32,000 nt of DNA from Crocosphaera subtropica ATCC 51142 (lineage in GTDB: Bacteria; Cyanobacteriota; Cyanobacteriia; Cyanobacteriales; Microcystaceae): contig NC_010546.1 in assembly GCF_000017845.1 (NCBI RefSeq), forward strand, positions 1,110,001-1,142,000. Direction: 5' to 3'. The notes below the pieces were generated by a model. It made no database searches. It had not been told where the DNA came from and saw only the letters and a list, made by a program, of their open reading frames with translations. This document shows, in pieces, positions 1 through 32,000 of the stretch. Numbering within the stretch: the stretch's first letter is position 1; every line of letters starts with the position of its first letter. The position numbers and the translations under genes were made by a program.

Positions 1-92
1 AGGTCAGACGATTAACAGCACAACTAACGGCAGCTTATAACCGCATTGCTGCCTTAGAAGAACAATTATTAGCTTGTCGGATGATGCCTTGA
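1..92 (+). CDS. 3' end of an unidentified CDS entering from upstream of the window (partial)
   Basis: The frame is open from the window edge, with the first full codon at nt 3. It reads VRRLTAQLTAAYNRIAALEEQLLACRMMP and ends at TGA 90-92. It is too short to identify. Confidence 0.3.
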   Translation, partial: VRRLTAQLTAAYNRIAALEEQLLACRMMP

Positions 93-174
93 AAGGGCAA
101 ACAACCACGCACAAGGGGCGGAAAGTCCGTTACATGATCAGCCTCTGATAAATATTAAGGTTTTCTGTTAAGGG

Positions 175-846
175 TTAATTATTGGGCGGAGTGGTTTGAG
201 GAATAGGTGACCCGTTGGGTTGAGAAGGGAGTGCAGGATCAGTCGGATAATTATCTAGCCCGTTAGCAGGATTATTAGGCAGGGTTGAGGGAAAATTATT
301 GGGATAACCGCCAGGTAGACCGTTTTGGGATGGTAAAGGACTTAGGGTCGGATCATTCCAAGTGTTGCTGGCTTCATTTTCCCCAGGTAACGTGGCTAAG
401 GCAACGCGATCGCCCCCCACTTCTCGTAACATATCCAAAACTTCTATGACCTCGTTATAAGTGGCATTTCTAGAAGCATGAAGCACCATTAAACCTTCAG
501 GATTCAATTGATGATAACTCTTAATTTGATTAAATAATTGATTATGAGTCACTAATTGTTTTTCGACATAGACTTGACCAAAATCATCCAAACTGACCAC
601 CAACATCTCCCGCATTTGGGGAGTTCCTGATGCTGCTCTGGGTAAATCTAAACTGATAGCCTGTTGGCGAGATAAACCCACAGCACCGAGGATAAAAAAG
701 GTCAAAATACAAAAGATCACATCGATCATGGGTAAAATTTCGATGCGGACTTCTTGGTTTGCTGAAGAATCTTGCCACAAATTGAGAGGACGGGAATGAA
801 CAGAAGACTTATGGGATCTCTTCCGAGAGGTGTTACTAGCAGTCAT
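175..846 (-). CDS. exbD: ExbD/TolR-family biopolymer transport protein with a long Pro/Asn-rich C-terminal extension
   Basis: 223-aa ORF with an ATG start. It has an N-terminal TM segment (EILPMIDVIFCILTFFILGAV) followed by an ExbD/TolR-type periplasmic domain (LDLP...VVSLD...VYVEKQ...HASRNATYNEVIEVLDMLREVG). It lies directly downstream of exbB. The C-terminal 65 aa or so are Pro/Asn/Gly rich. Confidence 0.8.
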   Translation of the reverse strand: MTASNTSRKRSHKSSVHSRPLNLWQDSSANQEVRIEILPMIDVIFCILTFFILGAVGLSRQQAISLDLPRAASGTPQMREMLVVSLDDFGQVYVEKQLVTHNQLFNQIKSYHQLNPEGLMVLHASRNATYNEVIEVLDMLREVGGDRVALATLPGENEASNTWNDPTLSPLPSQNGLPGGYPNNFPSTLPNNPANGLDNYPTDPALPSQPNGSPIPQTTPPNN

Positions 847-880
847 AGGTCAATATTTAAGAAAATGAGTATATTAGTGC

Positions 881-1570
881 TTATTGATCAAAAGTGTCTG
901 TAAACTTTGAGGGAGTATTGCCAGAAAAAGCAGAGGGATTAACTTCGCTATCAGACCAGCGTTGACGATAAATTACTTCTAACTCACTACCGGCTTTACG
1001 AAAAATCCTTACCTGATTAGACCACAGGGACTGGAAAATCCGATAAAAGGTCAAACTAATAATGGCAACAATCAATCCTGTCGCAGTTGAAATAAGGGCT
1101 TCTCCAATACCCAGGGTAACACCTGTGGTTGAGGAAGTGCCGAGATCGCTAATTTGGATGTTGCCTAAAGAGGTAATCAGTCCCAATACCGTCCCCAGTA
1201 ATCCTAATAAGGGAGACAGAGCAATCACCGCTTCTAATACCTTATCCCCTCGTCTCATCAAGGCCAGTTCGTCATCGGCCGATGATTCTAGGGCTAAATG
1301 GAAAACCTCTGGATCGGGGTTATCTAATCTCAGAGGACCATAGAGAAAACTGCCCATAGGATGTTTACTATTCTCTTTAGCCACTTTCGGCGCAGCATCC
1401 CAATTGCGAGCAGCAGTTTCGAGGACTCGATTCAAGATTTTTCCTTCTTTGAGCAAAAATCGTATCCAAAATATAGAGCGTTCAATAATGGTACTTAAAG
1501 CTAATACTGACAAAATCAGAAGCGGCCACATAGCCACTCCGCCTTTTGTCATAATTTCTTGGATATTCAC
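881..1570 (-). CDS. exbB: MotA/TolQ/ExbB proton-channel family protein
   Basis: 229-aa ORF with a GTG start and a GGAGG Shine-Dalgarno about 9-13 nt upstream. The N-terminus [23 protein letters not shown] and C-terminal motifs [15 protein letters not shown] and [17 protein letters not shown] are typical of ExbB/TolQ. It forms an operon with exbD. Confidence 0.85.
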
Positions 1571-1744
1571 AGTTTTGATTAACCTCCGTTGCTGATCCCC
1601 ATTGAGAAATACATTAACAGTTGTAATGATTTATTTACAATTTATTAGATTCATATTTAGCAATTAATTATATCCTCAAAGAAGGAGATATTGTTTATTC
1701 TCAAAGACACGACTCATAGAAATTATTACGCAGGTATTTATGCC

Positions 1745-2040
1745 AAGAGACATGGGACTTTTAACGGTAACCACACTCAGAGATTACTCCGCCCTTCGGG
1801 TGCGCCAGTTGCGACCCTTAGGGAGATCCCAAGACCCTCTGGGTTCGGCAGTTGACGGCACTCACTACTCGGATACAAGCTCCGAGTCCGTGCCTCCTCT
1901 TGATGGGAACCACCAAGACCACACTGGACTCACCGCACTGGACTCACCGTACAACGATGGAACCTGATCTGGAGGACATGGGTGGCAAAATGGTTCGCCA
2001 CCGTGAGATGTCCGTGACCGTTGGTGAACATTGCCGTATT
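1745..2040. other. GC-rich, hairpin- and repeat-dense island; candidate unclassified structured RNA, 5' leader or foreign DNA remnant
   Basis: By eye this stretch is clearly more GC-rich than its AT-rich intergenic flanks. Nested hairpins: ACTCGGA(1867-1873)/TCCGAGT(1881-1887) enclosed by GGCAC(1857-1861)/GTGCC(1890-1894), and GGTGGC(1981-1986)/GCCACC(1997-2002). An exact 14-nt tandem duplication CACTGGACTCACCG lies at 1922-1935 and 1936-1949. GACATGGG occurs at about 1749 and about 1975. I could not match it to any known RNA family from memory. Confidence 0.35.
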
Positions 2041-2053
2041 GTAAATGGAATGA

Positions 2054-3340
2054 ATGGTAATGAGGACTCTAAAAATGACGAAAGCCACAGTAGGCTTTCT
2101 CTCTATCTGTTGTTTGGGTGGTTTAATTGCTATCTCAAAAACATATCTTTCTAATGTTTTTACAGACGTTCGAGGGTTGCAAGAAGTTTCCCCAAGAATG
2201 ATTTTTCCTCAACCAACCCTTCAAGAAAGACAGTTGGTTGATGCACAAGTGCAATTTGGCTTTAAATTATTCTCTACTTTAACGAAAAGCCAAAAAAATG
2301 AAAATATCTTTATTTGTCCCACCAGTCTCGCCCTGACGTTATCTATGCTCTACAATGGAGCAACAGGAATCACGCAAACAGAAATCGCTAGGGGGTTAGG
2401 CTTCAATGATATTAGTGCCAATACCCTTAACCGCGCTAATCAAACCCTAAAGCAAGACTTAAATAGTCATGACTTTTATCGTTACTTAACCATGACTAAT
2501 TCTCTGTGGGCTAGGGAAGGATTTTCGTTTCGTTACCAATTTCTTAAGGATAGTCGTAGTTATTATCAAGCGAAAATCACTAACTTGGACTTTGCAAGTT
2601 CTGAAGCTAGGGGCATTATGAACCGTTGGGTAACAGAAGAAACTCAAGGTCAAATCCAAGAAATTATGGATCACACTCAGGCTGATGATGTTCTGTTTCT
2701 AATCAATACGGCTTCTTTTCAAGGAGTCTGGGAAACGGGATTTGATAGAAATTCTATGGAGGATAAACCGTTTCATTTAATCGATCAATCCGTTAAAACT
2801 TATCCTTTTATATCTCGTTACGGAACCTATAACTATCTCGAAACTTCTCAAATCAAAGGGGTAGAAATTCCTTATGAAAACGGACGTTTTAGTTTATATT
2901 TATTTTTATCCAAACCCGAAAATAATTTAACTCAAATCGTACAAGAGTTAACCGCTAAAAAGTTATCAAAACTCTTATCTAAATTTCAAGAAACTAACCT
3001 GTTATTAGAGTTGCCTCGGTTTACTTTAAATTATGAGGTAGATTTGACAGAATCATTGAAAAAATTAGGATTTTCAACTATGTTTGATTCTGGTAAAGCG
3101 CAGTTTTCTGAATTAAGTTCTCATCCTACCTATGTCAATGGGATTAAACATCAAACAACTCTAGTCATTAACGAACAAGGGGTTAAACAGACCCCTCAAA
3201 AGAACTTAGTGGTTAAAGCAACTTCAGTCAATAATGTAACAGAACAAATGTCTTTTACGGCTGATCGTCCTTTTTTCTCTCTAATTAGGGATAATGAAAC
3301 AGGGAATATTTTATTTATGGGAATGATTTTTGAACCTTAA
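2054..3340 (+). CDS. Serpin-family protein (bacterial serine protease inhibitor homologue) with an N-terminal signal or anchor segment
   Basis: 428-aa ORF. Serpin hallmarks: NIFICPTSLALTLSMLYNGATGITQTEI near the N-terminus, the breach/shutter region FLINTASFQGVWETGF, and the C-terminal signature FTADRPFFSLIRDNETGNILFMGMIFEP. The start is ambiguous among ATGs at 2054, 2060 and 2075. Confidence 0.85.
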   Translation: MVMRTLKMTKATVGFLSICCLGGLIAISKTYLSNVFTDVRGLQEVSPRMIFPQPTLQERQLVDAQVQFGFKLFSTLTKSQKNENIFICPTSLALTLSMLYNGATGITQTEIARGLGFNDISANTLNRANQTLKQDLNSHDFYRYLTMTNSLWAREGFSFRYQFLKDSRSYYQAKITNLDFASSEARGIMNRWVTEETQGQIQEIMDHTQADDVLFLINTASFQGVWETGFDRNSMEDKPFHLIDQSVKTYPFISRYGTYNYLETSQIKGVEIPYENGRFSLYLFLSKPENNLTQIVQELTAKKLSKLLSKFQETNLLLELPRFTLNYEVDLTESLKKLGFSTMFDSGKAQFSELSSHPTYVNGIKHQTTLVINEQGVKQTPQKNLVVKATSVNNVTEQMSFTADRPFFSLIRDNETGNILFMGMIFEP

Positions 3341-4372
3341 GCTGTCCACTAAATAATCTAAGTTGAAATCTGATAATTGTACTGTTTTGCTCATCTGGGA
3401 AGACATTTTTTTCAGGGATCTTCTATAGGCGGGATCGTAATGAACGATTAATAAATCTTGAACAACTTCTTTCCATTGTTTCTTATCTATCCAATGGTAC
3501 CATTGACTGAGTTTCTCCCACCCATAATAAGCTTTTAGATATTGTAATTTGTTTTTGAGAATATCAGGATTTTGCGTTAGATAACAGTATTCTTTTAATA
3601 AAAAATCAACTCTTTTTTCTAAAGGTAACTGAATTTCAAAACAAGGAGACTGTTTCATTTTTTTCCATAAACTTCCTGGTAGATAAACATTACCAATTTT
3701 ATAACTTTCTGATTCTATCCAAATAGGTTGATTAACATCAAATTTCAGAAATTCCTGTAATAATAAAGAATCAAAATACTTTTGTGATGGTTGATTGATT
3801 AAATCCCTTTCCCATTGTTCCCCTAATAGTGATCCTCGATGATTAGCAACTTTTTCTAAGTCTAGAACTTGATATCCTCGTTGTTGTAACCCTTGTAAAA
3901 AATAGGTTTTTCCGGTTCCCGTTAATCCACAAATAATATTATAATTATATTGTAATGGTAAAGTCCCTAATTGTTTGCAGACATAAGAACGATAGGTTTT
4001 ATAGCCTCCTTGCAAAACCGTAACTCGCCAACCAATTTGAGCTAAAATAACGGCTAAACTTTGGGATCTTTGTCCTCCTCGCCAACAATAAACTAAGGGA
4101 GAATAACAAGGATCTTTAGCTAAAAAATGCTGATGAATTTGATCAGCAATATTATTAAAAACTAATGAAGCTCCTAATTTTTTGGCTTCAAAAGCAGAAA
4201 CTTCTTTATAAATCGTTCCGATCTTTTTTCGTTCTTCGTTATGAAGCACTGGCAAGTTAATTGCGCCAGGAATATGATCCTCAGCAAACTCATTTTCTGA
4301 TCTAACGTCAATGATCTCACTAGGTGTTTCTGAGAAAGGAAAGTGAGTAAAATTCGCTCTCTTTAAGTTCAT
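3311..4372 (-). CDS. mnmH: tRNA 2-selenouridine synthase (rhodanese plus P-loop)
   Basis: 353-aa ORF. It has an N-terminal rhodanese domain (IDVRSENEFAEDHIPGAINLPVL...ERKKIGTIYK) with the active-site loop CWRGGQRS. A P-loop GLTGTGKT follows. The order and length match MnmH/SelU/YbbB. Confidence 0.85.
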   Translation of the reverse strand: MNLKRANFTHFPFSETPSEIIDVRSENEFAEDHIPGAINLPVLHNEERKKIGTIYKEVSAFEAKKLGASLVFNNIADQIHQHFLAKDPCYSPLVYCWRGGQRSQSLAVILAQIGWRVTVLQGGYKTYRSYVCKQLGTLPLQYNYNIICGLTGTGKTYFLQGLQQRGYQVLDLEKVANHRGSLLGEQWERDLINQPSQKYFDSLLLQEFLKFDVNQPIWIESESYKIGNVYLPGSLWKKMKQSPCFEIQLPLEKRVDFLLKEYCYLTQNPDILKNKLQYLKAYYGWEKLSQWYHWIDKKQWKEVVQDLLIVHYDPAYRRSLKKMSSQMSKTVQLSDFNLDYLVDSLRFKNHSHK

Positions 4373-4858
4373 TGTTTATTATAAGCTGTTGTGCATTGAA
4401 ATAGGGGATTTAAAATTTTAGTACAAAGGCTTAAAGGCTTTTTCCCTACTCCTTTTGCTCTACTTCGACTAAGCTCAGTGTCAATCTGCTCCCATGCAGT
4501 CCCAACTAGCAATTGAAATGATTAACAGCTTATCGCTGTTATTATTTTACCTTAATAATAAGAATATTATCATCAATTCTTCTCATAAGTTTACTCTTAA
4601 CTATTTCAAGAGAGAAATAATTATCCTTTTAAGGAGGATATTAACTAATCAAAAATATAAGATTTTCTGCACTTGAAAAATTTTATTAGTATATTTTAGG
4701 TTAAAATCAGGTAATATTTTGATTAACCCAAAATTAATTTGAAAAATATTAAAATAAACCATATTATCTTGATCTTTATTAAACATATAAGTTAAGATAT
4801 CCGACGTTTGAAACTCGAAAATCCAGCCCTAACCATTGATATTATTTTGGAGATTGTA

Positions 4859-6274
4859 ATGACAGTAAAATCAGGGTTACTGAACCTCTTTTTTGGTGTT
4901 TGTATTGCCACCAATCTAACTCAACTAGCCAGCGCACAAAATTACAAATTAACAAATTATGATTTTGATAATCGACCGAGTTTAGGACAAGTTCCTAACG
5001 AAAATGGTGACCTCACTGATATTCTCTTGGGTGGACTTTCTGGTTTATATTTTGAAGGATTTAATGGCAATAATTTACGTTTCGTGACTCATCCAGATCG
5101 TGGACCCCTACCGTTTCCTTTGCCTGATTTACAGCCTGAAATTGTTCGTTTTGAATTAGATGTAATCAGCAATAATATTACAATTGTAGACCGCATTAAT
5201 TTAGTTCAATCTGACGGAATCACCCCCTTATCCGTACTCCCTAATTTACAAGCAGGAGAACAAGGAACCGCTTACACAGATCAGTTCGGAGTGGATTTAT
5301 TAGGGAACTCAATTCCTAATGATCCTTTAGGTGCAGACTTAGAAGGAATTGTCATTGATCAACGTGATAATAGTTTTTGGATGGTAGACGAATATCGACC
5401 AGCCATCTATCATTTTAATTCCGTTGGAACCTTATTAAATCGTTTTGTTCCGATGGGAACAGCAGCAGCAGTTAATGAACCGTTAGGAACCTTTGGAACG
5501 GAAATTATTCCTTCAGTTTATGCTCAAAGAAGAGCCAATCGAGGCTTTGAAGCAGTGGCATTAAATCAAGATACTAATTTATTATATGCCTTCATTCAAA
5601 GTCCTATTGATAACCCTGATAATACAGGGGATACAACTTCAAGAAATAGTGATATTTTGCGTATCCTAGAACTGGATATTAGTAATCCCACTAACCCCCT
5701 AGTCAGTGGTCAATTTGTCTACTTATTAAATAACGATTTATATGACACAAATGTTGATAAAATTGGGGATGCTGTTTGGTTACAAGATAATCGTTTCGCT
5801 GTCATTCAAAGAGATTCTGATCTTGGTTTGAATGCTAGTAAATTGGTGTTTGAAATTGATTTATCTGATGCGACTAATTTAGAGACAGATGTTTTTAGTT
5901 TAGTGCCGAATAAAACCTTAGAAGAACATACTGCTGAAGAGTTAGGAACAGCAGGAATTATTCCTGTTGATAAAACCTTTTTATTTAATCTACCTGATTT
6001 GGGTTATTTAGCAGGAGATAAACCAGAAGGATTAGCTTTAATTCCTGGAAAACAGCCGACTTTTGTAGTCATTAATGATAACGATTATGGGTTATTAGAT
6101 GATGACATTCCTGGTGATGGCCGTCAAAATTTCAATCCTAATCCTATTCCTGTGGTAGTCGGTGTTATTACCCCAGTTCCTGAACCGTCTAATCATGCTT
6201 TATTAGGAACTATTTTCTTATTAGGAATTGGCTCAATATTTCGTCGTTACACTACTTTCGTTAAACGGGGTTAA
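4859..6274 (+). CDS. Secreted phytase-like/esterase-like repeat protein with a C-terminal PEP-CTERM sorting signal
   Basis: The ORF track starts at TTG 4808. ATG 4859 with GGAG upstream yields a clean signal peptide, MTVKSGLLNLFFGVCIATNLTQLASAQ. The C-terminus PVPEPSNHALLGTIFLLGIGSIFRRY is a VPEP motif followed by a TM helix and a basic tail, which defines PEP-CTERM. The body resembles the 'esterase-like activity of phytase' beta-propeller family (GADLEGIV..., RGFEAVAL, KPEGLALIP). Confidence 0.75.
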   Translation: MTVKSGLLNLFFGVCIATNLTQLASAQNYKLTNYDFDNRPSLGQVPNENGDLTDILLGGLSGLYFEGFNGNNLRFVTHPDRGPLPFPLPDLQPEIVRFELDVISNNITIVDRINLVQSDGITPLSVLPNLQAGEQGTAYTDQFGVDLLGNSIPNDPLGADLEGIVIDQRDNSFWMVDEYRPAIYHFNSVGTLLNRFVPMGTAAAVNEPLGTFGTEIIPSVYAQRRANRGFEAVALNQDTNLLYAFIQSPIDNPDNTGDTTSRNSDILRILELDISNPTNPLVSGQFVYLLNNDLYDTNVDKIGDAVWLQDNRFAVIQRDSDLGLNASKLVFEIDLSDATNLETDVFSLVPNKTLEEHTAEELGTAGIIPVDKTFLFNLPDLGYLAGDKPEGLALIPGKQPTFVVINDNDYGLLDDDIPGDGRQNFNPNPIPVVVGVITPVPEPSNHALLGTIFLLGIGSIFRRYTTFVKRG

Positions 6275-7434
6275 ATTAGATGTTTTAATCCTTGCACTAA
6301 TCTTTCTATTCCTGTGGTTGCTGTTTCTTTTTGTAGCGCACCATACGCAATGCGTAAATAGCAACCTTTCTTGATTCCAAAAGTTTCCCCAGGAAGCACA
6401 GCTATTTGATAATTTTCGATTAATTTTTTTACTAATTCAAAATCTTTCATGTCCGTATTAATTTTTAAGAAAAAGTAAAAAGCTCCTTGACTGGAAACTA
6501 AGGTACACATAGCTTCTAATGGTCGAAGATGATAGATAAAAATATCTCGAACTTTCTTGATTTCTTCTAGATGTTTTTTACAGTAACTTTTACCAACCTT
6601 TAACGCTCCTAACGCTGCATATTGGGAAATAACAGGAGGACAAATTAAAATGGTGTCTTGAATCTTTTTAACGGCTTCTAATAAATGGTTAGGAACGACC
6701 ATATAACCAATTCTCCAACTCGCAAACCCATAGGCTTTAGATAAACTATATAAAGAAATAGTATAGGAATCACTATCAATAATTGAAGCAGGAGAAAAAT
6801 GCTTAATTCCATCGTAGGTAAAATATTCATAAGCTTCATCAGAAATATGATAAATTCCGTTTTCTCGACACAGTTGGTTAACCTCTCTTAAACTAGACTC
6901 AGAATAAATAACCCCTGTCGGATTATTAGGAGAAATGGTAACAATAGCACGGGTTTTGGCAGTAATCGCTGCTTTTATTTTATCTAAAGACAGTTGATAC
7001 TTATCATCAGTATTAACTAAGATAGGATGACAACTAGCCATCGTAATAGCCATTTCATGATTAAAATAATAGGGAGTATTCAGGATAATCTCATCTCCAG
7101 CATTGGTAATGGCTAAAATAGCATTCATAAACGCCATATTTGACCCTGCGGTTACAATAATAGACCGATAATTATTAATCGTTATTTTATTATCTTCTTG
7201 TAATTTTGTAACAATTTGCTCAATTAAGGAATGAATACCTTGAACTGATTTATACTGATGATTATGGGGATGATTAAAAAATTGATTAATTCCTTCTATT
7301 GCTTCTGGGGGAGGGGGATAATATACCACTCCTTGTCCTAAGGAAATTGTCCCAGGATTCTCTCTTATCAATTGTCCTACCATCGGAATTATAGGAGATT
7401 GTACCCTATTCATTCGTGAAGTAAAGTTTGTCAT
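6271..7434 (-). CDS. PLP-dependent aminotransferase, class I/II (aspartate aminotransferase-like)
   Basis: 387-aa ORF. The PLP-lysine motif is YSLSKAYGFASWRIGY. SPNNPTG and the overall length are typical of fold-type I aminotransferases. Its stop shares the tetranucleotide TTAA with the convergent upstream gene (6271-6274). Confidence 0.8.
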   Translation of the reverse strand: MTNFTSRMNRVQSPIIPMVGQLIRENPGTISLGQGVVYYPPPPEAIEGINQFFNHPHNHQYKSVQGIHSLIEQIVTKLQEDNKITINNYRSIIVTAGSNMAFMNAILAITNAGDEIILNTPYYFNHEMAITMASCHPILVNTDDKYQLSLDKIKAAITAKTRAIVTISPNNPTGVIYSESSLREVNQLCRENGIYHISDEAYEYFTYDGIKHFSPASIIDSDSYTISLYSLSKAYGFASWRIGYMVVPNHLLEAVKKIQDTILICPPVISQYAALGALKVGKSYCKKHLEEIKKVRDIFIYHLRPLEAMCTLVSSQGAFYFFLKINTDMKDFELVKKLIENYQIAVLPGETFGIKKGCYLRIAYGALQKETATTGIERLVQGLKHLI

Positions 7435-7694
7435 TAATTTTCTTTCTCGTTACTAATATTAGTAATAGTTCTCGTTGATATTAATCCTTAATGATTCAAT
7501 GGCTATCATAGCTTATATAACAATGGAAATTGCCAAAAAACTTAAGAAAATTATTATAATTTTGTTGATCATCACACATTTCCCTGATATCAGAAATAAT
7601 TTATTAAATAAATTCGATGAATATTGTTGAAATCGATAAAATTAATTATCATATAAGTTAAAGAATAAATGTCAAACGACTGACGAGTATAATC

Positions 7695-7940
7695 ATGGAT
7701 AAAGACACCCAATTTGCCTTATTAGTAATAGGATTACCCTTAGTTGGCTTACTGTATTGTGGCTTAATTATTGCCTTTTTAATGAATAATCCATTTGGTC
7801 GAGAACACCCTTTAATCACAGGATTTGTGGTGATGGTTGTTCCTTTTTCCACCGCAGCGACAATCTGGATTAAAGCCTCAGCAAAAGCCTATAAAGAACA
7901 TGAACTGAGAAACCACTCCACAGGCCATCAATTAAAATAA
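7695..7940 (+). CDS. Small predicted membrane protein (2 TM segments), hypothetical
   Basis: 81-aa ORF with an ATG start. It has two hydrophobic segments (FALLVIGLPLVGLLYCGLIIAFL and LITGFVVMVVPFSTAATIWI). It is co-directional with the trypco2-like gene and ends 27 nt before it. No obvious SD was seen and no family was recognised. Confidence 0.45.
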   Translation: MDKDTQFALLVIGLPLVGLLYCGLIIAFLMNNPFGREHPLITGFVVMVVPFSTAATIWIKASAKAYKEHELRNHSTGHQLK

Positions 7941-7967
7941 AGGCCAATCAATTATGAATAACTAACA

Positions 7968-8276
7968 ATGGAATTTGGAGACTCTAAACCCCAACAACTT
8001 CCGGTCAGCTTACCCGGTGGAACTTTAATCAAAGTGGAAGTCCAACAAACCGGAAGAGAAGATGTAGCGTTTGACATTAAACCCTTTAGCCAAGTTACCA
8101 AAGCCTTAGAAGAAATTACCGCAGCTTTAGCAGAAACTTTACAAAAGACTAAACCCGATAAAGCTTCTATTAAATTTGGGTTAGAATTAGGCATAGAAAA
8201 AGGAGAACTCATTGCCATCCTTGTCAAAGGATCGGGTAAAGCCAACTTAGAAGTCACCCTGGAATGGGGCAAATAA
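7968..8276 (+). CDS. Trypsin-co-occurring domain 2 (trypco2 / CU044_2847-like) small protein
   Basis: 102-aa ORF. The pattern is an N-terminal beta segment (GGTLIKVEV), a helix (VTKALEEITAALAETLQKTKP), KASIKFGLELGIEKGE, and a terminal GSGKANLEVTLEW. This matches my recollection of the roughly 100-aa family found next to trypsin-like peptidases. It ends 66 nt upstream of the protease-NACHT gene. The 109-aa antisense ORF at 7952-8281 was rejected. Confidence 0.6.
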   Translation: MEFGDSKPQQLPVSLPGGTLIKVEVQQTGREDVAFDIKPFSQVTKALEEITAALAETLQKTKPDKASIKFGLELGIEKGELIAILVKGSGKANLEVTLEWGK

Positions 8277-8342
8277 CTCAAGTTTTCTCAGTTCTACCCC
8301 GTTGTTGTCATCCCTAACGGAATCTTATAATGATGAAACAAG

Positions 8343-10916
8343 ATGGGTCAACCACTCGAAAGACTCTTACAACGTTGTGCTGTGAAAATCATTGTCCCTG
8401 GCCAAAGGGGTTGGGGAACAGGGTTTTTTGTCGCTCCTGGACAAATTTTAACTTGTTTCCATGTGATTAAAAATGCCCAAAAGGGACGGGTAACTATCAG
8501 TTGGGAAATTCAGGAAAAGGTTGCTGAAGCGACCATAGACCAATATGACGAAGGGTTAGACATTGCCCTTCTGACATTGACCCCTTGGGGTGACGACATT
8601 CCGTGTGTGGATCTCGATCGCACCTTTCAAGCAGACGATCGATTTTACATCTACGGTTATCCTGACGACTTTCCTGATGGGGCCTCGGTAACAGTCCAAT
8701 GCGAAGGCACCGCCCAAGATCAACAAACCCTAATTAAATTTAAAGCTGGACAAGTGCGGCCAGGATTAAGCGGTTCCCCAATTTTAAATCAACGCACAGG
8801 GAAAGTATGCGGTATGGTCAAATTTACCCGCGATCGCAGTTTTGATCTAGGGGGTGGGGCCATTTCGGTTGAAACCATTTTAACCACCTTTACCCACCTC
8901 ACCGAAGCACAACATCGTTATCATCAAAATAACCCTCAATGGCGATCGCTACTCCCCCAGTCTTCTAGTTCCCCTCACCTCACCCGTCAAGAATATCGTA
9001 ACCGTCAGGCCCTCATCAATAAAGTCAATTATTATTGGATAGAAGGGGTTCTCGAAACTTCCCTCCCTCATCATCAGTCCATTGCCTTAAATTTAGAAGA
9101 AAGACCCTTAGCCCTCAGTAGTCAGTCTAATCTAGTGGCTGAGTTTATTGATAACCCTGAGATCCCTTTATCTCCAGACACCACCGTTATGGATATCTTC
9201 GATCAATTGGGGGCTGGACGTACCCTTTTAATTTTAGGAGAACCCGGATCGGGGAAAACCATTACTCTGTTGCAGTTGGGCAAAGAATTAATTAGACGGG
9301 CCCAAGAAGATGCTCAACAGTTAATTCCCGTCGTCTTCAACCTCTCCTCTTGGGCCGATGAAAAATCACCCATAGATGAATGGATTATCAAAGAATTACA
9401 CAGTAACTATCAAGTCCCTGAAAAAATGGGACAAACTTGGGTACAACAAGAGCAACTGTTATTTTTATTAGATGGCCTCGATGAAATTTTCAGCAAAGAG
9501 TCCCAAGAAGCTTGCATCAAAGCCATCAACCAATTTCATCGAGACTTTGGTTCTCCAGAAATGGTGGTTTGTTGTCGAGATAACGATTATTTTGCTTTAT
9601 CTGAACGGTTAAACCTAGAAAGTGCGATTTATTTACGTTCTCTCAGTTTAGAACAAATTGACCACTATTTAAGTCGATTGGATAGTGAACTGTCGTCTCT
9701 ACGAACCATCATTAAACAGGATGCTGTCTTGCAGGAATTAGCCACATCGCCTTTAATGCTCAATATTATGGCGATCGCCTATCAAGGATTAGCCATTAAG
9801 GACGTATCAACTTCTGGTGTCATTGAAGACCAACGGCAACAAATTTTTAAGGCTTACATTCAACGAATGTTCAAGCGTCCTCGTAACAATCCCGGCAATT
9901 ATTCCCAACCAGAAACCATTAATAAATTAGCCTGGTTAGCACAACAAATGTCAAAATTTTCTCAAAGTATCTTTCTCATCGAGAGGATGCAACCTAGCTG
10001 GTTAGGTCAGAATAAACAACAATGTTTATATACAGTGGGAGTCCGTTTTGTCATCTTTTTGATCTGGAGTACAGTTCATATCAGTTTATTAGGATTTCAT
10101 CATAGTTTATTAGAAAGAATCCCCTATGATCCTACTCCCTTAGAAATGGTGAGTTATGCTTTGATTGCAGGCCCCATAGGAGCTATCCTTTATGCGTTAT
10201 TTGGTAGTTTTATTGATCAATATGTCCATCAATGGACTGGCTTAATTAACGGTTTATTTTTGGGGGTAATTTATGGATTAATTTTTGGTATTCTTTGGCA
10301 GACAATTCCTATGGGAATAGCTTATGGAGTTATCTATGGGTTAGTAGGTTGTTTAATTGATCGATCCATCAGCCACACCATAGACCCCGTAGAAACCTTT
10401 AAGTGGTCTTGGAAAAAATCAGGACTTTATTTGGCCATCGGATTAATTATTGCTATTAGTCTTTTTTTAGGAGGCACGACAGGGGGGATTCTTCAGAGTT
10501 TAATTTTTGGACTTATGTTCTGTTTTATTTTTGTTTTCACCAAAGCAGAAGATATCGATCAAACAACGATTGCTAATCAAGGAATTTGGAAATCAGCCAC
10601 TAATGCCACTAAAGTATTTTTAACCATTGGATTATTAACAACATTGCTTTTAACCCTTGTGGAGAATTTAACCTCTGGTTTAGTTAATGGTTTAATTTTA
10701 GGACTATTGGGTGCATTCTTAGGGGCGCAACTATCAGGAATAGTTTGTATTCAGCATTTTGTTTTACGGCTGATTTTATGGAAAAAAGGGAAAATTACCT
10801 GGAACTATGCTCGCTTTTTAAACTATGCTACAGCCCGCATTTTTCTGCAAAAAGTAGGCGGGGGTTATATCTTTATCCATCGGAGATTACGAGATCATTT
10901 TGCTCAACTTTCTTAA
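8343..10916 (+). CDS. Trypsin-like serine protease - NACHT (STAND) NTPase - multi-pass membrane fusion protein
   Basis: 857-aa ORF. Protease triad motifs: ILTCFHV (His40, nt 8460-8462), LDIALL (Asp73, nt 8559-8561), GLSGSPI (Ser143, nt 8769-8771). NACHT motifs: Walker A GEPGSGKT (aa 299-306, nt 9237-9260), Walker B LLFLLDGLDE (aa 372-381, nt 9456-9485), VVCCRDN, SPLMLNIMA. About 8 Gly-rich hydrophobic helices span aa 562-811 or so. The tail is ARFLNYATARIFLQKVGGGYIFIHRRLRDHFA. Confidence 0.85.
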   Translation: MGQPLERLLQRCAVKIIVPGQRGWGTGFFVAPGQILTCFHVIKNAQKGRVTISWEIQEKVAEATIDQYDEGLDIALLTLTPWGDDIPCVDLDRTFQADDRFYIYGYPDDFPDGASVTVQCEGTAQDQQTLIKFKAGQVRPGLSGSPILNQRTGKVCGMVKFTRDRSFDLGGGAISVETILTTFTHLTEAQHRYHQNNPQWRSLLPQSSSSPHLTRQEYRNRQALINKVNYYWIEGVLETSLPHHQSIALNLEERPLALSSQSNLVAEFIDNPEIPLSPDTTVMDIFDQLGAGRTLLILGEPGSGKTITLLQLGKELIRRAQEDAQQLIPVVFNLSSWADEKSPIDEWIIKELHSNYQVPEKMGQTWVQQEQLLFLLDGLDEIFSKESQEACIKAINQFHRDFGSPEMVVCCRDNDYFALSERLNLESAIYLRSLSLEQIDHYLSRLDSELSSLRTIIKQDAVLQELATSPLMLNIMAIAYQGLAIKDVSTSGVIEDQRQQIFKAYIQRMFKRPRNNPGNYSQPETINKLAWLAQQMSKFSQSIFLIERMQPSWLGQNKQQCLYTVGVRFVIFLIWSTVHISLLGFHHSLLERIPYDPTPLEMVSYALIAGPIGAILYALFGSFIDQYVHQWTGLINGLFLGVIYGLIFGILWQTIPMGIAYGVIYGLVGCLIDRSISHTIDPVETFKWSWKKSGLYLAIGLIIAISLFLGGTTGGILQSLIFGLMFCFIFVFTKAEDIDQTTIANQGIWKSATNATKVFLTIGLLTTLLLTLVENLTSGLVNGLILGLLGAFLGAQLSGIVCIQHFVLRLILWKKGKITWNYARFLNYATARIFLQKVGGGYIFIHRRLRDHFAQLS

Positions 10917-10923
10917 CTATCTA

Positions 10924-12063
10924 TCAACTATTAAAATCCATCCCTACCGCTTCTGAAATATGGGACAATTTATACTTTTCTAACTTCCTAACTAAGCCTC
11001 GATTAATGTTACTAATACACCAAGGACCCTGATAAATCCAACCAGTATATAATTGTAATAAACTTGCCCCTGACGTAATTTTCTCCCAAGCATCTTCCGC
11101 CGTAAAAATACCACCAACGCCAATAATAGGTAAGGTTCCTTGAGTTTGTTCGTAAATAAAACGAATCACTTCCGTTGACCGTTGACGAATCGGTTGTCCA
11201 CTAATTCCCCCGGCTTCTTCTTGAATAGAATTACCAGTTTTTTCAAGAATATTCGTCTTTAACCCTTCCCGTTTGATGGTGGTATTAGTGGCAATAATTC
11301 CAGCTAATTGGTAAGTTTTAGCTAACTTAATAATTAACTTAATAGACTCCCAACTTAAGTCCGGAGAAATCTTCACTAAAATCGGTTTTGTCAGGGAGTT
11401 AACCGATTGTAATTCCTGTAAAATAACATTGAGTTGTTCCCCTTCCTGTAGCGATCGCAGTCCAGGGGTATTAGGAGAACTGACATTAACCACAAAATAA
11501 TCCGCATCCTCCTCAAGATAACGAAAACTCCCCACATAATCCATTGCTGCTTGCTCTAAAGGGGTGATTTTCGACTTACATAAATTAATCCCAATCGGAA
11601 TTTGACGGGGTTGCCGTTGCCAAGTTTCTTTGAGGGTTTGGGCAACCTTCTGCGCCCCTTGATTATTGGCCCCTAAACGGTTTAAAGCAGCTTTATCCTG
11701 GGGCAAACGGAATAAACGCGGTTTTGGGTTCCCAGGTTGAGCATGAAGGGTTACAGCCCCAATTTCAGCGAATCCGAAGCCAAAATGATCCCAAATACCA
11801 GCAGCTAAACCATCTTTATCACACCCGGCAGCCAACCCCACAGGAGTTTTAAAGGTTAACCCCCATAAATTTTGCTGTAAACGGCTATCCTCAAAAGTGA
11901 AAGAATGATCTAAATTCTCTAATATCCACTTTCCCCAAACAGTGTGACGATTTTCATCCAGACGGTGAAGGGTTTTCAGTAGTTGTTGATGGGCATTTTC
12001 TGGGTTATTTTTCGCTGCTGTTAAGACAAGGGGATAAACAGGTTGGGCAAAATTAAACATCAT
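10924..12063 (-). CDS. pyrD: Dihydroorotate dehydrogenase (quinone), class 2
   Basis: 379-aa ORF. Motifs: [67 protein letters not shown]. The N-terminal extension is typical of the membrane-associated class 2 enzyme. Confidence 0.9.
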
Positions 12064-12071
12064 ATCTAAGA

Positions 12072-12106
12072 GAGTTAGGAGTTAGGAGTTCGGGGTTCGG
12101 AATTTA
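12072..12106. repeat. Degenerate heptamer tandem repeat (GAGTTAG GAGTTAG GAGTTCG GGGTTCG GAATTTA), STRR-like
   Basis: Direct reading of the sequence. It lies immediately upstream of the pyrD start codon. The same heptamer family recurs in the same orientation at 17892-17926. Confidence 0.8.
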
Positions 12107-12264
12107 GGATTATAATTGATTTCAATTCCATCAATTCCTTTTCGTATCTAGTGTAGGAGAATAAACCCAGAATCAGCATAACGCTATATCCTTACAAAAA
12201 CTATTAATTAGATATTAATTTCCGACTTCTTCTAAATTTCGGATTAGCTTTTGTTCATCAATTC

Positions 12265-13392
12265 TTAAGAATCACTAATAATATTCCAATTTATCTTTTG
12301 TTTTAACTGATTAAAATGACTATAGTGGAGGACTTTTTCATATTGTAATCTACCGACAATAATTCCGGAAGCAATTTTCAAGCGATTAGCGAAGGCAGTA
12401 ATATCATATTCCCTTCCTGAAAAAGATAATAAAAATTCTTGCCATTCAGCAGGGGGAATAAGAAAATCAGCGGCAAACTGATTCGCTTCTTGTTCTTTTT
12501 TTTGTCTTTCTAATGGCTGTTCTTCAAATTCTTTTGGTTCAAAAGTTTCGATAAATATGTCACGCTTACCATGTAAAAGAATATGACCAGCTTCATGAAA
12601 AAAATTAAACCAGAAATGATCATTAGTTTTGTAACGTAAGCTGAGTTGAATTAAAGGTGTATGAGAATTTAACCAATAAGCTGCACCACCAACCCTAGTT
12701 TTTGGCAGTTGAGGAACTAAAACAAAAGTAACTCCAGTTTCAGTACATAATGATTGTATTTTGGATAGAAATATCTCAGGAGATTCTAGAGTTAATAATC
12801 TGATTTCTTGCAAAACTTCTTTAAATTGATAAGGGTCGTAATCAGCGCAGTTAATTTTAGCTGCTTCAATTTTTCCCTTCTGCAACCAAGCAATTAAAGC
12901 CCCATCGTCACTATCAAGGTTTTCAGATTTCCTAAAATCTACCGATAACCTTTTTTCCCAAACATCTCGTAAATTTTCAGGAGAAGCAACGGAAAAAAAA
13001 TCAAGAAGTTCTCGTAATTGTTCAACTTTATTATTAAAGTTCCTAATCCAGCCTAGTTTAATCATTGCTTGATAAGGGATCTTTTCTAACCATGCAACTT
13101 TTTCTTTAAGACGTTTATTTTCCTCCTGTCTGGCTAAATAATCTCGATAAAGCTGTTCTCTATTATTCCAAAAATTGGCTGGAATCTTAAGCACTAACTC
13201 CAACTGCAATGCTGTTTCTGGAGTAATAGCAGCTTTACCTTTAATAATTTCATTAATGGTTTTTTTAGGTCGTCCCATTCGTTCAGCTAGTTCCGATTGG
13301 GTCATTCCTTTTTCTTCTAGAATTTCTTCGATGGTTTCTCCAGGAGGGGAAACATAGTCAGGTTTGTATCTATTATCAATTAAATTAATCAT
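12265..13392 (-). CDS. HigA-type XRE helix-turn-helix antitoxin fused to an ImmA/IrrE-family (M78) zinc metallopeptidase domain
   Basis: The ORF track starts at TTG 13410. ATG 13392 is preferred because it overlaps the higB stop by 8 nt. Residue numbers follow the track ORF. The N-terminus PPGETIEEILEEKGMTQSELAERMGRPKKTINEIIKGKAAITPETALQLELVL...FW is HigA-like. The C-terminal part carries FFHEAGHILLH (HEXXH, aa 272-276) and EQEANQFAADFLIP, typical of ImmA/IrrE. Confidence 0.8.
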   Translation of the reverse strand: MINLIDNRYKPDYVSPPGETIEEILEEKGMTQSELAERMGRPKKTINEIIKGKAAITPETALQLELVLKIPANFWNNREQLYRDYLARQEENKRLKEKVAWLEKIPYQAMIKLGWIRNFNNKVEQLRELLDFFSVASPENLRDVWEKRLSVDFRKSENLDSDDGALIAWLQKGKIEAAKINCADYDPYQFKEVLQEIRLLTLESPEIFLSKIQSLCTETGVTFVLVPQLPKTRVGGAAYWLNSHTPLIQLSLRYKTNDHFWFNFFHEAGHILLHGKRDIFIETFEPKEFEEQPLERQKKEQEANQFAADFLIPPAEWQEFLLSFSGREYDITAFANRLKIASGIIVGRLQYEKVLHYSHFNQLKQKINWNIISDS

Positions 13393-13720
13393 GGGTATCG
13401 TCAACACCAATAATTTTAACGGCTGTTACTTGTGTCCAATCAAGTCCCCCATCGGGTTTTTTGGGGACAGGATTATTAGCAGGTTCAAAAATTAATCGAT
13501 AAGGATGGTCTAAGTCTAAAGATAATTGACCACGACGATTATGGGTTAACTCATGACAGCGTCCTGGAAGATTTCGCATATCTTCAAGGGTAGAAGCTGC
13601 GTTTAAGTCATCTAATCTTCGTCTAATGCGTTTAGCTCTGTCCTTACCTTGTTTTTTGATTAGAAGTTGTTGATTGTTGCATTGTTTTTCTAACTTGGCG
13701 TTTTCAAAGACTATATTCAT
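13385..13720 (-). CDS. higB: HigB-like toxin (plasmid maintenance system killer protein, RelE/ParE superfamily)
   Basis: 111-aa ORF. The pattern ...RIRRRLDDLNAASTLEDMRNLPGRCHELTHNRRGQLSLDLDHPYRLIFEP... matches the HigB/killer-protein family. The toxin-first order with an overlapping HTH gene downstream is the higBA arrangement. Confidence 0.7.
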   Translation of the reverse strand: MNIVFENAKLEKQCNNQQLLIKKQGKDRAKRIRRRLDDLNAASTLEDMRNLPGRCHELTHNRRGQLSLDLDHPYRLIFEPANNPVPKKPDGGLDWTQVTAVKIIGVDDTHD

Positions 13721-13742
13721 CTTACAGCATAATATTTAATTT

Positions 13743-13761
13743 ATTAACCCCAAAGGTTAAT
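13743..13761 (-). promoter_or_regulatory. Inverted repeat ATTAACC-N5-GGTTAAT 23-41 nt upstream of the higB start; candidate operator
   Basis: A perfect 7-bp inverted repeat read directly from the sequence. Its position between the likely promoter region and the higB ATG fits autoregulation by the HTH antitoxin. Confidence 0.35.
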
Positions 13762-13800
13762 ACTATTTTAGAGGATTCACACAAAAGTTGACGTAAGAAT

Positions 13801-13856
13801 ACACCATATCTAGAGATATAGTGTATTTTTAAATACATAAATACTATATATAGTGT
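13801..13856 (-). promoter_or_regulatory. 24-nt near-perfect palindrome ACACCATATCTAGAGATATAGTGT plus a third half-site TATATAGTGT; candidate operator or promoter region
   Basis: The palindrome at 13801-13824 has one mismatch between its arms. The half-site (G/T)ATATAGTGT recurs at 13847-13856. It lies 80-135 nt upstream of higB in an AT-rich intergenic region. Confidence 0.3.
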
Positions 13857-14137
13857 TTATGTAGTAAATGGATAAATGAATCAAGGGTTTAAGATTATTT
13901 TTAGATTATTTAACTAAAAATCTGATTTAATGCGATCGCTTCTTTACATAATCGTTTACTTTTGTAATGGGAAAATATGGGAATAATTTTCCAATTTCTT
14001 CAATTTTCTAAACCATTGACATTTCTTTAACCCTAAAAAAGATTAAGCGTTCTTTAAATTTTTCTTGTTTATGATTCCATTTTCAAGTATTGTCGTTATC
14101 ATTACACACATATAACCTTACTCCATAGAAAACTATC

Positions 14138-14560
14138 ATGAATACATCCATAAGAAAGCCATATAACTTATTGGCTTATGTAACAACTGCTACTTTTTTC
14201 TTAGGTATGACTCTAAGTTCCTCCGCATCAAATGCACCGTTGAGAAAGTATGAGAATATTAATCTCAAACAATTCAACGAATGTATAAAACCCCCCAGTT
14301 CCAATGGCTCAGAACAAGGTTGGGCTGATTACCAAGGCGAAAACCAAGGTAAAGTTGAGTTAAAAGTGAGAAATCAACCCATGATTTCTGATGGTACCGT
14401 TGCAGCCACCTTAAACTATAAATTTGAACCATCCGAAGAATTATTAACCTTAGAAATTAAGGAAAAAACCTCGTTTATGTTTGGCATGATTCAAGCATCC
14501 AACGAACAAATCTGGGAAGGATTCGACGGTTTAGTGAAACAATGTCGTAGCTATGGCTAA
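14138..14560 (+). CDS. Hypothetical secreted protein
   Basis: 140-aa ORF with an ATG start and a signal-peptide-like N-terminus (LLAYVTTATFFLGMTLSSSASNA). No family was recognised. Confidence 0.5.
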   Translation: MNTSIRKPYNLLAYVTTATFFLGMTLSSSASNAPLRKYENINLKQFNECIKPPSSNGSEQGWADYQGENQGKVELKVRNQPMISDGTVAATLNYKFEPSEELLTLEIKEKTSFMFGMIQASNEQIWEGFDGLVKQCRSYG

Positions 14561-14878
14561 CTAAAAAGGAAAAGACACCCTTACTCTCTCTTCAGGGGCC
14601 GGTCGTTCTTGACGAATATCAAGAGAAGGCGAACCATTCCTATCATTAATACGAATTCTGGTTTGAGGTCTTCTTTGTTCTTCGACCCCTACCGTCAAGC
14701 GGCCATTATCACCATAAACCCTCACATTGGTTCGGCTACGGCGACGACGTTCGTTAGAAAAATCGACTCGAACATCATCCCCCAGTTCGATAATTTGGGC
14801 GTTAACGGTTTTTGTCCCCAAAGAAGAAGTGATGACGACACTAAGGGTCAACATTGCAAGCATAGAAATCGATTTCAT
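14561..14878 (-). CDS. Hypothetical secreted Arg-rich protein
   Basis: ATG at 14878 with GGAG 9 nt upstream is preferred over the GTG at 14905 used by the track. The signal peptide is MKSISMLAMLTLSVVITSSLGTKTVNAQ. The mature part is Arg/Glu/Asp rich. Its stop codon abuts the stop of the convergent 14138-14560 gene. Confidence 0.5.
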   Translation of the reverse strand: MKSISMLAMLTLSVVITSSLGTKTVNAQIIELGDDVRVDFSNERRRRSRTNVRVYGDNGRLTVGVEEQRRPQTRIRINDRNGSPSLDIRQERPAPEERVRVSFPF

Positions 14879-15105
14879 GGGGCATTCTCCAAAAACAGTC
14901 AACACACGACAGACAAGGATTGTGATACCTCAGAAATATCCTACTCTTAACTTTGTGAGTATTGCTTCCCCCAGTTGCATGATTGATCTTTAAGATTTTT
15001 TACGGTTAAAACTAGCCCACGGACTCTAAACCGTGGGTTTTATTGATTTTAAGGGTGTCCAAATAAAGATAGGATAAATTTAGATGACTCAAAATAACCC
15101 AATCA

Positions 15106-17898
15106 ATGCGCTGCTTAAACTGCCACCTGGATAACCTTCCCGAAACCACCCAACGCTGTCCCCATTGTGGGGCGCAAGTTCTCTCCTTGTTACAAGAAGT
15201 GTTACCCCAAGGCACCCAACTGCGATCGCATACATACTGTTTAGACGATGCTATGGGAAAGGGTAGTTTTGGCATTACCTATCGCGCCCATCATACCGCA
15301 TTAAAGAATCCTGTCGCCATTAAAGAATTTTATCCCGTTGAATATGTATCTCGAAATATTGAAACCAAACTATTAATTATTCCCGCTAAACATCGAGACG
15401 CATACCAAAGAAGTTTATATCGTTTTTTAGAAGAAGGGCAGATATTAGCCAAGTTAAATCATCCCAATGTGGTTAAAGTAAGGGACTTATTTGAAGAAAG
15501 AGATACTGCTTATATTGTCATGGACTTAGTACAGGGCAAAACCTTATTAAAAGAATTAGAAAATCAGCCCCAAAAAAAACTATCCCCTGACAGAATAGAA
15601 AATTTCATTGGACAATTAGTTCATGCCTTAACTGCCATTCACGAAGCCGGTATTTATCATCTGGATCTTAAACCAGAAAATATGATCTTAACTCCTGACG
15701 ATCAATTAATTTTAATTGATTTTGGAGCAGCCACTTTAGCTAGTGATGCTAAACGAAAAAGAACTCGTTCTTTTACCGAATGTTACGCAGCCCCGGAAAT
15801 CATGTCAGGGGGAGAAGTTGGACCAGAAAGTGATCTCTTTGAAGTAGGAATGATTCTCCATGAACTATTAACAGGAACCTTACCCCCACCAGCCATGAAG
15901 CGTGTTTTAGAAACCGATACCTGGCAACCTCAAGGGTTAACTCATCCCTGGGATATGTTAATCGTTGATGCCTTGAGAATTCAAAGAATCCATCGCAGTC
16001 GAACTGTCGCCCAATGGTGGGAATTACGAAGGCAAAAACAAGAAAATATCATTAGAATTGACCAAAAAAGTCTCGAAAACTTACAAGGAAAATTTATATT
16101 ACCTTTATTACAACAGCAAGGAATGACTCAGAAATTGGGGCGAGGTTGTATTAGAAAAGTGATTCCTGTTAATCAAAATCAGGTTTTAGTTTTAGAAGCA
16201 GCAGGAGCCTCCTTATTAGATTTTAATACTAAAATTGCTCACTGGGAAATTGACTGTCCCACGTCCTGGGGAGCCGTTAGTGAGAATAAAAACATATTAG
16301 CCTTAGTGTGGCAACAAAACATCTATTTATGGGATTTGAATCAGGGAAAGTTATTAAGACAATTACAAGGTCATTCCAAGAAAATAACGGATCTCGCATT
16401 TAACAAAGATGGCTCTTTATTACTGTCAGGAAGTCTCGATGAAACTTTAATTATCTGGGAAATTCAAACAGGAAGAAAACGTCATGAATTATCTGAACCA
16501 ATGGGACGCATAACCGCCGTTGCTTTCAGTGAAGATAATCAATTTATTGCTTCTGGTTCCCATACAGGAATCGTGAGAATTTGGGGAGCCATATCTGGTC
16601 AAGAATGGCGGTGTTTAGAAGGCCATCAAATGGCAGTAGAAAGCTTAATTTTTAGCTCAGATAGTAAACTCTTAGCCTCAGCAGGACGGGATAAAACCAT
16701 TCGTTTATGGGACGTTACGTCAGGAAAATTTCAACAAGTCTTAGAAGGTCATCAGGACTGGGTCAAAGCATTGAGTTTTGATAAAAATGCCGATTATTTA
16801 GCTTCTGCATCGGCCATTAATGATAAAACTATTCGTATTTGGTCTATTGACCAACGACAACAAACCCAACAACTACAAGGCCATCGTAACAGTATTCAAG
16901 CGATCGCTTTTTGTGCTGATGATCGTTATTTGATCTCAGCAGCATCTGACAACACTATCCGTCTCTGGGACCGAGACACCGGAAAAGCGATCAAACAACT
17001 CAAACAACACACCAATTGGGTGTATAGTGTAGCCTGTAGTGCGGACGGTCGTTGGGTAGCTATTGGATACAATGACTGGACTGTGCGCCTTTGGGATATC
17101 ATTGAACAACGGGAAGTTAATTGTCTCGAAGGTCATGAAAGTGCTGTTTCTAGTGTGGCCTTTTGTCCTGATAGTCAACACCTCATCTCTGGGAGTTGGG
17201 ATGGAACTCTCAGAGTCTGGGATATTCTCACAGGAAAATGTAAACGCATTTTACAAGGTCATGAAAACTGGGTCAGTTGTGTTGCAGTGAGTCCTAACGG
17301 TCAATGGGTGGCCTCTGGGAGTTGGGATAAAACTGTTTGTCTTTGGGAAATTACTAATAATTGGCCTCATTTTAAAGGGAGTAAACCCACTCGCATTTTA
17401 CAAGGCCACTTAGAAGATATTGAAGGGGTTGCTTTTAGTCCTGATAGTCAATTAATGGCTAGTTCTAGTAATGATAAAACGATTAGAATTTGGGAAGTTG
17501 CATCCGGTCAACAAGTGCAACAATTAGAAGGTCATAAATATAGTGTTGACGATGTGGTTTTTAGTCCCGATGGTCAATTTATTGCTTCCGTGAGTCGAGA
17601 TAAAACGGTGAGAGTTTGGCACGTTATTTCGGGTAAAGAAATTCATCGCTTTCAAGGTCATACCCATTATGTGAAATGTGTAGCATTTAGTTTAGACGGT
17701 CGTTATTTAGTTTCTGGGGGAAAAGATAAAATGATTGCTATTTGGGATCTCATTTCAGGAGAATTGAGTCAATTAATTCAAGGTCATACGAATGATATTA
17801 ATAGCATTGCTTTTACTGGAGATGGTTCCTTTTTAGTCTCTGGGGATAATGATGGCGTGGTGAGGTTATGGAAATTACAGTTAGGCAGTGAAAGTTAG
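15106..17898 (+). CDS. Zinc-ribbon - Ser/Thr protein kinase - WD40 repeat (about 13-14 blades) protein
   Basis: 930-aa ORF. The N-terminal CxxC...CxxC is MRCLNCH...RCPHCG. Hanks kinase motifs: GKGSFG, VAIKEF, HLDLKPENM, IDFGAA, YAAPEI. About 13-14 WD repeats follow, each with a GH...(W[DEH]) periodicity (for example LQGHSKKITDLAF...IWEIQTG), enough for two 7-bladed propellers. Confidence 0.9.
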   Translation: MRCLNCHLDNLPETTQRCPHCGAQVLSLLQEVLPQGTQLRSHTYCLDDAMGKGSFGITYRAHHTALKNPVAIKEFYPVEYVSRNIETKLLIIPAKHRDAYQRSLYRFLEEGQILAKLNHPNVVKVRDLFEERDTAYIVMDLVQGKTLLKELENQPQKKLSPDRIENFIGQLVHALTAIHEAGIYHLDLKPENMILTPDDQLILIDFGAATLASDAKRKRTRSFTECYAAPEIMSGGEVGPESDLFEVGMILHELLTGTLPPPAMKRVLETDTWQPQGLTHPWDMLIVDALRIQRIHRSRTVAQWWELRRQKQENIIRIDQKSLENLQGKFILPLLQQQGMTQKLGRGCIRKVIPVNQNQVLVLEAAGASLLDFNTKIAHWEIDCPTSWGAVSENKNILALVWQQNIYLWDLNQGKLLRQLQGHSKKITDLAFNKDGSLLLSGSLDETLIIWEIQTGRKRHELSEPMGRITAVAFSEDNQFIASGSHTGIVRIWGAISGQEWRCLEGHQMAVESLIFSSDSKLLASAGRDKTIRLWDVTSGKFQQVLEGHQDWVKALSFDKNADYLASASAINDKTIRIWSIDQRQQTQQLQGHRNSIQAIAFCADDRYLISAASDNTIRLWDRDTGKAIKQLKQHTNWVYSVACSADGRWVAIGYNDWTVRLWDIIEQREVNCLEGHESAVSSVAFCPDSQHLISGSWDGTLRVWDILTGKCKRILQGHENWVSCVAVSPNGQWVASGSWDKTVCLWEITNNWPHFKGSKPTRILQGHLEDIEGVAFSPDSQLMASSSNDKTIRIWEVASGQQVQQLEGHKYSVDDVVFSPDGQFIASVSRDKTVRVWHVISGKEIHRFQGHTHYVKCVAFSLDGRYLVSGGKDKMIAIWDLISGELSQLIQGHTNDINSIAFTGDGSFLVSGDNDGVVRLWKLQLGSES

Positions 17899-17926
17899 GA
17901 GTTCGGAGTTTGGAGTTCGGAGTTAT
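17892..17926. repeat. Degenerate heptamer tandem repeat (AAGTTAG GAGTTCG GAGTTTG GAGTTCG GAGTTAT), STRR-like
   Basis: Direct reading of the sequence. It overlaps the TAG stop of the kinase-WD40 gene and continues downstream. It has the same unit and orientation as 12072-12106. Confidence 0.8.
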
Positions 17927-18005
17927 AACAATACAAAAATTCGTGTTTGACATTTTTCATATTTTTATTTGTCATTCCGAGGAACGAGGAATCTCAAACC
18001 TTAAC

Positions 18006-18188
18006 CTATCCTGATGAAATTAGACAAAGCAGAATTGAACCAAATAAAGCTAATTCAATAATTCCCCATTGACAACAAAATTGTTTGATTGTTTCTAATT
18101 CAACCCCTAACCGTTTGTGTATTTTGGGTTTAATTTCTAGTTGATAATTTTCCCTAACCATAATTCTATTCTTCCTCAAAATAAACAC
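18006..18188 (-). pseudogene. Truncated N-terminal fragment of a nucleotidyltransferase (MNT-type antitoxin) gene
   Basis: The ORF contains ...ELETIKQFCCQWGIIELALFGS, the conserved N-terminus of minimal nucleotidyltransferases (normally ...LALFGSxxRxDxxxxSDxD...). The frame ends about 10 aa later without the catalytic GS-x-DxD continuation. No HepT partner is adjacent. Confidence 0.45.
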
Positions 18189-18355
18189 TTATCAACTATG
18201 ACTTATCTATTATATTTCAACAACTAACTGATAAGTGATCACTGAAACAACTGTCACTATTCCCCTTCAAACCAAAGCATTAAACCCCTAACATGGGAAC
18301 AATAACCCCATTATTAGCTAGTCTATAGGGTAAACCCATTACTAATATTAATGCT

Positions 18356-20272
18356 ATGACAACTATTCCCGAATATGCTAACTTAACTGCCTTACCTGAT
18401 ATCTGGGCGATCGCAGCTAAAAAATTCCCCGATATCCTCGCCCTTCATGATCCCCACAGTAAACCAGAAGTTAAACTCACCTTTGCTCAGTTATACCAAC
18501 AAATTAAACAATTTGCCTCTGGACTACAAGCCCTAGGTGTGACCCCCGATGATAAAATTAGTCTCATTGCTGATAACAGTCCCCGTTGGTTCATTGCCGA
18601 TCAAGGATCGATGTTAGCTGGCGCAGCCAATGCCGTGCGATCAGCACAAGCGGATAAAAACGAATTGGCCTACATTTTAAGGGATAGTGATAGTAGTACC
18701 CTCATCGTAGAAAATCAGAAAACTTTAGATAAACTACGTTCTTTTTGTGACGAAATACCCTTACAACTCATCATCCTTCTCAGCGACGAAACCCCTAAAA
18801 CAGATGATTCGATTAAAACCTTAAACTACTCCCAACTGATGGAACAAGGGGCAAACAACACCTTACAACCTATCACCAAAGAGGATGATGATTTAGCTAC
18901 TTTAATTTATACATCAGGAACCACCGGACAACCCAAAGGTGCGATGTTGTCTCACGGTAACCTATTGCACCAAGTTAAAAATTTAGATGCCATTATCCAA
19001 CCCAAAGCAGGGGATATTGTTCTTAGCATTTTACCCTCTTGGCATTCCTACGAACGCAGTGCAGAATATTTTCTACTGTCTCAAGGATGCACCCTCACTT
19101 ATACGAATATCCGCAACTTTAAGACCGATCTCAAAAAGTTTAAACCCCATCACATGGTAGGGGTTCCTCGTCTCTGGGACTCCCTGTATGAAGGGATACA
19201 GAAGCAACTACGGGATCAAAGTCCCACCCAACAAAAAATAGTCCAGTTTTTCTTCAATCTTTCTCAAACCTTTATTCTTTCGAGACGCATTGCCAATAAT
19301 ATGAGTTTAGAACACTTTGATGCGTCAGGGACAGAACGGTTTATAGCACGACTCAAAGCATCCTTATTAGCTCCTTTACACAGTTTAGGGGATAAATTAG
19401 TCTACAACAAGATTCGAGAAGGTTTAGGGGGCAATTTTGAAACCCTGGTCAGTGGTGGCGGTTCTTTGGCCAAACATTTAGACGACTTTTACGAGATCAT
19501 CAACGTCCCCGTGTTAGTGGGTTACGGCCTCACCGAAACTTCCCCTGTTACCAATGCACGCACCCATAGTCATAACCTACGAGGTTCCTCCGGTCAACCC
19601 ATCCCCAAAACAGAGATCAAGATCGTCGATCTTGATACCGGTGAACCCCTCTCCCAAGGAAAAAAGGGGGTTGTTCTCATACGGGGACCCCAAGTGATGC
19701 AAGGATATTACAAAAAACCCGAAGCAACGGCTAAGGCGATCAATTCCGAAGGATGGTTTAATAGTGGGGACTTAGGATGGATCACCCCCATGAATGATCT
19801 GGTGATTACCGGACGGGCCAAAGATACCATTGTGTTGAGTAACGGCGAAAATATCGAACCCCAGCCCATCGAAGATGCTTGCGTCAGAAGTGCCTATATT
19901 GACCAAATGATGTTAGTGGGGCAAGATCAAAAAGCTTTAGGTGCTTTAATTGTACCCAACTTAGACGCATTGCAAACATGGGGCAAAAATCAACAACTGA
20001 ACCTAACCTTTCCTCCCGAAGATGCCAGCAGAGAAGCGATCGTTAATAGTGATCTCTATGGAAAACCCGTTCAAGACCTATTTAAACAAGAATTGAACCG
20101 AGAAGTCAAAAACCGCCCCGGATACCGTGCAGATGACCAAATTAAAGCCTTTGAACTGATATTAGAACCCTTTTCCGTTGAAAATGGGATGATGACCCAA
20201 ACCCTAAAAATAAAACGGCCTGTGGTGACAGAACGATATCAGGGTATGATCGACGGGATGTTTGAATCTTAA
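18356..20272 (+). CDS. aas: AMP-dependent long-chain acyl-ACP/acyl-CoA synthetase (cyanobacterial Aas-like)
   Basis: 638-aa ORF. The AMP-binding signature is YTSGTTGQPKGAMLSHGNL. Also present: GYGLTETSP, GWFNSGDLGW and the C-terminal TLKIKR. The N-terminal region resembles cyanobacterial acyl-ACP synthetases. Confidence 0.75.
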   Translation: MTTIPEYANLTALPDIWAIAAKKFPDILALHDPHSKPEVKLTFAQLYQQIKQFASGLQALGVTPDDKISLIADNSPRWFIADQGSMLAGAANAVRSAQADKNELAYILRDSDSSTLIVENQKTLDKLRSFCDEIPLQLIILLSDETPKTDDSIKTLNYSQLMEQGANNTLQPITKEDDDLATLIYTSGTTGQPKGAMLSHGNLLHQVKNLDAIIQPKAGDIVLSILPSWHSYERSAEYFLLSQGCTLTYTNIRNFKTDLKKFKPHHMVGVPRLWDSLYEGIQKQLRDQSPTQQKIVQFFFNLSQTFILSRRIANNMSLEHFDASGTERFIARLKASLLAPLHSLGDKLVYNKIREGLGGNFETLVSGGGSLAKHLDDFYEIINVPVLVGYGLTETSPVTNARTHSHNLRGSSGQPIPKTEIKIVDLDTGEPLSQGKKGVVLIRGPQVMQGYYKKPEATAKAINSEGWFNSGDLGWITPMNDLVITGRAKDTIVLSNGENIEPQPIEDACVRSAYIDQMMLVGQDQKALGALIVPNLDALQTWGKNQQLNLTFPPEDASREAIVNSDLYGKPVQDLFKQELNREVKNRPGYRADDQIKAFELILEPFSVENGMMTQTLKIKRPVVTERYQGMIDGMFES

Positions 20273-20306
20273 TCATTGAACAAATTAGTCAACGGAGAAA
20301 ACATTC

Positions 20307-20756
20307 ATGGAAGACGCAAACACCAGCTTATTACTCAAACGACCCGTTAATTTAAAAGTGATTGTAACCCCTCGCTGGAAAGAAGAAATGCAGCAACAAT
20401 TGCAAGCACAAATTAACCAGCTTGACAACCAAATGCAACAAATTGAAATGCAAGGACAAAGAGCCATTTCCGAGATCCAAAAACAAAGCGTTTCCCCTCC
20501 TGGTGAACAAACAACCCAACAAATTGATAATATTCAATTACAAGTTAACCAGAAAAAAAGTGAATTTTTAGAACGGAAAAATCAATTTTTACAACAAATG
20601 CAACAAGTGCAAGTGGTTGAACTCGAACAAGAAGTGGTTCAAGGACAAATGGAAAGCTTTTTCCGGGTTGAAAAAGGAGACAACTTAGTAAAAAAATTAA
20701 ACGTAGAAATTGTCATTCGTGACGGCGTGATTGAAGAAATTCGCGGAGAAATTTAA
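20307..20756 (+). CDS. YlqD-family coiled-coil protein
   Basis: 149-aa ORF with GGAG about 10 nt upstream. It has a Gln-rich coiled-coil centre. The C-terminal VEIVIRDGVIEEIRG resembles the conserved end of the YlqD family. A strong terminator follows. Confidence 0.55.
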   Translation: MEDANTSLLLKRPVNLKVIVTPRWKEEMQQQLQAQINQLDNQMQQIEMQGQRAISEIQKQSVSPPGEQTTQQIDNIQLQVNQKKSEFLERKNQFLQQMQQVQVVELEQEVVQGQMESFFRVEKGDNLVKKLNVEIVIRDGVIEEIRGEI

Positions 20757-20763
20757 TTGACAC

Positions 20764-20797
20764 AGCCACGTTGCTTTGAGCGCGTGGCCTTTTTTTT
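20764..20797 (+). terminator. Rho-independent terminator
   Basis: The stem is GCCACG(20765-20770)/CGTGGC(20783-20788), followed by a run of 8 T (20790-20797). It begins 8 nt after the stop of the YlqD-like gene. Confidence 0.75.
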
Positions 20798-20876
20798 CTA
20801 AACTGATACTTCTTTTTACATCATGAAGAGAATACAAAAAATGCTATGCTGAAAGTAGAGACGTAAGCCCTCACCT

Positions 20877-21551
20877 ATGCCATTACTGATTTTAGTCGCT
20901 GATGACGATCTGGGAATTCGTGTCGCTGTTAAAGACTATTTAGAAATGCACGGTTATACAGCTATAACCGCCCAAAACGGAGAAGATGCCTTTTCCCTAG
21001 TTCAAAAGTATCGTCCCCATTTGTTGGTATCAGATATTAAGATGCCATATAAAGACGGTTATACCTTAGTCAAAGAACTGCGACAACTGCCAGAATTTCG
21101 CTTGTTACCGGTGGTCTTTTTGACCGAATGTGATACAACTGAAAACCGTATTCAAGGGTATCAAGTGGGTTGTGATGTTTATCTACCCAAACCCTTTGAA
21201 ATGGAAGAATTAAAAGCAGTGATTCGGAATTTATTAGAGCGATCGCAAATCATCCAGTCAGAATGGCGATTTTCTCAAGAACAGGCCCAGATCCAGAAAA
21301 ATCTCCAACAACAGCAAGAAGCTGCTAAGATTTCCATCCAAGCAGAAATGGAACTGTTGGACTTAACACGAAGAGAAAGCGAAGTGCTTGATCTATTGAC
21401 CATGGGACTCTCCAACGGGGAAATTGGTCAAAGACTCCATTTAAGCCCCCGTACCATCGAGAAATATGTTAGTAGTTTACTGCGGAAAACCGACACCAGC
21501 AACCGTGCCGAATTAGTTCGTTTCGCCTTAGACCATCATTTAGTTAGTTAA
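20877..21551 (+). CDS. Response regulator, NarL/LuxR family (REC plus LuxR-type HTH)
   Basis: 224-aa ORF. REC motifs: LVADDD, the phospho-acceptor context LLVSDIKMP, and LPKPF. The C-terminal LTRRESEVLDLLTMGLSNGEIGQRLHLSPRTIEKYVSSLLRK is a LuxR/GerE HTH. Confidence 0.85.
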   Translation: MPLLILVADDDLGIRVAVKDYLEMHGYTAITAQNGEDAFSLVQKYRPHLLVSDIKMPYKDGYTLVKELRQLPEFRLLPVVFLTECDTTENRIQGYQVGCDVYLPKPFEMEELKAVIRNLLERSQIIQSEWRFSQEQAQIQKNLQQQQEAAKISIQAEMELLDLTRRESEVLDLLTMGLSNGEIGQRLHLSPRTIEKYVSSLLRKTDTSNRAELVRFALDHHLVS

Positions 21552-21705
21552 ACCCTGGGAACAAAGCCTAACAAAATCGGTCACTTAAGTTACAATAAAC
21601 AACAAGTTTAATATATTGTTAATTATCCAAACTTTTTAAAGTGTCTCCGTAACAAGAGTTAGCCGTTTTTTTGATGTTTTACGCTTCATCGGCGACTCTT
21701 AAAGG

Positions 21706-21733
21706 CAGTCCAAGGCTTCCTTGGACTGTTTTT
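21706..21733. terminator. Strong hairpin plus T-run in a convergent intergenic region; probably a shared or bidirectional terminator
   Basis: CAGTCCAAGG-CTT-CCTTGGACTG forms a 10-bp stem (21706-21728), followed by TTTTT (21729-21733) on the + strand and preceded by an A-rich tract. It lies 10 nt beyond the ychF stop and about 155 nt after the response-regulator stop. Confidence 0.6.
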
Positions 21734-21742
21734 CCTCTCTCC

Positions 21743-22834
21743 TTAGACATTAAACCGAAATAACATCACATCCCCTTCTTGCACTACATAGTCTTTGCCT
21801 TCGCTACGAACTAATCCCTTTTCTTTAGCCACCGTCATGGTTTTACAAGCCACCAAATCTTCATAGGAAATGGTTTCAGCACGAATAAACCCCCGTTCAA
21901 AGTCCGTATGAATAACCCCTGCTGCTTGGGGTGCTTTCATTCCAGCCAAAATAGTCCAAGCACGAGTTTCTTGGGGTCCGGTGGTTAAATAGGTTCTCAG
22001 TCCCAATAATTCGTATGTAGCTTGAATGAGGGATTGTAACCCCCCTTCTTTGACTCCTAAGGATTCTAAATAGTCTGCTTTTTCTTCTTCGGAAATCTCG
22101 ATCAATTCCGATTCGACTTGAGCAGAAACAATCACTACTTTTGCTCGATCAGTCTCAGCAATCTTTCTCACTTCCTCTACCCAATCATTCCCCGTGGCTA
22201 AGTCATCTTCTGACACATTGGCCGCATAAATAATCGGTTTACGGGTCAGTAGCCCTAAAGGTTTGATTAAAACTTCCTCTTCCTCTGTTAGCTCTACATG
22301 GCGCGCTCCTTTTCCTTCATTCAGCACAGCGACAATCTTCTCTAAGGCGATAATTTCTTCTTGGCCGTCTTTTTTGCCCTTGACTTGCTTTTTCACCCGT
22401 TCTAGACGTTTTTCCATTTGGGCTAAATCAGCTAAAGCCAGTTCTAAGTTAATCACTTCGATATCCCTAGCCGGGTCAACGGAACCAGAAACATGAATAA
22501 TATCATCGTCATCGAAACAGCGAACCACATGAACAATGGCATCCACTTCCCGTATATTCGCTAAGAATTGATTACCTAGTCCTTCTCCTTGGGATGCACC
22601 TTTAACTAGGCCCGCAATATCTACAAATTCGATACGGGTGGGGACAATTTTCTCCGACTGGGACAGTTCCGCTAACACCCCTAATCGTTCATCAGGAACC
22701 GACACCACTCCCACATTCGGCTCAATGGTACAAAAGGGGAAGTTAGCTGCGTCTGCTTTGGCATTGGCAACAAGAGCATTGAATAAGGTGGATTTACCGA
22801 CGTTAGGGAGTCCAACGATTCCAGCTTTGAGCAT
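21743..22834 (-). CDS. ychF: Ribosome-binding / redox-regulated ATPase YchF
   Basis: 363-aa ORF. Motifs: GIVGLPNVGKSTLFNAL, FPFCTIEPNVG, DIAGLVKGAS.GEGLGN.FL, and the C-terminal TGS-like region GFIRAE...VQEGDVMLFRFNV. Confidence 0.92.
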   Translation of the reverse strand: MLKAGIVGLPNVGKSTLFNALVANAKADAANFPFCTIEPNVGVVSVPDERLGVLAELSQSEKIVPTRIEFVDIAGLVKGASQGEGLGNQFLANIREVDAIVHVVRCFDDDDIIHVSGSVDPARDIEVINLELALADLAQMEKRLERVKKQVKGKKDGQEEIIALEKIVAVLNEGKGARHVELTEEEEVLIKPLGLLTRKPIIYAANVSEDDLATGNDWVEEVRKIAETDRAKVVIVSAQVESELIEISEEEKADYLESLGVKEGGLQSLIQATYELLGLRTYLTTGPQETRAWTILAGMKAPQAAGVIHTDFERGFIRAETISYEDLVACKTMTVAKEKGLVRSEGKDYVVQEGDVMLFRFNV

Positions 22835-22921
22835 TCTATCTGTTATATCATAATCACTTCAGTCTTTATTTATTATCAATGATCAATGAAAAATAATCAA
22901 TTCAACCTAATTAAATAATTA

Positions 22922-24706
22922 TTAATTAGTTTCTAATAATTTTTCTGCTTCTGTGGGGGGTAAGGGACGATTAAAAAAGTAGCCTTGACCAAAATCACAG
23001 TGTAATTGTTGTAAATAAATGAGTTGTTCTTCGGTTTCAATCCCTTCTGCAACCACTGTCATTCCTAAGTTATGGGCTAAAGGAATAATGGATTGAATAA
23101 TCTCTAAATTTTCATCGGGTTGACCAATACAATTGACAAAAGAACGATCAATTTTCAAGGTATCCACAGGAAAGCGATGTAAATAACTCAAAGAAGAATA
23201 TCCTGTGCCAAAATCATCAAGACAAATTTCTAAATTGCGTTGTTTTAATTCTTTTAGTAATTTGATGGTTTCTAGGGAATGTTCAATTAAAGAGGTTTCC
23301 GTAATTTCTATTTTTAAATTATTAGAATTTAATCCTGTTTTTTCTAAAATTTCATCAATTTCCTCCACAAGATCAGGGTTGTTAAACTGTTGACTTGACA
23401 AATTGACCGCTACTTTTAAAACTGTGGTGTGAGGATGATTTTTTTTCCAAGTTTGTAGCTGATAACAAACCTTTTCTAAGACGATTTTACCAATGGGAAT
23501 AATTAACCCGGTATTTTCCGCAACGGGAATAAATTCCCCAGGAGAAATAAAGCCTTTATGGGGATGTTGCCAACGAATTAACGCTTCAAACCCGACCAAT
23601 GCGATCGGGTTCAATGTCATAATGGGTTGATAATAAACCTCAAATTCCTCTTTTTCGATGCCGTGACGTAAATCCGTTTCTAAGGTTAATAGTTTTAATG
23701 CTTGGGTGTGCATTTGTTGATTAAAAATTTCATATCTTCCCCGTCCTTTCTCTTTAGCTTGTCCCATGGCAATGTCAGCATCCCGTAAAATTTCTAGGGC
23801 AGATTGGTAGTTAGGAAGACTGATTGTTAAACCAATACTGGGACTGGTAAACACTTCTCGGTTTTGGATGAAAAATGAGGTCGTTAAGGTGTTTTTAATC
23901 TCTTGGGCGACTCTGAGGGCTTCATTAACATCCTCGATGGGATCGAGAAGAATGGCAAATTCATCCCCTCCCAAACGGGCAACGGTATCCGCTGGACTGA
24001 CTAAGGTTTCTAGGGTCCGACTCACCTCCATTAACAGGCGATCGCCCACCATATGACCATCGCTATCGTTGATCATTTTAAAGCGATCGAGATCAATAAC
24101 TAAAACGGCAAAGATATAATTACTCTCTTCGTGAACTCGTTTAAGGGCTAAATCAACTCGTTCTAAAAATAAGCGACGGTTGGCTAAATGGGTTAAACTA
24201 TCGTGACGGGCATAAAACAGGAGTTCGTCTTGGGCTTTTATTAAGGCTAGACTGCGTTCTTCAACTCGTTTTTCGAGTTCTTCGTTTAATTGTTGTAGTT
24301 GATAACGGGTTTGTCTGAAGGCTAAATGAAGGGATACCCTGGCCAGAACTTCTTGAAACTGAAAGGGTTTGATAATATAGTCCACGCCTCCTACTTCAAA
24401 AGCTTTTACCTTATCTTCTACATCTTGTAAGGCGCTGAGGAAGATCACAGGGATCTCAGTGGTTTCTGGGAACTGTTGGAGTTGTTCACAGACCTCATAA
24501 CCATCCATATCAGGCATTTTGATATCTAAAAGAATGATATCTGGAGGCATGGTTTTGGCTGCTGTTAGTGCCATATTTCCACTGGTAACCGCCCGTACTT
24601 TATACCCCGCTTTGACTAGCATGGTTGATAAAATGCGAAGATTAGAGGGTTTATCATCAACAATGAGGATATTCGCCAAAGGTTGCGAGGCATGGACTTT
24701 AATCAT
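22922..24706 (-). CDS. Response regulator with REC - GGDEF - EAL domains (c-di-GMP turnover)
   Basis: 594-aa ORF. REC: ILIVDD, LLDIKMPDMDG, KPF. GGDEF: RLGGDEFAILL. EAL: FEALIRW, plus DDFGTGYSSLSYL and QGYFF. Confidence 0.9.
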   Translation of the reverse strand: MIKVHASQPLANILIVDDKPSNLRILSTMLVKAGYKVRAVTSGNMALTAAKTMPPDIILLDIKMPDMDGYEVCEQLQQFPETTEIPVIFLSALQDVEDKVKAFEVGGVDYIIKPFQFQEVLARVSLHLAFRQTRYQLQQLNEELEKRVEERSLALIKAQDELLFYARHDSLTHLANRRLFLERVDLALKRVHEESNYIFAVLVIDLDRFKMINDSDGHMVGDRLLMEVSRTLETLVSPADTVARLGGDEFAILLDPIEDVNEALRVAQEIKNTLTTSFFIQNREVFTSPSIGLTISLPNYQSALEILRDADIAMGQAKEKGRGRYEIFNQQMHTQALKLLTLETDLRHGIEKEEFEVYYQPIMTLNPIALVGFEALIRWQHPHKGFISPGEFIPVAENTGLIIPIGKIVLEKVCYQLQTWKKNHPHTTVLKVAVNLSSQQFNNPDLVEEIDEILEKTGLNSNNLKIEITETSLIEHSLETIKLLKELKQRNLEICLDDFGTGYSSLSYLHRFPVDTLKIDRSFVNCIGQPDENLEIIQSIIPLAHNLGMTVVAEGIETEEQLIYLQQLHCDFGQGYFFNRPLPPTEAEKLLETN

Positions 24707-24769
24707 GAATAAAGATAATGTTTGCTATTACATTCTTGCAATAAGATAAGTTGAGTTGAAGAACGATGA

Positions 24770-27700
24770 TTACTGACTTATTTCCATTATCTGATCAAAC
24801 CTGTAGTTTGCTACTAATTCTCTGATGCCTTGACATAAATCTCTATAGTTAGGTGGCAATTCATTGAGAAGTTGCAATATGGATTCTTGATCGGCGGCGG
24901 CGGCTGTTTGATGGAGTTGATAACGCCAAGTTGAAGACAGGGTTTCTAAGTCAGTTTTTAGTTGTTTTAAATGGTTTCTTTGTATCTTTTCTTGAGAGAG
25001 AGTCGTCATTGAAGAACTACTATAAGTATAACGAACCCCTAAATGTTGGGCAAGTTTGTCCAAGATTGTTGACTCAGAAAAAGGTTTACTGACAAAATCA
25101 TCACAGCCAATGCTCAAAACTGCTTCGCGATTTTCAGCCAAAACACTAGCCGTTAAGGCAATAATTTTAGTGGTTTTGGTGGGGTTAAATTGTTTCATTT
25201 TAGTGCGAATGAGTTGAGTCGCTTCATAACCATCCATCACCGGCATTTCTAAATCCATCCAAATCAAATCAGGCTGCCAGGTTTCCCAGAGTTTGACTCC
25301 TTCTTCTCCATTTCTGGCTTCTTTAATCATAAATCCTAGAGGTTTTAAGAGATTTGTTAGGACTTTACGATTAGCGGAATTATCTTCAATAATTAAAAGG
25401 GAGTATGTGGGTTGATTTGGGGCTAAACCGAGAATTTTTTCTTGACTACAAATCTGACAATCGCTGTAGTTTTTGGGAATATTTACGGGTAAAGTAAAGT
25501 AAAAGATAGTTCCCCCCTTGATCGGACAACTGACTTGTAATGTACCTCCCATGAGATGGACAAATTCGTAGCTAATGGTTAATCCTAATCCTGTTCCCTC
25601 TTGAGTTTTTTGCCCTAATTTAGTTTGAAAAAAGGGCTGAAATAAACGGGGGGCTTCTTCAATATCAATTCCTGGACCGGTATCTTCAATTTCAAATCGT
25701 AAAGGGATTATTTGACTTGATTTTTCTTGCTGTTGTTGACTCTTTTTGATGCTTAAAATAACCTTTCCTTCTTCAGTAAATTTAATGGCATTATTCAATA
25801 AGTTGATTAATACTTGTCGTAATTTGCCTTCATCACCCATAATTAAACTGGGAACATCATTGCCAATATCCACCGTCAAATCAATATTTTTACATTGGGC
25901 TTTTAGTTTAAACATTCCACTCAAATTTTTAACCAACTGATGCAGATTTAAAGGTTGGTAATCAAGGTTAATTTCCCCGGCTTCAATTTTAGCCATATCT
26001 AAAACACTTTTAATCAGAGTCAATAAATGTTCTCCACTTTGGTTAATAATGTCAATGTATTCTTTTTGTTCTTCATCCAAATTCTCATCGTTATTCAACA
26101 GTTGACTAAATCCTAAAATGGCATTTAATGGGGTTCTGAGTTCATGACTCATATGAGCTAAAAAATCACTTTTAGCCCGATTAGCAGATTCGGCGGTATT
26201 TTTAGCCGTTTCTAATGCTTTTAATAATTCAGATTGTTGTATGGCTAATCCTAATTGATGAGCAATTTGATTGAGTAATTGGATTTCTGAAGACTGCCAA
26301 TGACGAGGATGAGAATTTTGATAACAGGCCAATAAACCCCACAATTGATGATGAACAAAAATAGGCACAATCATATACGCTTTTGCCTGAAATTGTTCTA
26401 ATAAGTCAAGATGACATTGTTGATGACCAACCGTATAAATATCATCCACCATAAAACTTTGATTGTATTGATATCTTCCGCCTTTGGTTTGTTGTAAATA
26501 AGTATCTTCCCAGACTTTTTTGACCTGACTATTGACTAATTTTACCCATTGATTGTCCACCGATTCAGCAATGAATTCCCCACTCCAATCGGCATTAAAT
26601 TGATAAATTGCCACACGATCGCTTTCTAAAATTCTTCTCGTTTCCTCGGTTGTATGATTTAAAATAATTTCGAGATCAAGACTTTGATGGATTTGTTGGG
26701 TAATATCATTTAACGTTTGAGATTGTTGTAAATTTCGAGCCAGTTCTTGTTCAATACGTCTTTGTTCGGTAATATCTCTGCCGACTCCTTGAATTTCGAT
26801 GATATTGCCATCTTCGTCAAAAAGACCCCGATTAATCCAATATTGCCAACGGGTTTCTCCTTGACCATTAATGATAGGATGTTGATGCGTGATAACTGGA
26901 TTTTGGATACTGAGACAACTCAAATTGTCCCATAAAAACCCTTGATATTCTTGAGGCGTTAAGGAGAAAAAAGTAGTATTAAGAATGTCGGCTTGGGTTT
27001 TTCCAAAATAACGACAATAGGCTTCATTGACAAAGGTTATGGTTCCATCGGGTAAAAAACGACAGATTAATTCTGTTTGATCCTCAACAATTGCCCGATA
27101 TTGGGCTTCACTTTCTTTTAAAGCCATTTGGGTTTGTTGTAAACGAGACATCGATCGCAAAATCAAGACTCGCCAAATAATAACCATAAGAATCATCAAT
27201 AACACCAACACCCCTGACCCTGTTAACATCCAAGGAGAAACAGTGATCACAGGAGTCGGTTCGTACCAACGTCGATAAATTTGGGTATACTCTGAGGAGT
27301 TGAGAAAATGATCGAGGGCAACATCTAACCGTTGCAGTAGTTGAGGATGATGGCGATGAACAGCGATCGCCCGTGGAACTTCCTTTAAAGCCGGTTTGAT
27401 AGTTTTGAGACGATAATCAACGGAAATGGTTTGGGCTAAATGTTTGATGGGGGGTTCAGGATAGGCTAAGCCATCCACGTCACCAGATAATAAATGGAAT
27501 AAAGCGTGTTCAGGGGATTCCAAAGACTCAAGCTTGACGTTGTGATACTGTTTTAACAGGTTAATGGCTTCATTTCTCTCAATCACCGCAATGGTCGATC
27601 CGGATAAATCATCCAGAGTCTTAATCTTCTGATTGTCCCGTAGCACAAACAGACAAATGTTAATGGTTTCGATAGGATCAGTGTAACGAAAGATTTCAGA

Positions 27701-28024
27701 ACGAGTGGTAGTCACCCCCATATTAGGAACCAGATCCACTTCTCCCTTTTCTAAGGCTTGGAGAGTTTCACTCCAATTCTCTTTAATTTCATACTTAACT
27801 TGTAGATTAGCCCGTTTTGCGACTGCTTCGATGACATCAATAGCAAACCCTTGGGGGTTCCCCTGACTATCTACTGAATAGGTGGGAGGAAAATAACGGG
27901 GAACGCCTGCGGTTACAGTGAGGGGAGGAGGAGTCGGTTGAGAAAAAGTAGGTCTAATTCCATTGGGCAGAACATAAAACCCAATGATTATGGTCATTCC
28001 TATAATAAAACGATGATATCTCAC
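24770..28024 (-). CDS. Hybrid sensor histidine kinase: periplasmic solute-binding (family 3) domain - TM - PAS - GAF - HisKA/HATPase - REC - C-terminal helical domain
   Basis: 1084-aa ORF starting at GTG 28024, with an alternative ATG at 27997. An N-terminal TM helix is followed by an SBP_bac_3-like region, then a second TM helix (LTGSGVLVLLMILMVIIW). PAS: EAQYRAIVEDQTELICRF...GVGRDITEQ. A GAF region follows. The H-box is HMSHELRTPLNAILGF. ATPase motifs: N-box LINLLNNAIKF, G-boxes DTGPGI and GTGLGL. REC: LLIIEDN, IWMDLEMPVMDG. Confidence 0.88.
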   Translation of the reverse strand: MRYHRFIIGMTIIIGFYVLPNGIRPTFSQPTPPPLTVTAGVPRYFPPTYSVDSQGNPQGFAIDVIEAVAKRANLQVKYEIKENWSETLQALEKGEVDLVPNMGVTTTRSEIFRYTDPIETINICLFVLRDNQKIKTLDDLSGSTIAVIERNEAINLLKQYHNVKLESLESPEHALFHLLSGDVDGLAYPEPPIKHLAQTISVDYRLKTIKPALKEVPRAIAVHRHHPQLLQRLDVALDHFLNSSEYTQIYRRWYEPTPVITVSPWMLTGSGVLVLLMILMVIIWRVLILRSMSRLQQTQMALKESEAQYRAIVEDQTELICRFLPDGTITFVNEAYCRYFGKTQADILNTTFFSLTPQEYQGFLWDNLSCLSIQNPVITHQHPIINGQGETRWQYWINRGLFDEDGNIIEIQGVGRDITEQRRIEQELARNLQQSQTLNDITQQIHQSLDLEIILNHTTEETRRILESDRVAIYQFNADWSGEFIAESVDNQWVKLVNSQVKKVWEDTYLQQTKGGRYQYNQSFMVDDIYTVGHQQCHLDLLEQFQAKAYMIVPIFVHHQLWGLLACYQNSHPRHWQSSEIQLLNQIAHQLGLAIQQSELLKALETAKNTAESANRAKSDFLAHMSHELRTPLNAILGFSQLLNNDENLDEEQKEYIDIINQSGEHLLTLIKSVLDMAKIEAGEINLDYQPLNLHQLVKNLSGMFKLKAQCKNIDLTVDIGNDVPSLIMGDEGKLRQVLINLLNNAIKFTEEGKVILSIKKSQQQQEKSSQIIPLRFEIEDTGPGIDIEEAPRLFQPFFQTKLGQKTQEGTGLGLTISYEFVHLMGGTLQVSCPIKGGTIFYFTLPVNIPKNYSDCQICSQEKILGLAPNQPTYSLLIIEDNSANRKVLTNLLKPLGFMIKEARNGEEGVKLWETWQPDLIWMDLEMPVMDGYEATQLIRTKMKQFNPTKTTKIIALTASVLAENREAVLSIGCDDFVSKPFSESTILDKLAQHLGVRYTYSSSSMTTLSQEKIQRNHLKQLKTDLETLSSTWRYQLHQTAAAADQESILQLLNELPPNYRDLCQGIRELVANYRFDQIMEISQ

Positions 28025-28169
28025 CTTTTTTCCATTGCGATCACCTTAGACTTTCTCATTGTTTCATAACTCCGATAGTTTGTCTGTGATTTTATCCTTA
28101 AAAATAGGTCTGATTCCCTCGAATAATCGGAGGAAAGACTACAATAAAGTAGCATGATTGTAAAAAGTT

Positions 28170-29111
28170 ATGAATCCCAAAAAAGACACCCTCATCACGG
28201 TTCTTTCTCTTGTCCTCACCCTTGCTATTTTAGGAGTCGGCTATGGGTTATTTGCCCGACAAAGCAAAGATAACCCTAATAATTTTATGTCTTCTCCTAC
28301 GTCTAAAAATCAACCCTTGAGTTCTAATACTACGTTACCCTCTCCTCCATCTCCCTCTTCGGTTACTGCGTTTAGTCCCCCGACGACAGTTCCCCAAGGA
28401 ACAACAGTGAAAATTGATGGGTCAACCAGTCTGGTATTCGTCAATCAAGCCCTAAAAAATCGCTTTGAACAGCAGTTTCCTGGGGTTCAGGTGCAAACCA
28501 ATGCTCAAGGGTCAAGTAATGGCATTGACGGGTTATTAGAGAATAGAATTAATATTGCTGCGATTTCTCGTCCCCTAACGGCCGACGAACAAGCAAAAGG
28601 GTTAGTAGCCATCCCTATCAGCAAAGATGCGATCGCTGTTGTCGTCGGGGTTGATAACAATTTTCGTAAGAGTCTTACTTCAACGCAAGTTAAAGACATT
28701 TTCCAAGGCAAGATTCAAAACTGGTCAGAGGTGGGGGGATCATCAGAGGAAATAAGAGTGATTAATCGCCCTTCTGTGAGTGGAACGAGGGAGATTTTTG
28801 CAGAATTAGCCCTAAATTCAGAAAATTTCGGCAATACCTCCAATATTACCACTATGGATCGGGATGCAACCACGCCGATTTTACAGCAGTTAGGAAGCAA
28901 CGGCATTAGTTACGCTACCTATACACAAGTGGCTGATCAACAAACAGTACGGACAGTTCCTATTGATGGGTTAACTCCCGAAGCGACTAATTATCCTTAC
29001 ACAAGAACGTTATATTATGCTTATAAAAATCCCCCTTCTGAAGCAGTGAAAGCCTTTTTAGGGTATGCAACTTCTCCCACTGGACAACAAATCATACAAG
29101 ATGCTCAATAA
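28170..29111 (+). CDS. PstS-family (PBP-like) phosphate/anion-binding periplasmic protein, membrane-anchored, not next to a transporter
   Basis: 313-aa ORF. It has an N-terminal TM helix and a Ser/Pro-rich linker. Next comes DGSTSLVFVNQALKNRFEQQFPGVQVQTNAQGSSNGI...IAAISRPL...SGTREIF, typical of PstS-like binding proteins. No pstCAB genes are adjacent. Confidence 0.7.
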   Translation: MNPKKDTLITVLSLVLTLAILGVGYGLFARQSKDNPNNFMSSPTSKNQPLSSNTTLPSPPSPSSVTAFSPPTTVPQGTTVKIDGSTSLVFVNQALKNRFEQQFPGVQVQTNAQGSSNGIDGLLENRINIAAISRPLTADEQAKGLVAIPISKDAIAVVVGVDNNFRKSLTSTQVKDIFQGKIQNWSEVGGSSEEIRVINRPSVSGTREIFAELALNSENFGNTSNITTMDRDATTPILQQLGSNGISYATYTQVADQQTVRTVPIDGLTPEATNYPYTRTLYYAYKNPPSEAVKAFLGYATSPTGQQIIQDAQ

Positions 29112-29125
29112 TGAATAATGAATAA

Positions 29126-29539
29126 TTATTTTCTTAGTAAAGCTGTAAATCCTTCTTGTTTAAAATGCTTATCAAAGGTTAATATTTCAACTATTTCTAA
29201 TTGTTTCATTATTTCCATTGAAGCACAATCCGTTAAACTATATCCTTTATCTAATCGCCTTTGATAAAAGTCAAATGCCTGTTCAAATTGTTCGCTAGTT
29301 TAAGAAATAATGAGGGTGTTACTATCATTGCGTAAATCACGAGTTAAGCGAATAGCTGATTGACGCAAAAATTGTCCTCGACTGCATAAAGCATTGAGTA
29401 ATTCTGTCAAAACCATTTCGCTAGTAACACCTCTAAAGTTACCTAGTTTTGCTGTTATAGTGACAGCAAACTGATGAGCATTATCTTGGGGATCTGCTAA
29501 AGCTTGTAAGTAAAATGTATCTAAAAAAATTTGTCTCAT
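29126..29539 (-). pseudogene. PIN-domain (VapC-like) toxin gene interrupted by one in-frame TAA
   Basis: The 79-aa ORF (MRQIFLDTFYLQALADP...) ends at a TAA at 29300-29302. The same frame then continues for 57 more codons (TSEQFEQAFDFYQRRLDKGYSLTDCASMEIMKQLEIVEILTFDKHFKQEGFTALLRK) to a TAA at 29126-29128. Together the two parts give a full-length PIN domain of about 137 aa. Confidence 0.65.
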
Positions 29540-29778
29540 TCTTCCTCATCTTCCCTCGGTGCGCCATACATATAATGTTCAGCATTACGGGCAAAATCTC
29601 TCGGAAGCTGTTTATCCCATTCTGATGCAGGGACAACTTTACCAATTTCTACAATTCACTGCCAAAAGGGTTTCTTTTGAAATTCGGGATCATTTTCGAG
29701 AGCATCCCATTTCGCATTGAGTTCTTCTATGGATAGCTCGTTACTATCAGCATGAGAATGATCATTTAAGCTAGTCAT
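29536..29778 (-). pseudogene. Cognate small antitoxin-like gene interrupted by one in-frame TGA
   Basis: From ATG 29778 it reads MTSLNDHSHADSNELSIEELNAKWDALENDPEFQKKPFWQ, then TGA at 29656-29658. The same frame continues with IVEIGKVVPASEWDKQLPRDFARNAEHYMYGAPREDEEE. The terminal TGA overlaps the toxin ATG (ATGA at 29536-29539). Confidence 0.55.
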
Positions 29779-29899
29779 AATTAGGTTTGGATTTTGTAAT
29801 TAATATTATGAATGAATTCTAACAAAAATAATAGGAGTAAATTAGCTATAATTAAAGAACATTCAAGCTAAATATGTAAAAATCATAACCTTATTGTCT

Positions 29900-31522
29900 A
29901 TGGCTAATGAAATAGAAAGAGAAATACAAGAAGCAGTTCAAAAACGACGCAACTTTGCTATCATCTCCCACCCCGACGCAGGAAAAACCACCCTCACTGA
30001 AAAATTGTTACTTTATGGAGGAGCGATCCATCAAGCCGGTGCCGTCAAAGCTAGACGAGATCAGCGTAAGGCAACTTCTGACTGGATGGAAATGGAAAAA
30101 CAAAGGGGTATCTCTATCACCTCGACGGTACTTCAATTTGAGTATCGCGACTTCCAAATTAACCTATTAGATACCCCCGGACACCAAGACTTTAGTGAAG
30201 ATACCTATCGCACCCTTGCAGCAGCCGATAATGCTGTCATGTTGATCGATGCAGCGAAAGGTTTAGAACCCCAAACTCGTAAACTATTTGAGGTGTGTCG
30301 TCTCAGGGGACTTCCTATTTTTACCTTCGTCAATAAAATGGATCGTCCCGGACGAGAACCCTTAGAATTGTTAGATGAGATTGAGCAAGAGTTAGGACTG
30401 AAAACCTATGCGGTTAACTGGCCCATTGGAATGGGCGATCGCTTTAAAGGGGTTTACAGTCGTCGTCAAAAGGCGATACACCTGTTTGAACGTCGCTCTC
30501 ACGGCTCCCAACAGGCTCAAGAAGACATTATTAAGCTTGGTGACCCCAAAATTGAAGAATATCTCGAACAAGAGCTTTATTATCAATTTAAAGAGGACTT
30601 AGAAATTCTCGAAGAGTTAGGGGATGATCTCGACTTAGCTGAAGTCCACGCCGGGAAAATGACCCCCATCTTTTTCGGTTCAGCCATGACCAACTTCGGG
30701 GTGCAACTGTTCTTAGAAGCATTCCTAGAATATGCCCTGAAACCAGAAGGCCGTAACTCATCCGTTGGAGTGGTTGAACCAACTCACCCTGAGTTTAGTG
30801 GCTTTGTCTTCAAATTACAAGCCAATATGGACCCGAAACACCGCGATCGGGTAGCTTTTGTCCGGGTATGTACGGGTAAGTTTGAGAAGGATATGACCGT
30901 CAGTCACGCCAGAACCGGCAAAACCGTCCGTTTATCCCGTCCTCAAAAGCTTTTTGCTCAAGATCGCGCTTCCATTGAAGAAGCGTATGGGGGTGATGTT
31001 ATTGGGTTGAATAACCCTGGTGTATTTGCGATCGGTGACACCATTTACAACGGTAAAAAGTTGGAATATGAGGGAATTCCTTGTTTTTCTCCTGAAATGT
31101 TTTCTTACCTGAAAAACCCAAACCCCTCAAAATTTAAGCAGTTTCAAAAGGGAATAAAAGAGTTGAGAGAAGAAGGTGCAATACAAATTATGTATTCTAC
31201 CGATGACTTCAAACGGGACCCTATTTTAGCTGCGGTGGGCCAATTACAATTTGAAGTGGTACAGTTTCGGATGTTAAGCGAATATGGCGTAGAAACCAGC
31301 TTAGAACCCTTACCCTATAGTTTAGCTCGTTGGGTAAAAGGTGGCTGGAGTGCTTTAGAAAAAGCGGGGCGTATTTTTAACACCATTACCGTAAAAGATA
31401 ACTGGGGTCGTCCCGTTTTGCTATTTAAAAATGAATGGGGTTTACAACAGGTGAAAGTGGATCATCCAGAGTTGAACTTAGATGCGATCGCTCCAGTTGG
31501 TGTGGGTATGGAACCCGAATAA
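29900..31522 (+). CDS. prfC: Peptide chain release factor 3 (GTPase)
   Basis: The ORF track starts at TTG 29894. ATG 29900 is preferred. Motifs: [22 protein letters not shown] (G1), DTPGHQDF (G3), NKMD (G4). Length and C-terminal domains are typical of RF3. Confidence 0.92.
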
Positions 31523-31528
31523 TTGTAG

Positions 31529-31545
31529 GGTGGGCATTGCCCACC
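31529..31545. terminator. GC-rich hairpin GGTGGG-CATTG-CCCACC between convergent genes (terminator-like, no clear U-tract)
   Basis: Direct reading of the sequence. It lies 7 nt after the prfC stop and 25 nt from the stop of the convergent 31570-31971 gene. No T-run follows on either strand, so function is uncertain. Confidence 0.4.
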
Positions 31546-31569
31546 TTATCATAAAAACTGGTGAATAAC

Positions 31570-31971
31570 TCAGTTTCCCCATAAAACTTTTATTAAAATA
31601 TTAAGTGTAATGCAAATTAAAGATAAAGCAATCAACCAGACAGCTATATTAAGCTTTCTTCCTTTTTCAAAGCCTAGTTTCTCATATTCTTCCTCAGCCT
31701 GAACCCAACCACTAATTATATAGTCTGAAATATCATTTTTATCAGCAAAATACCATCGATCTTTCATCAATGCTTTTGGAGAAATAACAGTACCGCTTAA
31801 TTTTGTTGTTAATCCAAGACATAATATTAAAGCTGAACTTCCTAAAGCTATATATGTTATTATTTGTAATAGTAGACAAGAGTAACAAGCAAAATCTTCA
31901 ATAGTTACTTTTTCTGATAAGTCACTAGCAAATCTGACTAAAACTCCAGTAAATGCCAAAAAAACACTCAT
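31570..31971 (-). CDS. Hypothetical integral membrane protein (3-4 TM segments)
   Basis: 133-aa ORF with an ATG start. Several hydrophobic segments are present (VFLAFTGVLV, CLLLQIITYIALGSSALILCLGL, IAVWLIALSLICITLNILI). No family was recognised. Confidence 0.5.
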   Translation of the reverse strand: MSVFLAFTGVLVRFASDLSEKVTIEDFACYSCLLLQIITYIALGSSALILCLGLTTKLSGTVISPKALMKDRWYFADKNDISDYIISGWVQAEEEYEKLGFEKGRKLNIAVWLIALSLICITLNILIKVLWGN

Positions 31972-32000
31972 TTTTGTATCTAATCTGTTTAAACTTTCTC

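Follow-up and report, generated by a model that had tools for sequence, protein, structure and literature searches.

A Trypco1 protein and a membrane-embedded trypsin-NACHT protein form a conserved gene pair in Crocosphaera subtropica and probably a protease-effector conflict module

Results

Layout of the locus

The window, a 32,000-nucleotide stretch of the Crocosphaera subtropica ATCC 51142 genome, contains two co-directional ORFs separated by 66 nt and encoding proteins of 102 and 857 amino acids (Table 1), the smaller of which is 100% identical to cce_1123. These ORF sizes, the gap and the shared direction had been given in an initial annotation of the DNA and were all confirmed, as were the catalytic triad, the NACHT motifs, the approximately eight transmembrane (TM) helices and the missing signal peptide described below. 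The two genes share a reading frame, with four stop codons between them, and a 109-aa antisense ORF at 7952-8281(-) is the mirror of the frame of the smaller gene. A literature search on the locus tags cce_1123 and cce_1124 found no papers.

Table 1. Features of the Trypco1/trypsin-NACHT-TM locus (window coordinates)
Feature	Position	Strand	Description
81-aa protein, two TM helices	7695..7940	+	27 nt upstream of Trypco1; possible operon gene
Trypco1 (Pepco-class) small protein	7968..8276	+	102 aa; PF19493, CU044_2847; predicted latent membrane-active effector and protease substrate
Trypsin-NACHT-TM gene	8343..10916	+	857 aa
S1C (HtrA/DegS/MarP-like) serine protease domain, N-terminal	8343..8930	+	~aa 1-196; triad H40/D73/S143
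Helical linker (conserved, N-terminal) and NACHT NTPase core	8970..10010	+	~aa 210-556; PF05729 at 293-445
Eight-helix TM block	10011..10787	+	aa 557-815; from hydropathy and model; predicted N-in/C-in
Conserved cytoplasmic tail, helix/β-hairpin/helix, ...GGGYIFIHRRLRDHFA	10788..10916	+	aa 816-857; His846

The surroundings are mostly housekeeping genes (aminotransferase, pyrD) and not a defense island, a HigBA-like pair being the sole defense-like neighbor, and the locus is syntenic across related Crocosphaera-clade genomes. The 81-aa two-TM protein is 86-97% identical at two Crocosphaera-clade loci (L006 and L005), adjoining Trypco1 in both; it was not seen at more distant loci and had no significant family match in profile searches. 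It is possibly a clade-specific third gene of the operon.

The small protein is Trypco1

The 102-aa protein, which had been called trypco2-like, matched Trypco1 (PF19493) in Pfam with E = 3e-17 (63.3 bits against a cut-off of 24.6), residues 15-101 aligning with profile positions 3-97 of 98, and NCBIfam CU044_2847 with E = 6e-20 (71.7 bits against 23), while the same Pfam search gave no match to Trypco2 (PF19631) at E up to 1; the label was changed to Trypco1. The two families were also compared with each other by profile-sequence and profile-profile alignment, which were non-significant (hhalign probability 1%, E = 0.054). Both of these alignments set GSGKANLEV of Trypco1 on GNGKVNVEV of Trypco2.

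The predicted secondary structure of Trypco1 is ββ-α-βββ. The helix at residues 41-61, internal and not N-terminal, is amphipathic (hydrophobic moment 0.44, z 3.0 against shuffles), as are the strands at 65-77 and 93-99, a pattern that is as expected, at the level of sequence, for a membrane-active barrel. A barrel fold was not supported by structure prediction, because the monomer model was of low confidence (pLDDT 56.5) and a Foldseek search of the PDB with it returned no match below E = 1. Past the conserved EW, the tail has 2 residues in the Crocosphaera protein and 2-14 (median 6) in 79 Trypco1 ORFs, compared with 32-63 residues in Trypco2, and the conserved I/V96 of Trypco1 falls within the last predicted strand. 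Since Trypco1 has almost no C-terminal tail, any cleavage site must differ from that of Trypco2. A speculative candidate is the conserved, predicted-disordered linker G29-R-E-D-V33, which joins the N-terminal β-hairpin to the amphipathic helix.

Protease and NACHT domains of the 857-aa protein

Profile searches upheld two of the three family assignments made initially, Trypsin_2 (E = 5e-17, Pfam, above the family cut-off) and NACHT (PF05729, E = 5e-12, 46.3 bits against a cut-off of 26.7), and the third, Trypco2, failed as described above. The protease triad consists of H40 in LTCFHV, D73 in DIALL and S143 in GLSGSP and, in agreement with the intact triad originally proposed, is conserved in 22-23 of 24 trypsin-bearing relatives. 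In Foldseek searches the modeled protease domain matched DegS, HtrA and Rv3671c with a target-normalized TM-score of ~0.7. No PDZ domains were found in the 857-aa protein by profile search. With the protease of SsAvs4 (see Discussion), alignment was obtained at the His motif region only.

The NACHT motifs are GEPGSGKT at 299 (K305), LLFLLDGLDE at 372, VVCCR at 408 and SPLMLN at 469, and residues K305, T306, D377, D380, E381, R412 and P470 are invariant in 48/48 relatives. More than 3000 homologues exist, and the triad and the Walker A/B residues are conserved in the relatives compared, so these features are not due to chance. The AlphaFold2 model of the full protein had a pLDDT of 82.5, and its NACHT part matched NOD2, NLRC4 and NLRP3 in Foldseek. 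We interpret residues ~210-556 as a conserved helical linker followed by the NACHT core, the latter made up of the nucleotide-binding domain, helical domain 1 and the N-terminal half of the winged-helix domain.

An eight-helix insert in the NACHT module

By hydropathy analysis, residues 562-804 contain ~8 TM helices, while residues 1-560 contain none and the protein thus has no signal peptide; the model contains eight long helices at 557-590, 599-627, 632-652, 655-677, 697-710, 716-729, 746-773 and 776-814. K+R counts in the TM block were 2/4/2/5 inside and 1/0/0/0 outside. Given the even number of helices and this positive-inside charge pattern, the topology is predicted to be N-in/C-in, with the protease and NTPase halves both cytoplasmic. 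A periplasmic HtrA-type role was rejected, there being no signal peptide, no PDZ domain and an N-in topology.

The TM block had been described as C-terminal and as occupying the place where repeat sensors normally sit. It is followed by a conserved soluble tail of ~50 residues (about 805-857, ending ...GGGYIFIHRRLRDHFA), modeled as helix, β-hairpin and helix, in which G839 and F844 are invariant and H846 is kept in 47/48 relatives. The motif YIFIHRRLRDHF at 842-853, downstream of the TM block, was compared with the winged-helix FxHxxxQE[FY] type. In the relative P0090, TPR repeats come after the same tail motif. Among cluster representatives, 339 have the TM block, which usually ends ~45 residues before the C-terminus and is sometimes followed by WD40. 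From the conserved tail with its near-invariant His and the TPR or WD40 repeats after it in relatives, we interpret the block as an insertion within the NACHT module, in its winged-helix part, and not as the C-terminal end of the protein; residues 816-857 would then be the second half of the winged-helix domain, with His846 as the sensor His. When the TM-deleted splice was compared with PDB sequences, alone or as a 15-sequence profile, the matches were at the level of the P-loop only and did not reach NLR winged-helix domains.

The winged-helix region controls the nucleotide lock in NLRs such as NLRC4, NOD2 and NLRP3. We infer that the TM insert is the sensor, since its position is a good one from which to relay a membrane signal and the 857-aa protein has no other candidate sensor domain. 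Kibby et al. (2022) described NACHT modules with inserted TM regions and predicted intramembrane or periplasmic sensing for this class. The same block could instead serve just as an anchor, bringing the protease together with its Pepco substrate to the target membrane, with a cytoplasmic ligand or protein as the trigger, bound by the NACHT domain, the N-terminal helical region or the cytoplasmic loops. Consistent with an anchor, the loops facing outward are very short (0-16 residues), conservation outside the helices is highest in the cytoplasmic loops, at WSW and at N745-Q746 (NQGIW), the latter invariant, and WD40 or TPR sensors accompany the insert in relatives, where the TM block need not sense. 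This alternative, a variant of the explanation preferred below with a different sensor, is a real but minority possibility.

Gene coupling and domain swapping

A genome scan with the 857-aa protein gave one close relative, and gene order was determined on the contigs encoding relatives and in a metagenome scan. In 7/7 lineages examined (36-94% identity), the trypsin-NACHT-TM gene is directly preceded by Trypco1, which, at the loci examined, is absent beside TIR- and caspase-headed versions of the NACHT-TM chassis. Counted from the Trypco1 side, a trypsin domain starts 17-45 nt downstream in 61 of 68 metagenome loci and a trypsin gene lies upstream in 2 more, so that ~63/68 are adjacent in all, and the pair first noted in this one genome is thus a conserved one. 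The partner is not always maintained, as two lineages with an intact protease-NACHT gene have a disrupted Trypco1 frame.

Both halves of the system are modular. The NACHT-TM chassis carries trypsin, TIR, kinase, caspase/CHAT or receiver heads, or none, and the Trypco1-trypsin cassette is fused to NACHT-HEAT, NB-ARC-TPR, nSTAND1-pentapeptide, WD40 or NACHT-TM. Such swapping of head and sensor is typical of conflict systems.

A housekeeping role was weighed against this pattern, in which the membrane NTPase would switch on an HtrA-like protease upon envelope or thylakoid damage, as a device for membrane stress or protein quality control with no part in conflict or cell death. The protease has the fold of HtrA, DegS and MarP, enzymes of envelope stress, the gene pair sits between the aminotransferase and pyrD genes with synteny conserved in the clade, and a search of viral contigs gave no Trypco1 relatives, which makes the gene appear cellular. 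However, the protease is predicted to be cytoplasmic and has no PDZ domains, TIR, caspase/CHAT and kinase heads occur on the same chassis, and the cassette is fused to many NLR-type sensors, swapping of this kind being a signature of conflict systems and not of housekeeping proteases. We regard a housekeeping role as very unlikely.

Discussion

Proposed mechanism

The locus is a real two-gene cyanobacterial module of the conflict/defense type, belonging to a class that has been catalogued and partly tested. The NLR-like protease-effector system first proposed for it, with a conserved co-directional pair, is supported by profiles, synteny and triad conservation. Our preferred explanation, which we judge probable, is a Pepco-class protease-effector module gated by a membrane-embedded, NLR-like NACHT switch. 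At rest, the 857-aa protein would be held in the membrane by its eight-helix block, with the NACHT domain locked and the protease inactive. During phage infection or another invasion, a trigger, most plausibly one detected within the membrane, at its surface or on the insert's cytoplasmic loops, would release the lock, and NTP-dependent oligomerization would gather and thereby activate the protease domains. The active protease would cleave the co-encoded Trypco1, which would form a membrane-permeabilizing assembly and bring about cell death or arrest (abortive infection). We infer that the pair serves in antiphage defense.

The small protein had been offered as an inhibitor, an adaptor or a pro-toxin substrate, of which the pro-toxin substrate is the most plausible. 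By analogy with the sister family, Trypco1 would act like Trypco2, as a toxin activated by cleavage. An oligomeric β-barrel, cleavage by the partner protease and cleavage-dependent toxicity are established for Trypco2 only (Evans et al., 2025, bioRxiv 10.1101/2025.11.14.688446), and the initial statement that these families had not been tested experimentally, and that the combination was functionally undescribed, is out of date. Counting against a Pepco-type mechanism are that the tested protein is a Trypco2 and Trypco1 has no tail switch like that of SsPepco; that similarity to the SsAvs4 protease is confined to the His motif and the Trypco1 model is of low confidence; and that there is no full-length PADLOC match, the surroundings are of housekeeping type and Trypco1 is broken in two lineages.

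Several of these points would also fit a role for Trypco1 in regulating the protease, as inhibitor, chaperone or adaptor and not as a toxin, with host or phage proteins as the lethal or signaling targets: Trypco1 has no significant sequence link to the tested Trypco2 and no cleavable C-terminal tail, its monomer model gives a barrel no support, and its loss beside intact protease-NACHT genes suggests that the large protein can be kept alone. We consider a regulator unlikely, because the coupling is strict and specific to trypsin-headed variants, the amphipathic helix and strands resemble those of membrane-active proteins, and Evans et al. (2025) class Trypco1 and Trypco2 together as Pepco, and the toxicity of the system they tested was lost when its Pepco was deleted. 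In a further reading, which we hold to be quite unlikely, the eight-helix insert would directly sense the state of the membrane (its integrity, its potential, the packing of its lipids or a phage protein inserted in it) and move the His846 nucleotide lock. Trypco1 would in this reading be a distinct latent effector that becomes active when its N-terminal β-hairpin is cut off at G29-R-E-D-V33, in contrast to the C-terminal trimming of Trypco2, and the clade-specific 81-aa two-TM protein could be a third component, for instance one that confers immunity or serves in docking.

If the preferred Pepco-type mechanism holds, the locus would be a compact bacterial version of the NLR-protease-pore-former logic of animal pyroptosis in which the NLR itself is a membrane protein. 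The host is a genetically studied model cyanobacterium (Cyanothece/Crocosphaera 51142), in which membrane-NACHT sensing and the activation of a tail-less Trypco1 could be addressed. As the class is already catalogued and the sister family tested, the value of the locus is incremental and mechanistic, and it is not a new kind of system.

Comparison with known systems

Among the closest known systems is SsPepco and SsAvs4 of Streptomyces subrutilus (Evans et al., 2025), in which Pepco is a pre-assembled β-barrel toxin (9-10-mer) activated by partner-protease cleavage, and toxicity requires Pepco, an amphipathic helix in it and the catalytic Ser of the protease. [quoted passage not shown] The systems differ in that SsPepco is a Trypco2 (PF19631, E = 5e-18), with elements in the order α-ββββ and a disordered C-terminal tail of at least 32 residues that is cut after the conserved Ile97, whereas the Crocosphaera protein is a Trypco1 (PF19493) of order ββ-α-βββ whose 2-residue tail offers no such site. 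Sensing falls to a portal-binding Avs4 in Streptomyces and to a TM-inserted NACHT in Crocosphaera.

With its eight TM helices between NACHT core and tail, the 857-aa protein belongs to the "TM regions" class of bacterial NACHT proteins (Kibby et al., 2022/2023; Kaur et al., 2020, 2021), which is described computationally only, the accessible text giving no trigger, phenotype or Trypco1 partner. The vWA-MoxR (VMAP) ternary systems (Kaur, Burroughs, Iyer and Aravind, 2020, eLife 9:e52696) likewise have a Trypco1 gene neighboring a trypsin-like peptidase; in Crocosphaera the switch is a NACHT fused to the protease, and assignment to VMAP was rejected, as no vWA or MoxR genes were found among the window ORFs scanned. 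Avs1-4 (AVAST) proteins share an N-terminal protease effector on a STAND NTPase, but the Crocosphaera NTPase is of the NACHT clade, has no soluble C-terminal sensor and is membrane-embedded; matches to Avs1b were weak and limited to residues 10-107 (24-33 bits, e.g., 24 bits against a cut-off of 1500), and membership was rejected. A PADLOC-listed system was likewise rejected, the matches (Avs1b, RT-Protease_XI, LmuA, PDC-S60) being at domain level and none full-length. The NLR inflammasome-caspase-gasdermin axis of animals offers an analogy only, in which NACHT oligomerization activates a protease by proximity and a latent pore-former is cleaved; the protease (S1 versus caspase) and the effector are unrelated, and in Crocosphaera the protease is fused to the NLR, which is itself a membrane protein.

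Gene pair and domain assignment

The window derives from Crocosphaera subtropica ATCC 51142, formerly named Cyanothece 51142. The two ORFs reported in the initial annotation, which encode 102 and 857 amino acids and are separated by 66 nt, were recovered unchanged, as were the catalytic and NACHT positions of the larger product (listed in the table). The 102-aa product is 100% identical to cce_1123. It had been labeled Trypco2-like but matched Trypco1 over its whole length (Pfam PF19493, E 3e-17), together with the NCBIfam CU044_2847 family (E 6e-20).

Features of the window and motifs of the 857-aa protein
Feature	Position	Strand	Remarks
81-aa ORF	7695-7940	+	two TM helices; 27 nt upstream of Trypco1
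Trypco1 gene	7968-8276	+	102 aa
trypsin-NACHT-TM gene	8343-10916	+	857 aa
S1 triad	H40, D73, S143		857-aa protein
GEPGSGKT	residue 299		857-aa protein; includes K305
LLFLLDGLDE	residue 372		857-aa protein
VVCCR	residue 408		857-aa protein
SPLMLN	residue 469		857-aa protein
HigB-like toxin (111 aa) overlapping 381-aa HTH_3/Peptidase_M78 (ImmA-like) gene	12265-13720	-	
930-aa protein	15106-17898	+	N-terminal Ser/Thr kinase domain, then ~12 WD40 repeats

In the large protein, Trypsin_2 (residues 25-158, E 5e-17) and NACHT (residues 293-445, E 5e-12) domains were assigned with Pfam. Hydropathy analysis placed approximately eight membrane helices within residues 562-804 and none before residue 560, so that, as originally noted, a signal peptide is lacking and both the protease and the NTPase lie in the cytoplasm. 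An AlphaFold2 model resting on a 48-sequence alignment was confident (pLDDT 82.5, pTM 0.72); in Foldseek searches against the PDB its center matched NOD2, NLRC4 and NLRP3, and its N-terminus matched DegS, HtrA and Rv3671c (MarP) with a target-normalized TM of ~0.7. The protease triad is conserved in 22-23 of 24 trypsin-bearing relatives, and K305, T306, D377, D380, E381 and R412 in 48 of 48 relatives. Searches of PADLOC and NCBIfam with the large protein returned domain-level defense matches only (Avs1b protease, RT-Protease_XI, LmuA, PDC-S60 and EruA), all far under the full-length cut-offs. Among the matches listed, the nearest relative of the large protein on genome contigs was from 'Unicellular cyanobacterium SU3' (94% identity).

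The predicted order of elements in Trypco1 is ββ-α-βββ. The helix at residues 41-61 is amphipathic (z 3.0 relative to shuffles), and hydrophobic and polar residues alternate along two strands, 65-77 (z 3.2) and 93-99 (z 2.6), which would suit a membrane-active character like that of Trypco2. The conserved EW is followed by 2 residues here and by 2-14 (median 6) in 79 relatives. The linker G29-R-E-D-V33 is predicted to be disordered (pLDDT <50) despite conservation of 90% or more at G29 and V33, and it is, speculatively, a candidate cleavage region. An antisense ORF of 109 aa, 7952-8281(-), fully overlaps the Trypco1 gene and is also present at L005, a locus from another genome; it is most probably a mirror ORF rather than a gene.

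The reading that we consider somewhat probable is that a trigger would unlock the NACHT, oligomerization would switch on the fused protease by proximity, the protease would cut Trypco1 to a membrane-damaging form, and the processed Trypco1 would kill or arrest the cell.

Gene neighborhood

The pair is flanked by an aminotransferase gene and pyrD, and the remainder of the window holds housekeeping or signaling genes; the locus is not an obvious defense island. The toxin-antitoxin-like HigB-like/HTH_3-Peptidase_M78 pair lies 1.3 kb from the Trypco1 and protease genes. A phytase-like secreted protein, encoded at 4808-6274(+), ends in …PVPEPSNHALLGTIFLLGIGSIFRRY, which resembles a PEP-CTERM sorting signal and is a putative one. 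G+C is 0.45 at positions 8001-9000, spanning Trypco1 and the protease region, versus 0.32-0.36 on either side, a difference that could point to foreign origin or may just arise from coding composition.

The 81-aa two-TM protein is 86-97% identical in two related Crocosphaera-clade genomes, in both of which its gene lies beside Trypco1; at L006 the two genes still adjoin despite a histidine-kinase gene inserted upstream. The protein had no significant family match (DUF6684 at E 0.016 only). Its gene, which is missing from more distantly related Trypco1 loci, may encode a third component confined to this clade.

Association of Trypco1 with trypsin domains

The NACHT-TM part of the large protein, here called the chassis, spans ~75% of the query (40-52% identity) and was found in >3000 proteins, mostly cyanobacterial. 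These carry trypsin, TIR, protein kinase, caspase/CHAT, receiver or HAD+TIR heads at the N-terminus, or none. By tblastn, Trypco1 was located directly 5′ of each trypsin-NACHT-TM gene in 7 of 7 lineages (large protein 36-94% identity), and was missing at two loci with other heads, the TIR-headed one of Rippkaea PCC 8801 and a caspase-headed one that has a different 127-aa gene upstream. Trypco1 accompanies the trypsin head rather than the NACHT-TM chassis.

The association was also surveyed from the side of Trypco1. A metagenome scan gave 331 relatives, and the best 80 of the 331 loci were analyzed with our own HMMs. A trypsin domain started 17-45 nt past Trypco1 in 61 of the 68 loci with enough downstream sequence, and a trypsin gene lay upstream of Trypco1 in two further loci. 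The remainder of these trypsin proteins consisted of NACHT-TM (5 loci), NACHT-HEAT, NACHT-pentapeptide, NB-ARC-TPR, nSTAND1-pentapeptide or WD40. A search of viral contigs gave no relative of Trypco1.

In prokaryotic conflict systems, one unchanging effector cassette is known to recombine with many STAND sensors, and one unchanging sensor chassis with many effectors (Kaur et al., 2020; Kibby et al., 2022; Evans et al., 2025), and the swapping of cassette and chassis seen here matches this pattern. The same swapping of effectors and sensors contradicts a role as a housekeeping membrane-stress protease, which the HtrA-like protease fold and the housekeeping gene neighborhood would suit and which we regard as highly improbable.

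At the Rippkaea orientalis PCC 8801 locus (L013:1513-3892), the TIR-headed chassis adjoins AAA_15/AAA_21 ATPase, DUF4276 and cytidine/dCMP deaminase genes, in what looks like a small defense-type cluster. The gene upstream of the caspase-headed P0115 (L014:2437-2820) has no Pfam match and may be a caspase-specific counterpart of Trypco1. In two lineages (L007:4620-4917 and L008; L011:4699-4917 and L012), the Trypco1 frame is broken by a stop just 5′ of the conserved EDVAFD motif, with the N-terminal ~30 residues lost or frameshifted and the 3′ trypsin-NACHT-TM gene intact; each case occurs in two independent assemblies.

Position of the TM block

The soluble tail of the large protein, ~50 residues past TM8, is among the best-conserved parts of the family, with H805, R809, F825, L826, G839 and F844 invariant in the 48-sequence alignment and H846 present in 47 of 48 relatives. 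The tail ends in GGGYIFIHRRLRDHFA, and its motif is one that we take to resemble the NLR winged-helix 'FxHxxxQE[FY]', the His of which contacts bound nucleotide. Residues 822-854 form a helix, β-hairpin and helix in the AlphaFold2 model. The number of TM helices is even, and the loops contain 2, 4, 2 and 5 K+R on the cytoplasmic side versus 1, 0, 0 and 0 outside, a pattern that fits an N-in/C-in topology.

The homolog P0090 has the same layout up to residue 877, with ~360 residues of TPR repeats beyond it. The TM block alone, used as query in an exhaustive search, retrieved 339 cluster representatives, in which its usual distance to the C-terminus is ~45 residues. Pfam scans of a sample of TM-block proteins gave CHAT-NACHT-TM and kinase-TPR-NACHT-TM architectures and, in three proteins, WD40 propellers C-terminal to the block. 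Since relatives carry TPR or WD40 repeats downstream of the TM block, the repeat sensor is not replaced by it, although the initial annotation put the block where such sensors normally sit; the block appears to be an insertion within the NACHT module, upstream of the repeat attachment point. The winged-helix reading of the tail beyond the block is well supported but not proven; a TM-deleted splice searched against PDB sequences gave P-loop-level matches only, this search being too insensitive to reach winged-helix domains.

The outward-facing loops are very short, and the conserved loop motifs WSW and NQGIW (N745-Q746 invariant) lie on the cytoplasmic side. A variant of the favored mechanism, in which the TM block is merely an anchor and the trigger is cytoplasmic, is conceivable, if doubtful.

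P0041-type proteins (L011:4938-7937; also P0036 and P0045-P0054) form a trypsin-NACHT-TM subfamily with a ninth TM helix and, past the conserved tail, a Peptidase_S26 (signal-peptidase-like) domain that would face outward; a Peptidase_S8 gene is directly 3′ of the L011 gene. P0334 (458 aa, possibly N-terminally truncated) carries TPR repeats and a ClpS adaptor domain C-terminal to its TM block.

Comparison with known systems

Trypco1 and Trypco2 were jointly renamed Pepco by Evans et al. (2025; bioRxiv 10.1101/2025.11.14.688446). In the SsPepco/SsAvs4 pair dissected there, portal-sensing toxicity requires Pepco and the protease Ser; SsPepco forms SDS-resistant β-barrels (9-10-mer), loses a 2-kDa C-terminal tail that the protease cuts off after Ile97, is lethal when made to end precisely at Ile97, and depends for toxicity on an N-terminal amphipathic helix. 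The same study also lists transmembrane STAND ATPases as sensors to which Pepco-associated proteases are fused. That work overturns the initial view of the system as untested and functionally undescribed; the sequence observations behind that view stood, and its interpretation held in part, apart from novelty, family label and sensor position.

SsPepco, taken from the supplement of that paper, is a Trypco2 (PF19631, E 5e-18), whereas the protein here is a Trypco1. The two profiles had no significant match (hhalign probability 1%, E 0.054), the sole aligned stretch being GSGKANLEV on GNGKVNVEV; the protease domains of SsAvs4 and the large protein could be aligned only at the His motif; and the order of elements in Trypco1 differs from that in Trypco2. 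The Trypco2 tail extends 32-63 residues past the last strand, whereas Trypco1 is almost tailless, and the SsPepco switch therefore has no counterpart here. Because of these differences, carry-over from SsPepco to Trypco1 is not automatic. That Trypco1 is a regulator and no toxin is favored by the wanting homology evidence to the tested Trypco2 and by the large gene remaining intact in two lineages with a broken Trypco1 frame; we judge it unlikely and prefer the processed toxin.

As a model cyanobacterium, this strain lends itself to asking what sets off an NLR embedded in the membrane and how Trypco1 is activated. Trypco1-trypsin-STAND associations have been in catalogs since 2020 (Kaur et al., 2020), descriptions of the TM-inserted NACHT class go back to 2022 (Kibby et al., 2022), and the sister effector family Trypco2 was dissected experimentally in 2025 (Evans et al., 2025). 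The locus joins an already catalogued class, the sister effector family of which has been tested experimentally.
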